DNA from: Candidatus Nanohaloarchaea archaeon | Lineage (GTDB): Archaea > Nanohalarchaeota > Nanosalinia > Nanosalinales > Nanosalinaceae | DNA length: 64,000 nt | Assembly: GCA_013343275.1 (NCBI GenBank) | Contig: CP046106.1 | Span: 672,001 to 736,000 of the forward strand | Reading direction: 5' to 3' | Part shown: positions 1 to 64,000 of the stretch, in pieces | How the letters are laid out: each line of letters opens with the position of its first letter | Numbering within the stretch: position 1 is the first letter of the stretch | Notes under the pieces: generated by a model | Seen by the model: the letters and a program-made list of their open reading frames with translations, nothing else | What the model was told of the DNA's origin: nothing | Databases searched by the model: none | Made by a program: the position numbers and the translations under genes

Positions 1-126
1 GCGACCGGTCTCGTACCTCAGAGGATCATCACGGCAATTATTGAGAACAATATGACTGAGAAAGGAGTGAAGATTCCAGAGGCATTACAGGATTACATGG
101 GTGGGAAAGAGTACCTGGAAGTTTAG
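1..126 (+). CDS. serS: Seryl-tRNA synthetase, C-terminal fragment (5'-truncated by window)
   Basis: Frame +1 reads ATGLVPQRIITAIIENNMTEKGVKIPEALQDYMGGKEYLEV*, matching the SerRS motif-3/C-terminal pattern (N/ATGLA..R...AI.EN......V.IP.AL..YM). Confidence 0.85.
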   Translation, partial: ATGLVPQRIITAIIENNMTEKGVKIPEALQDYMGGKEYLEV

Positions 127-184
127 ATAGAAGATCAGGAGAATAGAGGAGGAGTAAAAATATTCCTCTCTTATTCCCTTTCTT

Positions 185-703
185 TTACTGGAGGCCTGCG
201 TCGTAGTTGCTTCCGAATGCGCGGTCGCCTTCGCTGGATGAATGGCCTACGATCTCTTTGCTTTCTTCATCATTGAAGAGTCCCGAGAAAGCATTCATGG
301 CTTCTTCGCTTTCAAAACCTGTGGCCCATCTATCGTATTCCGGGCCTTCTGTGTGAGGTTCTTTATCTTCAGGTCTCTGACCATTTTGATCGTAGTGCGA
401 AGGATTGTTGCCCGGCCTGTCCATTGTTACTCCTGCGACTCTTTCAAATTCTACAACCCTTGGATCTTTATCCAGATCAACTGGCGAGGAAATTTCGGAT
501 TCTTCGGAGCCGTAGAGCACATCTCTAAGCTCTTCAGGTTCAACTCCGACATCTTCAGCAGCTTCTTCTACTGAGTCGTATCTTTCTTCCCCTATATAGA
601 CTGCTGGTTCGTCTTCTGGAATATCAATATCGTCAGGACTCTCAAATCTGTCTTGCCAGAATTCTTCGTTTGTCTTGGCGTACTCAGGTTTTCTATCTAC
701 CAT
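185..703 (-). CDS. Acidic hypothetical protein (172 aa), possible small HTH-like segment
   Basis: Acidic ORF with a GGAGG RBS. YDSVEEAAEDVGVEPEELRDVL resembles an HTH. Confidence 0.65.
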   Translation of the reverse strand: MVDRKPEYAKTNEEFWQDRFESPDDIDIPEDEPAVYIGEERYDSVEEAAEDVGVEPEELRDVLYGSEESEISSPVDLDKDPRVVEFERVAGVTMDRPGNNPSHYDQNGQRPEDKEPHTEGPEYDRWATGFESEEAMNAFSGLFNDEESKEIVGHSSSEGDRAFGSNYDAGLQ

Positions 704-777
704 CAGTACCGGCCTCCTGTTTTTTCTACTGATTTTAAATGGTTGAATACCATAGAGTTGTGTTGTAGTTGTTTCAT
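703..777 (-). CDS. 24-aa leader ORF MKQLQHNSMVFNHLKSVEKTGGRY
   Basis: GGTGA RBS upstream (786-790, minus strand). Its TGA overlaps the ATG of 185..703 (TGATG). Confidence 0.45.
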   Translation of the reverse strand: MKQLQHNSMVFNHLKSVEKTGGRY

Positions 778-1035
778 GTGTATTGTCACCTTTTAGAATT
801 TTTACAGCAGTAGAACTAGCAGCAGTAGAGCCACAAGTTCCACAGAAGCTTTGGAGTTAGAGAAAAAGCTATCGTAGCAGAACGCATCCACCCTTAGGCA
901 CAAAACAACCACCTGAAGTCGTGTCTGCGTTCATAGGACTACTTTGAAGGATAGTTCTTATAAAACCTCTGTTCTCGCCTACAACCTAAACAAAGTGAAT
1001 GCGGAGCAACAAATAGGTTTTAAGGTGAAGACACT

Positions 1036-1245
1036 ATGAGCGTTATGGAAGCTCTTTCCGAGCTACTGGAAAGTGTAGTGGCCTATGTAGTAATGATTCT
1101 GCTGGGAGTAGTATCCTTCTTTGTAACCGTATTCATAGTGAAGTACGGAGCAGATCTGGCAGGTTACGCACCGAGCGGAGACTTCGCAGTCCTTTCAGCA
1201 GCACTGCTGGTAGCAGCATCTATGCTGTCGGGTTCAATGAGGTAG
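1036..1245 (+). CDS. Small two-TM membrane protein
   Basis: 69-aa hydrophobic ORF with an AGGTGA RBS. Confidence 0.75.
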   Translation: MSVMEALSELLESVVAYVVMILLGVVSFFVTVFIVKYGADLAGYAPSGDFAVLSAALLVAASMLSGSMR

Positions 1246-1327
1246 TAAAATTCCGCAGTAAAAACTTCCTTTTCCAATTTTTTCTTCCTTTCAAACAAAC
1301 CCTTTCTTCTTTTAAGCTTCTCAGTTC

Positions 1328-3397
1328 ATGGATAAATCAATGGCAACGACAGTAATGATTGGTGAGAAACCCAAGGTAGCAAGCCGTATAGCCCAGGCAC
1401 TGGGAGATTATTCCATAAAAGAGAACCGTGGAGTGAAGAACTACGTAATCGACAAAGGGGGGAACGACAGAATAATTATTGCACCAGCAGTAGGCCATAT
1501 CTTCAATCTCGAACAGATCAGCGAAGGATGGGACTACCCTGTATTCGACGTTGAATGGGTTCCAACTTTTGAAACCGATGATTCTGCTGACTACATGAAA
1601 AAATACTACAACAATCTACGAGACCAGATCGAAAAGGCCGACGAATACATCAACGCATGCGACTTTGACCTTGAAGGATCCGTCATCGGAGCCAACGTTA
1701 TCAAACAGATCGCTGACGCGCCCGAAGAAAGAATCAAGAGGATGAAGTTCTCAACACTGACTCCAAGCGATCTGCAGGAGGCCTACGACAACCTGGAGGA
1801 CTACGACAGAGGAATGACCGAGGCTGGATTTACAAGACACTATCTGGATTTCTACTATGGTGTAAATGTTTCGAGAGCACTGATGCAGGCTGTCAGAGAG
1901 AACGATCGGTACAAGACCTTGTCCACCGGACGAGTGCAGGGCCCGGCATTAAAGGTTCTTGCGGACAGAGAGCGCGAGATCATGGAGTTCGAACCGGATC
2001 CTTACTGGGAGATCTACCTGATCCACGAAGAGTTCGAGGCCCAGTGGGAGGACGACGAAGACCGTATCTGGAACGAAGACGTAGCTGAAGGGGTATTCAA
2101 CAGAGTCAAGGATGCGAAAAAGACTCACGTCTCCAACATCAAAATCAATAACTACAAGCACAACCCGCCAATCCCTTTCAACCTGACAGGCCTTCAGAAA
2201 GAGGCCTCTTCGCAGTTCAACATCAACCCTAAACAGACTCAGGCTATTGCACAGACACTTTACGAGAACGGCCTGATCAGTTATCCTCGTACCGAGTCAC
2301 AGAAGCTGCCGCCGAAGATCGGGTACAAAAATATACTTAACAAGCTGAAGAAGCAGGACAAGCTGGAAGAACCTGCCAAGAAGGTTCTGGACAAGGATGA
2401 CGATGATCTGTACACCCGGCAGGGTAAGAAAGAGGACGATGCGCACCCTGCAATCTATCCTACAGGCGAGCATCCTTCAGGCCTTTCGAAGAGAGAAGGC
2501 CAAGTCTATGACTTGATTGCGAAGCGTTTCTTCGCGGTCTTCGGTGAGGCCGCTCAGAGACAGTCGCTGACTCTAACCCTTGATGTCGAAGGCCACGAGT
2601 TCAAGGCGAAGTCGAAGGTCACCAAGGAACGTAACTGGTTCGATCTCTACGATCCATATGTTAATGTGGAGGAGGCAGAGCTTCCAGGCCTTGAAGAAGG
2701 AGAGGTTCTTGACATCGAGGATTTCAGACTGGATGAGAAAGAGACTCAGCCACCTAGAAGGTACTCTCAGTCAGGTATTGTCTCCGAGCTGGAGAAGAAA
2801 AATCTGGGTACAAAGGCCACAAGAGCTCAGGTAGTTGATCGACTTTACAACAGGAACTACATTGAGGAAGATCCTATCGAGGTATCTGATCTAGGGCTGA
2901 CCATCGTCAAGACTCTGGAGGAGTACTCTCCAAGCCTCCTAAGCGAAGAATTAACCCGTGAGTTCGAGGAGAACATGCAGGCTATCAGAAACGAGGAAGA
3001 TTCCCGAGAGGAAGTTCTTTCGAAGGCCCGCGAGGAGTTGAAGGAGACTCTTGAGAACTTCAAGGAGAACGAGGCCAAGATTGGTGCACAGCTCGTAGAT
3101 ACCATCGATTCCGAGAGGAAGAGAAGGAGAACTCTAGGGCCGTGTGAGAAATGTGAGGAAGAAGGCCGTGAAGACGGGAAGCTGAGGATTATCAAGTCTA
3201 ACGGCAGCAAGTTTGTAGGCTGCTCCAACTATCCGGACTGTGAGAACACTTATCCTCTTCCGAACAACGGGAAGATTTCCAGTCTTGATAAAGAATGTGA
3301 GACATGTGGTAAGCCTATGATCGATGTGCAGAGGAAGAAGGGCCGTGACTACCAGATGTGTATCGACCCTGACTGCGCTAGTAAAGATGACTGGTAG
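1328..3397 (+). CDS. topA: DNA topoisomerase IA
   Basis: Toprim (EKP, D-x-D-x-EG), GRVQGP, catalytic ISYPRTES, C-terminal Zn ribbons. Confidence 0.97.
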   Translation: MDKSMATTVMIGEKPKVASRIAQALGDYSIKENRGVKNYVIDKGGNDRIIIAPAVGHIFNLEQISEGWDYPVFDVEWVPTFETDDSADYMKKYYNNLRDQIEKADEYINACDFDLEGSVIGANVIKQIADAPEERIKRMKFSTLTPSDLQEAYDNLEDYDRGMTEAGFTRHYLDFYYGVNVSRALMQAVRENDRYKTLSTGRVQGPALKVLADREREIMEFEPDPYWEIYLIHEEFEAQWEDDEDRIWNEDVAEGVFNRVKDAKKTHVSNIKINNYKHNPPIPFNLTGLQKEASSQFNINPKQTQAIAQTLYENGLISYPRTESQKLPPKIGYKNILNKLKKQDKLEEPAKKVLDKDDDDLYTRQGKKEDDAHPAIYPTGEHPSGLSKREGQVYDLIAKRFFAVFGEAAQRQSLTLTLDVEGHEFKAKSKVTKERNWFDLYDPYVNVEEAELPGLEEGEVLDIEDFRLDEKETQPPRRYSQSGIVSELEKKNLGTKATRAQVVDRLYNRNYIEEDPIEVSDLGLTIVKTLEEYSPSLLSEELTREFEENMQAIRNEEDSREEVLSKAREELKETLENFKENEAKIGAQLVDTIDSERKRRRTLGPCEKCEEEGREDGKLRIIKSNGSKFVGCSNYPDCENTYPLPNNGKISSLDKECETCGKPMIDVQRKKGRDYQMCIDPDCASKDDW

Positions 3398-3398
3398 A

Positions 3399-3677
3399 TT
3401 ACTTGTCCATCATCGTTCTCTCTGCATCAACAGCAGTGTCGATCAGAAGACGGCCTAGCTGGCGTCCTCGCTCCCTTGGTAAATCTCTTTTCTCGAAGAG
3501 ATCGCCGAACTGCTGCATAACCTGTTCCTCTCTGTCCTCATCTTTGACGTTCATATCGTTCTCTTCCTTGTACTCAACTACTTTGACGACCTCTTCCATC
3601 CTGTCGGCAACCTTATCAGCAATTTCTCTATTGATTTCATCGATATTCTGTCTCGCGTCTTCAAGCAGATCGGTCAT
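3399..3677 (-). CDS. Chorismate mutase (AroQ type)
   Basis: LEDARQNIDEINREI...R...K...D.DRE.QV pattern; lies in an operon with tyrA and pheA. Confidence 0.88.
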   Translation of the reverse strand: MTDLLEDARQNIDEINREIADKVADRMEEVVKVVEYKEENDMNVKDEDREEQVMQQFGDLFEKRDLPRERGRQLGRLLIDTAVDAERTMMDK

Positions 3678-3718
3678 ACCTTACACCTTGAAACTCTCTG
3701 AACTTCAAATTTACGCAT
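3674..3718 (-). CDS. Intercistronic mini-ORF MRKFEVQRVSRCKV
   Basis: Starts 1 nt after the tyrA TAG with GAGGT 8 nt upstream. Its stop overlaps the chorismate mutase start (ATGA). Confidence 0.45.
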   Translation of the reverse strand: MRKFEVQRVSRCKV

Positions 3719-3719
3719 C

Positions 3720-4574
3720 CTACCGGACCTCATCAGACAGGAACTCGATAACCAGATCAGTCCTGTTCTGAGCACCCTCCAGATCAAACTCGTCGCCAAG
3801 CTCATCGAACTTCTCTGCAAAGGCCTCCTCATCACCAACAATCTCTCTGATATCCTCCGCAGAATCAATGAATCGTTCACGAACGTCCTCGTTCTCCGGG
3901 TTCTCGGCCTGAATACTGCCGTACAGACCTGGCTTCTGGTTCAGCATCCTCGCAGTCAGATCGGTAATCAGCTGATAGACCGGAGAGGAGAACTCCTCCA
4001 TGTCGTCGCCGGAAAGCTCCGACTTCCTGATAACATCGGCAACAACCAGCTCAGAGAAATGCATCAATCCCTGAACCAAGCTCATGGCCTTATCATGAAC
4101 CTCTGGCTCAGTGAAGTGGAGATCAGCGCCGTGCTCCTCCCAGAACTCCTCCATCTCAGACCACTTCTTCCCTCTCTCAGGACACATAACAACTTTCTGG
4201 CCTTTAACCGAGTTGCTCGGAGCATACATCGGATGCATACCAAGAACCTCATCCGAATACTCCCTCATGGCCTCCGTCGGCATCTGCTTCACACTGGTAA
4301 TATCACATAAAAGCGCATCATCGGGGACATGAGGCCCTACCTCATGTATAACTTCTTCCGTAACTGCGATCGGAACTGCGATAATAACTACATCAGCATC
4401 TTCAACTATTTCGGTGCTCGGGCCGTAGCTCCAGCCTCTTTCCTCTGCAACTTCTTGTGCATCCTCTACAGTCTTGCCGGAGATGAAGATCTCGTTTTTC
4501 TCATCCATTCTTTCTCCCAGATGCCGGCCGAACTGTCCTGTACCTCCAACAATCGCGATCTTTCTATCAATCAC
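3720..4574 (-). CDS. tyrA: Prephenate/arogenate dehydrogenase
   Basis: GGTGQFG Rossmann motif, DITSVK, HPMY, HDKAMS..QGL.H. Confidence 0.93.
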   Translation of the reverse strand: MIDRKIAIVGGTGQFGRHLGERMDEKNEIFISGKTVEDAQEVAEERGWSYGPSTEIVEDADVVIIAVPIAVTEEVIHEVGPHVPDDALLCDITSVKQMPTEAMREYSDEVLGMHPMYAPSNSVKGQKVVMCPERGKKWSEMEEFWEEHGADLHFTEPEVHDKAMSLVQGLMHFSELVVADVIRKSELSGDDMEEFSSPVYQLITDLTARMLNQKPGLYGSIQAENPENEDVRERFIDSAEDIREIVGDEEAFAEKFDELGDEFDLEGAQNRTDLVIEFLSDEVR

Positions 4575-4640
4575 TCGAAATCGCCTCGATTTCTGTGTGA
4601 CCAGAAAATATCAGATTTTCGGATCACTCGAAATCACCTC
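4570..4640. repeat. 18-bp direct repeat (17/18) duplicating the RBS/stop/start junction
   Basis: atcactcgaaatcgcctc at 4570-4587 and atcactcgaaatcacctc at 4623-4640. Confidence 0.85.
4571..4627 (-). CDS. Intercistronic mini-ORF (M)IRKSDIFWSHRNRGDFE
   Basis: GTG overlaps the aminotransferase TGA, and its own TGA overlaps the tyrA GTG (GTGA at both ends). Confidence 0.45.
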   Translation of the reverse strand: MIRKSDIFWSHRNRGDFE

Positions 4641-5730
4641 TTTCTTCAAGCCTGTCAAAGGCCTTGTCGATTTCCTCTATCGTAGTTGAGCCGAAACAGA
4701 TTCTGACGTTTTGATCGCTGTCAGGCCCCATCGGCTCGCCGGGCACCATTGCAACTCCTTGTTCAATCATCTCCATGCAGAAATCCCAGGAATCCTCTCC
4801 GACCTCAGGGAATGCATAGATTGCTCCCTCTGGTGCGACAAAGTCCCATCCAAGATCATTCATCCGTTCTACAAGAAGATCTCTGCGGCCCTCATAGGCC
4901 TCTCTCATCTCCTCTACATGAGAATCATTTTGGAGAGCTTCTATCGCCGCATACTGTGAAATTCTTGGAGGGCATGCAGTAGAGGCTCGAGAGACTTTTG
5001 CGTATTCTTCGATATTTTCCGGATCATCGACCAGCCAGCCAACTCTCCAGCCGGTCATCGCATGATTTTTCGAGGCCGAACCGATTATCGCCGCGTTCTC
5101 CGCGTAAGCTGCAGGTGAGAAATGTTCACGGCCGTAAGTCAGTCTATGGTATACCTCATCGGAAACCAGAAAAGTATCATTTTCTTCAGCTACCTCCGCA
5201 ATTTTGCGGGCCTGATCCTCGTTAAGAACGTATCCAGTAGGATTTCCAGGCGTGTTAACGATCACAAGGTCGGCCTCTGCAATTTCCTCTCTGGCTTCTT
5301 CTCTAAGTTCTCTGTCGTCGTTCCAGTACTGTACCTGGCTCCATTCATTTTCCGAGACCTCGGAGATCATCTTGTAAGGTCCCCAGCATGGATCATTGAA
5401 AACTGCTTTATCCTCAGCACCAAGTCGGGCCGCCATTATCGCGTAGAGAGCACCCATACCACCGGTAGTAACCATTACCTCTTCACCGGAGACATTAAGC
5501 CCTTTCTTGCCCGATTCTTCCTCTGCAACAGCTTCTCTAAGCTCTTCGAGGCCCAGCATCGGAGAGTATCCCTGTTTCTCTTCCAGGCCTTCTCTAGCTG
5601 CTTCTTTAACATGTTCTGGCGTGTCGAATGATGGCTGGCCTATGTCGAACCTGACGATGTCGTCCTGTTTTGCTGCTTTTTCCGAAATTTTTCTTATTGA
5701 AAGATTGATGTTCTGTATTCGTTCTCGCAT
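4624..5730 (-). CDS. PLP-dependent class I/II (aspartate/aromatic) aminotransferase
   Basis: NTPGNPTG, SDEVY, SASKNHAMTGWRVG (PLP lysine). Confidence 0.93.
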   Translation of the reverse strand: MRERIQNINLSIRKISEKAAKQDDIVRFDIGQPSFDTPEHVKEAAREGLEEKQGYSPMLGLEELREAVAEEESGKKGLNVSGEEVMVTTGGMGALYAIMAARLGAEDKAVFNDPCWGPYKMISEVSENEWSQVQYWNDDRELREEAREEIAEADLVIVNTPGNPTGYVLNEDQARKIAEVAEENDTFLVSDEVYHRLTYGREHFSPAAYAENAAIIGSASKNHAMTGWRVGWLVDDPENIEEYAKVSRASTACPPRISQYAAIEALQNDSHVEEMREAYEGRRDLLVERMNDLGWDFVAPEGAIYAFPEVGEDSWDFCMEMIEQGVAMVPGEPMGPDSDQNVRICFGSTTIEEIDKAFDRLEERGDFE

Positions 5731-5738
5731 TTTTTGAT

Positions 5739-6518
5739 CTACTCCGGCATCTCCGCCGAACTGTAACTTCCAAGATTTTGGACCTCTCCGTAGGTTTCAA
5801 GGCACTTTAAGGCCTTTTGCAGCCGGCCATTCGCTGTCTCGGCCTCAACATAGAAGAAGTACTCTCCAAGTTTTTCCTTCGTAGGCCGTGACTGTATGTG
5901 GCTCAGGTTAATCTCGTGGCCAGAAAAACACGACAGCATCGAGTGAAGCAGGCCCGGCCTGTCCTCTCCAGGTTTCAGTATCAGCGAAGTTTTCTCCTCG
6001 GCCTCTGGCTCTCCGTTAAGCACAAGGAATCTGGTGACATTCACATCCCTGTCCTGTACGGATTTCCTCAAAATGTTTTTTCCGTTCAGCTCTGCTGCGA
6101 TCTCCGAGGCCAGTGCTGCCTCGCCACTTCCAAGATTTTCAACTGCGTCGGCCGTCGAATTGGCCTCTTCTGTTTCCCATCCATACTCGTTAATTATTTC
6201 TTTGCACTGTGCAAGGGCCTGTGGGTGAGATTTCACTTTCTCAATATCTGAAATATCTTTTTCGTCGGAGATCAGTGCGTGTTGAATTCCTAGAATTACT
6301 TCGCCAGTGATTTTTTCGTCGCGTTCTTCCAGGAGATCGATGGTATCTGTTACCCCTCCGCCCAGCGAGTTCTCGATTGGTACAAATTTTTTCTCGGCTT
6401 CTGATTCGAAAACCTCTCTTATAGTTGAGCAGAACTGTGTTTCAAGGTTGTCAAAGTATTTTTCAGCTGCTTGATGTGTGTAAGTTCCGGAAGGGCCTAG
6501 AAGTGCGACCTTCACCAT
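5739..6518 (-). CDS. pheA: Prephenate dehydratase with ACT domain
   Basis: LGPSGTYTHQAA, VPIENS, SHPQALAQC, NVTRF, DRPGLL, SRP. Confidence 0.95.
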   Translation of the reverse strand: MVKVALLGPSGTYTHQAAEKYFDNLETQFCSTIREVFESEAEKKFVPIENSLGGGVTDTIDLLEERDEKITGEVILGIQHALISDEKDISDIEKVKSHPQALAQCKEIINEYGWETEEANSTADAVENLGSGEAALASEIAAELNGKNILRKSVQDRDVNVTRFLVLNGEPEAEEKTSLILKPGEDRPGLLHSMLSCFSGHEINLSHIQSRPTKEKLGEYFFYVEAETANGRLQKALKCLETYGEVQNLGSYSSAEMPE

Positions 6519-6586
6519 TTTTTCCTGCCTCCTGTGTGCATACCGTTGTTTTTCTTGTCAAACCTGTTAAATCTTTCAGGAGGACT

Positions 6587-7285
6587 CTAGAAGAGGCCTT
6601 TGTTCTCCGGTGTTTCAAGGCCGTCGTTGGTTATATCGAACTGTGTGGATCTTCCTTCAGGTATTGAACGGTGTTTGGCGACTTTGATCTTTCTGGTGCC
6701 GTCGGATTTCTCGGAGAGCTGGAGTAGGGCCTTCGACCAGTATTTTGGCACGTCTCTTCCTACGAGTTCCAGTTCGTCGTCATCAAAGCTTGTGTAGACC
6801 TGGTTGGTTATGACTACAGGGATTTCATGAGTCCTTGCTATCTTGGAGAGTTCGGATAGCTGGCGTGAAAGCCTCTGGTTGATCTCGGACGCGTTTTCGC
6901 CGTTAACCTGTAACCGGTACAGGGAAACCGCTGAATCCACTATAACGAGCTCCACGTTCTCAGATTCTACAACATCTGCCAGAGAATCTATGGCCTCTTC
7001 CTGCTCCTCGAAGTCTACAGGATCTCTCAGTAAAAGATTTTCGAGGGCCTTCTCTGATGCTACCTGTTCGAATCTTTCAGGCGAGAATCCTCCTTCTGTA
7101 TCGATGTATATTACTTTTCCACCGTTTTCTGCGACCGTGGCTGCTATCTGTATGCATACGTTGGTCTTCCCGGTTCCGGATCCTCCGTAGAAGTTGGTGA
7201 TGATCCCTTTCTCTATCCCGCCGTTCAGTAACTTGTCGACGGATTCACACCGAGTGGACACTCGCTCGACTTTCACAGGAAACAT
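6587..7285 (-). CDS. radB: DNA repair protein RadB
   Basis: GGSGTGKT Walker A, IDTEGG, VDS Walker B, TNQV, KHR basic patch; no N-terminal HhH domain. Confidence 0.93.
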   Translation of the reverse strand: MFPVKVERVSTRCESVDKLLNGGIEKGIITNFYGGSGTGKTNVCIQIAATVAENGGKVIYIDTEGGFSPERFEQVASEKALENLLLRDPVDFEEQEEAIDSLADVVESENVELVIVDSAVSLYRLQVNGENASEINQRLSRQLSELSKIARTHEIPVVITNQVYTSFDDDELELVGRDVPKYWSKALLQLSEKSDGTRKIKVAKHRSIPEGRSTQFDITNDGLETPENKGLF

Positions 7286-7383
7286 CTGGTTGGAAATCTT
7301 TTATCGTTACTCTTGAGGAAAAACTACTTTTTTACGGACGTAAACAAAAATCCATTTAAACTTTCACTGACTACTGTTATACT

Positions 7384-7737
7384 ATGTCAGAAGAGGCCTC
7401 TCTCCTCACGTACAACACGGAACGCGATAAGTTCGAGTCCGTGTACGAGAGAAACAAGTTTTACCGCGGGCTGTTCGGATATACCCAGACAGTGAAGCGG
7501 AACGGGAAGAAATACGAGTACGAGAAAGACGGTTTGATGGATGAGATTCCGAACGTCCGTATCGATGACTCTGTTTTTATCCTGTCAAATCAAGATGTTA
7601 AACGTGTAGAGGCATACTTTACAGACTGGGGAGAGAAGGTATCACACCATATTTTCAAGGTCCTTCTCCAGGACCAGAACATAATTCAGAAGATTCAACC
7701 AGACGAAACAGAAGGTGAAGAACAAGATGGCAGATAA
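7384..7737 (+). CDS. Hypothetical protein, possible Cas2/VapD-like ferredoxin fold
   Basis: LLTYN..., [14 protein letters not shown] pattern. The fold call is an inference. Confidence 0.6.
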
Positions 7738-10000
7738 CGACAACGAAGTAAAACTACGGGTTGGCGAAGTCCCTCCAAACGCCCAGCAAGACGTGGGCAA
7801 AGGAGTGATCAGGATAGACAGCAAAATCATGGAAGAACTAGGCGTCAGAGAAGGCGACGGAGTAATAGTAGAAGGAGACCGCGAAACAGCAGGAGTAGTC
7901 GCCAGAAGCTATCCTGCAGACAAAGGTCTCGGAATCGCCCGAATGGACGGATACATGAGGAAAAACGCAGGAACCAGCCTGGGAGAAAACGTAACAGTCA
8001 GCCCTGCCGAAGTAGAAGAAGCCGACAAAGTAGTGCTGGCGCCAGCCGAGGAAGGCGTAATGATGCAGGTATCCAACCCGAACTACTTCAAACGCGGATT
8101 AGGAGGCCGGATCCTGATGAAAGGAGACATCGTAGTACCAGGATCCAACAGAGATATGTCACCAAGCCTCTTTGACGAGTTTATGGGCGGAGGCGCCGAC
8201 AACATGAGGTTCGGATTCGGAGACCTCAAACTTTCAGTTGTAAACACAAAGCCGAAAGGCGCAGTCAAGATTACAGACGAAACGGAGATCGAAATGAAAC
8301 AACAAGCAGTAGAACCAAGCCAGACAGAAGTAAGCGTACCAGAGGTAACCTACGAAGATATCGGAGGTCTCGACGAAGAAGTACAGAAAGTCAGAGAAAT
8401 GATCGAGCTACCTCTCAAACACCCGGAAGTATTCCAGCAACTGGGAATCAGCGCACCAAGTGGAGTGCTACTGCACGGCCCGCCAGGAACAGGAAAAACA
8501 CTTCTTGCAAAGGCTGTAGCAAACGAGGCCGACGCAACCTTCCTCTCAATCGACGGCCCGGAAATCATGTCCAAATACTACGGAGAATCAGAGAAACAGC
8601 TGCGCGAAAAGTTCGAGGAAGCTCAGGAAGGAGCGCCAGCAATCATCTTCATCGACGAAATCGATGCAATCGCACCGAAGAGAAGTGACTCGGGCGGAGA
8701 AGTAGAACGCAGGGTAGTCTCAACCTTGCTCAGCGAGATGGATGGCCTGGAAGAAAGAGAAAACGTTATCGTCATCGCAGCAACTAACCGCGTTGACCAC
8801 ATCGATCCAGCACTGCGTAGAGGAGGCCGTTTCGACAGAGAGATCGAGATAGGGGTTCCAAACCGCGAAGGCCGTAAAGAGATCATGCAAGTCCATACAC
8901 GCAACATGCCGATGGATGACGACGTCGACCTTGACGAGATCGCAGACATGACCCACGGATACGTAGGAGCTGACCTCGAAGCGCTGTGCAAAGAAGCTGC
9001 TATGAGCGTGATACGGGGCGTGCTTCCAGAGATCGATATGGACGAAGAAATTCCAAGCGAGGTACTGGAGCAACTCGTTGTTGACAGAGACGCAATGGTC
9101 GAAGGAATGCGGATGGTAGAGCCATCGCAGATGAGAGAAGTCATGGTCGAAGTACCGAAGACCAGCTGGGACGACATCGGAGGCCTCAACGAAACAAAAG
9201 AGCGCCTACGTGAAATGGTTGAATGGCCGCAGAAATACCCTGAAAGATTCGAACGCATGGGAATCGACGTACCAAAAGGCATCCTGCTCTATGGAATGCC
9301 GGGAACAGGAAAAACCATGCTTGCCAAGGCCGTAGCAAACGAATCAGACTCAAACTTCATCTCAATCAAAGGCCCGGAGATTTTCTCCAAGTACGTCGGA
9401 GAATCAGAGGAATCTGTCAGAGAAATCTTCAAGAAGGCCCGCCAGGTAGCACCCTGCATCCTGTTCATCGACGAAATCGATGCAATCGCACCACGCAGAG
9501 GAGGCCGTAACTCAGATTCCGGTGTAGGAGACCGCGTAGTCAACCAATTACTGACAGAGCTCGACGGAATCGAGGCCCTTGAAGGAGTAACAGTTATTGC
9601 AGCAACCAACAGACCTGACATGATTGATCCAGCTATTATGCGTACAGGAAGGATTGATCGTAGCGTGGAAATCCCTATTCCAGACATGGAGGCCCGCAGA
9701 AAGATCTTCGAGGTTCATACAGAAGATATGCCTCTTGCAGATGATGTAGATCTCGACGAGTTAGCTGAGAAAGCAGATAACTGTGTAGGCAGTGATATCG
9801 AGTCGATCTGCAGAGAAGCCGGCATGAACGCTCTGCGTTCAGATACAGAAAGCGATGAAGTAACCATGGAAGACTTTGAGGAAGCAATGAGCGGTACCAG
9901 GCCTACTGCTACCGATGAGAACGTAGAGAACTACAAGGCTATGACGGAGAAGATGAGAGAACTGGAGACAGAGGAAGAGATTCCTGATTACTACGCATAA
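7727..10000 (+). CDS. cdc48: CDC48/VCP AAA+ ATPase
   Basis: N-domain plus two AAA modules ([22 protein letters not shown]). ATG at 7727 follows a GGTGA RBS. Confidence 0.97.
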
Positions 10001-10058
10001 TCAGGCCTCCTCTCCCTTTCCCTTTTCCTTATTAATTCTGCTTTCTCAATGATTTACC

Positions 10059-10976
10059 ATGAGCGATACCTTAACCTGTGAAGAATGTGGCCGAGAATTT
10101 GATTCTGAAAGAGCTCTACATATACACCAGAGCCGGGCGCATAAAGAAGAGGAAGACTCAGACAACAGCTCTGAGGAAGAAGATACTGGAGAAGAAGAGG
10201 GCCGGATGAAGGCAGTTTTCCAGTTCAACTCGAAGAAAACTCTATACGCAAGCTTTCTGATAGGTGTTCTCGTAGGAGGATTCCTTATCGGAGGTCTCAA
10301 CGCATTGAACTCACAGGATATAGGCCTTCCTTCAGATAATAATGATTCAGGCTCTGATAGAATCCAGTTCTCTCCCAGCAACTTCTCCAACGACCCTACT
10401 CTAGGCTCCGCAGACGCTCCGGTTAGAGTGGTCATGGTTACAGACTACGGATGTCCATGGTGCGCAGAATGGATGGGAGTCAACGCAATCCCAAGCAGAA
10501 ATATCGATCAGACACAGACCTACCAGAGAATCAAAAACAACTACATAGACACCGGCAAAGTCAAGATGACGGTACTTGATTATCCTGCACATCCAAACGC
10601 CTTAAAGATGCATAAAGCCGCAAACTGCGTATATGAACAGGATAAAAGCCTTTACGGGGATTTCAGCATAAAGCTATATGAGAGAAGGGAAGATTGGCTT
10701 GGAGGAAGATCCGGCGCCGACAGACCTGTAGAAACGATTAGATCAATTTCACAGAATGTAGGGATCAACACTACTAGCGTACTGCAGTGTGTCAACAATA
10801 CAGGAACTACAGAAATCCAGAACGATGTACAGCTAGTGTCCAGCAAGGTCAGTAAGATTGGAACACCGCTCTTCTTCATCGGAAACGAGGAGAACGGGTA
10901 CGTTAAGATTAGCGGTGCGCAGACGTACAGTACCTTCAGCAAAATTATCGATCAGGAGCTTCAGAACTCAAACTGA
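10059..10976 (+). CDS. Membrane-anchored DsbA/thioredoxin-fold protein with N-terminal C2H2 zinc finger
   Basis: CEECGREFDSERALHIHQSRAH, then a TM helix, LGSADAPV, DYGCPWC, GTP cis-Pro motif, GAQ. Confidence 0.88.
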   Translation: MSDTLTCEECGREFDSERALHIHQSRAHKEEEDSDNSSEEEDTGEEEGRMKAVFQFNSKKTLYASFLIGVLVGGFLIGGLNALNSQDIGLPSDNNDSGSDRIQFSPSNFSNDPTLGSADAPVRVVMVTDYGCPWCAEWMGVNAIPSRNIDQTQTYQRIKNNYIDTGKVKMTVLDYPAHPNALKMHKAANCVYEQDKSLYGDFSIKLYERREDWLGGRSGADRPVETIRSISQNVGINTTSVLQCVNNTGTTEIQNDVQLVSSKVSKIGTPLFFIGNEENGYVKISGAQTYSTFSKIIDQELQNSN

Positions 10977-10977
10977 G

Positions 10978-11508
10978 ATGACAGACGTAGCAGAACAACT
11001 GGAAAAGCTAGCGGGTATACTGAAAAGGCCCAGATATTTTTCCTTCTCTATTCTAATATCTCTCACAGCACTCACCGTCTACAGCCTTCTGAACAATTTC
11101 AGCGTTTTAAGCAGATACATTCTGGACGGAGATTTCTCCCTGGTGTTCGCACTAATACCTGCAATATCTATCAGGTACTTTGAAACACTTCCCAGCGCCG
11201 AAATACTGCTGGTAGTAACGATCTCTGCACTGGTGGGCCTCAACATTACACTCGCTATATTCCGGCTTCTTGAACTATCGGAGTTCGGTAGAGAAAACGC
11301 CACCTCTCTAACCGGGGCGGGAATCGCAACGCTGGCACCGGCATGTACTGCATGCGCTGGAGCAGTTGTAGGCCTGACAGGAATTTCCAGTGCTGTAGCT
11401 CTTATTCCGTTCTCAGGCTACATAATCAGAATACTGGCCATAATACTGCTCGCTGGCTCAACAGTCTATACTCTGAACCAGATCGGTCTAAAGGCCTGTA
11501 AAATCTAG
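10978..11508 (+). CDS. Four-TM membrane protein with CxxC (ACTAC), probable DsbA redox partner
   Basis: ATG 1 nt after the DsbA stop; hydrophobic; APACTAC motif. Confidence 0.7.
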   Translation: MTDVAEQLEKLAGILKRPRYFSFSILISLTALTVYSLLNNFSVLSRYILDGDFSLVFALIPAISIRYFETLPSAEILLVVTISALVGLNITLAIFRLLELSEFGRENATSLTGAGIATLAPACTACAGAVVGLTGISSAVALIPFSGYIIRILAIILLAGSTVYTLNQIGLKACKI

Positions 11509-12398
11509 TTTCTGGTAGTGACGATATTCTCGCCGTCCTCGCCAGCACCTACGAGAACAGTGTGCTCGGCCTGTACAACAGTTCCTCCTTCAACCTCTTT
11601 CAGGACAGGATAGGAATGCACTATATCGGCCTGTACTAGCTTGTTCAGCGCCATCTTCTGTCGGGCCCCGAAATCATCGAACCACCGCGGGCTGAACGGT
11701 AGGCCCTGGAACTCCTTGATCTCTCCAAGAAGTTTTCTCTCATGACGACCTCTAACATTCCGATCAGTCTCCAGCTTGTAGATATTCCCTTGTTTTCCGT
11801 TCTTGATCTTTCCGGAGCCGTCGGTCAGGAAAGGCTCTATCGCAACAGCATCTCCTTCCTGGATAACATGGTCTGACCCGTTGTCCACGTTCGGGATAGA
11901 TACACCGGCGTGCTGAGTGTACTTGCCAAGGTAATGGCCTGTCAAGTTTCTGATAGCAGAGTACTCATCCGGAATCTGTCTCTGAACAAAAGCACCGAAC
12001 TCTCCAACAGTAACACCCGGCTCCAAGAATTCAAGGGCCTCTTCCAGAACCTCTTCAACTACTTCAATCATTTCCTCCTCGCTACCAGAAGGATTTACAG
12101 TAAGAGCAGTATCTGCGATGTATCCTTCAGAATGTGCGCCTATATCGATCTTCAATACATCGTTCTCCTTCAACTCTCTGTCCTCAGAGATGCCCGGAGA
12201 GTAGTGCGCGGCCTCTTCACCGATAGACAGGTTTACAGGAAATGCTGGTTCAAGGCCTTCATCTCTGATAAGTCCTTCAATCTCATCTGCAATAGTCTTG
12301 AGATTTGTTCCCGGGGTTGCTACTTCTCTTGCATGTTTCCTGGCCTTCTGGATTACTTCTCCAGCTCGGACATAGTTTTCGCGTTCTTCCTGATTCAT
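11505..12398 (-). CDS. map: Type II methionine aminopeptidase
   Basis: AFPVN, AAHYSP, KIDIGAH..GYIADTA, LTGH, AIEPF, QAEHT. Confidence 0.96.
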   Translation of the reverse strand: MNQEERENYVRAGEVIQKARKHAREVATPGTNLKTIADEIEGLIRDEGLEPAFPVNLSIGEEAAHYSPGISEDRELKENDVLKIDIGAHSEGYIADTALTVNPSGSEEEMIEVVEEVLEEALEFLEPGVTVGEFGAFVQRQIPDEYSAIRNLTGHYLGKYTQHAGVSIPNVDNGSDHVIQEGDAVAIEPFLTDGSGKIKNGKQGNIYKLETDRNVRGRHERKLLGEIKEFQGLPFSPRWFDDFGARQKMALNKLVQADIVHSYPVLKEVEGGTVVQAEHTVLVGAGEDGENIVTTRN

Positions 12399-12430
12399 AG
12401 AAATAGAAAAGGTAGAGAAAAGTGAAAAAC

Positions 12431-13588
12431 CTATTCTCTGGCAACCCCTGAGTTCTTCGCCGCCTCCGCAACTCGGTCAGCGATCTCCATAGCCAGCTCC
12501 TTGTCCAGAGTCTCCGGCACAATATTGTCCTTCTCCGGCTCGATAAACCCTCTTATAGCTTCAGAGGCCGCAATCTTCATCTCCTCATTTATATCCGAGG
12601 CCCGAACATCGAGCGCGCCCCTGAAAACCCCTGGGAAAGCCAGTGAGTTATTTACCTGATTCTCGAAGTCGGATCTGCCGGTAGCAGTAATGTAGGCACC
12701 GGCCTCTTTTGCCTTTCCAGGCTTGATCTCCGGCTCGGGATTGGCAAGTGCAAAGACGATCGGATCCTCAGCCATGGACTCAACCATCTCTTTTGATACA
12801 ATCCCTGGTGCTGAAAGGCCTATAAGCACGTCAGCGTCTTTCATAGCGTCTTCAAGATCTCCTTCCTCTTCAGAGGCCAGAGTTCTCTCCGCAAGATCGG
12901 CCTTGTAGCTGTTTTCGTCGTCCGTTCTCAGAATACCTGATGAGTCTACCGGCACGATCTTTCGGGCGCCGGCGTCGAGAAGGAAGTTCGCTACTGCAAT
13001 ACCTGAGGCTCCTGCCCCGCTGATAACTATCCTGGAGTTCTCCAGATCTCTCTCCGCCAGTTCCAGTGCATTCCGAAGAGCTGCACCTACTACTATAGCG
13101 GTTCCGTGCTGGTCATCGTGGAATACAGGAATATCCAGCGACTTCTTCAGGGCCTCCTCTACCTTGAAGCATCTCGGTGCCTTGATATCCTCAAGATTTA
13201 TCGCGCCGTAGGTAGGTTCGATGCGCTCAACGTGCTCAATTATCTCTTCGGCAGTATCAGTATCGATACATTCCGGAAACCCATCTACATCTCCAAACTT
13301 CTTCATCAAGTTAGCTTTACCCTCCATTACCGGCATCGCAGCCTCCGCACCTATATCGCCGAGACCCAGAACAGCTGAACCATCACTTACAACCGCAACT
13401 AGATTGCCTTTACTGGTATATTCGTAGGCCTTTTCCACCTCTTCCTCTATTTCCTTGCATGGCTCCGCAACTCCGGGAGTATATACCAGGCTGAGATCTT
13501 CCTTGCCTTCGATCTCTACAGAAGGTTCTACAGAAATTTTTCCAGGGTTCTTGCTGTGAAGTTCAAGAGCTTCTTTTCGATCAACCAT
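12431..13588 (-). CDS. NAD(P)-dependent malic enzyme
   Basis: YTPGVAEPC, PVMEGK, INLEDI, FHDDQHGT, GAGASG, ALANP, NQVNN. Confidence 0.95.
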   Translation of the reverse strand: MVDRKEALELHSKNPGKISVEPSVEIEGKEDLSLVYTPGVAEPCKEIEEEVEKAYEYTSKGNLVAVVSDGSAVLGLGDIGAEAAMPVMEGKANLMKKFGDVDGFPECIDTDTAEEIIEHVERIEPTYGAINLEDIKAPRCFKVEEALKKSLDIPVFHDDQHGTAIVVGAALRNALELAERDLENSRIVISGAGASGIAVANFLLDAGARKIVPVDSSGILRTDDENSYKADLAERTLASEEEGDLEDAMKDADVLIGLSAPGIVSKEMVESMAEDPIVFALANPEPEIKPGKAKEAGAYITATGRSDFENQVNNSLAFPGVFRGALDVRASDINEEMKIAASEAIRGFIEPEKDNIVPETLDKELAMEIADRVAEAAKNSGVARE

Positions 13589-13675
13589 GTAGATTACTTG
13601 GCAGTCAAATGACTAAAACAGTTTTCACTACTCCCCGCCATTAATCTTTAGAGATTCCTTCCTACAGAAATTCCT

Positions 13676-14446
13676 ATGGAAGACAAAAACAAGGAAGAAT
13701 CCACTAAAGAACATTTCAGAGAGGGTAAGAAACATCTGGAGAAGGGAACTCAGAAGGTAATGCAGGCCGGAATAGAGAAAGGGCGGGAGCAGACCAAGAA
13801 ACTTGACTATTACCGGCAGAACAGATCTGAGTTTATTGAAAACGTATCTCGGAGAATGGGCAACCCGAAAAAGCCGGCGGTATCCGGCCTTATCGTGGTT
13901 CTTCCCGTAGCAGTCGTTCTTCTTTTGGTCAACTGGCTTTTCAACAAGATCGGCCAGATTCCCGGCAACCAGTACTTCAATATCTCGAATATCTACTACC
14001 TCAATCAGACCTTCAAGCTGGCTATACTGCTGACTGTTGCAGCAGTTGTAGTAACCGGTGTAGGACGCCTAGTAAGGACGGAAAGAGGTTTTCAACTTGA
14101 GAAAATTCTAGACGAAATGTTCGACATGATACCTTTCATAGGCAGCGTATACAACATGACAAAAGTCACAACAGAGACTGTGATGGGCGGCGCCGAAGAC
14201 TTCTCAAGGCCTGTCAAAGTAGAGCACAGCGGATTCCGTCTGACAGGATTCAAAACCGGCAACCAGACCAAAGATGGTCGCGAAATAGTATTCATGCCTA
14301 CCGCGCCAAACATAACTTCAGGCCTTGTACTTGAGCTAGACGAAGAAAAAATAGAGGACGCCGATGAAACAGCCGAAGAGGCCTTAACAAGAATTCTATC
14401 AGCAGGTTTTGGAGAAGGAGGAAACTCCAGCTCGGAGGAGGAATAG
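13676..14446 (+). CDS. DUF502-like membrane protein
   Basis: GLIVVLP, IPFIGSVY, VFMPTAPNITSG, ILSAG. Confidence 0.85.
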   Translation: MEDKNKEESTKEHFREGKKHLEKGTQKVMQAGIEKGREQTKKLDYYRQNRSEFIENVSRRMGNPKKPAVSGLIVVLPVAVVLLLVNWLFNKIGQIPGNQYFNISNIYYLNQTFKLAILLTVAAVVVTGVGRLVRTERGFQLEKILDEMFDMIPFIGSVYNMTKVTTETVMGGAEDFSRPVKVEHSGFRLTGFKTGNQTKDGREIVFMPTAPNITSGLVLELDEEKIEDADETAEEALTRILSAGFGEGGNSSSEEE

Positions 14447-14561
14447 AAAACAGAATTAAACAAGTTAAAGCCTTTAAACACAGAAAGAGTAATTTAAATT
14501 GCCTCAGCTTAACGATTGTTAATAGACCAGTTTAAAACCTTCAGCAAGTTATTGAAGAAAC

Positions 14562-15401
14562 ATGAGAAAATACCTTGCACTGCTACTTGCCTTAACCCTG
14601 ACAACAGGAATAGCCTCAGCGCAACCCAGCGACACTGGAGCCGCACAGAGCAATATTTCTGCAGGCCTTACCCCTGCCAGTCCTCTCTACGGCATTGAGA
14701 TGTTTGCTGAGAACCTGGAGGTCAAGCTAGCAGGCCTGATAGGCGGCAGTGATATGAAGGCAAAAGCCATGGCAAACAATGCCGAGGAAAGGCTTGCTGA
14801 AGCTCAAGAGCTTATTGAGAAAAACAGAAGTAGTAAAGCTACACAGCTGATAGAGAGGTACTCACACACAATCAATGAATCAATTGAAATAGCTAGCAGA
14901 GGGCAAAATGAAGGACTTAAGCAGAGGATAAACAACATTTCCAGCAGAAACGTAGAGATGCTGAAGAAGGTTAAAGAGAAAGTACCTGCCCAGGCACAGG
15001 ATGCGATCCAGAAGGCTATAGAGCAATCTGAAGAACGGGCAAAAGCTGCAAGAAACCGGACAGGTAAACCTGAAGGAATAACCGGCAGAAATAGCTCAGT
15101 TCAGCCCCCTGAAGCGCCAGGCGAAGGCAAAGCTCCTAAAGTAAGTAGAAAAACTAAAAACCGATCCATAGATGAAATCCTGGGCGGAGAGAGCACCAGC
15201 AACAAATCCAGAAAACCCCCTCAGCCATCAGCTAATGAAAGCTCCGTAGATAAAATCGTGCCTAACCAGAATAGCAGCACCTCCGAACGCTCGAACACTA
15301 CCAGAGAAAATGCTGGCGACACCTCGCCAACAGAGAGCCTGAAAAATAATACGGAGCTCAACAAATCATCAGATACTAATTCTCTGAATGAGTTGAAGTA
15401 A
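14562..15401 (+). CDS. Secreted helical protein, DUF5667-like, with low-complexity tail
   Basis: Signal peptide; AGLTPASPLYG..F.E; AEERLAEA; KVPAQAQDAIQKA. Confidence 0.7.
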   Translation: MRKYLALLLALTLTTGIASAQPSDTGAAQSNISAGLTPASPLYGIEMFAENLEVKLAGLIGGSDMKAKAMANNAEERLAEAQELIEKNRSSKATQLIERYSHTINESIEIASRGQNEGLKQRINNISSRNVEMLKKVKEKVPAQAQDAIQKAIEQSEERAKAARNRTGKPEGITGRNSSVQPPEAPGEGKAPKVSRKTKNRSIDEILGGESTSNKSRKPPQPSANESSVDKIVPNQNSSTSERSNTTRENAGDTSPTESLKNNTELNKSSDTNSLNELK

Positions 15402-15403
15402 TT

Positions 15404-15790
15404 ATGGCCGTTCCATTCCCTGAAGCAGAGCTGGAAATACTAATATACATGCTTCTCGGAGCCTTTATCGCACTTACATTTGCCTCAGGCCTATACATCT
15501 GGAAACTGAGACAAGTCTTGGTCTCAGCCCAGGGAGATTCCTCTGAAGAAGAGGAAGATCTCCGTATCGATAATATAGGCCTCTCGCGCAGAGCTGAAGA
15601 AGTTCTTGACATGGTGATGGATGACCCAACCCTTCAGAGCGATCTCCCTGACGAAGTCGATGTCTCGAAGGCCACGATAAGTAATGCAGTATCTGAACTT
15701 TTCGAGAGAGATCTTGTTATCAAGAAGAAAAAGGCCAATACCTACCTGATTGAACCTAATTTTGAGGAGATCAGGAAACAGCAGCGTTAA
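15404..15790 (+). CDS. Membrane-tethered winged-helix transcription regulator
   Basis: N-terminal TM helix; QSDL..VDVSKATISNAVSELFERDLV wHTH. Confidence 0.85.
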   Translation: MAVPFPEAELEILIYMLLGAFIALTFASGLYIWKLRQVLVSAQGDSSEEEEDLRIDNIGLSRRAEEVLDMVMDDPTLQSDLPDEVDVSKATISNAVSELFERDLVIKKKKANTYLIEPNFEEIRKQQR

Positions 15791-15854
15791 ACAATACTGA
15801 ACAGGTTTTCTCAATCATTAAACGGATTTAAACGGTTGCTGAACGGGTTTAAAC
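15787..15854 (+). promoter_or_regulatory. Helically phased YTRAAC repeats upstream of a TATA-like TTTAAG
   Basis: Hexamers at 15787, 15797, 15818, 15828, 15839, 15849 (spacing 10, 21, 10, 11, 10). Confidence 0.65.
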
Positions 15855-15914
15855 CGCTGTTTCTGGATACGCCATTTAAGGGTGGACCGAGTATGTCAGC
15901 TTGGTGAAAACAGA

Positions 15915-16769
15915 ATGAATTACTCAAACAAGTTTACCGCGCTCTTCCTGATCGCAGGAATGGCGCTCGGATTTGCTGCACCAGCAGCAGCACAGCCTTC
16001 ACAGGCCCAGTCCAGTTCAAATGTAGAAACAGATGCGCAAGCATCTGCACAGATAGGTATTACGCAGGCTATTTCCAACCTGCGAGACCAGGTCCAGGAA
16101 CTCACACAGCAGATAAATCAGCTGCAGCAGAGAGTTAATACCCTGGAAGCAAAAGTTAATGCTTCCGCAGAAGCTGCCGGACAGACAACAGCAACCGGCG
16201 AAGTAAACGCCAACGGCCATAGAGGTCCTCCAGAGCACGCACAGAACAACCAGAAAGACAACCTCGGAGCAAAGGTTTCAGCCGAGGCCCGTGCAGGAGA
16301 CCAGGCAGGAATCTTCGCAGCCATCAGCTCGTTCCTCTCAGACAGAGGCAACGATCAGGCTGCAGAATCTGTAGGAAACAACTCCTCAGATGACAGCAAA
16401 CAGCAGGAGGAAACAGAATCGACATCAGAGATTGAAGTCAATGTATCCGGAGAGATCGAAGCCGGAAACAACGTAACTGTAAAAGCAATGCAGGAAGGAG
16501 AGGCCGTAGCTAACGCAACAGTCAAAGTTAACGGCGAAGTAGCTGGCCAGACCAACGCAGATGGAGAAATCGTTGTAACAGTCCCAGAGGCCGACGAATT
16601 CGAAGTTGAAGTTGAGTCAGGCGACAGCGAAGGAGATTTTACATCAGAAATTACCGCGAGCGCTGAAGCAGGCGCAGAGACTGAAACAGAAACCAGCACT
16701 TCAGGAGGAAGTGCAGAGGCTTCAGCAGATGCAGAGATCTCAGGCGAAACCACCGTAGGCCTTAACTAA
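15915..16769 (+). CDS. Secreted/surface protein with coiled coil and Ig-like domain
   Basis: Signal peptide, Gln-rich coiled coil, ATVKVNG..GQTNADG Ig-like motif; GGTGA RBS before ATG 15915. Confidence 0.8.
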   Translation: MNYSNKFTALFLIAGMALGFAAPAAAQPSQAQSSSNVETDAQASAQIGITQAISNLRDQVQELTQQINQLQQRVNTLEAKVNASAEAAGQTTATGEVNANGHRGPPEHAQNNQKDNLGAKVSAEARAGDQAGIFAAISSFLSDRGNDQAAESVGNNSSDDSKQQEETESTSEIEVNVSGEIEAGNNVTVKAMQEGEAVANATVKVNGEVAGQTNADGEIVVTVPEADEFEVEVESGDSEGDFTSEITASAEAGAETETETSTSGGSAEASADAEISGETTVGLN

Positions 16770-16846
16770 GGCCTCTTTCTTCCTTTAATTCTCTTTTTTC
16801 CAGCTTTCTACCAAAGAAGATTTAGGCTTTAACCACGAAATATAGA

Positions 16847-17152
16847 ATGATGGAAGAAGAAAACCTGGAAGAAGAGATAAACGAGTTCTTCAACGAAAAC
16901 AATGATGGCCGTTACAGAGCCAGCGTAGATGTAGATTACAGTCAGCCGGAGGCTAGAATATATGTGGCCTTCGAAGATGGCTCCGAAAAACCAGGTATTG
17001 GCTCGTTTGTTGACGAAATCTTTGAAGATCTTGGTATCTCCAACCCAAGAATGGAGGCTGACTGGCATCCTGAAGAGAACAGATACGACATTACTCTGAA
17101 AGAAGATGTCGACGGACCTCTACAGAGCCAGACTCCGAAAACTTCAGTCTAA
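16847..17152 (+). CDS. Acidic hypothetical protein
   Basis: 101-aa ORF with host-like acidic composition. Confidence 0.65.
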   Translation: MMEEENLEEEINEFFNENNDGRYRASVDVDYSQPEARIYVAFEDGSEKPGIGSFVDEIFEDLGISNPRMEADWHPEENRYDITLKEDVDGPLQSQTPKTSV

Positions 17153-17155
17153 AGT

Positions 17156-19198
17156 TTATTCTTCCAGTTCTAGCTCTATATCAGAGACGAAGGCCTCATC
17201 TTTCTTCAGGATCAAAGGGTTGACATCTATCTCGGAGATTTCCTCATGGTTTAATGCCAGTTCTCCCAGTCTGATAATCGCGTCTTTCACGGGCTCCATT
17301 GAGTGATCTTCTCCACGAACCCCTTTGAACAGGTCGCTGCTCTGAAGCTCCTCTATCATCTGTTCGGCTTCTTCCTCGCTAATAGGTGCGATTCCGAACG
17401 AGATATCATGCAGGGCCTCGATGTAGATGCCTCCGAGGCCTACGAGAATCATCGGGCCGAACTGTGGATCTCTCTTCATTCCCAGAGCAACTTCGAGACC
17501 GTTCAGTTCCTCCTGTATGACTATTCCATTGATCGGTACCTCTCCGTTCTTCGCGTGGTGAACGTTTTCAATTATTTCTCTAAAGCTTTCCTGAACATCT
17601 TCCCTGTTCTCAACACCGGTTTTAACACCGCCCACATCGGTCTTATGCGATATTTCCGGCGAATCAATCTTCATAACCAGAGGGTAGCCGATACTGGAGG
17701 CTGCATCCTCCGCATTGCCAGGGGCGCTCTCGACCTCGGTAAGAGGAAGATCAAAACCGTAGGCCTCAAATAGTTGATGGCCTTCCTCATAGCCAGAATA
17801 ATCCTGAAGAGCATTCTCCGCCTTCGTCCTGTCAAAGTCTATATCCTGATATGTTCTGTCGGTTTCAAGGAATTCACGGTAGCTATGCATTGATTTCAGA
17901 GTCTTTATCGCATCTACAGGATCCTCGAACTCAGGAATCCTGTTATCTTCCAGTATCTCCTTGCCTGAAGCAACATCTTCCTCTCCCATGAAAGAGGCAA
18001 AAACCGGTTTCTCCGAATTCTGATCTGCCTCAACTATCGCTTTCGCGGTTTTATCGATCTCTGTATTGGCCTGCGGCGTCAGTAACACTACAACAGCATC
18101 AACATTCCTGTCATCAAGCACCGAATCAAGAGCCTGTCTGTACCTGTGGTGGCCTGCGTCGCCTATAACATCAAGCGGGTTGTGAAGAGTTGATTCATCC
18201 GGCATTACCTCCTCAAGCCCGGCCTTTGTTTCCTCAGAAAACTCCGCAAGCTCCATCCCTCTCTGAGATATCTCATCAGTGGTAATAACTCCAGGCCCTC
18301 CTGCATTAGTAACTATTGCAATTCTCTTGCCTTCAGGAGGTTTCTGGTAGGAGAAAGCGCGGCCGAAATCCAGCAGTTCTCTGTTGGACTCGGCCTCTAT
18401 AATACCTGCCTTTCGGAAGGCTGCCTGATAGGCCTGATAGCTGCCAGCAATACTTCCAGTATGTGACGATGCTGCAGATCCTCCTTTATCTGTACGACCG
18501 GATTTAATCATTACAATCGGTTTCTCACGGGAAGTCTTCTCCGCCTCATTCATGAACTCGCGGCCGTTATCAATCCCCTCGGTATAGGCGATAATTGATT
18601 CAGTATCGTCTTCGCGCCATTTCTTCAGAAGATCAACCTCGTTAAGCTGAGCCTTGTTACCTAGAGACACGAAGTGGCGGAAACCGATATGCTCCGCCTT
18701 CGAGTAATCCAGTATCGCCGTGCAGAAAGCTCCGGACTGGCTCATGAAGGATATATCTCCTTCCTCCGGCATTTTGGATGCAAAGGACGCATTCATCGAG
18801 TTCTCGGTATTGATAAGGCCGAGGACGTTAGGCCCCAGGAGCGCGATATCGTTCTCATTCGCAATATCCAGAACTTCCTGCTCCCTCTGCTCATTGCCTG
18901 TCTCAGAGAATCCTGCGGACACAATAATCGCGGCCTCTACTCCTTTGCTCGCGGCATCCTGCATAACATCAGCAACAATTTTTGAAGGAACCGCTATAAC
19001 TGCAAGATCTGTTCCTTCCGGTATCTCATCGAAGGCCTTTTTTCCTTCCACTTTGTCAGCTTTAGGGTTGACAGGATAGATCTCTCCCTCAAATCCATGA
19101 GCCAGGTTGTCGAAGATTTCATGGCCTGTCTTGCCTTCATGGCGTGAAGCCCCTACTACAGCAATATCTTCTGGTTTGAAGAGTTTATCGAGTTTCAT
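17156..19198 (-). CDS. acdAB: Acetate-CoA ligase (ADP-forming), fused alpha/beta
   Basis: AVVGAS CoA-binding motif, GPNVLG, SQSGA, SSHTGS phospho-His, C-terminal ATP-grasp (HKTDVGGV, DPQFGP, IDVNPL). Start likely MKLDKLF at 19198. Confidence 0.93.
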   Translation of the reverse strand: MKLDKLFKPEDIAVVGASRHEGKTGHEIFDNLAHGFEGEIYPVNPKADKVEGKKAFDEIPEGTDLAVIAVPSKIVADVMQDAASKGVEAAIIVSAGFSETGNEQREQEVLDIANENDIALLGPNVLGLINTENSMNASFASKMPEEGDISFMSQSGAFCTAILDYSKAEHIGFRHFVSLGNKAQLNEVDLLKKWREDDTESIIAYTEGIDNGREFMNEAEKTSREKPIVMIKSGRTDKGGSAASSHTGSIAGSYQAYQAAFRKAGIIEAESNRELLDFGRAFSYQKPPEGKRIAIVTNAGGPGVITTDEISQRGMELAEFSEETKAGLEEVMPDESTLHNPLDVIGDAGHHRYRQALDSVLDDRNVDAVVVLLTPQANTEIDKTAKAIVEADQNSEKPVFASFMGEEDVASGKEILEDNRIPEFEDPVDAIKTLKSMHSYREFLETDRTYQDIDFDRTKAENALQDYSGYEEGHQLFEAYGFDLPLTEVESAPGNAEDAASSIGYPLVMKIDSPEISHKTDVGGVKTGVENREDVQESFREIIENVHHAKNGEVPINGIVIQEELNGLEVALGMKRDPQFGPMILVGLGGIYIEALHDISFGIAPISEEEAEQMIEELQSSDLFKGVRGEDHSMEPVKDAIIRLGELALNHEEISEIDVNPLILKKDEAFVSDIELELEE

Positions 19199-19295
19199 GT
19201 TTTTGAATGGTCTAAGCTCGTTATTTAGGTTGTTGAATTCACCGAGAGGTCGCAAACGATTTTTTATATACAGCCGGAGGCCTGTTTCAATCATA

Positions 19296-20351
19296 ATGCG
19301 GGAAGAAGTATATTCTGGTTCTGTTGAGCGTATTGAAGTAATGGGGACTGAAGACGAAGAGGACTTCCCCTGGATCGAAGAAGATGAGTACAGAGAGCTC
19401 TACAGAAAAATGATGATTGCAAGAAAATTTGATGAAAAGGCCTTCTCACTGCAGAGAAGAGGCGAAATATCCACTTACGCGCCGCATAAAGGACAGGAGG
19501 CCGCTCAGATCGGAGCAGTTTTTGCACTGGACGAGGATGACTGGATTGTGCCTTCTTTCCGCGAATCAGCGGCATTCATACAGAGAGGCGCACCTCTAGA
19601 CAAGATCTTTCAGAGATGGATGGGCGATGCCAACGGCCAGAAAGATCTCTCCGAACTGAATACATTACCTGTAGCAATTCCTGTAGGAACGCAGAATCTG
19701 CATACCGCGGGCCTTGGGATGGCTATGGAGAAGAAAGGAGACGAAAACGCAGTACTTGGGTTCACAGGCGATGGATCGACTTCTGAAGGAGATTTCCACG
19801 AGGCCCTGAATTTTTCAGGAGTCTTCAGCGGCCACTCAGTATTCTTCGTACAGAACAACCAGTACGCGATCTCTATGCCCAGGGAGAAGCAGACCAGGTC
19901 CGAGACGATCGCACAGAAAGCTATCGCATACGGGATCGACGGCATACAGGTCGATGGCAACGATCTGCTGGCTGTGATCAAGGCGGTAGAAGAAGCGCTG
20001 GAAAAGGCCCGTAAAGGAGAGCCAGTCCTCGTAGAGGCCATAACTTACAGGCTGGAGGATCACACTACTTCCGACGATTCGACACGTTACAGAGATGAGG
20101 AGGAAGTAGAAGAATGGAAGGAGAAAGACCCCTTAAAACGCTTCAGAGAATACCTGAAAGAACACGATATCTGGGACGACGAAATGGAAAGCTTCGAGGA
20201 AGAGGCCGAGGAAAAAGTAGATAAAGCTGCCCAGAAGGCGATAGAAGCAGACGACCCAAGCTTCGACGAACTGTTCGACTATGTATACGAGGAGATGCCC
20301 GAGCTGTTACAGGAGGAAAAAGAACAGCTCAGAGAAGAGGTGAAGGAATGA
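19296..20351 (+). CDS. pdhA: Pyruvate (2-oxoacid) dehydrogenase E1 alpha
   Basis: GQEAAQ, GDGSTSEGDFHEALN TPP motif, NNQYAIS, HTTSDD. Confidence 0.93.
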   Translation: MREEVYSGSVERIEVMGTEDEEDFPWIEEDEYRELYRKMMIARKFDEKAFSLQRRGEISTYAPHKGQEAAQIGAVFALDEDDWIVPSFRESAAFIQRGAPLDKIFQRWMGDANGQKDLSELNTLPVAIPVGTQNLHTAGLGMAMEKKGDENAVLGFTGDGSTSEGDFHEALNFSGVFSGHSVFFVQNNQYAISMPREKQTRSETIAQKAIAYGIDGIQVDGNDLLAVIKAVEEALEKARKGEPVLVEAITYRLEDHTTSDDSTRYRDEEEVEEWKEKDPLKRFREYLKEHDIWDDEMESFEEEAEEKVDKAAQKAIEADDPSFDELFDYVYEEMPELLQEEKEQLREEVKE

Positions 20352-20401
20352 TGAAGATCGCAGATCTTCGCAGAGACGAAAACAGAGGTGTTTTCGAATA
20401 A
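20348..20401 (+). CDS. Intercistronic mini-ORF MMKIADLRRDENRGVFE
   Basis: ATGA overlap with the pdhA stop and TAATG overlap with the pdhB start. Confidence 0.5.
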   Translation: MMKIADLRRDENRGVFE

Positions 20402-21369
20402 TGGGAGAAAAAATGAATATTGTTGAGGCCGTTAATCAGGCGCTTCACGACGAAATGGACGAAGATGAAAATGTAATTGCATACGGAGAGGATGTAGGAG
20501 AGGACGGTGGAGTTTTCCGTGCGACCGAAGGCCTCCAGGACGAGTTCGGAGAGGATCGCTGTTTTTCGAGTCCTCTGGCCGAGTCAGGGATTGCCGGAAC
20601 TGCTATCGGGATGAGCCTGTACGGTTTCCGGCCGGTAGTTGAGATGCAGTTCTCCGGGTTCTCGTACCTGGCGTTCTACCAGATCAAAGAACACGCATCC
20701 AGGATGAGAATCAGATCCCGTGGCGACTACAACGTGCCGCTTACAGTTCGTGCACCGTACGGAGGAGGAATTTCAGCACTGGAACACCACCAGGAATCGC
20801 CAGAGACGTTCTTCGCCCATTCACAGGGCCTGCATGTTGTAATCCCAAGTACACCGCAGGACACCTACTCTCTGCTCCGTAAATCAATTCAGATGGATGA
20901 CCCTGTAGTCTTCCTTGAACCGAAGAAAATCTACAGAGCCTTCAAAGAGGAAGTCGATACAGAGAAAGAAGTAGATCTAGAACAAGCCCGTATAGTACAG
21001 GAAGGAGAGGACGTAACCCTGATTGCATGGGGCGCAATGGTTCCTGTAGCAGAGGACGCAGCCGAAGAGATCGATGCCGATGTCGAGATAATCGATCCCC
21101 GCACAATTTACCCCGCGGACTTCGATACGATATACGAATCAGTGGAGAAAACCGGGCGCGCAATGGTACTACACGAGGCCCCAAAGAGTGTCGGTTTTGG
21201 AGCAGAGATCGCTACACGCATACAGGAAAACGAAATCTTGAAGATGGAGGCTCCTGTAGAAAGAGTTACAGCACCAGATACTCCTTACCCACTTTACACT
21301 CTTGAAGACTTCTACATGCCGAACAAGGAAAGAGCTGTGAAAGGCCTTGAGAGAGTACTCAACTTCTAG
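20401..21369 (+). CDS. pdhB: Pyruvate dehydrogenase E1 beta
   Basis: GEDVG..GGVFRAT, PLAESGI, EMQF, EHH.ESPE, DPVVFLEPK. Confidence 0.95.
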   Translation: MGEKMNIVEAVNQALHDEMDEDENVIAYGEDVGEDGGVFRATEGLQDEFGEDRCFSSPLAESGIAGTAIGMSLYGFRPVVEMQFSGFSYLAFYQIKEHASRMRIRSRGDYNVPLTVRAPYGGGISALEHHQESPETFFAHSQGLHVVIPSTPQDTYSLLRKSIQMDDPVVFLEPKKIYRAFKEEVDTEKEVDLEQARIVQEGEDVTLIAWGAMVPVAEDAAEEIDADVEIIDPRTIYPADFDTIYESVEKTGRAMVLHEAPKSVGFGAEIATRIQENEILKMEAPVERVTAPDTPYPLYTLEDFYMPNKERAVKGLERVLNF

Positions 21370-21379
21370 GTGATTAAAA

Positions 21380-21442
21380 ATGAAAAATAAAATCAAGAAT
21401 CGAAAGCCGGTTTATCCGGCTTCACATGATCGAACTCTGTAG
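21380..21442 (+). CDS. Intercistronic mini-ORF MKNKIKNRKPVYPASHDRTL
   Basis: AGGTGA RBS overlaps the pdhB stop. Its TAG is immediately followed by the in-frame GTG of pdhC. Confidence 0.4.
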   Translation: MKNKIKNRKPVYPASHDRTL

Positions 21443-22900
21443 GTGAGTTCGATTAAATTCGAGTTCCCTGATACCGGCGAAGGAGTAACTGAAGGAAAGT
21501 TCCTGGAATGGAAGATAGATGTAGGTGACAAAGTAGAGGAAGATCAGGTAGTAGGAGAGGCCGAGACAGACAAGGCCGTAGTTGAAATTCCTGCACCTGC
21601 TGATGGAACAGTTAAAGAGCTTATGGCCTCGCCTGGCGACCGTGTAGAGGTCGGCGATGCAATCATGGAGCTTGATACCAGAGGAAGTAACGAAAGCTCC
21701 TCAGAAGAAAGTAATAACTCCCCGGAGGAACAGAGCGAGGCCAAGGAAACAGAAGAAAAAGACACCGAAAACGAAGAGTCAGAAGAACCAGAAGAGGACG
21801 AGAAGGCCTCCGATAACGAAAGTTCTGAAGGCGATATACTTGCACTGCCGAAGGTCAGAAAGCTGGCTGAGGAAAAAGGGGTAGAACTGGCCTCTATCAA
21901 GACAGGTGAGAGAATTACCGAAGAAGAGGTCTTGCAGGCAGCCAGCGGAGAAGGGAGCCAGGAAACAGAGGTGTCCGGAGAGACAGTTTCCGAAGCTGGT
22001 ACAGAGGAGGTAAATGCATCGCCGTCTGTCCGGCAGTTAGCCCGCGAAAAAGAGGTTGATATACAGTCAGTTGAAGGTAGCGGTCGCGGAGGTAAAGTTA
22101 CCCGGCAGGACGTGCTGGATGCTACAGAAACAGAAGAAACATCTGAAGAAGAGGCCTCTACGAGAGAAGAACCGCCTACCGGTCAGAGCAGTGGAGAAGA
22201 TTACTCTGGAGAGGTAGAGCGTGTGGAGATGTCTGGCATAAGGAAAAGTATTGCCAGCAAGATGGAGAAGTCGCGTTTCACAGCACCGCACGTCACCCAT
22301 GTAGAGAAAGCAGATATAACGGAGCTAGCCGAGTTAAGAGACAAAGTCAAGAACGAAGTCGATGCACACCTCACATACCTTCCTTTCGTGATGAAGGCCT
22401 GTACCAAGGCCCTTCAGGACTATCCATCGCTGAACTCGGAACTGGACGAAGAAAATGATACAGTTGTACAGAAAAAGTACTACGATTTCAATATCGCTGT
22501 TGATACCGATGATGGCCTTCTAGTGCCGCGTATTGATTCTGTTAAGGAGAATAACATGGTTGAACTTGCGCAGGATATTGTTGAGAAGGCAGAGGCCGCT
22601 CGTGCCGGGGAGCTGAGCCAGGAAGAGATGAAGCCCGGCACCTTCTCAATCACAAACCTCGGTGTTATCGGCGGAGAGGAGTTCACACCAATTATTAACT
22701 ATCCTCAGGTAGCTATACTGGGGATCGGGAAGATTGGAGAGACTGCAGAAGTGGTTGATGGCGAGGTAAAGCCAAGGACTACTGTCAAGCTGTCATTAAG
22801 CTATGACCACAGAGTTGTCGACGGAGCAACCGCTGCCAAGTTCATGAACGATGTAGTGGAAAATCTGGAGAAGCCTGAAGAGTTGATGGTGAATCTGTAA
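21443..22900 (+). CDS. pdhC: Dihydrolipoamide acetyltransferase E2
   Basis: Lipoyl ETDKA, two E1/E3-binding-like repeats, catalytic DHRVVDG. Confidence 0.95.
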   Translation: MSSIKFEFPDTGEGVTEGKFLEWKIDVGDKVEEDQVVGEAETDKAVVEIPAPADGTVKELMASPGDRVEVGDAIMELDTRGSNESSSEESNNSPEEQSEAKETEEKDTENEESEEPEEDEKASDNESSEGDILALPKVRKLAEEKGVELASIKTGERITEEEVLQAASGEGSQETEVSGETVSEAGTEEVNASPSVRQLAREKEVDIQSVEGSGRGGKVTRQDVLDATETEETSEEEASTREEPPTGQSSGEDYSGEVERVEMSGIRKSIASKMEKSRFTAPHVTHVEKADITELAELRDKVKNEVDAHLTYLPFVMKACTKALQDYPSLNSELDEENDTVVQKKYYDFNIAVDTDDGLLVPRIDSVKENNMVELAQDIVEKAEAARAGELSQEEMKPGTFSITNLGVIGGEEFTPIINYPQVAILGIGKIGETAEVVDGEVKPRTTVKLSLSYDHRVVDGATAAKFMNDVVENLEKPEELMVNL

Positions 22901-22901
22901 A

Positions 22902-24311
22902 ATGGTCGTAGGAGATATAGCAACAGGAACAGATCTTGTAGTTATAGGAGCAGGGCCTGGAGGGTATTCGGCAGCAATAAGAGCCGCACAGGAAGGCCTC
23001 GACGTCATGCTTGTGGATAAGGAGAAGATTGGGGGAACATGTTTGAACCGGGGATGTATTCCTGCAAAGGCCTTTATCCATGCCTCGAAGTTCCACGAGG
23101 ATATCCAGCACTGGAACGAGATAGGTATCAAGGCAGAATGCGAACACATCAAGTTCGAGGATATCGCAGAATGGAAGGATGAAATAGTGGAGAAGCTGGA
23201 CAGAGGTGTTGAGCAAATCCTTGATCACGAAAACGTGGAGTACAAGCAGGGGGAGGCCAAGTTCATTGATTCTAACACTGTCAGAATTGAGGAAGAGCAC
23301 CGTACCGACAAGATAGAGTTCGATAACGCAATAATTGCAACCGGCAGCTCCCCGATAGAGATTCCGGGCCTCGAGTTCGATAAAGACAAGGTGATCTCCT
23401 CCCGCGAACTCCTGAACCTGAAAGAAGTACCTGATGAGATAGTAGTCGTTGGCGGAGGATACATTGGTATGGAGGCCGTAACCAAGTTCTGCAAGTTCGG
23501 CGCCACTGTCAAAGTCGTTGAGGCCCGGGATAGAGTCCTGGCGAACTTCGATGAGGAAATAGTCAACCATCTCCAGGAAGTTACAGACGAGTACAGCGAC
23601 GAAATCTATACCTCTGCAGAGGCACAGGAAGTGAGATATGAAGACGACAAGGCCGTACTGGTGGCAGAACAGGATGGAGAACAGCTAGAGATTGAGGGAG
23701 ACTACATACTGGTGGCCGCAGGCAGAACAGCAGAACCAAACCTCGAAAGCCTTGAACTTGACAAAACAGATGTCGAAGTTGAAGAAGGATTTATACAGGC
23801 CGACAAACAGATGAAGACCGGTGACAGCAATATTTTCGCAGTAGGAGATGCTGTAGGACAGCCGATGCTCGCACACAAGGCCTACAGAGAAGGTAAAGTT
23901 GCTGCAGAAGTAGCTGCAGGCAAGAAATCTGCCTTCGACAACCAGTACATACCAAAGGCCATGTACACCGACCCAGAAGTCGCAACAGTAGGCCTTACAC
24001 CTGAAGAGGCCGAAGAAAAATACGGCGAAGTGACGACCGGAAAATTTCCATTCACAGCATCCGGTAGGGCATTGACCACGACAAAGACTGACGGCTTTGT
24101 ACGTGTAGTTGCGAGAGAAGACGGAAAGATGGCGGGAGTGCAGATAGTAGGTGCGCGGGCGTCCGACATGATCGCAGAAGCTACGCTGGCCCTAGAAATG
24201 CAGGCCTATTTAAGCGACGTAGCAAATACAATACATGCACACCCCACCTTCCCTGAAGCATTGGGAGAGGCCTGTGAGGATGCACTGGATAAATCAATAC
24301 ACAAAGCCTGA
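22902..24311 (+). CDS. lpdA: Dihydrolipoamide dehydrogenase E3
   Basis: GAGPGG, GGTCLNRGCIP, GGGYIG, HAHPTFPE. Confidence 0.96.
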   Translation: MVVGDIATGTDLVVIGAGPGGYSAAIRAAQEGLDVMLVDKEKIGGTCLNRGCIPAKAFIHASKFHEDIQHWNEIGIKAECEHIKFEDIAEWKDEIVEKLDRGVEQILDHENVEYKQGEAKFIDSNTVRIEEEHRTDKIEFDNAIIATGSSPIEIPGLEFDKDKVISSRELLNLKEVPDEIVVVGGGYIGMEAVTKFCKFGATVKVVEARDRVLANFDEEIVNHLQEVTDEYSDEIYTSAEAQEVRYEDDKAVLVAEQDGEQLEIEGDYILVAAGRTAEPNLESLELDKTDVEVEEGFIQADKQMKTGDSNIFAVGDAVGQPMLAHKAYREGKVAAEVAAGKKSAFDNQYIPKAMYTDPEVATVGLTPEEAEEKYGEVTTGKFPFTASGRALTTTKTDGFVRVVAREDGKMAGVQIVGARASDMIAEATLALEMQAYLSDVANTIHAHPTFPEALGEACEDALDKSIHKA

Positions 24312-24331
24312 AAAATTACTGAAGAATATTT

Positions 24332-27019
24332 ATGACGAACTGGCACAGCAAAAAACTGGATGAAGTTGTACAGAAGCTCGATACCAGCACAGAGGAAGGC
24401 CTTGCTTCTGAAGAAGCAGAAAAAAGGCTTGAAGAGGAAGGAGCTAACGAGATCGAGAAGGGGGAGGAAGTTCATCCTCTTGAAATATTTCTGGGCCAGT
24501 TCAAGGACTTCCTGATCTACCTGCTTTTCTTCGCAGCCATAGTATCTATTGCAATAGGTTTCTTCCCAGGCCACGAGCCCGAATATGTAAATGCTGCGCT
24601 CATACTGATTATTGTTTTCCTGACCGGGATCTTCGGGTTCTTCCAGGATTACAAGGCCGAGAAATCTATAGAGGCCTTGAAGGAGCTTTCGAAGCCCGAT
24701 ATTACTGTTTTGAGAGATGGAAAGAAGATCGAGGTAAGTTCCTCAGACATTGTTCCCGGCGATGTAATAATACTGAATCAGGGCGACTCTATACCTGCGG
24801 ACGCACGTCTGGTTGAGTCAGAGAGTCTTTACACAGATGAGTCGGCGTTGACCGGTGAGAGCGAGAACGTCTCCAAGTCACCTGGAGAAGTTGAAGAGGA
24901 TTCAACGGTAGCTGAGCGCTCCAACATGGTTTTCAAGAATACTTCTGTTGTCAAAGGTCGTGGAAAAGCCGTGGTTGTCGAGACAGGAATGAATACAGAG
25001 GTAGGAGATATTGCAGAGCAGCTGCAGGGATCAGAAGATGAGAAAACAGATTTCCAGAAGGAAGTCGACGAGATGGGGCGGAAGATAGGTTACGGAATTG
25101 TCGCGGTAATACTGATGGTGGCCGTAGTCGAGTTCTCATTTACTTCCGCCTCTATTGTCACTATATTCCTCATGGCTGTAAGCCTGGCCGTTGCAGCAGT
25201 GCCAGTAAGTTTACCAGCTGTAGTTACTCTTACACTAGCCCTAGGCTCACGTAAAATGCTGGAAAAAGATGCCCTGGTGCGCAGACTATCAGTTGTAGAA
25301 AGTCTAGGCTCTATAGATACTATTGTAACCGACAAAACCGGTACTCTGACCGAAGACCTGATGACTGTGGAAAAACTCTACTTCGGCAGCGAAGAGTTCG
25401 AAGTCACCGGTAGCGGAACAAGTATAGACGGCGAGTTCCACAAAGACGGTCACGGCACAGATGTAGACTACCTAACCCCTCTACTCAGGTGCGGCCTGGT
25501 ATGCAACAACGCAGAGAAAGCACCTGAAGAAGAGGAGAAAGACTACTATGGAGAACCGACTGAGATAGCACTACTCGTATCAGGACTGAAAGCAGGCCTG
25601 AACCCTGATGTAGAGAGGGAAAGAGAGATTCCTTTCTCATCTGATAGGAAGAGGATGACAGTAGTAACCGGCGAAAACGAGGCCTACATGAAGGGGGCTC
25701 CGGAAACTGTCCTGGAGAGATGCGACAGGTTCTGGGACGGAGAGAAAGAAGTCGAGATGACTGACGATTTAAGACAGGAGATAAAGGATAAGAACAATGA
25801 AATGGCCTCCAGCGCTTTGAGAGTTCTCGGATTCGCAAAGAAAGATGTCCAAGATGTAGACGCGGACAGCGAAGAAGTGGAATCCAACATGGTCTTCCTC
25901 GGCCTTCAGGGTATGATCGATCCTCCACGGCAGGAAGTTGGAGAGGCCGTTCAGGACTGTAGAGAGGCAGGCATCCATGTTACCATGGCTACCGGTGATC
26001 GCGCGGAGACTGCACAGGCTATCGGAGAAGAGATAGGATTTAACGCAGACAGAGTGGTAACAGGTCAGGAGATAGAGGAGATGAGCGATGAGGAACTCCA
26101 GGAAGAAGTGAAGGAGACCGAGATATTCGCACGGGTTGAACCCCGACACAAGGTAATGATACTCGAAGCGCTAGAAGATAATGGCCGGAAAGTCGCAATG
26201 ACCGGAGATGGAGTAAATGACGCACCGGCACTGAAGAAATCCTCTGTAGGAATCGCAATGGGTAAGAGAGGAACCGATGTCGCCAAGCAATCATCCGACA
26301 TGGTTTTACAGGACGACAACTTTGTAACTATACGAGATGCTATCGCAGAGGGTCGCGGAATATTCGATAACATCAGAAAGTTCGTGAACTACCTGCTCTC
26401 AGCTAACGCAGGAGAAGTGCTGACAGTTTTCTTTGGAATACTGCTAGGAGCAATGTTCTTCCCTTCACTATTCCAGAACACCACCGAGGCCGTTATAATG
26501 ACACCTATCATGCTTATATGGTTCAACTTTGTTACTGATGGCCTTCCAGCTCTTGCTATAGGCTCTGACGATAAGTCAGAAGGTATAATGAACCGAAAGC
26601 CTAGAGGTACTGATGAACCAGTTATCAACAAAAGAATGGTAGCCTCTATGGTAGGGATAGGTATAATCATGGCAGCCACAGGCCTTACACTGTTCTTCTC
26701 CAGAATTGAGGCCGGATACAGCCTGGCAGGAGCGCAGACTATGCTCTTCACATTCTTCGTAATGATCGAGCTTGTGAGAATTCAGACTATCAGACAGCGC
26801 TACGAGCAGTCCTTCCTCTCCAACAGATGGCTGGTTGCTGCTATCGGATCATCTATCCTGCTACAGCTGATGGTAATCTACACTCCTCTGCACAAGTACT
26901 TCGAAGTTACACCGCTCGGAGTTCCTGAGTGGGCTGCAATTGGCGGAGCAGTTACCGCCTTCGTAGTCTTCACCCTAGGCATGATCAATCTGTACGACCG
27001 GGTCTTCCCCGAAGAGTAA
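24332..27019 (+). CDS. P2A-type (Ca2+-like) P-type ATPase
   Basis: TGES, DKTGTLT, KGAPE, DPPR, TGDGVNDAPAL, TDGLPA. Confidence 0.95.
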   Translation: MTNWHSKKLDEVVQKLDTSTEEGLASEEAEKRLEEEGANEIEKGEEVHPLEIFLGQFKDFLIYLLFFAAIVSIAIGFFPGHEPEYVNAALILIIVFLTGIFGFFQDYKAEKSIEALKELSKPDITVLRDGKKIEVSSSDIVPGDVIILNQGDSIPADARLVESESLYTDESALTGESENVSKSPGEVEEDSTVAERSNMVFKNTSVVKGRGKAVVVETGMNTEVGDIAEQLQGSEDEKTDFQKEVDEMGRKIGYGIVAVILMVAVVEFSFTSASIVTIFLMAVSLAVAAVPVSLPAVVTLTLALGSRKMLEKDALVRRLSVVESLGSIDTIVTDKTGTLTEDLMTVEKLYFGSEEFEVTGSGTSIDGEFHKDGHGTDVDYLTPLLRCGLVCNNAEKAPEEEEKDYYGEPTEIALLVSGLKAGLNPDVEREREIPFSSDRKRMTVVTGENEAYMKGAPETVLERCDRFWDGEKEVEMTDDLRQEIKDKNNEMASSALRVLGFAKKDVQDVDADSEEVESNMVFLGLQGMIDPPRQEVGEAVQDCREAGIHVTMATGDRAETAQAIGEEIGFNADRVVTGQEIEEMSDEELQEEVKETEIFARVEPRHKVMILEALEDNGRKVAMTGDGVNDAPALKKSSVGIAMGKRGTDVAKQSSDMVLQDDNFVTIRDAIAEGRGIFDNIRKFVNYLLSANAGEVLTVFFGILLGAMFFPSLFQNTTEAVIMTPIMLIWFNFVTDGLPALAIGSDDKSEGIMNRKPRGTDEPVINKRMVASMVGIGIIMAATGLTLFFSRIEAGYSLAGAQTMLFTFFVMIELVRIQTIRQRYEQSFLSNRWLVAAIGSSILLQLMVIYTPLHKYFEVTPLGVPEWAAIGGAVTAFVVFTLGMINLYDRVFPEE

Positions 27020-27073
27020 CATAGATCCACTTCTTTAGTAGGGTTTAAAACCGAGCGTTTCAAAGCTACAGTT

Positions 27074-27241
27074 ATGTCTCTGCTAGGAAGTTCAGAGGAA
27101 GAATGTTATGTCTGTGGCAAGGAATTAGGAGATGACGCCATAGAGGAAGACGGGAAGAAGTTCTGTTGTGAGGACTGCAAACAGCAGTACGAGGACGAGG
27201 AAAAATCCGATGATAAAGAAGAAATCTGTCAGTTCTGCTGA
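27074..27241 (+). CDS. 55-aa TRASH-like Cys-rich metal-binding protein
   Basis: MSLLGSSEEECYVCGKELGDDAIEEDGKKFCCEDCKQQYEDEEKSDDKEEICQFC; below the ORF-track cutoff. Confidence 0.8.
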   Translation: MSLLGSSEEECYVCGKELGDDAIEEDGKKFCCEDCKQQYEDEEKSDDKEEICQFC

Positions 27242-27244
27242 AAG

Positions 27245-28135
27245 ATGAACGTCCTCAGGAGAACACTTTACTCATTCCCGGTAGCTTTTGTCCTTACAGC
27301 AGCAGCTATAAAGTATTATCCGGAAACCAGCTTCACAGCATACTCTACCAAACTTATAGGCCTTGGTTTTATCGCCACACTGGCCCTCGGATCGATAGCT
27401 TTCTACAGAGAAGACGATTTGACTATGCACGACAAGAACGTGCTGATGAATGCTTTTCTTGTAGCAATACTTGTTCCAAGCCTCTATACAGCGGGAGCGT
27501 TCCTGCATGAAAGCCAGACATCCTGGAGTGGCGGAGAGATCCATTATCACGCAGACTACGAGGTAATAGTCAATACCAGCGGGAACCTACATACTCTTGA
27601 CCTTGTAGATCCTACAAACTACTGCAGTAGCGCAACCACACAGTCAACTCTTATGTGCAAGCTGAACGACAGAACAGGAATTACAAAGTACCACGAGCAC
27701 AACGATAACCGTATACACCTGGAAGGGATATTCAAAGAAAGAGAGGATGCTACACTGGCCGCTTACTTCGAAACATTCCACGGAGAGCTCTCAAACACAC
27801 GAATGGTATATCCAACCAACAACAGAACGGTAGAAGTAACTGAGAACGCAGATAAGAACCTGAAAATAATAGTAAACAGAGGAACAGGCGGGAGCAGGCA
27901 CTGGTGTATAGTAGGAGATCAGGCCTCCAAAGAAAACACCTGTGTAAATCCTTACACCGGAGAACTTGCAACATCTCCTTCAGAATACATAATTTCACCG
28001 CACAAGAAAGGGCCTAGCCTGGACGATATATTCATTATCTACGATTCCAGTACCTCTGAACAGGCACTGGAAGACCTCCAGGAAGATGGAAAATACCAGA
28101 GTATAGGCCTGAGCAAGGAGGGTGAAGGTTTCTAA
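27245..28135 (+). CDS. Membrane protein with extracellular His-motif domain
   Basis: Three N-terminal TMs; HYHAD, HEH..RIHLEG, ATL..YF; several Cys. Confidence 0.75.
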   Translation: MNVLRRTLYSFPVAFVLTAAAIKYYPETSFTAYSTKLIGLGFIATLALGSIAFYREDDLTMHDKNVLMNAFLVAILVPSLYTAGAFLHESQTSWSGGEIHYHADYEVIVNTSGNLHTLDLVDPTNYCSSATTQSTLMCKLNDRTGITKYHEHNDNRIHLEGIFKEREDATLAAYFETFHGELSNTRMVYPTNNRTVEVTENADKNLKIIVNRGTGGSRHWCIVGDQASKENTCVNPYTGELATSPSEYIISPHKKGPSLDDIFIIYDSSTSEQALEDLQEDGKYQSIGLSKEGEGF

Positions 28136-28899
28136 TGGTAACGGCAACACTTCCAACGCTGGGCGCAGTAATAGTTACTGCAGCAGTAGACTCGATAAAC
28201 CCATGTGCTATTGGAGTAGCTCTTCTACTTGTAGCCACTCTCGTCAAACAGGACAGGAGAAGCGAAATACTGAAAGTTGGCGCTATCTACATAACATTTG
28301 TATACCTGACATACCTGTTCGCAGGTCTCGGCATACTTTTCGGGCTAACCAGCGTTTCAACACAGGTAGCTAACTATATAACCGTGTTTGTATCGCTGAT
28401 AGTTATCACGGGAGGCATACTGGAGATTAAGGACTTCTTCTGGTACGGAGAAGGCAGCTCGCTAATGATACCAGAGCAGTACTCGGAGAAGATCGCCGAC
28501 AAGATGGAGAACATCACTACCCCAGCAGCAATCCTCCTGGGAATCTTTGTTGCCGCAGTAGAGCTTCCCTGCACAGGAGGCCCTTACCTCGCGATCCTGA
28601 CAGTTATCCATCAGACAATCGTGGCGCCTGCAACGGCCTCGACAGCAATGATGATCAATATCTTCGGATTCCACGTTCCACTGATTGCACTGGGATTGAT
28701 GGCGCTGTACAACCTGATCTTCGTAATGCCGTTAATCGTAATAGTGGTAATGTCCTACCTCGGAAGCTACAAGGTCAGCGAGATGAAAGAATGGAAACAC
28801 ATGAACAAAGCACGGATGAGAATGGCAGCAGGCCTTCTCATGGTATTCCTAGGCTGGATCCTGCTGCTTCTGGCAACAGGAACGGTCAGATTCGGATAA
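28135..28899 (+). CDS. CcdA/DsbD transmembrane-domain-like protein
   Basis: DSINPCA and ELPCTG cysteine pair; multiple TMs. Confidence 0.85.
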   Translation: MVTATLPTLGAVIVTAAVDSINPCAIGVALLLVATLVKQDRRSEILKVGAIYITFVYLTYLFAGLGILFGLTSVSTQVANYITVFVSLIVITGGILEIKDFFWYGEGSSLMIPEQYSEKIADKMENITTPAAILLGIFVAAVELPCTGGPYLAILTVIHQTIVAPATASTAMMINIFGFHVPLIALGLMALYNLIFVMPLIVIVVMSYLGSYKVSEMKEWKHMNKARMRMAAGLLMVFLGWILLLLATGTVRFG

Positions 28900-28912
28900 G
28901 AGGCTGATAAAA

Positions 28913-29188
28913 ATGATCAAAGTCGCAAAAAGAGACGGAACGAAAGAAGAACTGGATGAAGGCAAGCTGTGGAACTCCCTGTACAATCCGGCGAAGGAGA
29001 ACCACTACCAGAAAGAAGAAGCCGTTGAACTGGCGGACGAGGCCAAGGAAAGACTGATGACGTGGATTACCGAGCATGAGGATAATGTAGTTACCACGAA
29101 AGAGTTAGCGGAGAAGGTAGAGGAAGTGCTGGCTAAGCTCGATGAAGACGTGGCCCTTATGTACGATAAACACCTGGATATCAACTAG
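28913..29188 (+). CDS. Stand-alone ATP-cone protein
   Basis: VAKRDGTKEELDEGKL...VTTKEL...VE..L. Confidence 0.85.
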   Translation: MIKVAKRDGTKEELDEGKLWNSLYNPAKENHYQKEEAVELADEAKERLMTWITEHEDNVVTTKELAEKVEEVLAKLDEDVALMYDKHLDIN

Positions 29189-29190
29189 CC

Positions 29191-29403
29191 TTAATTTTTC
29201 AATCTGTAATGTTTCTTTACACTGAGATAGATTCCTGCCACTGATATTGCTGCGCCTGTAGCAACAGCGGAAAGAATCCATGTATCAGCTGACACTCCGC
29301 TTAAAATACCGGAGGAGTGGCTTTCATGGGCGGAGTGTGCTGCAGCCGTCCCCGCCAGGTATAGACTGGAGAGGCCTGCGGAAAAGTTCTTCCTGTAGTT
29401 CAT
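29191..29403 (-). CDS. Small membrane protein with His-rich N-terminus
   Basis: Signal-like segment, AHSAHESH, C-terminal TM. Confidence 0.6.
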   Translation of the reverse strand: MNYRKNFSAGLSSLYLAGTAAAHSAHESHSSGILSGVSADTWILSAVATGAAISVAGIYLSVKKHYRLKN

Positions 29404-29451
29404 AGGTCTTCTATAGTAAGTTTCTTTACAGTAGTTAAAAAATCAGGTGAG

Positions 29452-31869
29452 TTAGCTGAACCTGTCAAGGCCGCTCTGCTTGCCTTTCCCTTTCAGCTGG
29501 TCTTCTGTGTATCCGAACACCTTAAGAACACGTAGTGCAACAGGCAGGACCTGGTTGTCGACGTAGTACTCCGAGTCGTAGCTGTCCGCGTACTTCAGAA
29601 GTCTTGCGCGAGAGGAGATGCTTCCTCCTCCAGAGGTTATAACATAGGTGATGGTTGTCTCTGGCGGGATTTCGTCACCTCTCTTCTTGGCTTTCTTGGC
29701 AGCTTCTACGTGAGGAGCAGTCGAGCCGTACTCTTCGGGGGGCTTGGTTAGAGTAGTATAGATCTTCAGTTTCTCGATCGGCACTTCCCCGTCCTGAAGC
29801 CTGTCAATAGTGTCTTCCACTATCTCCACTGCTTTATCGACGTCATTCTCCAGTACTGCGCGGAGAACCTTCTTCTGAGTATCCTTGGCGATAGGACTCC
29901 AGTCCCGTCGAACCTGCTCGAAGCCTGTAATCTTCATACTGCCGTCTTCATCGATCAGTGCATACTTCTTCTTGGCGCCCTCTCCCGATTCTGTTGAGGT
30001 AAACAGGCCTCTACTGAAGAAACCTTCGAACTCCAGCTCCATGAACTCCGGCAGGTCATCGTTCACCTCATCCAGGAAGCCATCCATCCTTTCACGGATA
30101 TCCTCCCCCTTGAGGAATACCGAGTCAGTATCTCCATATACGACCTCTAAACCGAGTTCTTCGGCAGTATCGATGGTATCTTCGATATACTTCCGACCCA
30201 TAAACGTCGTGGCCTCCGCAGACTCTCTTGAATACCAGCGGGCGCCGTTATATCCTAGATAACCGTAGAAGGAGTTCGCCAGGATTTTCTCGGCCTGCTG
30301 CCGGTTGTAAAGGCTCTGGTACTCCGCGGTTCCTTCATCTTTCTCCTTCATCTCGCTCTTCAACTCGTACCGCTCTTCTACAAGGCCTTCGATCAGCTCG
30401 GGGAAGAAACCTTGTTCGTCCTGGCAGAAGTCGTAGTCAAACTCCTCCAGCGTAAATCTCTCACTGCATTCGTCGAGATTCAGTGTATCCGGAGAGATAT
30501 TGTGAGCTACCATCACCGTAGGGTACAGCGATCGGAAGTCGAACAACGCGATATTTTCATGCAGGCCCGACTCCGGCGTGTAAACAAATCCTCCTGCGTA
30601 GGCCCCTTCCTGTCTCCTGTCCTGTCTTTTCTGCTGTGAAGGCCTGTTAGGTGCAAGTATTTCTCTGCTGTATGCTTCTCTGAGCAGGAAGTTTTCTGTG
30701 AGCTGGCCGTAGGTAAGTCTGCAGGTGTCGAAAGGTATTGTACCAACCAGTTTTGAAAGCTCCATGATCTGTGGCACGATCTCGTCAGAGAGCTTCAGTG
30801 CGAGTTCAGAGTCTTTGAGGCAGTAGTCGGCGAACTTCTCGAGGTCTTCCTGGTTCTTCCATGAGTCTTTCATCTCCTCCCATGTCATCTCGTCCTTCTT
30901 CTCTCCAAGGAGCTCCTCCGCCACCGAATCCAGATCGAGATTCTCTGCATCCATTCCCGGAGAAAGCACATGGTCGACAAAAGGATACAGATCCAGGTGC
31001 GCCCTGCCTTTCAGACGGGCTGCTGAGAACCGGCCTCTCCTGTTAAACTTCATACGCTCGCCGTCTCTACCCAGGGCCAGAGTTACATTGTTCCTCTCCG
31101 CTGCATCTCTCAGCATGGAGAAATCGAACTCATCAGTGTTGTATCCAGTAAGTATATCTACGTCTTCCTCTCTTATTATCTCTACAAACCTGTTTAACAG
31201 CTCTTCTTCATCCTCTACATGTTCAACGAAAGACCTGTCAACCTCTGAAAGAGAAAGCACTTTCTGAAAGCCTTCTGACTTCATTGAGGTCATTATAATT
31301 CTCTCCTGATATACTTCGAGGTCGAAGGCCATGGTACTGTACTCCTGATCTCTTTCCTCTACCTCTGTGTCTACTTCATCAATATTGAGAGCCCTGTCGA
31401 ATTCTTCGGCCTCGACTTCCTCTCCTTCGAGTCTTACTGTTTTACCTGGCCGGATTCCTTCATCAATCAGGTATCTGCGGTAGAAAGGTATGTCGAACTC
31501 TCTGCATCTCTCTGTTTCCGGCAGGTCCCAGACCTGGTTCTTCAGTTTAGGTACGTTCGCCGGCACCGTAGTGTATATCTTTACGGCCTTTCTCTGCTCC
31601 TGACCTACTTCCCGCTCAACTATCTCAGTCTCCTCTACCGGAAGATAATCGCCATCATCTTCCCCGTCTTCCTTAAACTCCTGGCCTTCTATCTCATCCT
31701 CCAGTTCCTCGGCGTCCGCCTCCTCGGATGGGAGCGCATAGAAGTAAGGTCTGAAATCCCTGTCGTAACCTATAACATTGCTGTCGCCGGATTTGCAGAA
31801 CAGCCGGAGGTAGACTTCGTCGTTCTCCGTCCTGTAATCAATATCCAGTACCTGGGTTTCAATTTCCAT
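29452..31869 (-). CDS. polB: Family B DNA polymerase, intein-free
   Basis: AFDLE and GYNTDEFD exonuclease motifs, DFRSLYP, KILANSFYG, YGDTDS, KKKYA. Confidence 0.97.
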   Translation of the reverse strand: MEIETQVLDIDYRTENDEVYLRLFCKSGDSNVIGYDRDFRPYFYALPSEEADAEELEDEIEGQEFKEDGEDDGDYLPVEETEIVEREVGQEQRKAVKIYTTVPANVPKLKNQVWDLPETERCREFDIPFYRRYLIDEGIRPGKTVRLEGEEVEAEEFDRALNIDEVDTEVEERDQEYSTMAFDLEVYQERIIMTSMKSEGFQKVLSLSEVDRSFVEHVEDEEELLNRFVEIIREEDVDILTGYNTDEFDFSMLRDAAERNNVTLALGRDGERMKFNRRGRFSAARLKGRAHLDLYPFVDHVLSPGMDAENLDLDSVAEELLGEKKDEMTWEEMKDSWKNQEDLEKFADYCLKDSELALKLSDEIVPQIMELSKLVGTIPFDTCRLTYGQLTENFLLREAYSREILAPNRPSQQKRQDRRQEGAYAGGFVYTPESGLHENIALFDFRSLYPTVMVAHNISPDTLNLDECSERFTLEEFDYDFCQDEQGFFPELIEGLVEERYELKSEMKEKDEGTAEYQSLYNRQQAEKILANSFYGYLGYNGARWYSRESAEATTFMGRKYIEDTIDTAEELGLEVVYGDTDSVFLKGEDIRERMDGFLDEVNDDLPEFMELEFEGFFSRGLFTSTESGEGAKKKYALIDEDGSMKITGFEQVRRDWSPIAKDTQKKVLRAVLENDVDKAVEIVEDTIDRLQDGEVPIEKLKIYTTLTKPPEEYGSTAPHVEAAKKAKKRGDEIPPETTITYVITSGGGSISSRARLLKYADSYDSEYYVDNQVLPVALRVLKVFGYTEDQLKGKGKQSGLDRFS

Positions 31870-31907
31870 ATACTGGTCTGCGGATCGAAAAATTAAGTAC
31901 CTGTCCA

Positions 31908-32097
31908 GCAGCAGCCTCTGAAAGAGGGATGTGTAATATCTCGTGAACAGGTTATCCTGGTTTTCGGGCCTGAAAATCAGGGTAGTTGTTGTTGCATAGG
32001 TAACTGCTGCCTGATTTCAATCAAGGTGCCGGATGTAAACCTCTAGTTCTAATGCAGGCTTTTCTAAGCTTTGAAACACAGAATAAGGCCCGCATTA
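31908..32097 (+). other. Candidate structured RNA between polB and the histone gene
   Basis: GCAGCAG(31908-14)/CTGCTGC(32004-10) closes hairpins 31915-27 and 31954-83; a further stem at 32050-97. Confidence 0.3.
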
Positions 32098-32176
32098 ATC
32101 CTAAGGTTTTTATAGGGATTCAAACAATAACTATCATAGAAGATATAGTTTTTTCCAAAAGGAGGTGACAATTACC

Positions 32177-32374
32177 ATGGCAGAACTACCACTAGCACCT
32201 GTAAAGAGAATTATCAAACAGTCCGGAGCTTCCAGAGTTTCCGAAGATGCAGTAGAGGAACTAAGAGATGAACTGGAAGGATACGCTAGCGACCGAGCAC
32301 GAGAAGCTAAAGAGTACGCTCAGCACGCTGGCAGAAAGACTGTACAGGCCGACGACGTAAAGGCTTCACAGTAA
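32177..32374 (+). CDS. Archaeal histone (canonical)
   Basis: ELPLAPVKRIIK..GASRVSEDA...AQHAGRKTV..DD; GGAGGTGA RBS. Confidence 0.96.
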   Translation: MAELPLAPVKRIIKQSGASRVSEDAVEELRDELEGYASDRAREAKEYAQHAGRKTVQADDVKASQ

Positions 32375-32435
32375 GTCCTTTCTCGGCCAACGAGTTTTTA
32401 CCTATTACCTTTCTTATTTTTCTTGAGTGAACTAG

Positions 32436-33197
32436 ATGAGGATTGAAAACAGCTTTATTCTCGCACCCGGAGTAGGAGAGAAGACTGAGAAGAAACTCTG
32501 GAAAAAAGGAATAACACACTGGGACCATATAGAGAATACTAACGAAGTAAGCAGCCGGAAACAGGAAAAAATATCCAGCTTTGTACAGAAGGCCCGGAAA
32601 AACCTTGAAGTAGAGAACTCAGTGTTCTTCCAGGAAAACCTCCCTAACAAAAGCCTCTGGAGACTTTACCGCAACTTCGAGGAAAAGGCCTGCTTCTTCG
32701 ATATCGAGACCACCGGCCTCGACAAGAAAAAGAACAAGGTTACAACCGTCAGCTTCCACCGCGACGGAGATTCACGGACCTTGATACAGGGCCAGGACCT
32801 GACAAAGGAAAGACTTGAGGAAGAGATGTTCGAATCAAAGATACTTGTATCGTTCAACGGAAAACGTTTCGACCAGCCGTTCCTCGAACAGAGCTTTGAC
32901 ATGGATATCAACGTTCCGCATATCGATCTCATGTACCTATTCAAACGTATCGGCTACTCCGGCGGCCTGAAAAAGATCGAGAAACAGCTGGATGTTGACA
33001 GAGAGCTGGAGGATATCGATGGACGAGAAGCTGTCCGGCTCTGGAAGCAGTACGAGAATAACGGCAATCAGGAGGCACTGGATAAGCTGGTCAAGTACAA
33101 CCAGTACGATGCCAGAAACCTTGAGAGCCTTCTTGAGATAGTGCATGAGCGCTTAACGGGCGAAGTGTTTGAGCCTCACAGGCCTTCCGAACGATAG
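32436..33197 (+). CDS. RNase H-like (YprB/DnaQ-type) exonuclease with N-terminal HhH
   Basis: PGVGEKTE, FDIETTGL, FNGKRFD.PFL, HIDL, GGLKKIE, YNQYD. Confidence 0.88.
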   Translation: MRIENSFILAPGVGEKTEKKLWKKGITHWDHIENTNEVSSRKQEKISSFVQKARKNLEVENSVFFQENLPNKSLWRLYRNFEEKACFFDIETTGLDKKKNKVTTVSFHRDGDSRTLIQGQDLTKERLEEEMFESKILVSFNGKRFDQPFLEQSFDMDINVPHIDLMYLFKRIGYSGGLKKIEKQLDVDRELEDIDGREAVRLWKQYENNGNQEALDKLVKYNQYDARNLESLLEIVHERLTGEVFEPHRPSER

Positions 33198-33233
33198 ACT
33201 TAAAAACGACTGATCCCAACTTTCAGATGAAAA

Positions 33234-33580
33234 TGGCCTTGGTACAAAATACACCGGCTCCGGAAAACATGTGGATGGATTCCGTGAGCTACTGCTATAC
33301 CCATCTGACCAGGGCCAAGGCTAAATTCTCAATTATTAACTTCCTGGCAGAGTAAAGCGGGATGAAGCCTTGGCTCCTACTGGAGTCAAGCGCCGACCGC
33401 GAATACTCAAGGCTTCTGGAAAATAGGATTCCAATTCTTCTACCTCTGTGGAACATAGGGTAGAGTTTTGGAATCGGAGGTATGCTGTGCTTGCAAGGTG
33501 CAGTGTACCTCACGGTTACCTATTCAACTTACTGACTGATCAAACACAAGTCGAACCGAAAAACACAACACGCCAGGTGA
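33234..33580 (+). ncRNA. Unclassified highly structured RNA or long 5' leader
   Basis: Nested helices rich in G-U pairs (only viable on the + strand) and an H-type pseudoknot; TATA-like CTTAAAAA at ~33199. Confidence 0.6.
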
Positions 33581-33588
33581 CAACACCA

Positions 33589-33702
33589 ATGGACGCAAAC
33601 GCGCGGCATTTCGAAGTAGAACTTCAGGCCCAGCTTGAGGAAGAGGAAACTCAGGCACAGGTACATCCTGAAGCAAACGTCGTCGCAGTTCAAACTCTCT
33701 GA
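33589..33702 (+). CDS. 37-aa acidic peptide MDANARHFEVELQAQLEEEETQAQVHPEANVVAVQTL
   Basis: AGGTGA RBS 8 nt upstream; acidic host-like composition. Confidence 0.6.
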   Translation: MDANARHFEVELQAQLEEEETQAQVHPEANVVAVQTL

Positions 33703-33753
33703 GAAAGAATAATAGAGAACTTCCGCAGACCCTAGAAACCGCTCTAGCGGGAG

Positions 33754-34242
33754 CTATTCGTCTTGCTGATACGCTGCCGACTCGAATGCAGCCCAGCCAT
33801 TAGCCATAGAATCAAGTATCGAAGTAAACGAACGCGCCGGCTTCACAACCTTTCGACGGCCCTGCTTGCCCTCACGCTGGCCACGATACTCCAGGTATTC
33901 ATACTGTATAACACCAATCCTTCTCAACTTAGGCAGAATATTGTTCTTCAAGTTTGAAAGGCCTTTCTCATGACCCCATTCGCCGAAATTATTCAACTTC
34001 TCGGAGTCTATCTCTCCTTCATCCTTTAACTCGCGCAGAAATATCTTTGCGTACTTATTCCTCTTCGGAGACTGCTCCTGAGGGAAAAACAGGTCAACGA
34101 TCTTCTCCCAGTTCCATGCACGATCAGACTTCCTGTACTTCTGACTGTCGCGCGGAATAGCGATCGAGTTCTTAGTAACTATAGTAGTAGATTTACGGGC
34201 CTCTTCATCTACAAAAGGGTGCTCCTCATCATTCTCCGACAT
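33754..34242 (-). CDS. Winged-helix DNA-binding protein of unknown function
   Basis: IFLRELK...LSNLKNNILPKLRRIGVIQY...RKVV wHTH-like pattern; basic C-terminal half. Confidence 0.7.
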   Translation of the reverse strand: MSENDEEHPFVDEEARKSTTIVTKNSIAIPRDSQKYRKSDRAWNWEKIVDLFFPQEQSPKRNKYAKIFLRELKDEGEIDSEKLNNFGEWGHEKGLSNLKNNILPKLRRIGVIQYEYLEYRGQREGKQGRRKVVKPARSFTSILDSMANGWAAFESAAYQQDE

Positions 34243-34252
34243 AACAGGTGTT

Positions 34253-34269
34253 TAACAAAGGAGGTATAT
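34253..34269. promoter_or_regulatory. Putative operator between the TATA and the start of the wHTH gene
   Basis: TAACAAAGGAGGTATA is identical (16/16) to the reverse complement of 41804-41819. Confidence 0.6.
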
Positions 34270-34315
34270 CAAAGAACCGGAAAGTGATAAAGCAGGACAG
34301 AACAACTAATTATAC

Positions 34316-34729
34316 ATGAACCAGCGTAAAGGAATCACCCCTGTAGTGGCAGTAACACTTCTCATCAGCATAACTGTAGCCGCTACCGGAACACTCTACT
34401 ACCAGATAGAGGGCGCTCAACAGGCCGCGAGAGGAGGAACCTCTGATATATTCGAGCAGTCAAGGCTAACTATCGAGGCCTGCAACAGCAACTCTGCCAG
34501 AAGCATTCTCTACGTCAGGAACAGCAACACCATGGCAATAAACACGAGCGAACTCAGCGTGTATATAAACAGCAGGCCTGTATCAGACTCCGAATATAGC
34601 TTCACTCCGACCGTTGTGGATCCTCAGAGAGATTTCAGGCTGAGGATAGACGGCAGAAATCTGAACAGATCGCAGGTGGTGGAGATTCAGGGCCGGAACA
34701 ACCAGTTCACCTACCGCTGTCTCAACTAG
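34316..34729 (+). CDS. Type IV pilin/archaellin-like protein
   Basis: Class III signal peptide MNQRKG|ITPVVAVTLLISITVAA. Confidence 0.88.
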   Translation: MNQRKGITPVVAVTLLISITVAATGTLYYQIEGAQQAARGGTSDIFEQSRLTIEACNSNSARSILYVRNSNTMAINTSELSVYINSRPVSDSEYSFTPTVVDPQRDFRLRIDGRNLNRSQVVEIQGRNNQFTYRCLN

Positions 34730-34770
34730 GAAATTTATTTTTTGAAACTTGACCTTCCACTGATTTCACT

Positions 34771-35265
34771 ATGAGCTACGAAGAACTCTCCCGAGAAGAA
34801 CTAGTCGAGGCCCTGCAACAGGTAGAAAGAGAACTTGAAGAAGCACAGCAGGAAAGAGATGATAAAGAGGAACTGGCGAAGAAGGTCAAGGCCGACTTCG
34901 AGAACTACAAGAAAAGAGAACAGGAGAGAAAAGAACAGTGGCAGATCGAGGCCCAGCAGAAACTCGCGGAAGACCTGATCGAAGTACTTGATAACCTGGA
35001 GAGAGCTATTCTATCAGCAGATGAAGACTCTACCGTTGTACAGGGAGTGAAGATGGTTGCCGATCAGCTATACGAGACACTGGAGAAAAAAGGCCTTGAA
35101 AGAATAGATGCAGAGGGAGAGGAGTTCGATCCTGAACTGCACAAGGCCGTAGAGACCGAGGAAGGTACTCACAACAAAGTTCTGCGGCAGAAGAGAAAGG
35201 GCTATATGTTCGATGAAGAGGTACTTCGGGAGGCAGAGGTTGTAGTCGGTAAAGAAGAGGAGTAG
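34771..35265 (+). CDS. grpE: Nucleotide exchange factor GrpE
   Basis: ADFENYKKR, VLDNLERA, FDPELHKAV, GY....VLREA.VVV. Confidence 0.96.
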   Translation: MSYEELSREELVEALQQVERELEEAQQERDDKEELAKKVKADFENYKKREQERKEQWQIEAQQKLAEDLIEVLDNLERAILSADEDSTVVQGVKMVADQLYETLEKKGLERIDAEGEEFDPELHKAVETEEGTHNKVLRQKRKGYMFDEEVLREAEVVVGKEEE

Positions 35266-35345
35266 AGTTTTTGTGGAACTGATTTAAAAATTTTTATTCA
35301 TGTAATCAAAAAATAGTTGACAACCATTCCAGGTGAATAAATTCT

Positions 35346-37298
35346 ATGAGCGAGAACAACAAGATTATCGGCATCGATCTAGGTACGACAAGAAGCGCAA
35401 TGGCAGCAATCCAGGACGGAGAGCCAAAAATTCTGGAAAACAACGAAGGAGAGAGAATCACTCCCTCAATAGTGGCCTTTGACGATGAAGAGAGACTGGT
35501 CGGAAAACAGGCCAAGAACCAGATGGTGACGAACGAAGAAAATACTGTTAAATCCATCAAGCGCCACATGGGCGAAGATTATACTGTAGAACTTGAAGGA
35601 GAGGACTACACCCCGCAGGAAATTTCCTCAATGATCCTGCAGAAGCTGAAAACAGATGCTGAAGACAAGCTCGGCAACGATGTAGAGAAGGCCGTTATCA
35701 CTGTTCCCGCTCACTTCGACGACACCCAGAGACAGGCCACGAAGGATGCTGGAGAGATCGCAGGCCTTGAAGTTGAGAGAATTCTGAACGAGCCGACCGC
35801 TGCAGCTCTCGCGTACGGCCTTGACGATGAGAACGATCAGACTGTTCTTGTATACGATTTCGGAGGCGGAACATTCGACGTCACCGTGCTCGAGATGGGA
35901 GACGGAATCTACGAGGTCCAGTCCACTGAAGGAGACAACGATCTGGGAGGCGACGATTTCGACGAAGAGATAGTCGACTGGGTGCTGGAAAAGTTTGAGG
36001 ACGAAAACAGAATCGACCTCTCGGATAAGGACGAAGCGATGCAGAGAATCAGAGAAAAAGCCGAGGAAGCGAAAAAAGAGCTTTCCAGCCGGAAACAGGC
36101 CAAGATAAACATTCCGTTCATCCATCAGGAGGACGGCGAGACATACAATATTGACTACGAGCTGACACGCTCCAAGTTCGAGGATCTTATCGAGGATCTC
36201 GTTCAGAGGACGACAGAGCCTACCGAGACAGCCATAGAAGACGCAGGTATCGAAAAGTCAGACATTGACGAAGTTATCCTTGTCGGAGGAACCACGAGAG
36301 TTCCAGCCGTCAGAGAACATGTCCAGGCAATCACCGCCCAGGAACCAAACCAGGAGGTCAATCCTGCAGAGGCCGTAGCACAGGGCGCAGCAATTCAGGC
36401 CGGATCCATCACAGGAGAGATGGACGACATTCTTCTGCTCGATGTAGCACCTCTCAGCCTCGGAGTTGAGGTTAAAGGAGGCCTTACAGAGACACTAATT
36501 GAGAAAAACACGACAGTACCAGCCGAAGAGTCCAAGACCTTCACTACCGCGATGGACAACCAGACCGCAGTAACCATCAACGTAGTGCAGGGAGAACGCG
36601 AGATGGCAGAAGACAACAAATCTCTAGGAGAGTTCAATCTACAGGGCATCCCTCCTGCTCCAGCCGGACAGCCACAGATCGAAGTAACATTCGAGATCGA
36701 CGCAGACGGAATTCTACAGGTATCTGCAGAGGAACAGCAGAGTGGAGAAGAGGCCTCAATTTCAATTGACGATACCTCCCGGCTTGACGAAGATGAAATC
36801 GAGGAAATGAAGGAAGAGGCCGAGAAACACGAGGAACAAGACCGCAAGAAACGCGAGTTTATCGAGGCCAAGAACAAGGCCGATCAGATGATCTCCCAGG
36901 CAGAGACACAGATCGAGAACTTTGAAGACCAGGTCGACGAAGAAGTGATCGAAGAAATAGAAGAAGCAATTGAAGATGTCAGAGAGGCCCGTGAAGAAGC
37001 AGAAGAGATTGAAGATCTCGAAGAGGCCAAAGAAGAGATTGAAGAAGCGATTGAAGGCCTTGAGGAGGAGCTTCAGGAGATCGGCCAGGAAATGTACGAC
37101 GGCCAGCAAGGAGGTCCCGGCGGAATGGGAGGAGCAGGTTTCGATCCTTCCAACATGTCCGAGGAAGATCTTAAAGAAGCCGCTCAGAACATGGGCGGTG
37201 CCGGAGGACCTCAGCAAGGCGGAGATGATGTAGTCGATGCAGACTACGAAGAAGTAGAGACAGAAGAAGAATCAGGAGAAGAAGGGAAAGAGGAGTAA
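35346..37298 (+). CDS. dnaK: Chaperone DnaK
   Basis: [39 protein letters not shown]. Confidence 0.98.
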
Positions 37299-37306
37299 AA
37301 ACTCCT

Positions 37307-37504
37307 TTATTCCCTCTCCGTTATATCCTGATATGCGAGGACTGTGAAGATTACGGCCAGCGCAAATGAACTGAAAGCGAGAGTTGAGTTATCTGAGTAA
37401 AACTGGAGAATGCCTCCAAGATACATCATGCTCAGGCATACGGCCCAGATGATCTTCCTTTTCGATCTATCGAGCTCGAAATCAAGGTAATCAGTTAAAG
37501 ACAT
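37307..37504 (-). CDS. Small two-TM membrane protein
   Basis: 65-aa hydrophobic ORF lying antisense between dnaK and dnaJ. Confidence 0.6.
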
Positions 37505-37536
37505 ACACAGAAAGTACAGGAGGACGAATAAAAACT

Positions 37537-38616
37537 ATGAGCAAGGAATACTACGAACTTCTAGGAGTAAGCGAAGACGCAAGTCAGGAGGAAATCAAGA
37601 AGGCCTACAGGAAGAAGGCCAAAAAATACCATCCGGACAGCAACTCTGATAGTGCTGACGAGGAGAAGTTCAAGAAGATTAACAAGGCCTACGATGTTCT
37701 CAGCGATGAGGAAAAAAGAAAGAAGTACGACAGATTTGGCAAGCAAGGTGTTGAAGGTAACGCCCGGGCAGGTCAGCAGAGGGCCTCGCAGAACTTCCAG
37801 GATATCTTCGAGCATCTGTTCGGAGGCGGAGGTCGTGGCGGTCGCCGCGGCAGAAACTCCGGGGAAAACCTGAGAATCCAGACAGCTGTAACCCTGGAAG
37901 AGGCCTATAAAGGAGTTGAGAAAAGTTTTGAGGTTGCCAGGAATAAAGAGTGTCCTGAATGTAATGGTTCTGGAGCTGAAAATGGTAATACATCTACATG
38001 TACAGAGTGTGATGGCCAGGGTAGAGTTCGACAGGTCCAGAGAACGCCTTTCGGCCGTACACAGACAGTTACAGAGTGTCCTACGTGTAATGGAACAGGC
38101 GAAGTTCCTGAAGAGAAATGCAGCGAATGCAGTGGCGAAGGAGTAACTGAGCAGGAGGAGCAGATAACAGTTGATATTCCTGCAGGAGTGAAGGACGGCC
38201 AGAGACTGAAGGTTGCCGGCAAAGGTAATGAGGCCAGAGGAAGGCCTGGCGACCTGATAATCCGTGTCAGCGTGGAGCCTCACGACTCACTTGAGCGCAG
38301 AGATAACGACTTGTTTACTACTGCAAAGGTCGGTATCGGAGACGTAGCTCTTGGAACAGAGATCACGGTACCAACTCCGGACTCGGAGATACAGGTAGAG
38401 ATCCCTGAAGGCACTCAGCCAGGGCAGGTACTCAGAGTCAGCGGGAAAGGAATGCCTTCTAGACGGGGCCGTGGCTACGGAGATCTGTTCATCAAGGTGG
38501 ATGTTGAGATACCGGAGGACTTGACCGAGGAGCAGAGAGAAACGCTGGAAGAGCTCCGACAGGAAGACGAGGAATCAAAGACTTTCTTCGAGACAGTCAA
38601 GGACTTCATCGGGTAG
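37537..38616 (+). CDS. dnaJ: Chaperone DnaJ
   Basis: J domain HPD, four CxxCxGxG repeats. Confidence 0.97.
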
Positions 38617-38670
38617 AAGCAATCCAGCTCAGTTAATAATTTTTTAAACTATTCTATTAATTTTTCTTTT

Positions 38671-39063
38671 ATGGAGATTGTAAGCCTTTCAGTAGACGAA
38701 GAGACACTGGAGAAAATCGAAGAAATACAGGAAGAAGGAAATTTTAACGGAAGAAGCGAACTGGTCAGAAAGGCCATCGAAAGGCTTCACCAAGAGACAA
38801 TGGAGAACCAGAAACTGGAGGGCGAACTCAATGCAGTGATCGTAGCCCGGCACCCATATCAGAAAGAGCAGGAAGTAGCCAAGATATCACACGAATTCGA
38901 TGAAGTAGTAACCACCCAGCTGCACAGCAAGCTCAGCGGAGGCCGATGCCTCAAAGTATTCCACACCAACGGCACAGCCAGCAAAGTAATAGAGTTCTAC
39001 AACGAACTTGAAGGAAGCAAACACACAGACTCAGTCAACATGCTGCCACAAGACCAAAAATGA
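38671..39063 (+). CDS. NikR-family ribbon-helix-helix regulator
   Basis: VSLSVD...GRSELVRKAI RHH; C-terminal H...LHSKL...C metal site. Confidence 0.85.
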   Translation: MEIVSLSVDEETLEKIEEIQEEGNFNGRSELVRKAIERLHQETMENQKLEGELNAVIVARHPYQKEQEVAKISHEFDEVVTTQLHSKLSGGRCLKVFHTNGTASKVIEFYNELEGSKHTDSVNMLPQDQK

Positions 39064-39262
39064 AATAACTTGGTAGCTGTCAAGTGAAACAAGAGATTCT
39101 TCCCAGCAAATTAGAGGATAATAGTTTTAGTATTCCTTCCGAGGGACAAAGGCGGTATTTGGTGTTTAATAGGTTGTTTTTGTTTTCTAAAGGTCTAATC
39201 TGTTAAAAAGCAAATTTTTTGGGAAAAAGATTTTTACTTTTGTAGTATCAAGTCCTTCCTGA

Positions 39263-40057
39263 ATGGATTTCCTGAAACAAGAATATAGGGAGAAAGAGAC
39301 ATGGATTCCCGATTCTCGTTTATTAGCTGCAGCTGTAGCTGTTGTTGTGCTTCAAGCAGTGTTCTATAAATTTGTTATCACATCTTTCCTGAGTTTAGTT
39401 CCTTTTAACTTTGTTACTGACATATTAATCGGCCTAACTGGTTTTTTAATAGAAATTTTAGTTATTAAGTATGTTTTAGATAGTTATCAGAGTATTAAGG
39501 AGGGTTTACGGTACGGCATTTCTGTAGCTTCGATTTGGTTATTACTTAACATATCTTGGGTTTTCCACGACTTAATAATAGGTGTATCATGGGCAAATAA
39601 TATCGAATCTTTACTAGCTGGCCCAGTAGTTAGTTTACTTGAAAGCACTTCCATATTTTTAGTTTATAAGAGATTTCCAACAGGTATAGATATAGAGCGA
39701 TTTAAGGAGTATACTATTTATTCTGTAATTGCAGTTATGCTATTTTTTATAACAGGTATAATCTTTAACGGGCTTTCTGACCTAAATTATGTGTTCGCTG
39801 ATGCCGGATTCTTACTGGTTCCGACTATATTGGAGATCTACTGTCTAAGAGAAATATTGCCAGAAATTTCGGAGCTAGACAGCTTAAGATTCACTTCCTA
39901 TGCTGTTCTAGCAGTATCTGCCATAATCTTAATTACTTCTATAATAGAATTTCTACTTCAGCTAAGAGTAAATATCCCTGGAGATATAAGTTTAGCCTTT
40001 ACTCTTACAGTGGTAATGCTCATTATATGGCATCAGGAGCTGCGAACTGAAAAATAA
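39263..40057 (+). CDS. Polytopic membrane protein, AT-rich
   Basis: About eight TMs; markedly AT-rich codons compared with neighbours. Confidence 0.7.
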   Translation: MDFLKQEYREKETWIPDSRLLAAAVAVVVLQAVFYKFVITSFLSLVPFNFVTDILIGLTGFLIEILVIKYVLDSYQSIKEGLRYGISVASIWLLLNISWVFHDLIIGVSWANNIESLLAGPVVSLLESTSIFLVYKRFPTGIDIERFKEYTIYSVIAVMLFFITGIIFNGLSDLNYVFADAGFLLVPTILEIYCLREILPEISELDSLRFTSYAVLAVSAIILITSIIEFLLQLRVNIPGDISLAFTLTVVMLIIWHQELRTEK

Positions 40058-40175
40058 ATAATGATATAGGTTTACGTACGCACACATGGTTTTTCGACTA
40101 TTATGTAGAAGAGCAATTATCTCCTAGAAAAATGTAAATGTTATCGCCACGAAACAGATACATGGTGTATCAGAG

Positions 40176-40568
40176 ATGAAATTAGCGCACACAATGCTTA
40201 GAGTAGGTAACCCAGAAGAGGTAATCGAGTTCTACAAAGAGGCCTTCGACATGGAACTGAAGAGAAAGTCAGAACAAGACTCCTTCACACTTTACTTCCT
40301 CGGACACCCAGGCCAGACAGCAGAACTCGAACTCACATACAACCACGGCCAGGACGACAAATACGGGAAAGGTGAAGGATTCGGCCACATCGCAATCCAC
40401 ACACCAGAGGACATGACACTGCAGGAAGCATACGACAACGCAGTAGAGGCCGGCGGAGAAGACTACAGGCCTCCAGAAGAATGTCCCGGCGACTACGCAT
40501 TCGTCAAAGATCCTGAAGGCTACGAAGTAGAGATACTTGCAAGGCCTGCAGCCACACCGGAAGAATAA
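40176..40568 (+). CDS. gloA: Glyoxalase I / VOC family protein
   Basis: HTMLRV, LELTYN, GFGHIA, FVKDPEGYEVE. Confidence 0.9.
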   Translation: MKLAHTMLRVGNPEEVIEFYKEAFDMELKRKSEQDSFTLYFLGHPGQTAELELTYNHGQDDKYGKGEGFGHIAIHTPEDMTLQEAYDNAVEAGGEDYRPPEECPGDYAFVKDPEGYEVEILARPAATPEE

Positions 40569-40616
40569 CTCCTCCAACGCTTTCTTCTTTAATTCTCCAG
40601 AACCAACTATACTCAC

Positions 40617-41132
40617 ATGAAGGAGATCGAGGCCAAAATCCTGGAAGTAGATCCTGCAGAAATCCGTCGAAAAATGCAGGAAATGAACGCTGAGAAAAAA
40701 TTCGAGGGCAAAGTACAGTCAGAGTTCTACGACTACGAAGACGGCCGTATCGAGGAAAACGGCATACTTCGGCTCCGAAGGCTAGGGTCGGAGACCATTC
40801 TCACCCGGAAAACAGATGAAGAAAATCAGGACGGAGCAAAAGTCATGGAAGAGATCGAGTTCGAGGTCGGCGATATGGATGAAGCCCGTGCACTACTCAC
40901 ATCACTCGGCCTTGAACAGATACACTCCAGTGAGAAAACCAGAGCCAAATGGCATCACGGCCGAATAGAATACGTCATCGACTGGTACCCGGACATACCA
41001 GCACTACTGGAAATCGAGGCCCCGACACAGCAGGAACTCACAGAAGCCATCGAAGACCTGGGCTACAACCCTGACGAGGCCAAAGACTGGGACAGCCACG
41101 ACCTCTACCAGCACTACGACGCAGAAAGATAA
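40617..41132 (+). CDS. CYTH (class IV adenylate cyclase/triphosphatase) protein
   Basis: EIEAK, LRLR, EIEFEV, K.R, LEIEA. Confidence 0.9.
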   Translation: MKEIEAKILEVDPAEIRRKMQEMNAEKKFEGKVQSEFYDYEDGRIEENGILRLRRLGSETILTRKTDEENQDGAKVMEEIEFEVGDMDEARALLTSLGLEQIHSSEKTRAKWHHGRIEYVIDWYPDIPALLEIEAPTQQELTEAIEDLGYNPDEAKDWDSHDLYQHYDAER

Positions 41133-41202
41133 CATACATTTTCACTTCCCCTCTATATTTCTCCCTCTCAGACCTCGATAATACTCACAACAAAGGCCCG
41201 AT

Positions 41203-41256
41203 TGTTCAAAATTATCGAACACCATACCACACAGCCGTGTTAATTTATAGCGAACA
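41203..41256. repeat. Two TGTTM-N9-GAACA palindromes
   Basis: 41203-41221 TGTTCaaaattatcGAACA; 41238-41256 TGTTAatttatagcGAACA. Confidence 0.75.
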
Positions 41257-41296
41257 TTCAATATTTTTTAATAGGTTTTGAGACAACTTATGAGTT

Positions 41297-41596
41297 ATGA
41301 CACAACCCTACGAGAGTTCAGACAGCATGAACACTCTCACAGAACAGGCCTATGAGCATATAGAAGAGGCGTTAGACGACCAGATAGACTACTGGGAAGA
41401 TCAGCAGGCAGCTGTTGCACTAGGCCAGTTCCTGGAAGGAGATCACGAAGGCGCCGAAGAACTCGAAAGAATAGAAGGTGAGATTTTCATGGGAGAGAGC
41501 CTGAAAACCATGTTAGAGGCCTCTGTAGGAGAACAAATTAATACCGAAAACGCCGTCCAGATGGTACAAGGATACCTTCAGGAGAACACTTACTGA
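41297..41596 (+). CDS. Acidic hypothetical protein
   Basis: 99-aa acidic helical ORF. Confidence 0.7.
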   Translation: MTQPYESSDSMNTLTEQAYEHIEEALDDQIDYWEDQQAAVALGQFLEGDHEGAEELERIEGEIFMGESLKTMLEASVGEQINTENAVQMVQGYLQENTY

Positions 41597-41637
41597 GTGT
41601 GCAAAAAGACCAAACACCCATTGATTTCAGGCCCATT

Positions 41638-41832
41638 CCAGAAAACCCTCATAATAAAGAAGGTATATCGCAACTTAGGCCGCATGTGTTTTCTGGCATC
41701 TTCTTGGTGCTTTAGCTTGGGGTCGCGCCATAGATCAGCCATATAATAAAGAAGGTATATTTTCACCTTGCTGAATGACCAGGTCCAATTCACTGGTCTC
41801 TATTATACCTCCTTTGTTATGAGCATTTCTAG
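41638..41832. repeat. Three copies (two direct, one inverted) of ATAAYAAAGRAGGTATA between convergent genes
   Basis: 41648-41667 (+), 41743-41760 (+), 41804-41823 (-). Confidence 0.8.
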
Positions 41833-41903
41833 AATATTGCCAGAAAATCAGGAAAGTTCGGCCGGTCTTCATACTCATTGAGAAGAAAATATGGAGAAAA
41901 AGT

Positions 41904-42281
41904 TTATTCTCTGAGGCCTTCAAGTCGTTCACTCCAGTACTCGAAGGAGTTTTCCGCTGCCTGACGGCCTAGATCCCTGTTGCTCCACCTCTCCTTCAGG
42001 TATCCGCTTAGTGCAGCACCCACAGCTACAGCTGCGAACTCTTCTGGGCCTCCTCCAGACATGTAGGAGAATGTGCCTCCGCCTGCTGCTGCACCGGCTG
42101 TCGCCCCATTCAGATCATCGCGATCAGGAGATAGGTAGTCGCTGATAGTGTAGTCTCCTGTCTCAGCAGCGATCAAATCCGCAAATTCGCTATTGCCCAA
42201 GGCTCTAGCTCTTTCCTCCATTATTGGAGCAATTTCCTCGTTAATTTCTATGTACGCTTCTTCTGATTCCATTTTCACCAC
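41904..42281 (-). CDS. Hypothetical protein with glycine-zipper-like hydrophobic hairpin
   Basis: GATAGAAAGGG...AAVAVGAALSGY; GAGGTGGTG RBS. Confidence 0.7.
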   Translation of the reverse strand: MVKMESEEAYIEINEEIAPIMEERARALGNSEFADLIAAETGDYTISDYLSPDRDDLNGATAGAAAGGGTFSYMSGGGPEEFAAVAVGAALSGYLKERWSNRDLGRQAAENSFEYWSERLEGLRE

Positions 42282-42333
42282 CTCAAATAATAGTTGTTAC
42301 CCAATAGATAAAAATTTACTGGTTATAACCCTA

Positions 42334-42543
42334 TTAGGCCTTTTCTGTGTGTTCATTTAGCAATTGAAGCACAATATCTCTGTTATTCTCTGTATAAAGA
42401 ATATTCGCAGTGGCGTCTTCTGATTCAGTAACCGATATTCCTAGGCCTGTATTATCGAATACCTCCTTTAGCCTGGAGTAGAGGCCTGTTTCTCCGTGTA
42501 GAATAAACTTGCTTCCATCGTCCTGTATTTTGTAAACTCTCAT
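42334..42543 (-). CDS. Small hypothetical protein (start uncertain: 42543 or 42600)
   Basis: Open frame; MRVYKIQDDG start; the upstream extension overlaps a palindromic site. Confidence 0.5.
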   Translation of the reverse strand: MRVYKIQDDGSKFILHGETGLYSRLKEVFDNTGLGISVTESEDATANILYTENNRDIVLQLLNEHTEKA

Positions 42544-42580
42544 AACGTATTTTTCGAGGCCATCAGTCAAAAAGAATGGG

Positions 42581-42700
42581 TGTTCGCATAGTTTGAACAC
42601 TCAACAACCATGAATTAACTCTTCAGTACAAACAACAGCTTTTAAAAGACATTGAATGTTCGTCTTTCTTTAACAGTGTATTGTTCACAGAAATCGAACA
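42581..42700. repeat. Three TGTTC-N9-KAACA palindromes
   Basis: 42581-42599, 42657-42675, 42682-42700. Confidence 0.75.
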
Positions 42701-42778
42701 CCCTGAAACGAGATGTGAGTAGAACAGGGCCTCTGAAGGAGGAAAAATTCTTCAGTACCTAGCCGAATACTGTAAGGT

Positions 42779-43423
42779 ATGAGCAACGGCCTGGTAGTTG
42801 AGGAGAATCCTGATGCAGGTCATGGCCTTCTGGTAGTGCCTGGTATCAGTAGTGGGCCTTTCGGCAGTCCTTTCGATGAAGTAGTGGATGAGATGAGTGA
42901 ATACTGCAGTGTTGTGAGGGTTGACGCATGGGATGATGCAAGAGACCTGGAGGATATGACACTGAGAGATCTACATGAGATAGTTGAAGGCGCCGTGGAG
43001 AGATTGAGAGATCTGGGCTGCGAAGGGATACATGTGCTGGGCAAGTCCTTCGGAGGCCAGCTTGCATTAACCTATCCAGAGAATGTGAGTTTTGATTCAA
43101 TGGTTCTGTGGGCTCCAGCAGTAGGCCTTGGTGAGAACAATGTGGAAAAGTGGAGATCTACTGCTCTTAGGCAGGCCTCTACAGCTACAGATATCTCCAT
43201 CGACATATCAGAGCTTGAAGGCCTTGACGTAGAGACTCTTCTGATACATGGAGAGAACGATCAGGTAGTTGAAGTAGAGAACTCAAGAAGGATAGCCGAT
43301 CAGTTGCCGGATGGCGATGTGAGAGTTATCGAAGATACCGGTCACTCCTTTGAAGGTCACGAAGGAGAGGTCGCAGAAATTACGGTAGATTTTCTCAGTC
43401 AAGCAACTTCATCAGATCGTTAA
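42779..43423 (+). CDS. Alpha/beta hydrolase
   Basis: GKSFGG nucleophile elbow, IHGENDQVV, TGHSF. Confidence 0.9.
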   Translation: MSNGLVVEENPDAGHGLLVVPGISSGPFGSPFDEVVDEMSEYCSVVRVDAWDDARDLEDMTLRDLHEIVEGAVERLRDLGCEGIHVLGKSFGGQLALTYPENVSFDSMVLWAPAVGLGENNVEKWRSTALRQASTATDISIDISELEGLDVETLLIHGENDQVVEVENSRRIADQLPDGDVRVIEDTGHSFEGHEGEVAEITVDFLSQATSSDR

Positions 43424-43664
43424 GTGCGTGGGCTACATCCTGGCCTCGTGATGTGAGTTCGATATACTTTTTCCTGCCTTTTTTCCGGGTCTCAATCAGG
43501 CCTATTTCCTCAAGCTTCTGTATTATCCTTACAGCATGGGAGTAAGTGCAGTCAATGTTGGAGGACAAGGCAGATGCATAGTTTTCTGCGGAGGGATCAG
43601 CCAGCCTCACCATCATCTTGGCGGGCTTGGTGTGCAGGAAGAACTCCTGTTCGCTTTCATCCAT
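43395..43664 (-). CDS. MarR-like winged-helix regulator
   Basis: YASALS..IDCTYSHAVRIIQKLEEIGLI...KGRKKYIELTSRG. Confidence 0.9.
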   Translation of the reverse strand: MDESEQEFFLHTKPAKMMVRLADPSAENYASALSSNIDCTYSHAVRIIQKLEEIGLIETRKKGRKKYIELTSRGQDVAHALNDLMKLLD

Positions 43665-43773
43665 TATATCAACTGTACATGTTTATTGTGGTTCTAAGTT
43701 AATATTCTCTTTGGTTGTGATAGAGTCCATCTTTGACTTTATAATGGTTTTGTGCACTATTCTAAACGTGACA

Positions 43774-43971
43774 ATGGAATTCTCTACAGCTAAAATGAAG
43801 GAAATGATCAAAGGCCAAGGAGACAAAAGAGTTTCCGAGGAAAGCGCCGAAAGACTGGGAGAGATCCTGGAAACATTCGCCGGCGACGTAGCAGAGGAAG
43901 CAATCGCAGTCGCTAAGGAAGACGACCGCAAGACAGTAAGGAAAGAAGACGTCAAGAAGGCTCTTCGATAA
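43774..43971 (+). CDS. Second, divergent archaeal histone
   Basis: MEFSTAKMKEMIK...RVSEESA..L...EEA..VAKEDDRKTVRKEDV histone fold. Confidence 0.88.
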   Translation: MEFSTAKMKEMIKGQGDKRVSEESAERLGEILETFAGDVAEEAIAVAKEDDRKTVRKEDVKKALR

Positions 43972-44049
43972 CTCCTGCTACCTATTATTTTTCTATTTTT
44001 GAACTCTCACACGAAAGAGGATTTAAGATTTCCATTCACTTCTTACAGT

Positions 44050-45048
44050 ATGGACACCGAGGAAATTATAGAGAAAATAGTCGAAGAGACAGAACTCGAT
44101 GAAGACGAAGTAAAGGAAAAAGTAGAAGCTAAAATGGACGAGTTCGAAGGCCTTGTATCGGAAGAGGGCGCAGTCCACCTGGTTGCCAAGGAACACGGAG
44201 TTAACGTAGGCCAGGAAATGAGCGAAGACCTCAAAATAGAAAATATTGTACCAGACATGCGTAAAGTCAACTTCAAGGCCCGCGTAGTAAATATATCCGA
44301 CATGAATACTTTCGAGAGAGATGATGAAGAGGAAGATGGCCGTGTCCAGAACGTTGTCCTCGGTGACGACACAGGAACTATCAGAATGACCCTCTGGGAC
44401 GAACAGACAGATATAGCGGACAAGATCGACGAAGGCGACCCTATCGAGATAACCGGAGCCTACACCATGGAAGACGACCGCGGAAACGCAGAGATCCGGC
44501 TAGGCGACTCCGCAAAGGTCGCAATGGCTGACGAAGAAGACGTACCGGAAGTAGAGACCGGCGGATCAGATACAGAAGAGGCCTCGATCAGAGAAGTTAA
44601 CTCGGAGAACTCCTCTTACAGGATCAGCGGTATGCTGATGGCTGTATACACCAACAATCCTTTCTACCGTGTCGACCCTGAAACCGGCGACACAGTAAGA
44701 GAGAACGACGACGGAGAATACGTAACAGACGATGGAGATGTTGTAGAGGAACCAGGCCACCGACTGGCACTTTCAGGAGTACTGGACGACGGCACAGGCA
44801 ACATCAGAGTAGTATTCTTCGGAGAGCAGGCCCGTGATGTGCTCGGTATCGATGAAGAGACAGAGAAAGAAGGAGACCTGCAGGCCGTAGAGGATGCCGG
44901 TGAAGAAGCAGTAGGAACAGAGCTGGAAGTTGAAGGTAGGACCCGATACAACGACTACTTCGGCCGCATCGAGCTTCTTGCAAACAGTGTCGAAGAAGTA
45001 GACACAGAAGAACAGCTGGAAGATCTCCTGGAAGTAATGGAGGTCTAA
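44050..45048 (+). CDS. rpa: Replication protein A / OB-fold ssDNA-binding protein
   Basis: GLVSEEGAVHLVA N-domain; two OB folds (GDDTGTIRMTLW, LDDGTGNIRVVFF). Confidence 0.9.
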   Translation: MDTEEIIEKIVEETELDEDEVKEKVEAKMDEFEGLVSEEGAVHLVAKEHGVNVGQEMSEDLKIENIVPDMRKVNFKARVVNISDMNTFERDDEEEDGRVQNVVLGDDTGTIRMTLWDEQTDIADKIDEGDPIEITGAYTMEDDRGNAEIRLGDSAKVAMADEEDVPEVETGGSDTEEASIREVNSENSSYRISGMLMAVYTNNPFYRVDPETGDTVRENDDGEYVTDDGDVVEEPGHRLALSGVLDDGTGNIRVVFFGEQARDVLGIDEETEKEGDLQAVEDAGEEAVGTELEVEGRTRYNDYFGRIELLANSVEEVDTEEQLEDLLEVMEV

Positions 45049-45059
45049 AAACTTATACT

Positions 45060-45122
45060 ATGACAAGATTTCAAACAGTTAGAACGCATTCAACGAATTC
45101 AGAAACAAAGGTGAGTTACTAA
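45060..45122 (+). CDS. Intercistronic mini-ORF MTRFQTVRTHSTNSETKVSY
   Basis: Starts 11 nt after the RPA stop. Its TAA is immediately followed by the radA ATG. Confidence 0.4.
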   Translation: MTRFQTVRTHSTNSETKVSY

Positions 45123-46073
45123 ATGGGAAATAACACAGATCTTGAAGACCTGGACGGCGTAGGAGGAAAAACAGCAGAGAGACTGAGAGAGGAAGGCCTT
45201 ACCAACCTAATGGAGATAGCAAACATGAAGGCCGGAGAACTATCCGGAAAGGTCGACGGCATCGGAGAGTCAGCAGCAGAGAGCATAGTCAACTCTGCAA
45301 TGGACAAGGCTGATGTAGGAGGTTTCGAGACAGGAACCGACCGGTACGAGAAAAGGCAGGAGATGGAAAAGATTTCAACCAACTCCGAGAGCTTCAACGA
45401 ACTGCTTGACGGCGGAATCGAGACACAGTCCTTGACAGAGCTTTACGGAGAGTTCGGAGCAGGAAAAACTCAGATCGCACACCACCTCGCAGTAAACGTC
45501 CAGCGACCGGAAGAAGACGGCGGCCTCGGAAAAGGAGCAATCTACATCGACACAGAAGATACTTTCATACCCGAGAGAATCGAGCAGATGGCAGAGGCGC
45601 AGGGAATGGACTCTGAAGAAGTACTAGACAATATCCATGTAGCAAGGGCCCTGAACTCCGACCATCAGATGCTACTGGCAGAAGAAGCCAAACAGATATG
45701 TGAAGACGAGGAGATAGGCCTTATCGTCGTTGACTCACTGATGGCTCACTTCCGTTCAGAGTACGTAGGCAGAGGAGAGCTGGCTAAAAGACAGCAGAAA
45801 CTCAACAAGCACATGTCAACACTGCTGAAAGCAGCCAACACCTACAACGTGGCAGTCATCCTGACCAACCAGGTCATGGACAACCCAGATCAGATGTTTG
45901 GAGACCCTACAAAGGCTATCGGAGGAAACATCGTCGCACACAACTGCGCTACGATCATCTACCTCCGCAAAGGTAAGAAAGACACAAGGGTTGCAAGACT
46001 GGAAGACAGCCCTTACCTGCCGGAAGGAGAGGCCGTCTACTCAATCGAAGACGAAGGAATCATCGACGGCTAA
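45123..46073 (+). CDS. radA: Recombinase RadA, intein-free
   Basis: N-terminal HhH, GEFGAGKTQ, IDTEDTF, VDSL, RQQKL, TNQV. Confidence 0.97.
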   Translation: MGNNTDLEDLDGVGGKTAERLREEGLTNLMEIANMKAGELSGKVDGIGESAAESIVNSAMDKADVGGFETGTDRYEKRQEMEKISTNSESFNELLDGGIETQSLTELYGEFGAGKTQIAHHLAVNVQRPEEDGGLGKGAIYIDTEDTFIPERIEQMAEAQGMDSEEVLDNIHVARALNSDHQMLLAEEAKQICEDEEIGLIVVDSLMAHFRSEYVGRGELAKRQQKLNKHMSTLLKAANTYNVAVILTNQVMDNPDQMFGDPTKAIGGNIVAHNCATIIYLRKGKKDTRVARLEDSPYLPEGEAVYSIEDEGIIDG

Positions 46074-46198
46074 ACCATCTTCTCAAAATTTTTTATTTTA
46101 TCTAACTAATCAAAGAAAATTAGCAAATATGTTCGATCGATTGGAGAAAATCATTAATTTTCCGAAATCAATTTAAATTTTCTAAGCGAAATCAAGGT

Positions 46199-47683
46199 AT
46201 GGACGAAGAAAGAGTACTCTCCAGTCTTCGTAGAGACAACCCTTGGTGGTCTAAACAGAGTATAGATTGGGATGAGAATTATTACAAGAGGAGCCATTAC
46301 TATATGTTAAGGAGGCAGATAGAGGAAGAGGAGATTACAGGTTTACTAGGGCCAAGAAGAGTAGGTAAGACCACCATACTAAAGCAGATTGCAGAATACC
46401 TAGTTGAGGAGAAAGACGTTCCCACCGAGAGAATATTTTTTGTTCAGATGGATAATCCCTATCTAAATAGTTCTCTAGAAGATCCTCTAAAAGACATACT
46501 GGAAGTATATCAAGACTATATTTTAGAAGACAGCTTCGAGAATATCGAAGAGCCAGTCTATATATTTTTAGACGAAATTCAGGTTTTGGATAATTGGGCC
46601 GAAAAGCTGAAATATTGGTATGACCTCGATTATGAACTAGTATTTACTATTACTGGGTCCTCTAGCGCCAAAATAACCGCCGGCTCAGAGTCGCTATTAG
46701 GACGTATTATTGATAGAAACATGCTTCCTCTAAAGTTTTCAGAAACGATTAAAATGAAGAGAGAGTGTGGTGAGATGGACTTAGAGATGGAACATCAAAA
46801 AAATAAACATATAATGAAGTCTTCATTTGAGAAGGCTATTAAGGAAGATGATCCTAAGGGGCTGTATCGTGCATTCACCAAAAATACTTCTTTCCTAAGA
46901 AACGATAAATCCAAGATTAAACCCGAACTTGAGAGATACCTTAACAGAGGAGGTTATCCTCGAATTATACAGAAGGAAATTGAAGAGGGCCTAGATTTAG
47001 ATTACGCGTCTAGAAAACTAGAGAATGACGCTGAGAAAGCGATACAGAAAGATGCTTCTGAAATTTATGATGTCTCACCAGACAAACTCATGAAAATAGC
47101 TATTTTTATAGCTGACAACACTGCTCAGAAGCTAGTAAAGAGTAGCTTATCTGATTTTGTTGGAGTTTCCGGGTCCACGGCAGCAAAATATGTTGACCAC
47201 TTGGAGGAAGCCTACATCATTCACAGATCAAAACATTACTCAGGCAGTGCAGCGGCGTCAGAAAGAAAGCAGCAGAAATCCTATATTTGGGATCCGGGTT
47301 TTAGAAACGCCATTGTTGGTTCTCTAGGAGGCAACTACAACATGCCTCCCGAAGAAAAAGGTCTTGTTGTAGAATCTGTCTGCGCAGACCATATGAAGAG
47401 ATTATCCTATAGCATTGAAGGTTCCAAAGAAAACGTGTACTTCTGGGACTATCAGCAAGGAGAAGTAGACATAGTTCTTAATATATCAGATAAAACAGTT
47501 CCCATTGAGGTTAAATATCGTGATGAAGTGAAGAAATCTGACTTGAAAGGGCTAAATCGCTTTATCTACGATAACGGAATAGATTATGGAATAGTCATCA
47601 CAAAAGATAAAACAGATATTATGGAGTTAAGAGAAGGCAAAGCTGTACTTATCCCGCTTTGGAGCCTTCTAATGATGATATAA
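46199..47683 (+). CDS. AAA+ ATPase (AAA_14 + DUF4143 type) with C-terminal PD-(D/E)xK motif
   Basis: NPWW, GPRRVGKTT, FLDEIQ, TGSS, GGYP, EVDIV...PIEVK; AT-rich. Confidence 0.9.
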   Translation: MDEERVLSSLRRDNPWWSKQSIDWDENYYKRSHYYMLRRQIEEEEITGLLGPRRVGKTTILKQIAEYLVEEKDVPTERIFFVQMDNPYLNSSLEDPLKDILEVYQDYILEDSFENIEEPVYIFLDEIQVLDNWAEKLKYWYDLDYELVFTITGSSSAKITAGSESLLGRIIDRNMLPLKFSETIKMKRECGEMDLEMEHQKNKHIMKSSFEKAIKEDDPKGLYRAFTKNTSFLRNDKSKIKPELERYLNRGGYPRIIQKEIEEGLDLDYASRKLENDAEKAIQKDASEIYDVSPDKLMKIAIFIADNTAQKLVKSSLSDFVGVSGSTAAKYVDHLEEAYIIHRSKHYSGSAAASERKQQKSYIWDPGFRNAIVGSLGGNYNMPPEEKGLVVESVCADHMKRLSYSIEGSKENVYFWDYQQGEVDIVLNISDKTVPIEVKYRDEVKKSDLKGLNRFIYDNGIDYGIVITKDKTDIMELREGKAVLIPLWSLLMMI

Positions 47684-47698
47684 TCACAGGACGCCATC

Positions 47699-47944
47699 TT
47701 GGCTTACGATCACGAAGGTCCTGTATTCTTCAACGAAGACGAACGCAGAGAGCTGGATAGAGACTCCAATCTACTGATAGGAGACTACGGCCAGGTCAAA
47801 GACGAAGACACCGAAAACTGGCTGAGACATCGACTCGACCACCTGAACGCATACATCACAGCAAACAGAGATGTCGTCAAGATAATCAACTTCGAAGACG
47901 AAGAACTATCAGCCAGAGTTGAAGGAGAAGAATACAGAATATAA
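47699..47944 (+). CDS. Small acidic hypothetical protein
   Basis: TTG start, host-like codons. Confidence 0.55.
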   Translation: MAYDHEGPVFFNEDERRELDRDSNLLIGDYGQVKDEDTENWLRHRLDHLNAYITANRDVVKIINFEDEELSARVEGEEYRI

Positions 47945-47956
47945 GAAAATACAGGC

Positions 47957-47975
47957 GATAGGCCTTTGAAGGCCC
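47957..47975. terminator. Hairpin between convergent genes
   Basis: GGCCTT-TG-AAGGCC. Confidence 0.4.
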
Positions 47976-47978
47976 TGC

Positions 47979-48239
47979 TTAAATCATGTCATCTTCAGAG
48001 ACAATCACAAAGTCTCCGATAGACTTGACAGCGGAGAAAGGCACTAGATTACGGCCTTTCCTGTCTTCCTGAAGGCTCTGCTCCGAGATGTTCTCTGTAG
48101 TATTGGTTATCAAGATGTTCATCAGCTCTCCTGTATCAGATACAAAGGAGAGGTCATCTACTTCGCCAAATTTTTTACCATGTTCTTCTGAAACAATTGT
48201 CTTGCCTTTGATCTCGGTACCACGCGGATTGTTTGCCAT
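47979..48239 (-). CDS. PRC-barrel protein (CdpB-like, possibly cell division)
   Basis: GKTIVS..GKKFGEVDD...TGEL...VPFSAVKSIGDFVIV. Confidence 0.88.
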   Translation of the reverse strand: MANNPRGTEIKGKTIVSEEHGKKFGEVDDLSFVSDTGELMNILITNTTENISEQSLQEDRKGRNLVPFSAVKSIGDFVIVSEDDMI

Positions 48240-48288
48240 TTTCAGTTCGCCTAAGTATTTATGAGCATCTCATAATTAAAAACTTTGT

Positions 48289-48828
48289 ATGCCGAGAGTA
48301 TTCTCCGCCGTAGAAATAGAAGACGAAGAAGTACTTGACAGACTGGAGGAAATACGCAACGAAGTAGACCAAGGATTCAAACCCGTACCACGGGAGAAAA
48401 TGCATATCACTCTCGAGTTCTTCAAAGACATAGACAGCCAGGAAATCCAGAGGATCAAGAAATCAATGCAAGATACCGGTATAGAGCCTTTTACGGCAGA
48501 GATCAGAGGCCTGGGCGCCTTCCCCTCCCGAGACTACATACGGGTTATCTGGGCCGGCGTAGAATCCGGAGAACTGCATGAACTGAAAGAAGATATTTCA
48601 GGCCACGAAGTCAGCAACTCAAACGAAGAAGAGTTCAGGCCTCATATAACACTACACAGGGTAGAAAACCTGGACAGCAGCGGAAAGAAAGAGATACAGC
48701 AGAAACTGGACAAGTACTCCGGCCAGAAGATTGCGGAGATAGAGGTAGACAAAGTAAAGCTGTTTGAAAGCGTTCTGGATGACGACGGCTCCCGATACAG
48801 AGAGCTGGAAGTGAAGGAGCTTGGATGA
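48289..48828 (+). CDS. thpR: RNA 2',3'-cyclic phosphodiesterase (2H)
   Basis: Two HxT motifs (HITLEF, PHITL), GAFP...RVIW.G. Confidence 0.92.
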   Translation: MPRVFSAVEIEDEEVLDRLEEIRNEVDQGFKPVPREKMHITLEFFKDIDSQEIQRIKKSMQDTGIEPFTAEIRGLGAFPSRDYIRVIWAGVESGELHELKEDISGHEVSNSNEEEFRPHITLHRVENLDSSGKKEIQQKLDKYSGQKIAEIEVDKVKLFESVLDDDGSRYRELEVKELG

Positions 48829-49163
48829 AAAAGGAAGGCCTGTACAGACTGGCTTTCCTGCTTGCTCTCGCTGGACTAACCCTTATGTACGGCGCAACAT
48901 TCCTTGAGCCTCAGAAAGTCCATGTCTCAGAACTAAAGCCTGCAATGGTTGGAGAAAAGGTCAAGATAAGCGGGACCGTACAGGAACCTTCCGGTAGCAA
49001 ACATTTCTTCTTCACACTGAAGGAAGGTAACTCCACTGTCAGAGCGGTAAAGTTCGACACCTCTCCAGGATATACCTCTGGCGCAGAGGTAACTGTAACC
49101 GGAGAGATAACGATGTACAAGGGAGAGCTGGAGATAATAGTCCAGAAGATCAGGCCTAGATAA
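48825..49163 (+). CDS. Membrane-anchored OB-fold protein
   Basis: N-terminal TM; VKISGTV...FFTL...V.G....YKGELEI. Confidence 0.8.
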   Translation: MKKEGLYRLAFLLALAGLTLMYGATFLEPQKVHVSELKPAMVGEKVKISGTVQEPSGSKHFFFTLKEGNSTVRAVKFDTSPGYTSGAEVTVTGEITMYKGELEIIVQKIRPR

Positions 49164-49206
49164 CAAACTGTCGAATGTTTAAATCTGGAGGCCTCAACAT
49201 TTCTAC

Positions 49207-49587
49207 ATGCTAGGAATTCTCCTGCTACTAATGATAGCAGTGCCTTTCACAGACCTGTACATACTTCTGCAGATAGCTGGAATGATCGGCTTCTGGCAGA
49301 CACTTGCCATAGTAATAGCAACCGGTGTTATCGGGGCAGCGATAGTCCGTAGAGAAGGCCGTCACGTACTGAAAAAACTGCAGCGATCCGTCACTGCTGG
49401 AGAGGTAAGCAGGAACGTAGCAGAGGGAGCCCTCCTCGTAATCGCAGGCTTGCTACTGATAACACCCGGAATAATAACAGATGTAACCGGTTTCCTGTTA
49501 ACCTTCAGGCCTCTAAGAGAACGACTTGTAGCCCGATGGATATCAGGTAACTCCGGCAATATCGAGGTTGAAGTCTTCCGCTTCTAG
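49207..49587 (+). CDS. fxsA: FxsA family membrane protein
   Basis: VP..D..IL, TGVIGA, LLITPGIITD..G. Confidence 0.9.
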   Translation: MLGILLLLMIAVPFTDLYILLQIAGMIGFWQTLAIVIATGVIGAAIVRREGRHVLKKLQRSVTAGEVSRNVAEGALLVIAGLLLITPGIITDVTGFLLTFRPLRERLVARWISGNSGNIEVEVFRF

Positions 49588-50255
49588 CCCATCTTTAACG
49601 AGGCGAAGACCGATACCGCGAGAACCGCAAGACCTAGTTCTGAAGGCACCGCCACACCGAACTGCGAAACACCTATCATGCACAGAACCAGCGCTCCACC
49701 TCTCTCAATATAGGCCAGATTCATGCTCTCTATATCCACAAGAGATGCCAGATAGAGAACCAGTACCGCCATCAATGCTGTTCCCATGGCCGGCACGACA
49801 TACTGTAGGCTTGGTGCAGCAGCTGAAAGGCTTTTCACAGAGACGACGAGGCCTGTTACAATTATAGCTGGTACCGGGAACTTCTCCGCAATATCGAGCT
49901 CTATAATATGTGCTGCTATCGCTATGATAGCCAGGCCTGTAGCATACTTCAGGCGTGTCATATAGAATATACTAGCGAAAACCGGCGCTATCAAGGCTAC
50001 CACAAGCGCTCCCGCTACAAGGAACGGCGCTACCTGTGATACCATTCTCCGGGCCTCTCTACCATTGCTTGCAGATGAATAAAGCACCGCCAGAGCTCCT
50101 GCACCGCTGAAAATCGTTAGAGCAATATTCACTACATCTGAAAAGGTCTGTATAGCTCCTGTAACCAGTAAAGTAGCGAAGACTCCGTCTACGAGCGGGA
50201 GACAGAGAACGAGCAAAAGCCTTTGGGCGCCGTCGTCTAGAAAGTCCAGAACCAT
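49584..50255 (-). CDS. Haloarchaeal-type membrane protein (DUF5794-like)
   Basis: LPLVDGVFATL..GA, IF.G...LAV pattern recalled from haloarchaeal homologs. Confidence 0.65.
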   Translation of the reverse strand: MVLDFLDDGAQRLLLVLCLPLVDGVFATLLVTGAIQTFSDVVNIALTIFSGAGALAVLYSSASNGREARRMVSQVAPFLVAGALVVALIAPVFASIFYMTRLKYATGLAIIAIAAHIIELDIAEKFPVPAIIVTGLVVSVKSLSAAAPSLQYVVPAMGTALMAVLVLYLASLVDIESMNLAYIERGGALVLCMIGVSQFGVAVPSELGLAVLAVSVFASLKMG

Positions 50256-50459
50256 GCAGAACACCGGAGAAAGCAGGTCTGGAACCAGTTACCACATAAA
50301 CTTGGACTTGGTTCCCTTGAAAGCCTTGAAATTAAAGAAATTAGATAGCATAGTCTCTGACATAATACTCATCTGTACAGCGCCAGAGCATGCTGAAACA
50401 TTCATTCGTAGACAGTAATTATGGCCCGGACAGTTAAAAACATTTTTGCTGTAGAGAAA

Positions 50460-51278
50460 TCAGCGGCCTGCAAGCTTCTTCGAAACCTCATCAAGCAGAC
50501 CAGAAATATCCTCAACATGATCCTGGAGCTCGTCGAAATCGTCCTGAGCAGGCACAGGCTCGATATCCTCCTGAACCTCCTCCTTCGCGTCCTCAATCTC
50601 AGTCTTCAAGTCAGACTCAATCCGGCGGCCTTCCTCCTGCATTCTCTCAATCTTGTCACGCAGAGAACCAATCTTATCGTGGGCCTCCGAAACATTCGAA
50701 CGCAAGGCCTCCATATTCTTCCTCACATCGTTTATCTCGGAAGTAACCTCATTATATCTGAAGTCTATCTTGTTATCTATTTCCTCTCGCTCGGACTGAA
50801 TCCGGCGATCCAGTTGACTGCTATCGACCTTCTCCTCGATCTCTATATCCTCTAGCTCCCTCTGAATAGACTCTATCCTGTCATCAGCATCGGACCTTAT
50901 ACTGTTAACCTTCTCCCGGAAGTTTTCCTCAGCAAGCCTGTTCTCAACAGCAGAGAAAACCTGTTCAAAGACTTCATCCCTGAAATCCTCCATTCTCTCC
51001 TCGAGATCGGACTTGGTAACGGCCTGCGAGATCTCCAGTTTATCGACCTCCTGCTTGAGATCGTTCTCAGTTAGATCACTGTAATCATCTTCCTCAACAA
51101 GAACTTTACCGCCGCTGTTGGCCTCCTCTAACTCCCTTACACGATCGTTCAGACGGCGGATCTCCTTCTTCAGCTCTTCCTCATCGACATCAGAACCAGA
51201 GCCAGTGCTGGCCGACTGCTTCTTGGCTTCGGAAAGCGCCTCGGACAGAGACTTCTCGATATCAGCTGAACCTACCAT
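50460..51278 (-). CDS. Long acidic coiled-coil protein
   Basis: Heptad periodicity over most of its 272 aa. Confidence 0.75.
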   Translation of the reverse strand: MVGSADIEKSLSEALSEAKKQSASTGSGSDVDEEELKKEIRRLNDRVRELEEANSGGKVLVEEDDYSDLTENDLKQEVDKLEISQAVTKSDLEERMEDFRDEVFEQVFSAVENRLAEENFREKVNSIRSDADDRIESIQRELEDIEIEEKVDSSQLDRRIQSEREEIDNKIDFRYNEVTSEINDVRKNMEALRSNVSEAHDKIGSLRDKIERMQEEGRRIESDLKTEIEDAKEEVQEDIEPVPAQDDFDELQDHVEDISGLLDEVSKKLAGR

Positions 51279-51344
51279 AGCGGCCTAAACACAAATTGTC
51301 GAAACCTGCTTAAAATATGAACGATAGAAAAAGAGGAAGAAAGG

Positions 51345-52301
51345 TTACTCATTCATGAAAACAGTCTCGCCCCTGTCAAGAACCTTTCTATCATCAAACC
51401 AGACAGTAGGCTTTTCACACACCGTATCCCAGTGAATATCACAGCTAACCTTTCTCTCATGGCCATCAGGCATGTAACTCGAGTTATCGCCGAACGCAAT
51501 ATGGACTGTTCCAAGCACTTTCTCATCCTGGAGAACGTTACCGATCAAAGTGGCTTTAGGATTAGTACCGAAACCGAACTCGGCCAAGTTACGGGCACCT
51601 TCAATGTTCTCAAAGGCCTCAGCAAGTCCCGAAGTCTCATCGCCGACATGCTTCACGGCAACGGCCTCGGAGTCCTCGATCTCGACCTCAGTACCCTCCG
51701 GCGCGAACGGGAAGTGGTCAGTAACCAGAGTACCGTTGACATTCAGAATCCCGCCATCGGCCTCTCCAGCAGGAAGATTACCGAAGTCTCCCGGCTCATG
51801 TATAATACCGGTATCGGTATGGAAGAGATCAATATCGATCTCGAAAGTCAGATCGGTACCTGAAGGAGTAGTAATTCTTACCTCATCAGTATCTTCAAGA
51901 AGTTCGTAGACCTTCTCGGAAATTCTCTCAACTTCGGAGTAATCGGCCTGAAGGCTGGAGTTCCAGATAGTCTTGTTGATTCCTGGCAGAGTAGCAACCC
52001 GAGAACCAGCATCACAGGCCTCTCTTCTTGCATCGGTATGGCTAAGCGACTTCTTTGTCGGTGCGATCACGACATCCGCTGCCTGCATGGCATCGGCCAC
52101 CTTCTCAGGAGGTTCCTCGCCGTGGTTCTCCGGCTCCTCGTACTCGATGTACGTCCCCTCGACGTCCCGACTATCGATCACTTCAAACAGTGCATCGATC
52201 AAATCGGAATCATTACCGTCATTTACAACGAGAACCTCCTCGCCGTCCTGAACGTTTAAACACTGGTTAACAATTGTCTCGGCACCTTCAACTAAACTCA
52301 T
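51345..52301 (-). CDS. Aminopeptidase (M29/AmpS-like)
   Basis: GTDLTF, NLPAGE, AEFGFGTNP, DEKVLGTVHIAFG, HWD. Confidence 0.9.
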   Translation of the reverse strand: MSLVEGAETIVNQCLNVQDGEEVLVVNDGNDSDLIDALFEVIDSRDVEGTYIEYEEPENHGEEPPEKVADAMQAADVVIAPTKKSLSHTDARREACDAGSRVATLPGINKTIWNSSLQADYSEVERISEKVYELLEDTDEVRITTPSGTDLTFEIDIDLFHTDTGIIHEPGDFGNLPAGEADGGILNVNGTLVTDHFPFAPEGTEVEIEDSEAVAVKHVGDETSGLAEAFENIEGARNLAEFGFGTNPKATLIGNVLQDEKVLGTVHIAFGDNSSYMPDGHERKVSCDIHWDTVCEKPTVWFDDRKVLDRGETVFMNE

Positions 52302-52343
52302 AAACAGAAAAACGGCTGCAAAACTAAAACATCTTTCCCTCTA

Positions 52344-52541
52344 CTACCTGAGATCGACGTAGGTACCACGGCCCTCATCCAGGAACTCAAGCTTGTCCTC
52401 ACGAGCCAGCCAACCAATCGCCATATTCACCTTCGAACGCGGAAAATCCAGAGAGCTCGAAATCGAAGAAACAGAACACTCTCCTTCATCCTCTAAGTAT
52501 CTCCAAACATAACCTGCAACCTCACCAATCTTATCCTCCAA
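52344..52541 (-). CDS. Small wHTH protein (DUF2582-like)
   Basis: IGEVAGYVWRYL...AIGWLAREDK. Confidence 0.85.
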   Translation of the reverse strand: MEDKIGEVAGYVWRYLEDEGECSVSSISSSLDFPRSKVNMAIGWLAREDKLEFLDEGRGTYVDLR

Positions 52542-52633
52542 AAACAGTTCACCTAAACAAAAAATACGCAGGCCCGTTTAAATCAACTTCTCCATATAAA
52601 AAATTCTGTAACCTACACAGAAAACACAGAAAG

Positions 52634-52784
52634 GCCTCGATGGCTCAGCCTGGCTAGAGCGGTCCCCTCGTACGCCTGCCAATGCCCAGAGCGGCACGCA
52701 TCAGACCATGCTCAGCATGGCCTACAATCAAACTTGACAGGCACAGAAAGGGACAGGTCCCGGGTTCAAATCCCGGTCGGGGCT
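52634..52784 (+). tRNA. tRNA-Thr(CGU) with 76-nt intron at 37/38 (52673-52748)
   Basis: Acceptor GCCTCGA/TCGGGGC, U73; D-arm GCTC/GAGC; anticodon stem GTCCC/GGGAC with CT-CGT-A|A; T-arm CCGGG-TTCAAAT-CCCGG. Confidence 0.93.
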
Positions 52785-52844
52785 TCAAATTCCATAATAA
52801 ATTTTCCAGTAAGACCAGCTCTAACTTAACGTTTTAGATGCAAG

Positions 52845-53366
52845 TTGTATGGTGTGGCAGAACCTCAGGAAGAGTATGATACACTTGTTAGAGGAAGTCT
52901 TCTGAGAGGTGTTGATGAGCGCGGCGAGTATACCCAGGCCTCTTTCCAGGAGGACGGTGTTTTTGTGGATATAGTTAGAAGACCTAGAGGCTACGAGCTA
53001 AGTTTTGAAACTGATAAAGGCCTGAAAGATATTTACGAAGGTATTGTGGAGAACTATCATCCGAAAGGTCTGGTAGAGGCTATCAATTCAGAAGGAGATA
53101 GTTTTGGGCTGGATCCTGATGCCTGGAACGGTGGCAATTACGAGGATTTTGTCGAGGCCTATTTTAACTTCGGTAATTTCAGCGTTGAATGGTTTGCCAT
53201 CGATGATGAATCTGAAAGAGAGTATATGGTTGACGTTTTCAGCAACACTATTCACTTTGATACCACCGAACCAGTATCAGAGGCCGGCTGGATGATCGGC
53301 GAGGCCGTAACAGATGCGGACAGCAGTCTATTTGATGAGGTCCAGCGTTTCCTGAACGAAGATTAA
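52845..53366 (+). CDS. Acidic hypothetical protein downstream of the tRNA
   Basis: 173-aa ORF, start uncertain. Confidence 0.65.
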   Translation: MYGVAEPQEEYDTLVRGSLLRGVDERGEYTQASFQEDGVFVDIVRRPRGYELSFETDKGLKDIYEGIVENYHPKGLVEAINSEGDSFGLDPDAWNGGNYEDFVEAYFNFGNFSVEWFAIDDESEREYMVDVFSNTIHFDTTEPVSEAGWMIGEAVTDADSSLFDEVQRFLNED

Positions 53367-53384
53367 GAGATGGAACTACAAGAA

Positions 53385-53492
53385 CTAGAACAGGTTCGAC
53401 ATGCAGACTTCGTGTACTGGTCCTTCCGATGTCTTCATTCCTGAAGACCGGATATCTTCTCCACAGACCAGACATTCTTCAGCTACTTCCAT
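53385..53492 (-). CDS. 35-aa zinc-finger micro-protein
   Basis: MEVAEECLVCGEDIRSSGMKTSEGPVHEVCMSNLF (CxxC...HxxC); leaderless after TAATATATT. Confidence 0.65.
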   Translation of the reverse strand: MEVAEECLVCGEDIRSSGMKTSEGPVHEVCMSNLF

Positions 53493-53570
53493 ACAGTATT
53501 ATACGTATAGCTAATATATTAATGTATCTCCAAACATTTGTTTTAAAATTGTTGAGTTTATACCTTTTCT

Positions 53571-54020
53571 ATGGCAGAGTTTAGTGTTGATGATAAGGAT
53601 CGGCAAATAATTGAACAGTTGTTGTCGGATGGAAGGGCCTCTCTGAGGAAAATTGCGGAGAAAATCAGCGTCTCGCCTTCCACAGCAAGCAATCGATTCA
53701 AGAAGCTTCGAGATAACGGTGTTATACAGAGTTTTGTGCCAGTGCTTGACTACGAGAAGATGGGCTACACCTTCAGTACGTTGACTCATATCAAGTCCGA
53801 GCCCGGCGAAGTAAGCCCCATTGCTCAGAAGTTGAAGGAGAAAGCCTTTATCGAGCAGTGCTTTACGATTACCGGTGATGCAGATATCATAATTCTCTCT
53901 CATTTCGAGGACCGTGAGAAGATGAACGATTCTTTACAGGATATTCAGAGTATGGAAGGGATAGAAGAGACGAAGACGAACGTGATTCTGGAGTCTTACA
54001 GGCAGCAGATGAAGCTATAG
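53571..54020 (+). CDS. Lrp/AsnC family regulator
   Basis: DDKDRQII..L..DGR.S...IA....VS..T...R...L...GVI; ITGDAD. Confidence 0.93.
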   Translation: MAEFSVDDKDRQIIEQLLSDGRASLRKIAEKISVSPSTASNRFKKLRDNGVIQSFVPVLDYEKMGYTFSTLTHIKSEPGEVSPIAQKLKEKAFIEQCFTITGDADIIILSHFEDREKMNDSLQDIQSMEGIEETKTNVILESYRQQMKL

Positions 54021-55130
54021 GTCGTCTTTCGTCATTATGAAGACTTCGCTGGATGAGACTGTCTCGTTTCGCGACTTCCCTACTATGTAATCTGCTTCAA
54101 GCTGTTCAGCTGTTTCAACAGCTTTCTCATCTACTTCTCCATCCATGACTACGGCATAACACTTCTTCTCCAGTTCTGAGATAGCAGAGACAGGCCTTTT
54201 CTCTACCACTTCTCCTTCCTCATCGAGGGTGTTTACTGCCCTGGTACCTGTTAGCTCCGAGATCTTGCCGGAGAAAGTTTCAATATCCTCATCCGCGATC
54301 TGTTGCTCTACCTCAGGCTCCTCCGTATATTTAACAGGCTCCCTGTCTCTGAGGGCTGAGTGCACTTCCCTCTTCGAGAGTTCTTCTACCTCTTTTCCTT
54401 CAGGAGCTCGGGCCACGTACTCGGGCTCGGCTTTCTCCTTCAGTTCCTTGAGTATGAGGTCTCCTCCTCTGTCGCCGTCGAGGAAAGCGGTTATCTCCTT
54501 CTCTTCTGCTATTCTCTGGATCTGTGAGGGTACTGATGTGCCGCCGATCGCCAGTGCGTTCTTCACTCCTTTCTCCAGAAGGTTGACGACGTCGGCCTTC
54601 CCCTCCACAATTACGATGCTGTCGTCCCATTCTACATCCGGGCCTGCGATAAATGAGTGGTACTCTGTAAGCTCCTCCTTCCTGACCTCCTGCTTGATAT
54701 CATTCATAAGCTCCTTTTTATCAGGCGTCTCGCGCTCTATATCCTGCAGAAGCTGTTTTGAGCGCTTGACAATGTAGTCTCTTTTCGATACTCTCAGGTC
54801 TTCAATACTGTCAACTGTTAGATCGGCATTGCTTGGGCCGATCTTTTCTATGGTTTCAAGCGAGGCCGCTAGCAGAGCAGTTTCAGTCGCGTCGAGAGAG
54901 GTTGGGAGTTCGAAGGAGGCCTCTGTGCTGCCGTCCTTCTCCTCTATCTCGACGTTCATTCTGCCGATCTTTCCTCGATCCTTGAGTTCACGTAGATCGA
55001 GCTGGTCGCCGAGAAGGCCTTCGGTCTGTCCGAAGATTGCGCCGACTATATCTGATTTCTCGACAACTCCTGCTATTTCGATTGTTGCGTTTATCATGTA
55101 CTTTGCGGATTTCTGTGATGTCTTGCCCAT
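54015..55130 (-). CDS. dnaG: Archaeal DnaG (primase-like, exosome-associated)
   Basis: DIVGAIFGQTEGLLG, VEGKADV, DGDRGG Toprim. Confidence 0.96.
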   Translation of the reverse strand: MGKTSQKSAKYMINATIEIAGVVEKSDIVGAIFGQTEGLLGDQLDLRELKDRGKIGRMNVEIEEKDGSTEASFELPTSLDATETALLAASLETIEKIGPSNADLTVDSIEDLRVSKRDYIVKRSKQLLQDIERETPDKKELMNDIKQEVRKEELTEYHSFIAGPDVEWDDSIVIVEGKADVVNLLEKGVKNALAIGGTSVPSQIQRIAEEKEITAFLDGDRGGDLILKELKEKAEPEYVARAPEGKEVEELSKREVHSALRDREPVKYTEEPEVEQQIADEDIETFSGKISELTGTRAVNTLDEEGEVVEKRPVSAISELEKKCYAVVMDGEVDEKAVETAEQLEADYIVGKSRNETVSSSEVFIMTKDDL

Positions 55131-55379
55131 TTAGTATTCAGCCTCTATTTTTCGTTCAACTTTCTCTTCAGGTAGATCTACCTTCAGCTTTTTTCTCCTG
55201 CTCTGATGACCTGATATAATACCAGGTTTCTCTCCAAGTATCTCGGTCAGCTTATTTACCAGTTCCGAGTTGGCCCTGCCGTTCTCTGCCTCTGACCCGA
55301 GGTGGACTGTTGGAAATCTTCCTTCCTCAATCCTGAATTCGTTTTGATCCGGTTTAACTTTAACATAGAATTCTGTCAT
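55131..55379 (-). CDS. DUF167/YggU family protein
   Basis: VKVKP...ENGRANSEL...ISGHQSRRK. Confidence 0.85.
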   Translation of the reverse strand: MTEFYVKVKPDQNEFRIEEGRFPTVHLGSEAENGRANSELVNKLTEILGEKPGIISGHQSRRKKLKVDLPEEKVERKIEAEY

Positions 55380-55413
55380 TTTTCTCCAGGCCTCTTGGAA
55401 AGGATAAAAGTAG

Positions 55414-55510
55414 TGTGGCTGCCCTGTAACACAGATGATCATTCCTGTAGTCCCGGAAGGTCACATCTGCTGACCGAGGGCAGCCGTGAGGAAGTGTTTA
55501 CCTTCCTCAG
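55414..55510 (-). ncRNA. Box H/ACA guide RNA (single guide hairpin plus 5' hairpin)
   Basis: Minus strand: GGCUGCCCU-CGGUCAG-CAGAUG-UGA..UUCC/GGAA-UGAU-CAUCUG-UGUUAC-AGGGCAGCC-ACA, i.e. lower stem, pocket, upper stem, K-turn and ACA box. Confidence 0.85.
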
Positions 55511-55554
55511 TAAATACTGTGAACGTTAACCTTTTACCTCTGAGAATATTCTCT

Positions 55555-56241
55555 CTACTGGAAGAAGGTTCCGTCTGTCGGCGGCGTGTACGACTCCTGC
55601 TTTGTCTTCGTCTGTACCGGTTCCTCGCCGTGGTATTTGCGAATGTAGTCGAAGTACTCTGAAAGTCTTTCACGGGCGTACTCTATATCGTACTCTATCA
55701 TCTCCTCTCCCAGCCTGTTAACAAACCATTTCTTGAACAAGCGGTTAAGAGGGTAGGCGAAGATTCTCGGCAGCCAGTCGATGCCGTCCGGAAAATCGTA
55801 CTTAACCTCGAGAGTAACCCAGTACTCGATCAGGCCGAAGTTGTTGTCGCCTGACGGCGGGCTCTGGGTAGCAGGGTTTGTTGTCAGCTTCAGCTTGCCG
55901 TGATCGCTCGGAAGGCCTTCGGAAACCTCCATTATAGACTCGAAATCTCCGCTGTCAACGTTCTCGTAGTAGAAAGTCTCCGCCGGTTTATCCAGGTCCA
56001 TGTTCTGGTTGAAGATGTACTTGTGGTCCTTGTAGATACTGACAATATTCGGGCTCTCATACCATTCAGCCTTGTTCTGTATCTCAACCCAGCCCCCCTC
56101 GAAGAGATGCTCGTGATGCCATATATCATCAGCGTGCTCAAACTTATCCTTCTCGTAATCCGAGTTATACGGCTTGCCTGGAGTATGAAGCCAGCACATG
56201 GCCTTCTGCAGGAAGTTCAGGTCTTCTTCGTCATCCGACAT
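55555..56241 (-). CDS. Unknown protein, paralog 3 of triplet
   Basis: 228 aa, aromatic-rich; C-terminal helix similar to its neighbours. Confidence 0.8.
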   Translation of the reverse strand: MSDDEEDLNFLQKAMCWLHTPGKPYNSDYEKDKFEHADDIWHHEHLFEGGWVEIQNKAEWYESPNIVSIYKDHKYIFNQNMDLDKPAETFYYENVDSGDFESIMEVSEGLPSDHGKLKLTTNPATQSPPSGDNNFGLIEYWVTLEVKYDFPDGIDWLPRIFAYPLNRLFKKWFVNRLGEEMIEYDIEYARERLSEYFDYIRKYHGEEPVQTKTKQESYTPPTDGTFFQ

Positions 56242-56247
56242 TTTTCA

Positions 56248-56865
56248 TCACTGCCATGGCGGTGTGTAGTGTGAGCTGCCGGTCCGGACGATACCGTCCT
56301 CTACACCGAACTTCTCTCTCATTAGGTTTTGAAGTCGAACAACGATCTCTGAGGCCTCCTCCTCGTACCTGTGGATTTCCTTGGAGTAAAACTTGTTGTA
56401 CCATATTCCGACAAGGATCTTGTAGAACTTGGAGCGCTGGAACTGTGTCTTCTCATCTTCAAGGCCTGTGCTACCGTAGTTGCTCTGAGGGTATTCTGTA
56501 ATAGGGTAAGGCTCCCAGATCTCCTTGTTACCGCCAGGATATACAGTAATAACCTTGCCTGTGGTCTTTACACGGACTTTTTTGATATCGTCAGGCCTGT
56601 CCTCTTTGTATATGTCTTTTGGATCCTTTACCCTCCAGCTCAGGTTGAAGTACAGGACAGTGTTCCTGGATTTCTCCTTGAATGCGTGCATACGGATCTT
56701 GTCCTTCGGCCCGGTTACGGAGAACTCGTTACGGCCTTCCTCTATCCTGTCTATATCGAACTCCTCCACAAGCAGGTCCTTGATACCTCTGTAGATCCGG
56801 GCCGGATCCTCCTTGACGAAGTAGTGATCCTGCTTGGAGAGCGCGTCCTCCTCGAACTTAACCAC
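56248..56865 (-). CDS. Unknown protein, paralog 2 of triplet
   Basis: 205 aa; overlaps the upstream gene by 8 nt; GGAGG RBS. Confidence 0.8.
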   Translation of the reverse strand: MVKFEEDALSKQDHYFVKEDPARIYRGIKDLLVEEFDIDRIEEGRNEFSVTGPKDKIRMHAFKEKSRNTVLYFNLSWRVKDPKDIYKEDRPDDIKKVRVKTTGKVITVYPGGNKEIWEPYPITEYPQSNYGSTGLEDEKTQFQRSKFYKILVGIWYNKFYSKEIHRYEEEASEIVVRLQNLMREKFGVEDGIVRTGSSHYTPPWQ

Positions 56866-57322
56866 TGTAATCAGCCTCCATATCCTCCTTGATGTAGTCC
56901 ATCAAGGTATCAACCCTTCCCTCTACAGCGTGCTCGTAGCCTTCTCTAGTCTCTCCGTAAAGAAACTTGTCGTAGAGAGATCGGTACGCGTAGTAGAGAA
57001 GAGAGTCCTGATAGTTTTTCTCCGTAGGGTAAGAAGTCACAAGCTTGGCTTTCAGCTGTATATCCATCTCGGAGGCCTCACGGTCTATATGCAGGAATAT
57101 CTCCATCCTCTCAACCGTGAGATGGTCCATTGCGTTGGTTGTTACTATCTTGGCCCTGATATCTCTGCCGTCTACATCGTTGTAGTATTTCTCTTCGTTC
57201 ACCGAGGAGAACTTGATTCTGTCCTCCAGAAGCATTCTGAGTGAGGAGTAAACCTCTTCCGGATCCTCCACTTTCAGGGTAAGTCTCCTGCGTGTTACTT
57301 CCTCGGTGATCTTCATACTCAT
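56858..57322 (-). CDS. Unknown protein, paralog 1 of triplet
   Basis: 154 aa; VEDPEEVY..LR.LL resembles KEDPARIY..IK.LL of paralog 2. Confidence 0.8.
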   Translation of the reverse strand: MSMKITEEVTRRRLTLKVEDPEEVYSSLRMLLEDRIKFSSVNEEKYYNDVDGRDIRAKIVTTNAMDHLTVERMEIFLHIDREASEMDIQLKAKLVTSYPTEKNYQDSLLYYAYRSLYDKFLYGETREGYEHAVEGRVDTLMDYIKEDMEADYSG

Positions 57323-57382
57323 AGTGTATAGACTGTAATTAGAGAAAGCTGGATAAAAAAGTATTAGAAGAATGTGAGGCCG

Positions 57383-57919
57383 TTACCGGCACTCCTCACA
57401 TAGAAGCATTCCGTTGACTTCTTTGAGGTCCTCGCTGTAGTTCTCACAGCTCTCACAGACTCCTTCCCTAGATGTCTCTCTTGGAGTTGCCTCGGCCTGC
57501 ATCTCTACTTCTTCACCCATTATCTCAGCGTAACCAGGCCATGCTCTCAGAATATCGGTCTGGGTAAGGATTCCGACAAGCATCTCATCTCTTACTACTG
57601 GAACTCTTGATATATCGTTTCTTGCCATCGCCATTGCGACATCATCCAGAAGCTCGTCTTCATCAGCCACCACTAGATCAGTACTCATTATATCCTTGAC
57701 AAGAACATCTTCAGGATCCTTGTTGTCGGCTACTACCTCGTAGACAATGTCTCTGCAGACTACTACACCTACAGCATCTTCATCGTCGACAACCACAAGG
57801 CCTCTGATCTCTTCATCTTTCAGAAGCTGTGCGGCCTCTTTTACTGTTTTTTCCTGTTCGACTGCGATGACTCCTTCAGTCATCAGCTCCTTTACCTGTA
57901 CTTCACTATCTACTGCCAT
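57383..57919 (-). CDS. CBS-pair protein with C-terminal Zn ribbon
   Basis: Two CBS motifs; CESC...CEEC. Confidence 0.92.
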   Translation of the reverse strand: MAVDSEVQVKELMTEGVIAVEQEKTVKEAAQLLKDEEIRGLVVVDDEDAVGVVVCRDIVYEVVADNKDPEDVLVKDIMSTDLVVADEDELLDDVAMAMARNDISRVPVVRDEMLVGILTQTDILRAWPGYAEIMGEEVEMQAEATPRETSREGVCESCENYSEDLKEVNGMLLCEECR

Positions 57920-57920
57920 T

Positions 57921-58340
57921 TTATTGCTCCACCTCTTTTTCCTGCATTATTTCTGCGAATCCAGGCCATGCTCTCAGAATATCTGACTGTGTGACTATTC
58001 CGACAAGCATGTCGCCTCTGACAACCGGTACACGGGAGACGTTGTTCTTGGACATTGCCATTGCGACATCATCCAGAAGCTCATCCTCTTCGGCCACTAT
58101 CAGGTCTGTACTCATTATGTCTTTCACCTTGGTCTCTCGGGCCTCTTTTCCTTCAGCTATTATGTCGTAGGTTATATCTCTGCAGACTACTACACCTACA
58201 GCATCTTCGTCCTCTATTACGACCAGGCCTCTGATATCTTCCTGTCGAAGCTTGTTCGCTGCCTCTACTGCATTACTATTGGCGTCTACTGCGACTACGC
58301 CTTCAGTCATAACCTCCTTCAGTTTTACTTTTCCGTCCAT
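57921..58340 (-). CDS. CBS-pair protein (tandem paralog)
   Basis: Two CBS motifs, very similar to the downstream gene. Confidence 0.92.
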   Translation of the reverse strand: MDGKVKLKEVMTEGVVAVDANSNAVEAANKLRQEDIRGLVVIEDEDAVGVVVCRDITYDIIAEGKEARETKVKDIMSTDLIVAEEDELLDDVAMAMSKNNVSRVPVVRGDMLVGIVTQSDILRAWPGFAEIMQEKEVEQ

Positions 58341-58385
58341 ATGAGAAACTGGGAGAAATGATTCTAAAGAAGCTTTTGGTTGCCT

Positions 58386-61300
58386 TCAGTTCGCGAACTG
58401 TTTCAGTCCGGTCTGGCGGTCGCTTTTACCGAAAAGGCTCTGAATTGTCTTGTTCAGTATAAGTATCTGCTGCCTGATGTAAGGAGAAACCTCGTAGTTA
58501 TCAATTATCTCCTTAGAAGGCTCAAGATACTTCTTGATAGTTCCCTCGGAGATAGTCAGCAACACCTTCCCATCACACTCCGGACACCGGGCCGTAGTCT
58601 TTCCCGTAGGCGCAATAGTCTGGTTAGTCATCGGCACCCGCCGGAACTTCTCGTTACAGTCCACACAGCGCATCTTCTGACTGGAGAACGAACGCAAGTT
58701 ACCCTTGATATCAGGAATAAAGTGCTTGTCCAGCAACAGATCAGCCACCGCATTCTCGTTAACAGCTCTAATTCTCTCACCCAGCTTCAACTGGTTATCA
58801 GTCTTCTCGCTCATCTCATCCAAAGTCACGTACTCTGACTGGTTAGGCCCATCATCGATATCCGAAGTCTCAATAGTGTAATCATGAGAATAAGGCTCAT
58901 CGCTGTGAACAATATCCTCACCAATCTCAATATCAGTCTCCAGATTCCAGGGCTCCTTGTACTCCTTCGTCTCCTCATAGAAACTACGCGGATAATCATC
59001 TACAGTCTCAACAGCCCAGGCCTCATCATCAACCTCATCAGAGTTAAGCACAGTCGATAAAATCAGCGGAGCATCCATAGTTCTAGCGCCAGTCATGTCA
59101 GGAAGGTACTTACGCGAAAAGTTCAGCAATCCATCCATCATAAGCAGTATGGCGTCCTCATCTCCGTCACAATTCCTGCGTTTAGCTGCATGCCAGTAAG
59201 GATGGGCATAAATCCCTTTAGCATCGGTAAAACCAATTATGCGGCCTACTGTGCCTCCTGATGTGTGTGGTGCGAGGCCGATAACTAGTTCTCCTACCAG
59301 ATCTTCTTTTGATTCGGCATCGTAGTATGGTTCGAGGCCGTAAAACTCTTCAAGTAGTTCGTCTATGTATTTAGCGGCTCTGAGCATGTAGTCTGAGGCT
59401 GCTAGAGTGTTGTCTCCGTCAGGGATCAGTATGTCTTGTGGTTTCAGTTCGACTACCTGTTCTTCGTTCTCGAGTGGTTCGCCGTCTTTGTCCTCTGTGT
59501 ATCCTAGCTCTCGCAGTTTTTCTACTGATACGCTGGCTTCTTTTGGTTTGAAATGTGTCATTGGGAGATCTGTGGCGTCGTATCTTACTGTTCCGTCCTT
59601 GTTGACGTAGAGGTCGTGCTTCTTTCTCAGAAGGCCTTTTTCGATTGGTTCTACGATCTTGGTCTTGGATGTCATTCCTCTGAAAGATTTGAGGAGTTCC
59701 GGAGGCCTGTTCATTCCAAGGTTGTCGAGAGCTTTGTCCATGATTTCGCGGACGTTGATATCGGTGTTCTGATATCTGTTGATGTATTCATTGCCGCAGC
59801 TGCCACAGACTTCTGTCTCCTCTTTGAACTCTTTGCCACAGTCGCTGCACACCCACAGAGGTTCTGTAGGGTTGCCGCAGTCCTGGCAGTATGAGAAGTG
59901 TGATTTATCTCCGCATTCAGGGCAGTAGTTCTGCACAATCTGTTCGTTTACTATTCCTTTTTCGCTGTGCATCGTGTTGTTGTATGCAGCAGTAAGATTT
60001 CTCATGCGGCCTCCTTCCTGTTTTCCACATGGGAAGAGCAGCTGTGGCTTCCCGTTCAGAGTTCTTCTCTCTGCTTTCTCCGGTCGGCCCATCCTGGCGC
60101 CCAGGTAGTGAGGTGCAGGATCACCCATCTCTACACCTGAAATCTCTTCAACTGCCTCAACTATCTCCGAGCTGCTGTCGACAGACTCAACTATCTCTTT
60201 ATTATCTTCTTCAGGTTTCAGCAGTAGCTTCAGGGCCTTGAGGTCTTCTTCCCTGACTTTTATCTGGTTGCCGTCTTTCTCGTGCTGTACCAGCAGTTCT
60301 TCAAGCGCGGCCTTTGTTTTCTCTCCGCTTAGCTCTCCTTCCTGCATAGATTCATAGAGAGCCTGGAATTTCTCTGGCGAGGTGTCTTCCCAGTGGTATG
60401 TCCATTTTGGATGCAGCTTTATTCCGAGCTTCTCGCTTATCTTGAATGCCTCCTGCGGGTTAGGGTCGCGTTCCGAGAAATCACGGCCTAACGCTACATT
60501 CTGCTCTTCGAGAGCATGTTCCAGGTCTTTCTCCCACCATTCCGGTACGTAAGGTGATGGCAGTAGTTTCTTGCCGTTCTCCACGAACTCTCCGTAAGTT
60601 ACAAGCATGTCGCCCAGGAAAAGTATTTCCTCTACATCATTCTCTATCTCTCGGGCCTCTTCCCGGCTCTCAACTTTCTTCACGTCGCCATTCTTGAGCT
60701 TAACTACCGGCGGATGTACGCTGTCGCAGGGCGTTGCTACAGTTCCTTTCATAGGGTACTCGGTTTTCAGCTGGGTTCCTATCGCGATAAACCTCTGGGA
60801 TATCTCCAAGGTTGCCGGATGCATCGATACTGCTGCAAGGCCGTTGGTCCTTGAGTGGCCGTATCTAAGTCTGAACCCTCCTTTCTCTCCGGGATGGGAG
60901 AATATAGGCCTTCCTGCAGTGATTGATCCCAGGAACTTGTCGGAAGGAGTATAATCTGCTTCTTCCTTGTCCTCTCCTTCCTCTTCATCGTCGTCGCTGC
61001 CTGAGGAGTGGATCTCTTTCTGTAGGTCCAGGTAGTCTTTCACCCATTCCCAGTGCTCGAGGCCGAAGTCCTTACCCCATTTCTCTATCCTTTTCTTGAT
61101 CTTCGGGGCCTTCAGCGGTAGGCCATCCAGGTACACGAGGCACATTCCTCCTCTGATCTGGTTAGTATCTATACGATCGAGGTCCTTGTAGTTCGAGACC
61201 TCTATCTGTTCTGTAGGCGACCCGGTGACTTCGACCGGAACATTCTCCGCGATCATAGATGTTTCCTCGCGTTCTGGGTAGTACTGCTTTGCCGTCACAC

Positions 61301-61892
61301 GTGTGTAGTAGTCATCTACTTCGGCTGCGTAACGGTTGACAACAGTCTCTGAAGGCTTAAACCTGTCAAGGCCTACACCTATCCTGACGTAGTCCGCCAG
61401 CAGAACGCTCATCGCTGATGCTGTTCCACCTGCTGACCTGATAGGGCCTGAGTAGTACATCGCCAGGTACTCTGTTCCATCATTGTTCTCTCTGATCTTG
61501 ACATCTCCAATTCCTTCAAGAGGTGCTGTAGTGATTCCTCCTGTCATGTAGCTGACGCCTACACGGATACCTGCCTCACAGGCCCTTTCAAGATCGTCGA
61601 ACTCATGGAAATCTCCTTCTGCAATCTCTCTGGCTATAGAGAAGGAGACTCTCTCATCGTTCTTGCCGTACTCATCTTCCAGTTCACGTATTCTCTCTGC
61701 AACACCTTGATCCTCGAGTTCCGGGAACTGTGCTGCGATAACAAGACTCGAGGCCTTTTCCGCCAGGTCCTCGGCAACAGGTATATCTACTCGCTGCTCC
61801 GGATCTTTCGACTGATCACGGGCTTCTTCAGCTATATCGTACGCTTTCTCCGTCTTGTCTCTTATGCTGTCGAAGTATTTTTCAGTATCCAT
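58386..61892 (-). CDS. polC: DNA polymerase D large subunit DP2, intein-free
   Basis: GPIRSAGGT, GGFRLRYG, RMGRPEK, AAKRRNCDGDED, Zn fingers; start MDTEKYF (alternative ATG at 61961). Confidence 0.97.
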   Translation of the reverse strand: MDTEKYFDSIRDKTEKAYDIAEEARDQSKDPEQRVDIPVAEDLAEKASSLVIAAQFPELEDQGVAERIRELEDEYGKNDERVSFSIAREIAEGDFHEFDDLERACEAGIRVGVSYMTGGITTAPLEGIGDVKIRENNDGTEYLAMYYSGPIRSAGGTASAMSVLLADYVRIGVGLDRFKPSETVVNRYAAEVDDYYTRVTAKQYYPEREETSMIAENVPVEVTGSPTEQIEVSNYKDLDRIDTNQIRGGMCLVYLDGLPLKAPKIKKRIEKWGKDFGLEHWEWVKDYLDLQKEIHSSGSDDDEEEGEDKEEADYTPSDKFLGSITAGRPIFSHPGEKGGFRLRYGHSRTNGLAAVSMHPATLEISQRFIAIGTQLKTEYPMKGTVATPCDSVHPPVVKLKNGDVKKVESREEAREIENDVEEILFLGDMLVTYGEFVENGKKLLPSPYVPEWWEKDLEHALEEQNVALGRDFSERDPNPQEAFKISEKLGIKLHPKWTYHWEDTSPEKFQALYESMQEGELSGEKTKAALEELLVQHEKDGNQIKVREEDLKALKLLLKPEEDNKEIVESVDSSSEIVEAVEEISGVEMGDPAPHYLGARMGRPEKAERRTLNGKPQLLFPCGKQEGGRMRNLTAAYNNTMHSEKGIVNEQIVQNYCPECGDKSHFSYCQDCGNPTEPLWVCSDCGKEFKEETEVCGSCGNEYINRYQNTDINVREIMDKALDNLGMNRPPELLKSFRGMTSKTKIVEPIEKGLLRKKHDLYVNKDGTVRYDATDLPMTHFKPKEASVSVEKLRELGYTEDKDGEPLENEEQVVELKPQDILIPDGDNTLAASDYMLRAAKYIDELLEEFYGLEPYYDAESKEDLVGELVIGLAPHTSGGTVGRIIGFTDAKGIYAHPYWHAAKRRNCDGDEDAILLMMDGLLNFSRKYLPDMTGARTMDAPLILSTVLNSDEVDDEAWAVETVDDYPRSFYEETKEYKEPWNLETDIEIGEDIVHSDEPYSHDYTIETSDIDDGPNQSEYVTLDEMSEKTDNQLKLGERIRAVNENAVADLLLDKHFIPDIKGNLRSFSSQKMRCVDCNEKFRRVPMTNQTIAPTGKTTARCPECDGKVLLTISEGTIKKYLEPSKEIIDNYEVSPYIRQQILILNKTIQSLFGKSDRQTGLKQFAN

Positions 61893-62009
61893 TATTGTCA
61901 ATCCTCTTTGTAATCCATTCTGCGAATGGTTTTTGCGTGTGAATCTGAGCGTCGCAGACATTTTGTCTGCTCTGAACAGATTTTCTGAAATCTGTGGTAA
62001 CCAGTTCTC

Positions 62010-63584
62010 TTAGAACTGTTTTACGTCTGTGTTTCGGGTTTTGAAGTCTACAAGAGTGACTTTCCCTGGATCCGGTTCGTGGCCTACACGTTTCTGGAAA
62101 TCTGTCTGTGCCTGGAAAGTTGAAGATGCGATGACGTTTACTCCTTTGTAGCTTTCGTTGGCGTGGCTGTGGAGGTGTCCTGCGACAAATACATCCGGTT
62201 CGTGCTCTATAACCAGATTGTCTCGGCCTTCAGGCGATACCAGGTTGGAGCCGTAGGTCGGAGCTAGGTGTCTTCTCTTGAGAAGATCGATCATTACATG
62301 GCTTGGATCATCGTAGGCCTTCTCCCTCAAGGACTGTATCTGGTCGATCTGTTCGTCGAAACTGTAACCATGGTACATCAGGTTCTTGATTCCTTTACTT
62401 CTGATTGCGTGAAGCCTGACAGTCTGCGGGTTCTGTACCAGATGCACGTTGTTGAAGTCGGAGATAGTTGGGAGTGCGTCCTCCGCAATCCTTGGCTGTG
62501 GCTCAGCTAAACGTGTAATATCGTGGTTTCCTGGGCCGAGAAGAATCTGGATGTGCTCTGGAATCCTCTCCACCCATCTCTCGAACCGCTGGTACTGCTT
62601 GTATATATCTGTAACCTCGAGCTCTTCCTCCTGGCCTGGATAGGTTCCGACTCCTTCAACCACGTCGCCTGGAATCACCAGGTAGCCAACGTTCTCGGCC
62701 TGCGAAGAGTTCAACCATTCAGCAAACCTGTCAAGCCTCTTGTTCAAAGTATCCTTCGAACCCATATGGAAATCAGAGATATAGGCCGCAGAAACCTCGT
62801 CTTTAGTAGTTTTTACGCCCTGAGGTATTGGTAGGTCAGGCCTCACAATATCATCAGCATAAATTATATCGCCGCCGAGGTTTCCTCTAACACCTATTAC
62901 CTCGTCAGGAACAATTCTCTCGCCGTCTCTCTCACCTGCTAGTACCTTGAAGGTTCCTGTCTTGTCCTCGATCTCCACAATCCATTTACCAGACTGTGTT
63001 GAGTATTTGTCATTTACCAGGCCGATTGTCGTGGCCTCGTCTCCTTCGTCCCTTGATTCAAGCCTTTTGATCGAGGTTGCGGATTTCATCTCCATTCTCT
63101 GCATCAACATCTTCTTCATACGGTCGTAACGATCATTGTAGTATCCAAGGAACTCAGGTACATCTTTCTCGTCTTCAGAAATATCTATTTCGTCAAGTAT
63201 CTCGACCTTGGTCCTCATCTCGGACCTGTTGCGGTCGTCCTTAATCCTTACAGTCTTGTCCTTGCTGAACTTGGAGCTAGTCTCATCGAACTCCTCACCC
63301 AGCTCGACACTCTCCGTAGAATTATCCTCGTCGTCGGACTCTGTCTGCTCTTCCTCGAGCTTTGTCTTCTCTACCAGTTTACCCCCCTCTGTTTCATGTA
63401 CAACTTCGTCCTCAACACTGTTACTTCTTTCCCTAAGATTATTTAGCATCATCTCAGAGACATACATAGGCGTAACATCCAGGCCTTTAATCGCCTCTAC
63501 ATCTTCCTCAGTAAGGCCTTCTGCTGCATCCTTACCTATAATACATCCTTGCTGTGTTAGCTCTTTGAGTGCTTTCTCATTCAT
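62010..63584 (-). CDS. DNA polymerase D small subunit DP1
   Basis: OB fold plus phosphoesterase motifs ISDFHMGS, GDVVEG, PGNHD, YHG, RHLAP, GHLH. Confidence 0.96.
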   Translation of the reverse strand: MNEKALKELTQQGCIIGKDAAEGLTEEDVEAIKGLDVTPMYVSEMMLNNLRERSNSVEDEVVHETEGGKLVEKTKLEEEQTESDDEDNSTESVELGEEFDETSSKFSKDKTVRIKDDRNRSEMRTKVEILDEIDISEDEKDVPEFLGYYNDRYDRMKKMLMQRMEMKSATSIKRLESRDEGDEATTIGLVNDKYSTQSGKWIVEIEDKTGTFKVLAGERDGERIVPDEVIGVRGNLGGDIIYADDIVRPDLPIPQGVKTTKDEVSAAYISDFHMGSKDTLNKRLDRFAEWLNSSQAENVGYLVIPGDVVEGVGTYPGQEEELEVTDIYKQYQRFERWVERIPEHIQILLGPGNHDITRLAEPQPRIAEDALPTISDFNNVHLVQNPQTVRLHAIRSKGIKNLMYHGYSFDEQIDQIQSLREKAYDDPSHVMIDLLKRRHLAPTYGSNLVSPEGRDNLVIEHEPDVFVAGHLHSHANESYKGVNVIASSTFQAQTDFQKRVGHEPDPGKVTLVDFKTRNTDVKQF

Positions 63585-63617
63585 TCCTTGCAATACCCCC
63601 TTCAATTCAAGCGCTGT

Positions 63618-64000
63618 CTAAAGGTAGAACTTCTCCTCTACCATCTCTTCCAGCTGTGAACGGATTTCCTCTGGAAGATCAACGCTGATCTGTCTTGTAC
63701 GGCCGTAACGGCCTTTACTGATTACTTTTGCATTTATCACACCGAGCATATCGAGCTCCGAGATAAGTCCAGAAACCCTTCTCTGCGTGAGTTCTGAAAC
63801 ATCTACGTCCTCACACAGCTCCTTGTACTCGCTGTATACATCCCCCGTAGCGATTTCGTCCTCGTCCTCAGTCATCTGAAGAATAGTGTAGAGAACCAGC
63901 TTCGACTGCTTAGGCTGAGAACGAACAGTCTCAACCATTCTATCGCGCTCAATCTTGTCCTGAGCACGATCAACATGCTTCTTGTAGATCTTGTCATCCT
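63618..64000 (-). CDS. cdc6: Orc1/Cdc6 initiator, C-terminal wHTH (truncated by window)
   Basis: TGDVY..Y..LC...LTQRRVSGLISELDMLGVI...SKGRYGRTR; cdc6-DP1-DP2 gene order. Confidence 0.95.
   Translation of the reverse strand, partial: DDKIYKKHVDRAQDKIERDRMVETVRSQPKQSKLVLYTILQMTEDEDEIATGDVYSEYKELCEDVDVSELTQRRVSGLISELDMLGVINAKVISKGRYGRTRQISVDLPEEIRSQLEEMVEEKFYL

Follow-up and report, generated by a model that had tools for sequence, protein, structure and literature searches.

Within the analysed window, a stretch of 64,000 nucleotides of a nanohaloarchaeal genome, we propose that one locus forms a single + strand transcription unit that is mRNA and regulatory RNA at once and is specific to one nanohaloarchaeal family. 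Judging from the comparison of related sequences, this locus probably represents a dual-function RNA, which would code for small proteins and would also act in trans as an antisense regulator of Rpo7 synthesis. Read from its 5' end, the RNA would carry a first open reading frame (ORF1, with the internal helices P1 and H1), a K-turn hairpin, the hairpins H2 and H3, and a second open reading frame (ORF2, 37 or 41 aa); in roughly half of the genomes examined, an antisense element of 18-24 nt directed against the 5' end of the rpo7 mRNA would be formed by H2, in its 5' arm and loop. The part common to all genomes is, in the sequences compared, ORF1, the K-turn, H3 and ORF2. With a covariance model of the locus, a single copy was identified in 45 of the other 49 genomes examined from the family, and outside the family one of the 20 genomes of the same order gave a match; the loci total 46, and the comparisons reported here draw on either 20 aligned syntenic loci or 25 loci or genomes.

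The earlier note had described this region as a strongly structured + strand RNA that belongs to no known class, and this part of its description holds. The + strand of 33199-33590 folds at -135.3 kcal/mol compared to a shuffle mean of -99.1 (z -6.54, with none of 100 shuffles as good), while the fold of the - strand is much weaker (z -3.10), and covarying helices are present in relatives. For 30 tested pairs, 91.6% of the cells are paired versus at most 44% when the partner is slid, 11 pairs show double changes, and none of 500 shuffles reaches any of the five measures used in this helix test. The TATA-like promoter box reported in the note (CTTAAAAA, 33199-33206, + strand) has an A/T box as its counterpart in the 20 syntenic loci, with an unchanged position in the alignment, and transcription is predicted to start behind it, at about 33227-33230, a few bases upstream of ORF1. 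The reading on the + strand is based on this conserved box, on the conserved G-U pairs of H3, which would become A-C mismatches on the - strand, and on the better + strand fold.

A scan of the whole window with Rfam 15 at gathering thresholds returned only a tRNA (52634-52784), and a permissive scan of 33100-33850 yielded three chance-level matches (12-16 bits, compared to thresholds of 41-50), leaving the locus without a known Rfam family. RNase P RNA and SRP RNA were ruled out as identities, both having been found elsewhere in the genome. A tmRNA, with its tRNA-like domain and tag frame, was likewise ruled out, as both Rfam and ARAGORN (no tRNA and no tmRNA in 32900-34000) were empty. A terminator scan identified one weak site (33741-54), no more than shuffles yield.

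Two RNA libraries from one study contain assembled contigs of relatives, from which strand, ends and level cannot be read and in which DNA carry-over is possible: one of them, 350 nt long and from a congener, spans 33242-33501 and extends another 92 nt, and a deeper one from another relative lies over the K-turn. In 33100-33850, the exonuclease gene, the body of ORF2 and the wHTH gene are without contig cover, which is not evidence of absence; run X3 gave no contigs for the region.

About a third of the stretch that had been regarded as devoid of a credible coding sequence is in fact a conserved reading frame of 40 aa, ORF1 (MALVQNTPAPENMWMDSVSYCYTHLTRAKAKFSIINFLAE, 33233-33355, + strand, stop TAA). 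This frame would be leaderless or near-leaderless: the TATA-like box starts 27-34 nt upstream of the ORF1 ATGs (by count on the sequence), and an extra in-frame ATG is present at 33227. The same frame is open in all of the 20 aligned loci and, according to a script, in 24 of 25; the 25th, the divergent locus of G014, was inspected by eye. Among the 24 open frames the stop codon is TAA in 18, TAG in four and TGA in two, and the three segments between anchors differ in length only by steps of 3 in all 24, while the start ATG is invariant across loci. Such 3n-only lengths, combined with an invariant ATG and with variation only among stop codons, are hard to explain without translation. The codon periodicity of ORF1 is weak (0.291/0.338/0.366) and AlphaFold2 predicted no fold for it (pLDDT 58.4). 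It has no Pfam or NCBIfam family, no homologue was found in a word-index search, and it was never called as a gene among 5.8 billion proteins.

The coding sequence of ORF1 is, as far as the alignment tells, itself folded. Helix P1 joins GGCCUUGGU (33235-33243, + strand), whose first letter is the G of the ATG that opens ORF1, to GCCAAGGCU (33314-33322, + strand), which lies within the KAK codons. The closing helix that had been suggested between 33235-43 and the CCAAGGC region is recovered in relatives with compensatory changes, its conserved register being the one with 33314-33322 and not the one with 33308-33316 given originally. Over the 20 loci, 84% of the P1 cells are paired (helix 1, columns 17-26 with 107-116 of alignment A1), with double changes at two pairs. 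Hairpin H1 (GCUCCGGAA / UUCCGUGAGC, 33257-33289, + strand), part of the RNAalifold consensus and already seen as a pairing of 33257-65 with 33280-89, also shows conservation and compensatory changes: its two parts are paired in 95.5% and 93% of the cells, three pairs have double changes, and an extended 10-bp version is paired in 80.9%. The pseudoknot arm that was thought to cross this hairpin (33273-78/33301-06) fared worse, with three partner columns filled in only 3-6 of the 20 sequences; what survives is a 3-bp UGG/CCA remnant, each pair of which is standard in 12-17 of the 20.

Two features that define the locus are absent from the earlier note, namely the antisense element against the rpo7 leader and a K-turn hairpin (33357-33400, + strand) that starts 2 nt past the ORF1 stop. 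The latter consists of a canonical C-stem (GCGG/CCGC, 33357-60/33397-400), a 3-nt bulge (GAU, 33361-63), tandem sheared G.A/A.G pairs (33364-65 with 33395-96) and a non-canonical NC-stem of 12 bp with a UACU loop. The GG.AUGA and GACC motifs are invariant in 25 of 25 sequences, the C-stem and the first two pairs of the NC-stem are paired in 100% of the cells, and the distal stem in 92.5%. Double changes were observed at 170/221 (one sequence), 180/214 (five), 187/200 (nine) and 188/199 (six); variants of the C-stem comprise one U-A double change and some G-U pairs, and the flanking stem covaries. A gene for the ribosomal protein L7Ae is present in the genome (100 bits), as are genes for fibrillarin and Nop5, and we infer from the sequence that the K-turn would bind L7Ae.

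K-turn or L7Ae-binding RNAs include box C/D and H/ACA sRNAs as well as archaeal RNase P RNA. The element described here shares with these RNAs the canonical stem, the 3-nt bulge and the tandem sheared G.A pairs, as well as a C-like box (AUGAAG) and a D-like box (CCGA) with a terminal stem closing them, but it has no C'/D' boxes, 10-12-nt guides, ACA box or pseudouridylation pocket and is embedded in a longer coding transcript, where its position directly after a stop codon represents a new arrangement. A box C/D guide sRNA was ruled out, only the C-like and D-like boxes being seen in the sequence: the approximately 25 nt separating them fold into a covarying hairpin, and because of this interior there are no C'/D' boxes or guide-length spacers. 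An H/ACA guide sRNA was ruled out as well, with no conserved lower stem or ACA 3' of the K-turn hairpin, whose CCGCGAA is followed by a variable A/C-rich linker. We also consider it quite unlikely that the locus specifies a structural or scaffold non-coding RNP RNA (an L7Ae or box C/D-like particle), with ORF1 untranslated and ORF2 a separate downstream gene. Such a particle would fit the K-turn being near the box C/D consensus (AUGAAG...CCGA) and closed by a terminal-type stem, the presence of the L7Ae, fibrillarin and Nop5 genes, the deep RNA-library contig, and the weak codon periodicity and missing fold of ORF1. It is contradicted by the 3n-only variation in three ORF1 segments, by the invariant ATG with a stop codon that changes but is always TAA, TAG or TGA, and by the lack of C'/D' boxes and guide-length spacers.

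Hairpin H2 (33426-33475, + strand) is variable in sequence and carries the antisense element; a hairpin fold was obtained for 20 of the 25 genomes, the segments cut by the script from G006, G007, G008, G017 and G024 being too short to judge. It is followed by H3 (33477-33511, + strand), the 16-bp G-U-rich hairpin to which the note had drawn attention and which is likewise conserved, with double changes at 10 of its 15 consensus pairs. The apical UGCUU-GCA-AGGUG of H3 is near-invariant and has conserved G-U pairs, of which the one at columns 20/37 is kept in 20 of 20 loci.

ORF2 (33577-33702, + strand) encodes either 37 aa from the ATG at 33589, as originally proposed, or 41 aa from a GTG at 33577 that sits inside an AGGUGA Shine-Dalgarno-like motif; its stop is the TGA at 33700-02. 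The reality of this frame is borne out by its being open in 20 of 20 loci (stops TGA, TAA or TAG) and by codon-position differences of 0.363/0.200/0.561, a classic coding signature. The start codon is ATG in 12 of the 20 loci and ATC, ATA or ATT in eight, seven of which have an in-frame GTG. A word-index search gave two near-identical "hypothetical" matches, and 40 representatives were found among 1.84 billion proteins, with the match always at the C-terminus; neither ORF2 nor the 162-aa neighbour has a Pfam or NCBIfam family. AlphaFold2 predicted one helix in ORF2 (residues 3-22, pLDDT 68.6), and the predicted fold is of low confidence for both peptides. In a complex prediction of Rpo7, ORF1 and ORF2, the score with ORF2 as partner was 0.07 relative to a mark of 0.32, which is evidence neither way. 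The sequence data of both ORF1 and ORF2 display a frame under selection, as expected for a dual-function sRNA, and both peptides are predicted to be translated, which would add two unannotated micro-protein families.

The structure upstream of ORF2 had been interpreted as a cis-acting riboswitch-like or thermometer-like leader, or a ribozyme, that sequesters the RBS of ORF2, a possibility that now appears very remote. There are indeed about 340 nt of conserved structure without an Rfam family upstream of ORF2, the RNA-library contig runs from ORF1 to about the ORF2 start, and the invariant AAGGUG of H3 resembles the ORF2 RBS. However, the GCCAGG hexamer that would pair with CCUGGC over this RBS occurs in only one of the 20 aligned loci, and the stem proposed at 33364-72/33408-16 has 9/9 pairs only here, 8/9 in two other loci and at most 6/9 in 17 of 20. 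Within the alignment, the anti-RBS pairing, the pseudoknot and this domain-2 closing stem are confined to the source genus or the source genome. Moreover, a third of the presumed leader is a frame-conserved ORF, and no conserved ligand-pocket-like junction was found. A riboswitch, thermosensor or ribozyme is thereby left without support, and the CCUGGC/GCCAGG pairing, by which such a leader would occlude the RBS, was not found as a family feature.

The evidence for the regulatory side of the preferred dual-function RNA comes from H2. The antisense element UCUUCUACCUCUGUGGAACAU (33436-33456, + strand) is complementary at 21 of 21 positions to the 5' end of the leader of the rpo7 (rpoE') mRNA. 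In the source genome (G000) the target is located at positions 53864-53884 of contig C1 and thus outside the window, with rpo7 on the - strand; the gene product carries SHS2_Rpb7-N and S1 domains. Searched against its own genome, the 373-nt RNA gives no significant second match besides these 21 nt (E 7e-5), which are also the only long G-U-free run in a wobble-tolerant genome scan. Other H2 candidates in this genome lie inside coding regions spelling E-V-E-E and were dismissed as composition effects. A second, - strand promoter beside the 21-mer was also rejected, the sequence containing no rightly placed TATA and no conservation.

Continuous Watson-Crick or G-U pairing of 18-24 nt with the rpo7 leader was found in 12 of the 25 genomes, belonging to eight genera, and always in H2, while in the remaining 13 genomes the pairing reaches at most 12 nt. 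Extended and co-varying complementarity at the initiation region, as expected for a trans-encoded sRNA, is thus a property of the 12 and not of the 13. Between genera the sequences diverge, and changes in one RNA are matched in the other (G020 and G021 versus G000, for example); within the pairing runs every departure from exact Watson-Crick complementarity is a G-U. A TATA-like box starts 27-29 nt upstream of the target in 11 of the 12 pairing genomes, as read from the printed upstream sequences, which puts the target where the rpo7 mRNA is predicted to begin. In seven of the 12 the duplex spans the Shine-Dalgarno sequence AGAGGU and leaves 2-9 nt to the AUG. In the other five, 47-93 nt separate the target from the downstream AUG, and direct masking of the RBS therefore does not apply in those genomes. 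In the minimum-energy fold of the source genome RNA, the antisense element is mostly paired within H2, with only a 3-nt loop predicted to be open, which speaks against the antisense reading.

It would be unlikely, given these observations, that the locus is a plain bicistronic mRNA for two micro-proteins, with a stabilising or translation-tuning structure between them, and that the match to the rpo7 leader reflects shared sequence (for example a site at which the same protein or ribosome-related factor binds, or an old leader duplication) and not RNA-RNA pairing. The conservation of both ORFs is compatible with this explanation, as are the 13 of 25 genomes without rpo7 complementarity and the 3' arm of H2, which resembles the rpo7 leader in sense, such that H2 could be a leader mimic. 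Nevertheless, the perfect arm is the antisense one (21/21), whereas the sense-like arm is imperfect, and all departures from complementarity are G-U pairs, which are relevant only to RNA duplexes. The matched changes in eight genera also argue for pairing, as does the exact coincidence of the target with the Shine-Dalgarno sequence and with the 5' end predicted for the mRNA.

For the genomes without extended pairing, further searches gave negative results. The rpo7 locus (2-3.6 kb) in 12 of these 13 genomes contained no complementarity and no long runs, and in six of the non-pairing genomes the RNAduplex energies against the rpo7 leader did not stand out from those of shuffles. The conserved loop was also searched for, by exact and wobble patterns, in five non-pairing genomes; this revealed no other target and recovered the RNA locus itself in four, with a few additional sites at 2-3 mismatches that had no cross-genome pattern. 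As the RNA is equally conserved in the 13 genomes that lack rpo7 pairing, antisense control of rpo7 is not its universal function. In an Rpo7 tree, from which G009 (cut protein) and G039 were left out, the antisense group, which may have one origin or several, needs three changes on the best tree. Probably a small-protein RNA came first, and the antisense arm provides it with a function that was added or is specific to a lineage.

Under the favoured dual-function reading, the RNA would pair in trans with the rpo7 leader. In those genomes where the duplex extends over the Shine-Dalgarno sequence and stops 2-9 nt short of the AUG, ribosome binding would be blocked, resulting in less Rpo7; on the long rpo7 leaders, the RNA would bind the extreme 5' end and refold the leader. 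A more ambitious joint reading, which we regard as rather unlikely in its entirety, is that of a family-wide riboregulatory RNP of a DPANN symbiont, in which an L7Ae-bound K-turn RNA sets Rpo7 dosage by antisense pairing and its own translation, of the leaderless ORF1 ending at the K-turn and then of ORF2, gates this activity. Both micro-proteins would take part in the same circuit, and the non-pairing group would use the exposed conserved loop of H2 on a different target. If this were true, ribosome availability would feed back directly on the transcription machinery.

If regulation of rpo7 is confirmed, a small RNA would be tied to the dosage of the transcription machinery in an organism whose DNA amounts to about 0.9 Mb. 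Comparative data by themselves have here provided a candidate sRNA-target pair with natural compensatory changes in eight genera, which is directly testable. The locus also illustrates that stretches considered structured and non-coding in tiny genomes can hide frame-conserved micro-ORFs. To our knowledge, a target is known for very few of the regulatory RNAs of archaea. A full-text literature search retrieved no regulatory RNA target for DPANN archaea or for the mRNA of an RNA polymerase subunit, and no mention of "Rpo7" together with sRNA.

Among bacterial RNAs, SgrS/SgrT is a dual-function sRNA. In the cited accounts of bacterial dual-function (coding) sRNAs such as AzuCR and SR7 (PMC8915982, PMC7834092, PMC12612679), one transcript combines a peptide of less than 50 aa with a region pairing to an mRNA encoded elsewhere, an organisation that the locus described here would share. 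It differs from them in being archaeal (DPANN), in having two conserved small ORFs instead of one, and in being much longer (about 0.35-0.5 kb), with a K-turn hairpin and no Hfq-type logic; in addition, its translation and its regulatory action are predictions from sequence comparison. In archaea, reports on Methanosarcina mazei sRNA162 (PMC3510493) and spRNAs (10.1101/2025.10.28.685009, PMC11456600) describe sRNAs that pair with mRNAs encoded elsewhere and sRNAs that code for small proteins, and both traits are proposed here. There is no sequence or structural relation to those RNAs (no Rfam match), the target in the present case would be the mRNA of an RNA polymerase subunit, and the evidence is comparative. 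Finally, a halite metatranscriptome study reports STRG.4577.1, a conserved 266-nt intergenic sRNA of "a member of the Nanohaloarchaea" (PMC7002113), which resembles the locus in being a conserved intergenic nanohaloarchaeal RNA without an assigned function, was detected as expressed, and at 266 nt is shorter than the span of the locus described here.

Folding of the plus strand of 33199-33590 gave -135.3 kcal/mol, against -99.1 ± 5.5 kcal/mol for 100 dinucleotide shuffles (z -6.54, none of the 100 as good), and the minus strand of the same stretch reached z -3.10. At gathering thresholds, Rfam returned one tRNA and otherwise no match across the whole window (G000:C1:672001-736000, from a genome consisting of a single contig of 915,886 bp), a permissive Rfam scan of 33100-33850 gave three matches, all at chance level, and ARAGORN recognized neither a tRNA nor a tmRNA at the locus. 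RNase P RNA and SRP RNA were rejected as identities: the RNase P RNA candidate of this genome sits elsewhere (G000:C1:875212-875594, minus strand, 62.8 bits), as does its SRP RNA (136 bits). Together, these results uphold the basic observation of the earlier note, namely a strongly structured stretch without a match to a known RNA family; the feature is both genuine and new. The score of the RNase P RNA candidate falls short of the archaeal Rfam family's cut-off (84), so that this RNA is divergent in the lineage. In addition, a tRNA gene at 52634-52784 of the window (44.5 bits) carries a 78-nt insertion in the anticodon region, presumably an intron.

With 33199-33760 as blastn query, the locus was recovered from 23 of 24 further members of the family, from one of seven genomes of a second family and from none of nine in three further families of the order. 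A covariance model comprising the 3' part of a first reading frame (ORF1) and the K-turn hairpin that follows it, built on 25 sequences, detected exactly one copy each in 45 of the 49 additional family members, and matched in one of 20 genomes from the other four families. This sole match outside the family (L011, on the 2.5-kb contig G039:C114 of a metagenome bin) has a core 87% identical to the window; the contig may be stray and is probably mis-binned, since the Rpo7 of the bin itself is just 57% identical. The neighbours are the same in 19 of 20 aligned loci: a PF13482 RNase H-like exonuclease gene upstream and, on the opposite strand, a 162-aa gene downstream. The exception is L009, whose upstream stretch fails to align. 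The convergent 162-aa gene (33754-34242, minus strand) adjoins the RNA locus in all 20; previously described as a wHTH gene, it matched no Pfam or NCBIfam family, its best E value being 0.054, to an RNA polymerase III Rpc31 model.

What had been described as the first structural domain appears to be a gene as well. A single frame is open in all 20 translated loci; it begins with a conserved ATG (33233), and its stop occupies one alignment column (33353-55). ORF1 was found by script in 24 of 25 loci, with a length of 35-41 aa after trimming of upstream in-frame ATGs, and the divergent ORF1 of the 25th locus (G014) was read by eye; the 24 open ORFs end in TAA (18), TAG (4) or TGA (2), and never continue with a sense codon at this position. 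Three separate segments between nucleotide anchors showed seven, six and eight length values, with every difference a multiple of three in all 24 loci, which is a signature of selection on the reading frame. By manual count, the distance from a TATA-like box to the two ORF1 ATGs downstream is 27-34 nt, and the mRNA would thus be leaderless or nearly so. The peptide is fast-evolving (mean pairwise differences per codon position 0.291/0.338/0.366), has no predicted fold (pLDDT 58.4), belongs to no Pfam or NCBIfam family and has no homologue among 5.8 billion called proteins.

The coding nucleotides of ORF1 are also folded. Helix P1 (33235-33243/33314-33322) pairs the start-codon region with the KAK codons, and H1 (33257-33289) is the GCUCCGGAA/UUCCGUGAGC hairpin that the earlier note had already drawn; both are kept across loci, with compensatory changes in each. 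The K-turn hairpin (33357-33400, plus strand) begins 2 nt past the ORF1 stop and reads GCGG-GAU-GA-AGCC...GCGCC-GA-CCGC, comprising a canonical stem, a 3-nt bulge, tandem G.A/A.G pairs and a long stem with a UACU cap. Across 25 sequences, neither its GA dinucleotides nor the bases beside them vary. The C-stem pairs in every one of 20 sequences and includes a single U-A double change, and in the stem beyond it three pairs change from C-G to U-A in 5, 9 and 6 sequences. Over the K-turn, P1 and H1, 91.6% of cells are paired, compared to at most 44% when the partners are slid, and none of 500 shuffles came up to these figures. The K-turn has boxes similar to box C (AUGAAG) and box D (CCGA), but the interior is a covarying hairpin, and C'/D' boxes, guides and an ACA box are all absent, which argues for a K-turn that is not part of a guide RNA. 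L7Ae, fibrillarin and Nop5 genes are present in the source genome, and we infer that the K-turn would be bound by L7Ae. Hairpin H3 (33477-33511, plus strand) has 15 consensus pairs, ten of them with double changes, and a nearly invariant apical UGCUU-GCA-AGGUG; its G-U pairs, kept in 15-20 of 20 sequences, establish the plus strand as the functional one. GCCUUGG occurs twice, at the ORF1 start (33236-33242) and in the K-turn hairpin stem (33367-33373), and either copy is able to pair with a single or double CCAAGGC in the KAK codons (33315-33321). A fold competing with the K-turn hairpin is thereby possible, on which covariation is uninformative, as all three elements are nearly invariant.

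The earlier note also proposed a riboswitch- or thermosensor-like leader and drew further pairings. In the pseudoknot arm (33273-78/33301-06), three partner columns carry letters in just 3-6 of 20 sequences; the domain-2 stem (33364-72/33408-16) is complete in the source genome alone, with at most six of nine pairs in 17 of 20; and GCCAGG, which was to sequester the ORF2 ribosome-binding site by pairing with CCUGGC, precedes that site in one of 20 loci. As none of these is conserved, the model lacks comparative support. The earlier observation is partly confirmed. The mechanism proposed for it is unsupported, and a coding-plus-antisense reading takes its place.

The second reading frame, ORF2 (33577-33702), is open in 20 of 20 loci, with 37-38 aa and all three stop codons in use. 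Its start is ATG in 12 loci and ATC, ATA or ATT in eight (33577-33591 and homologous sites of L006-L022); seven of these eight have an in-frame GTG three codons upstream, inside a conserved Shine-Dalgarno-like AGGUG, and the eighth, L018, has neither AUG nor in-frame GUG. Codon-position differences of 0.363/0.200/0.561 show that the protein is under ordinary purifying selection. A profile search of 1.84 billion representatives returned 40 proteins of 35-107 aa, always matching at the C-terminus, and AlphaFold2 modelled one helix (residues 3-22, pLDDT 68.6).

When the whole genome was searched with the 373-nt RNA by short-word BLAST, one significant second match emerged (E 7e-5): the 21 nt at 33436-33456, in hairpin H2 (33426-33475), recur on the same DNA strand at G000:C1:53864-53884, upstream of a minus-strand gene whose product carries SHS2_Rpb7-N and S1 domains (Rpo7/RpoE'). 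Since a TTTTAAAAA box starts 27 nt ahead of this site in the orientation of rpo7, the 21 nt are predicted to be the 5' end of the rpo7 mRNA, of which the RNA would be the exact complement. The rpo7 locus of 24 relatives was compared with their RNA loci (25 genomes with the source genome), taking the longest stretch of Watson-Crick or G-U pairs without a gap that each RNA can form with positions -150 to +12 of rpo7 in its own genome. Runs of 18-24 nt, always in H2, were found in 12 of 25 genomes (18 nt in G022; 19 in G003, G020 and G023; 20 in G002; 21 in G000 and G001; 23 in G005, G008, G015 and G024; 24 in G021), and the longest run in the remaining 13 was at most 12 nt. The pairing sequences vary between genera, both RNAs having changed to match (for example GUGGAACA/UGUUCCAC versus ACAAGACA/UGUCUUGU), and are wholly different in G020; inside the runs, every departure from exact Watson-Crick complementarity is a G-U. 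The duplex spans AGAGGU in seven genomes, stopping 2-9 nt short of the AUG. In five others, among them the source genome, the leader is long and the site forms its very 5' terminus, 47-93 nt away from the AUG; there it can engage in cis pairing with the Shine-Dalgarno or anti-Shine-Dalgarno region. When the whole source genome was scanned with wobble pairs allowed, no other long G-U-free run came up; weaker H2 matches fall within coding sequence for E-V-E-E and were set aside as composition effects.

The rpo7 leader (G000:C1:53802-53890, outside the window; L023/L024) is longer in the genus of the source genome and in two further genera, where about 55-70 nt are inserted ahead of the AUG and downstream of the old Shine-Dalgarno-like element CAGAGGUAGAAGA, which is the antisense target. 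This insertion supplies a second Shine-Dalgarno sequence, GGAGGUAG, beside which CCUCUG and UGGAG pair with the 5' element in the predicted fold. For the 13 genomes without rpo7 pairing, no alternative target emerged from loop-pattern searches in five of them, nor any long run from scans of the rpo7 loci of 12; their H2 exposes a conserved pyrimidine-rich loop, CCUGCCAUCUCUACACCGUGGAA (e.g. L010:1663-1681, L014), identical in two different genera. The H2 loop of L018 contains UCACCUCCU, which we take to resemble the 3' end of 16S rRNA. A single-gene Rpo7 tree does not discriminate between a single and multiple origins of the antisense arm.

A congener is represented in two RNA libraries of one study by a 350-nt contig (depth 51), which covers 33242-33501 plus 92 nt beyond and would end 5 nt into ORF2 if it follows genome G001; in the same libraries, a contig of 252 or 155 nt (depth 265 or 445) from another relative lies over the K-turn. 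These contigs attest only the presence of this RNA in RNA libraries, as strand, ends and level are unreadable and DNA carry-over is possible.

The core common to all genomes consists of ORF1, the K-turn, H3 and ORF2. We consider it fairly probable that the RNA has a dual function, as a small-protein mRNA with a conserved RNP-type structure and, through its H2 arm, as an RNA targeting the rpo7 leader in trans. Where this pairing covers the Shine-Dalgarno sequence, repression of rpo7 translation initiation would be the likely outcome. Against this reading count the 13 of 25 genomes that keep the RNA without rpo7 pairing, and the predicted fold, in which the antisense element is mostly paired within H2. 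The coding-plus-antisense reading is directly testable. A full-text literature search yielded neither a description of this RNA nor an sRNA that acts on rpo7; PMC7002113 reports a conserved 266-nt intergenic sRNA from a nanohaloarchaeon, with no function assigned.

Follow-up and report, generated by a model that had tools for sequence, protein, structure and literature searches.

Winged-helix repressors of the PadR/LmrR, MarR and ArsR types, together with Phr of Pyrococcus, are built from a winged-helix core and a long C-terminal helix, and those that are autoregulated act through an operator lying over their own core promoter, from the TATA box to the start. Orc1/Cdc6 origins and the Sulfolobus oriC3 origin hold intergenic repeats that include an inverted pair, and the protein linked to oriC3, WhiP, is Cdt1-like and contains two winged helices. 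Clustered repeats are also found at centromeres with winged-helix or RHH binders (TubR/tubC, AspA of pNOB8, SegB), where the binder regulates its own gene through the same repeat. A further winged-helix protein to be considered here is the transcription factor TFE-alpha (TFIIE-alpha), which touches promoter DNA. To our knowledge, gene regulation and chromosome biology are almost entirely uncharted in the Nanohaloarchaea, tiny symbionts that can be grown only in co-culture.

The window, that is the whole stretch of DNA analysed here, comprises 64,000 nucleotides of the single-contig genome of a Candidatus Nanohaloarchaea archaeon (G000:C1:672001-736000; 915,886 bp, 46.9% G+C). It contains the gene of a winged-helix-type protein, p162, and four copies of a motif of 16-19 bp, one in the p162 promoter (site D) and three clustered in a gap between two convergent genes (sites A, B and C). 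The features needed in the following are:

33754..34242, minus strand: p162, a lineage-specific protein of 162 aa, winged-helix-type, the proposed binder of the motif
34251..34272, minus strand: site D, in the p162 promoter; the plus strand reads TAACAAAGGAGGTATA at 34253-68, the gene strand reads TTGATATACCTCCTTTGTTAAA
41648..41668, minus strand (forward strand of the motif): site A; the plus strand reads CTCATAATAAAGAAGGTATA at 41648-67
41669..41742, no strand: A-B spacer, 73 nt, of fixed length and conserved; G+C 0.48 (mean of 18 genomes)
41743..41764, minus strand (forward strand of the motif): site B, the best-conserved copy; the plus strand reads ATAATAAAGAAGGTATAT at 41743-60
41765..41803, no strand: B-C spacer (58-60 nt spacing between the sites); G+C 0.52 (mean of 18 genomes)
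41804..41823, plus strand: site C, inverted relative to A and B; the minus strand reads CTCATAACAAAGGAGGTATA at 41804-23

Each of the described systems shares part of this arrangement. Like the autoregulated repressors, p162 is modelled with a winged-helix core and a long C-terminal helix, with PadR/LmrR in the top Foldseek rows and Phr (2p4w) also among its matches, and it would have an operator over its own core promoter, although the operator set is here very small. It departs from them in lacking membership in any Pfam or NCBIfam family, in carrying an N-terminal extension of about 40 residues and in a motif that is asymmetric in most copies; moreover, the other three sites control no visible protein gene and form a non-coding module of fixed spacing. 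The cluster resembles the Orc1/Cdc6 and oriC3 origins in its intergenic repeats with an inverted pair, and the oriC3/WhiP type in particular in that a winged-helix protein is linked to it whose promoter holds a copy of the repeat. In contrast to such origins, however, the cluster has no ORB or AT-rich stretch, p162 lies 7 kb away rather than adjacent, the genome has an ORB origin of its own upstream of orc1, and p162, unlike WhiP, is modelled as one winged helix. With the centromeres it shares clustered repeats and, as proposed here, autoregulation of the binder through the repeat (TubR is a weak fold match of p162), but only three sites are present, two of them separated by a long conserved spacer, and no partner NTPase gene lies beside p162 or the cluster.

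The motif and its distribution

Read on its own forward strand, which is the p162 gene strand, the motif is ATATACCTYCTTTRTTA, also written ATATACCTCCTTTGTTA, and all four copies carry ATATAC. Direct matching bore out the positions of these copies, which had been proposed in an earlier note on this DNA. When the 17-mer was searched with up to 3 mismatches, five matches were found in the window against 0.38 expected, a number reached in none of 100 shuffles; the fifth of these, at 26571 with 3 mismatches, resembles a chance match. With the 18-mer and up to 3 mismatches, sites A, B, C and D are the sole matches in the entire genome of 915,886 bp. The motif is therefore not scattered as an ordinary RBS- or promoter-like word but confined to four sites genome-wide, and such a word is ruled out by this total together with the absence of a Shine-Dalgarno signal upstream of the ORFs of this genome (profile of 766 ORFs). 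Nor is the motif a Shine-Dalgarno word by virtue of its central CCTCC, since this pentamer varies at the promoter copy (CAATC, CCATC, CTATC, CAACC). In a metagenome scan with the 17-mer, the geometry of the cluster was found in 3 of 119 loci among the matches listed, the remainder being mostly chance matches.

Within the cluster, a repeat search returned A and B as a direct repeat of 29 nt (83%) and B and C as an inverted repeat of 17 nt (88%). The outer copies had been described as an imperfect inverted repeat of about 30 bp, and by eye A and C indeed extend over about 33 nt with a one-base indel. The genes on either side of the gap, ORFs 41297-41596 (plus) and 41904-42281 (minus), face each other as had been noted.

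The p162 protein is encoded in 25 of 41 related genomes, with 23 of 24 in the same family and one of 16 outside it, at identities of 73-95%, and a profile search returned the same 25 genomes. The exact motif occurs in 20 genomes of the family, among them this one, and is absent from all 16 that belong to other families, and matches of the single motif with one mismatch are at control level outside the family. The sole genome outside the family that encodes p162 carries the motif too, upstream of this gene. To judge from these genomes, motif and protein share the same narrow phyletic range, and the co-conservation check advised in the earlier note, once run, placed both in the same family apart from this one outside genome. 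The distance between p162 and the cluster is 7.4 kb here and 2-24 kb in relatives, the two being linked wherever they share one contig. Taken together, sequence comparison indicates a genuine link, conserved and specific, that joins the gene to the motif and the cluster. Among the papers listed on nanohaloarchaeal promoters, replication origins and non-coding RNA, no title or abstract opening deals with the motif or p162.

The p162 protein and its promoter

Searches with p162 returned no Pfam family (E up to 0.01) and no NCBIfam family (E up to 0.1); an alignment of 17 members gave no family match at E below 0.04, and the sole match of a profile search against the PDB had an E of 0.45. In the source records its homologues are named only 'hypothetical protein' of Nanohaloarchaea. 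An exhaustive search recovered seven full-length distant relatives (24-37% identity), which are also without Pfam matches, and the ESM Atlas holds similar 'hypothetical' clusters in other archaeal phyla. An origin from a mobile element was discarded, there being no relatives in plasmid or phage collections. The gene is monocistronic, and its neighbours vary between genomes.

The AlphaFold model of p162 has a mean pLDDT of 66 and a pTM of 0.56. Its winged-helix core spans residues 43-161 and consists of three helices, a two-strand wing and a long C-terminal helix, with a pLDDT of 74-85 over residues 50-120, while the N-terminal stretch of about 40 residues is uncertain in the model. The best Foldseek rows were PadR/LmrR (E 6e-3, probability 1.0), TFIIE-alpha in third place, an ArsR-type regulator, RTP and TubR. 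In VIA-align the first rows were TFIIE-alpha (8byq_W, Z 8.8) and TFE-alpha of P. furiosus (6xjf_A, Z 8.7, 102 of 102 residues aligned), at an rmsd of about 5 Å and with Z scores near the background or noise ceiling of 7-8 stated for the tool; the next rows were the Fur DNA-binding domain and Rpc82/RPC62. All of the top fold matches are winged helices, and the assignment as a winged helix-turn-helix protein, originally a guess, thus gains backing from a model of moderate confidence and from weak fold matches. The prediction of a homodimer reached a score of 0.38 (mark 0.42), which makes the dimer tentative.

A replacement of TFE by p162 was considered because canonical TFE-alpha was not found by PF02002 or TIGR00373 in 41 nanohaloarchaeal genomes (this genome and 40 relatives); the motif, moreover, sits where TFE would touch promoter DNA. 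The best PF02002 matches in this genome are TrmB- and ArsR-like proteins, and TIGR00373 gave nothing here and at most 20.7 bits in the 40 relatives. In contrast to TFE-alpha, p162 contains no cysteine and hence no zinc ribbon, gives no signal with PF02002 or TIGR00373 and is restricted to one family, and the sister families lack p162 as well as a detectable TFE. The idea that p162 replaces TFE was dropped on the grounds of these sister families and of the missing zinc ribbon, and a TFE role for p162 is a long shot.

The upstream profile of the 766 ORFs of this genome contains a TATA-type signal at -31 to -24 and an A-rich stretch at -36 to -33. As this signal is not accompanied by a Shine-Dalgarno signal, the mRNAs are predicted to be mostly leaderless. 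On the p162 gene strand, the TTTGATATA of site D spans -31 to -23, which is the TATA position of a leaderless promoter; together with the conserved sequence that follows it to about -9, this p162 TATA box makes up site D. The earlier note had put this copy between a TATA-like element and the ATG; the position holds, but the TATA position is filled by TTTGATATA of the motif itself.

Each of the 20 homologues examined has the motif somewhere from -29 to +3 relative to the p162 start codon. ATATAC starts at -27 from the ATG in this genome and at -25 to -29 in 17 of the 20, whatever the upstream neighbour. The remaining three are informative. In two genera (L009 and L014) the motif has moved 14 nt downstream, reaching about -13, and the TATA box at -31 to -23 is a different element, CTTTATCAA. 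In one genus (L011) the motif lies in the opposite orientation across the ATG of the p162 homologue (L011:1483-1497). The parts conserved among the promoter copies are ATAYAC and CTTTGTTAAG. Since the motif stays on the core promoter in these three of 20 without serving as the TATA box, it appears to keep to the core promoter without having to be its TATA box, which is the behaviour of a putative operator and not of a mere promoter element. The claim that gene and motif belong together is upheld by the constant presence of the motif at the p162 core promoter and by the shared phyletic range. The pilin-like gene divergent from p162, 73 bp away, has a TATA box of its own, TGATAAAG at 34284-34292 (plus), 28 nt upstream of its ATG (34316) and separate from the motif.

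The three-copy module and its surroundings

A pattern search in 31 genomes of the family identified the cluster as a second motif locus with copies 92 and 58-60 nt apart. The full layout of A (minus), B (minus) and C (plus) is kept in 18 of 24 loci, where the start-to-start distances are 92 nt from A to B and 58-60 nt from B to C; of the other six loci, three lie at contig ends and three have a degenerate copy A. Sites A, B and C belong to a non-coding module that is conserved over about 270 bp; its majority fractions over 18 genomes are highest at the sites (B 0.89, C 0.85, A 0.76), lower in the spacers (A-B 0.69, B-C 0.56) and lowest in the flanks (0.28-0.50).

The conservation of the A-B spacer is about that of coding sequence, yet in the alignments neither the frames nor the starts of translation are preserved. 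The same lack of conserved starts and frames in relatives led to the rejection of the small ORFs, of 18-51 codons, that the gap contains downstream of A and B. No consensus RNA structure was predicted for the A-B spacer, whose consensus folding energy is 0 on both strands, and no word of at least 14 nt recurs elsewhere in the genome, which also removes an antisense target for it. If transcribed, the spacer would accordingly be an odd RNA, with neither a predicted structure nor a complementary target elsewhere. RNAalifold returned the helix between repeats B and C alone, on both strands, with one of 13 pairs changed on both sides. Rfam gave nothing at the module even at E up to 10, and tRNA, Rfam families, SRP RNA and RNase P RNA were all rejected for this locus, the latter two RNAs being encoded elsewhere in the genome. 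Away from the module, Rfam reports a tRNA match of 151 nt and 44.5 bits at 52634-52784 (plus), presumably intron-bearing; ARAGORN found no tRNA in the window.

The individual copies vary in a telling way. The central pentamer of site A is flipped in 6 of 18 genomes, four of these six having the palindrome ACAAAGGTCCTTTAT, and in 6 of 18 genomes site A is without the TATAC form while CTTTGT is kept. In one genome the same T-to-A change (TAAAC) is present in both B and C. The palindrome and flip at site A and the parallel change in B and C are typical of protein-binding sites. On its forward strand, site B is preceded by a conserved BRE-like GAA(A), with the class consensus GAA.atATACCTtCtTTATTaTAt, and C and A each have a short T-run behind them (GTTTTTCG and GGGTTTTC, respectively), close to where a transcript would be expected to begin.

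To the left and to the right of the module lies a palindrome, GAGTGTTC-N9-GAACACTC, of the GTGTTC-N9-GAACAC type and here called P. The P palindromes of this locus and the neighbouring gene p69 are as follows:

41202-22, 41237-57 and 41314-34, no strand: three P palindromes around the start of the 99-aa ORF
41597..41617, no strand: P palindrome at a distance of 31 nt from site A; the 99-aa ORF ends directly before it
42334..42543, minus strand: p69, a conserved 69-aa protein; an 88-aa ORF restarted at an internal Met
42580-600 and 42681-701, no strand: two P palindromes upstream of the p69 gene

With up to 1 mismatch, GTGTTC-N9-GAACAC occurs five times genome-wide, four of them within the 1.5 kb of window 41202-42701, and with up to 2 mismatches 6 of 46 genome matches fall in this stretch. 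The loci of relatives contain 2-7 P palindromes per about 3 kb, with one 45-79 nt to the left of A in 16 of 18 loci and one 33-76 nt to the right of C in 13 of 18; they too typically follow directly on the stop codon of a flanking gene or precede p69. A gene for an 89-aa winged-helix protein at 43395-43664 encodes a candidate binder of the P palindromes.

Most homologues of p69 are 67-69 aa long and start at the internal Met. The protein is modelled as a small beta-beta-alpha-beta-beta-alpha domain (pLDDT 88), for which a fold search returned no clear match. In relatives the gene to the left of the module is usually p69: within a separate set of 25 p69 loci, drawn partly from the same genomes as the module loci, the module lies at most 1.5 kb downstream of p69 in 14, with A first in 14 of 14. 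In this genome and in G001, p69 is on the C side of the module, and elsewhere on the A side. The 99- and 125-aa ORFs beside the module of this genome have no homologues in the loci of relatives. The end of the left neighbour lies 45-100 nt before A. Of the 16 loci read, 11 have a convergent right neighbour; in the remainder it is co-directional at a distance of 230 nt or more. A block of about 27 nt, CGAACATTCAAT.T.TTTTAA.AG, is common to 41247-41276 (plus), in the promoter region of the 99-aa ORF, and 42664-42637 (minus), in that of the p69 side, and consists of a P half-site and a TATA; in two relatives the form GTGTTAATT.TAG.CGAACAT lies upstream of p69. The shared block and its form in these relatives suggest that a rearrangement moved p69 in this genus.

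Possible roles of the motif and the cluster

The explanation we favour, while giving it slightly less than an even chance, is that the motif is the predicted binding site of p162, an autoregulated winged-helix protein with an operator set of four sites, and that the cluster among these controls outward transcripts. The likeliest owner of the motif would be p162. Bound to site D, it would block TBP, TFB and RNA polymerase and so repress its own gene, and the copies A, B and C may be read as high-affinity sites for the same protein. The cluster would control two or three short non-coding or antisense units that fire outward and end at the flanking palindromes and T-runs. Control of transcription units is proposed because the copies carry ATATAC, because B and C stand back to back with their TATA ends about 44 bp apart and because B has the BRE-like GAA. 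That the cluster copies may be the promoters of small outward transcripts is the preferred reading of them, held with low confidence: it has against it that the ATATAC of the motif differs from the TTTAAA-type TATA of the tRNA promoters of this genome, and that downstream of A or C nothing is conserved, codable or foldable but the palindromes.

The earlier note had seen in the cluster an origin, partition or terminus site, and this part of its proposal was not supported. The orc1/cdc6 gene is located at genome 735618-736823 (window 63618-64000 and beyond), about 22-23 kb from the cluster, and upstream of it, beside the PolD genes, lies a gap of 840 bp (G000:C1:736824-737663) that contains an AT-rich stretch and, around it, three copies of an ORB-like element with a G-string, two of them direct (CACCCCCTGATTTC[GA]TGTGGAG) and the third inverted (TTCCACTCGAAATAGAGGGGTGTG). 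This gap, not the cluster, is the canonical candidate for the ORB-type origin of the genome. The repeats of the cluster contain no ORB or mini-ORB word, its spacers with 48-52% G+C against 47% in the genome offer no AT-rich unwinding stretch, and no initiator gene is adjacent, orc1/cdc6 being about 22 kb and p162 7.4 kb away. Neither a ParA/SegA/TubZ-type NTPase nor an initiator gene was found among the 63 window proteins scanned. The skew analysis, which had been recommended in the earlier note, gave no feature at the cluster in either the skew or the gene-strand profile, but these profiles are flat everywhere. A classical origin at the cluster is thus unlikely, while a DNA-level architectural role may still be considered. 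In its broader form this reading has p162 nucleate a complex on the module and the palindrome field that would be centromere-like or act as a secondary origin or fork barrier, with site D serving for autoregulation only, and we regard it as rather improbable. It would account for the rigid spacing and the orientation-independent conservation of a non-coding module, for the dense and locally unique field of GTGTTC-N9-GAACAC, for the constant linkage of p162 to the cluster and for the position 23 kb from oriC among the genes of PolB, RPA, RadA, primase, PolD and Orc1, and it can point to RTP and TubR among the weak fold matches of p162; opposed to it, beside the ORB origin at orc1, the composition of the cluster and the missing partner gene, is the monocistronic p162 gene with its variable neighbours. 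The more specific version, in which p162, module and palindromes would form an origin-proximal, family-specific organisation or segregation site served by a DPANN-wide winged-helix family and without a ParA-type partner, we consider equally doubtful.

A different regulator could also own the motif and simply control p162. This other factor, be it another regulator or an alternative TBP/TFB pair, would serve four special promoters including that of p162, a reading that agrees with the motif being itself the TATA box in 17 of 20 p162 homologues, with ATATAC in all four copies and with the BRE-like GAA at B. It is nevertheless unlikely in view of the three of 20 p162 promoters in which the motif is shifted or inverted and a separate TATA is then used, of the narrow phyletic range common to motif and p162 and of the site A copies that have lost TATAC and kept CTTTGT. 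Another role, as a bidirectional terminator or insulator for the convergent genes, would have B (or A) pair with C in a hairpin of 13-16 bp followed by a T-run, possibly with a protein roadblock. The B:C helix predicted on both strands, the T-runs after C and A, the closeness of the left and the frequent convergence of the right neighbour and the palindromes directly after stop codons would all fit. A terminator, however, need not keep 16 identical bases across about 20 genera or match a distant promoter; the helix is nearly without covariation, the conserved 73-nt A-B spacer is left unexplained, and archaeal termination mainly requires oligo-T, not hairpins, so that we consider this role improbable. 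We give very little credence to the module being the gene of a structured non-coding RNA or an invertible DNA switch. For the former one may cite the conserved 266-nt intergenic sRNA STRG.4577.1 reported from a Nanohaloarchaeon (PMC7002113), which the module of about 270 nt resembles in length; the empty Rfam search, the spacer consensus energy of 0 and the location of SRP and RNase P RNA elsewhere speak against it. The switch is suggested by p69 lying on the C side in this genome and G001 and on the A side elsewhere, but the A-first order in all 14 further p69 loci with the module indicates one old rearrangement instead.

What is described here is a sharply defined pair, a strongly conserved uncharacterised winged-helix protein and its candidate targets, exactly four sites per genome. 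The non-coding module that holds three of these sites matches a protein gene in its degree of conservation, and the wider p162 family appears in other DPANN-type archaea. At stake is whether these sites constitute a minimal autoregulated regulon that drives small RNAs or an architectural site acting at the DNA level. Even if ordinary autoregulation were all that is involved, this would still be a clean first candidate assignment of an operator to its regulator in this lineage.
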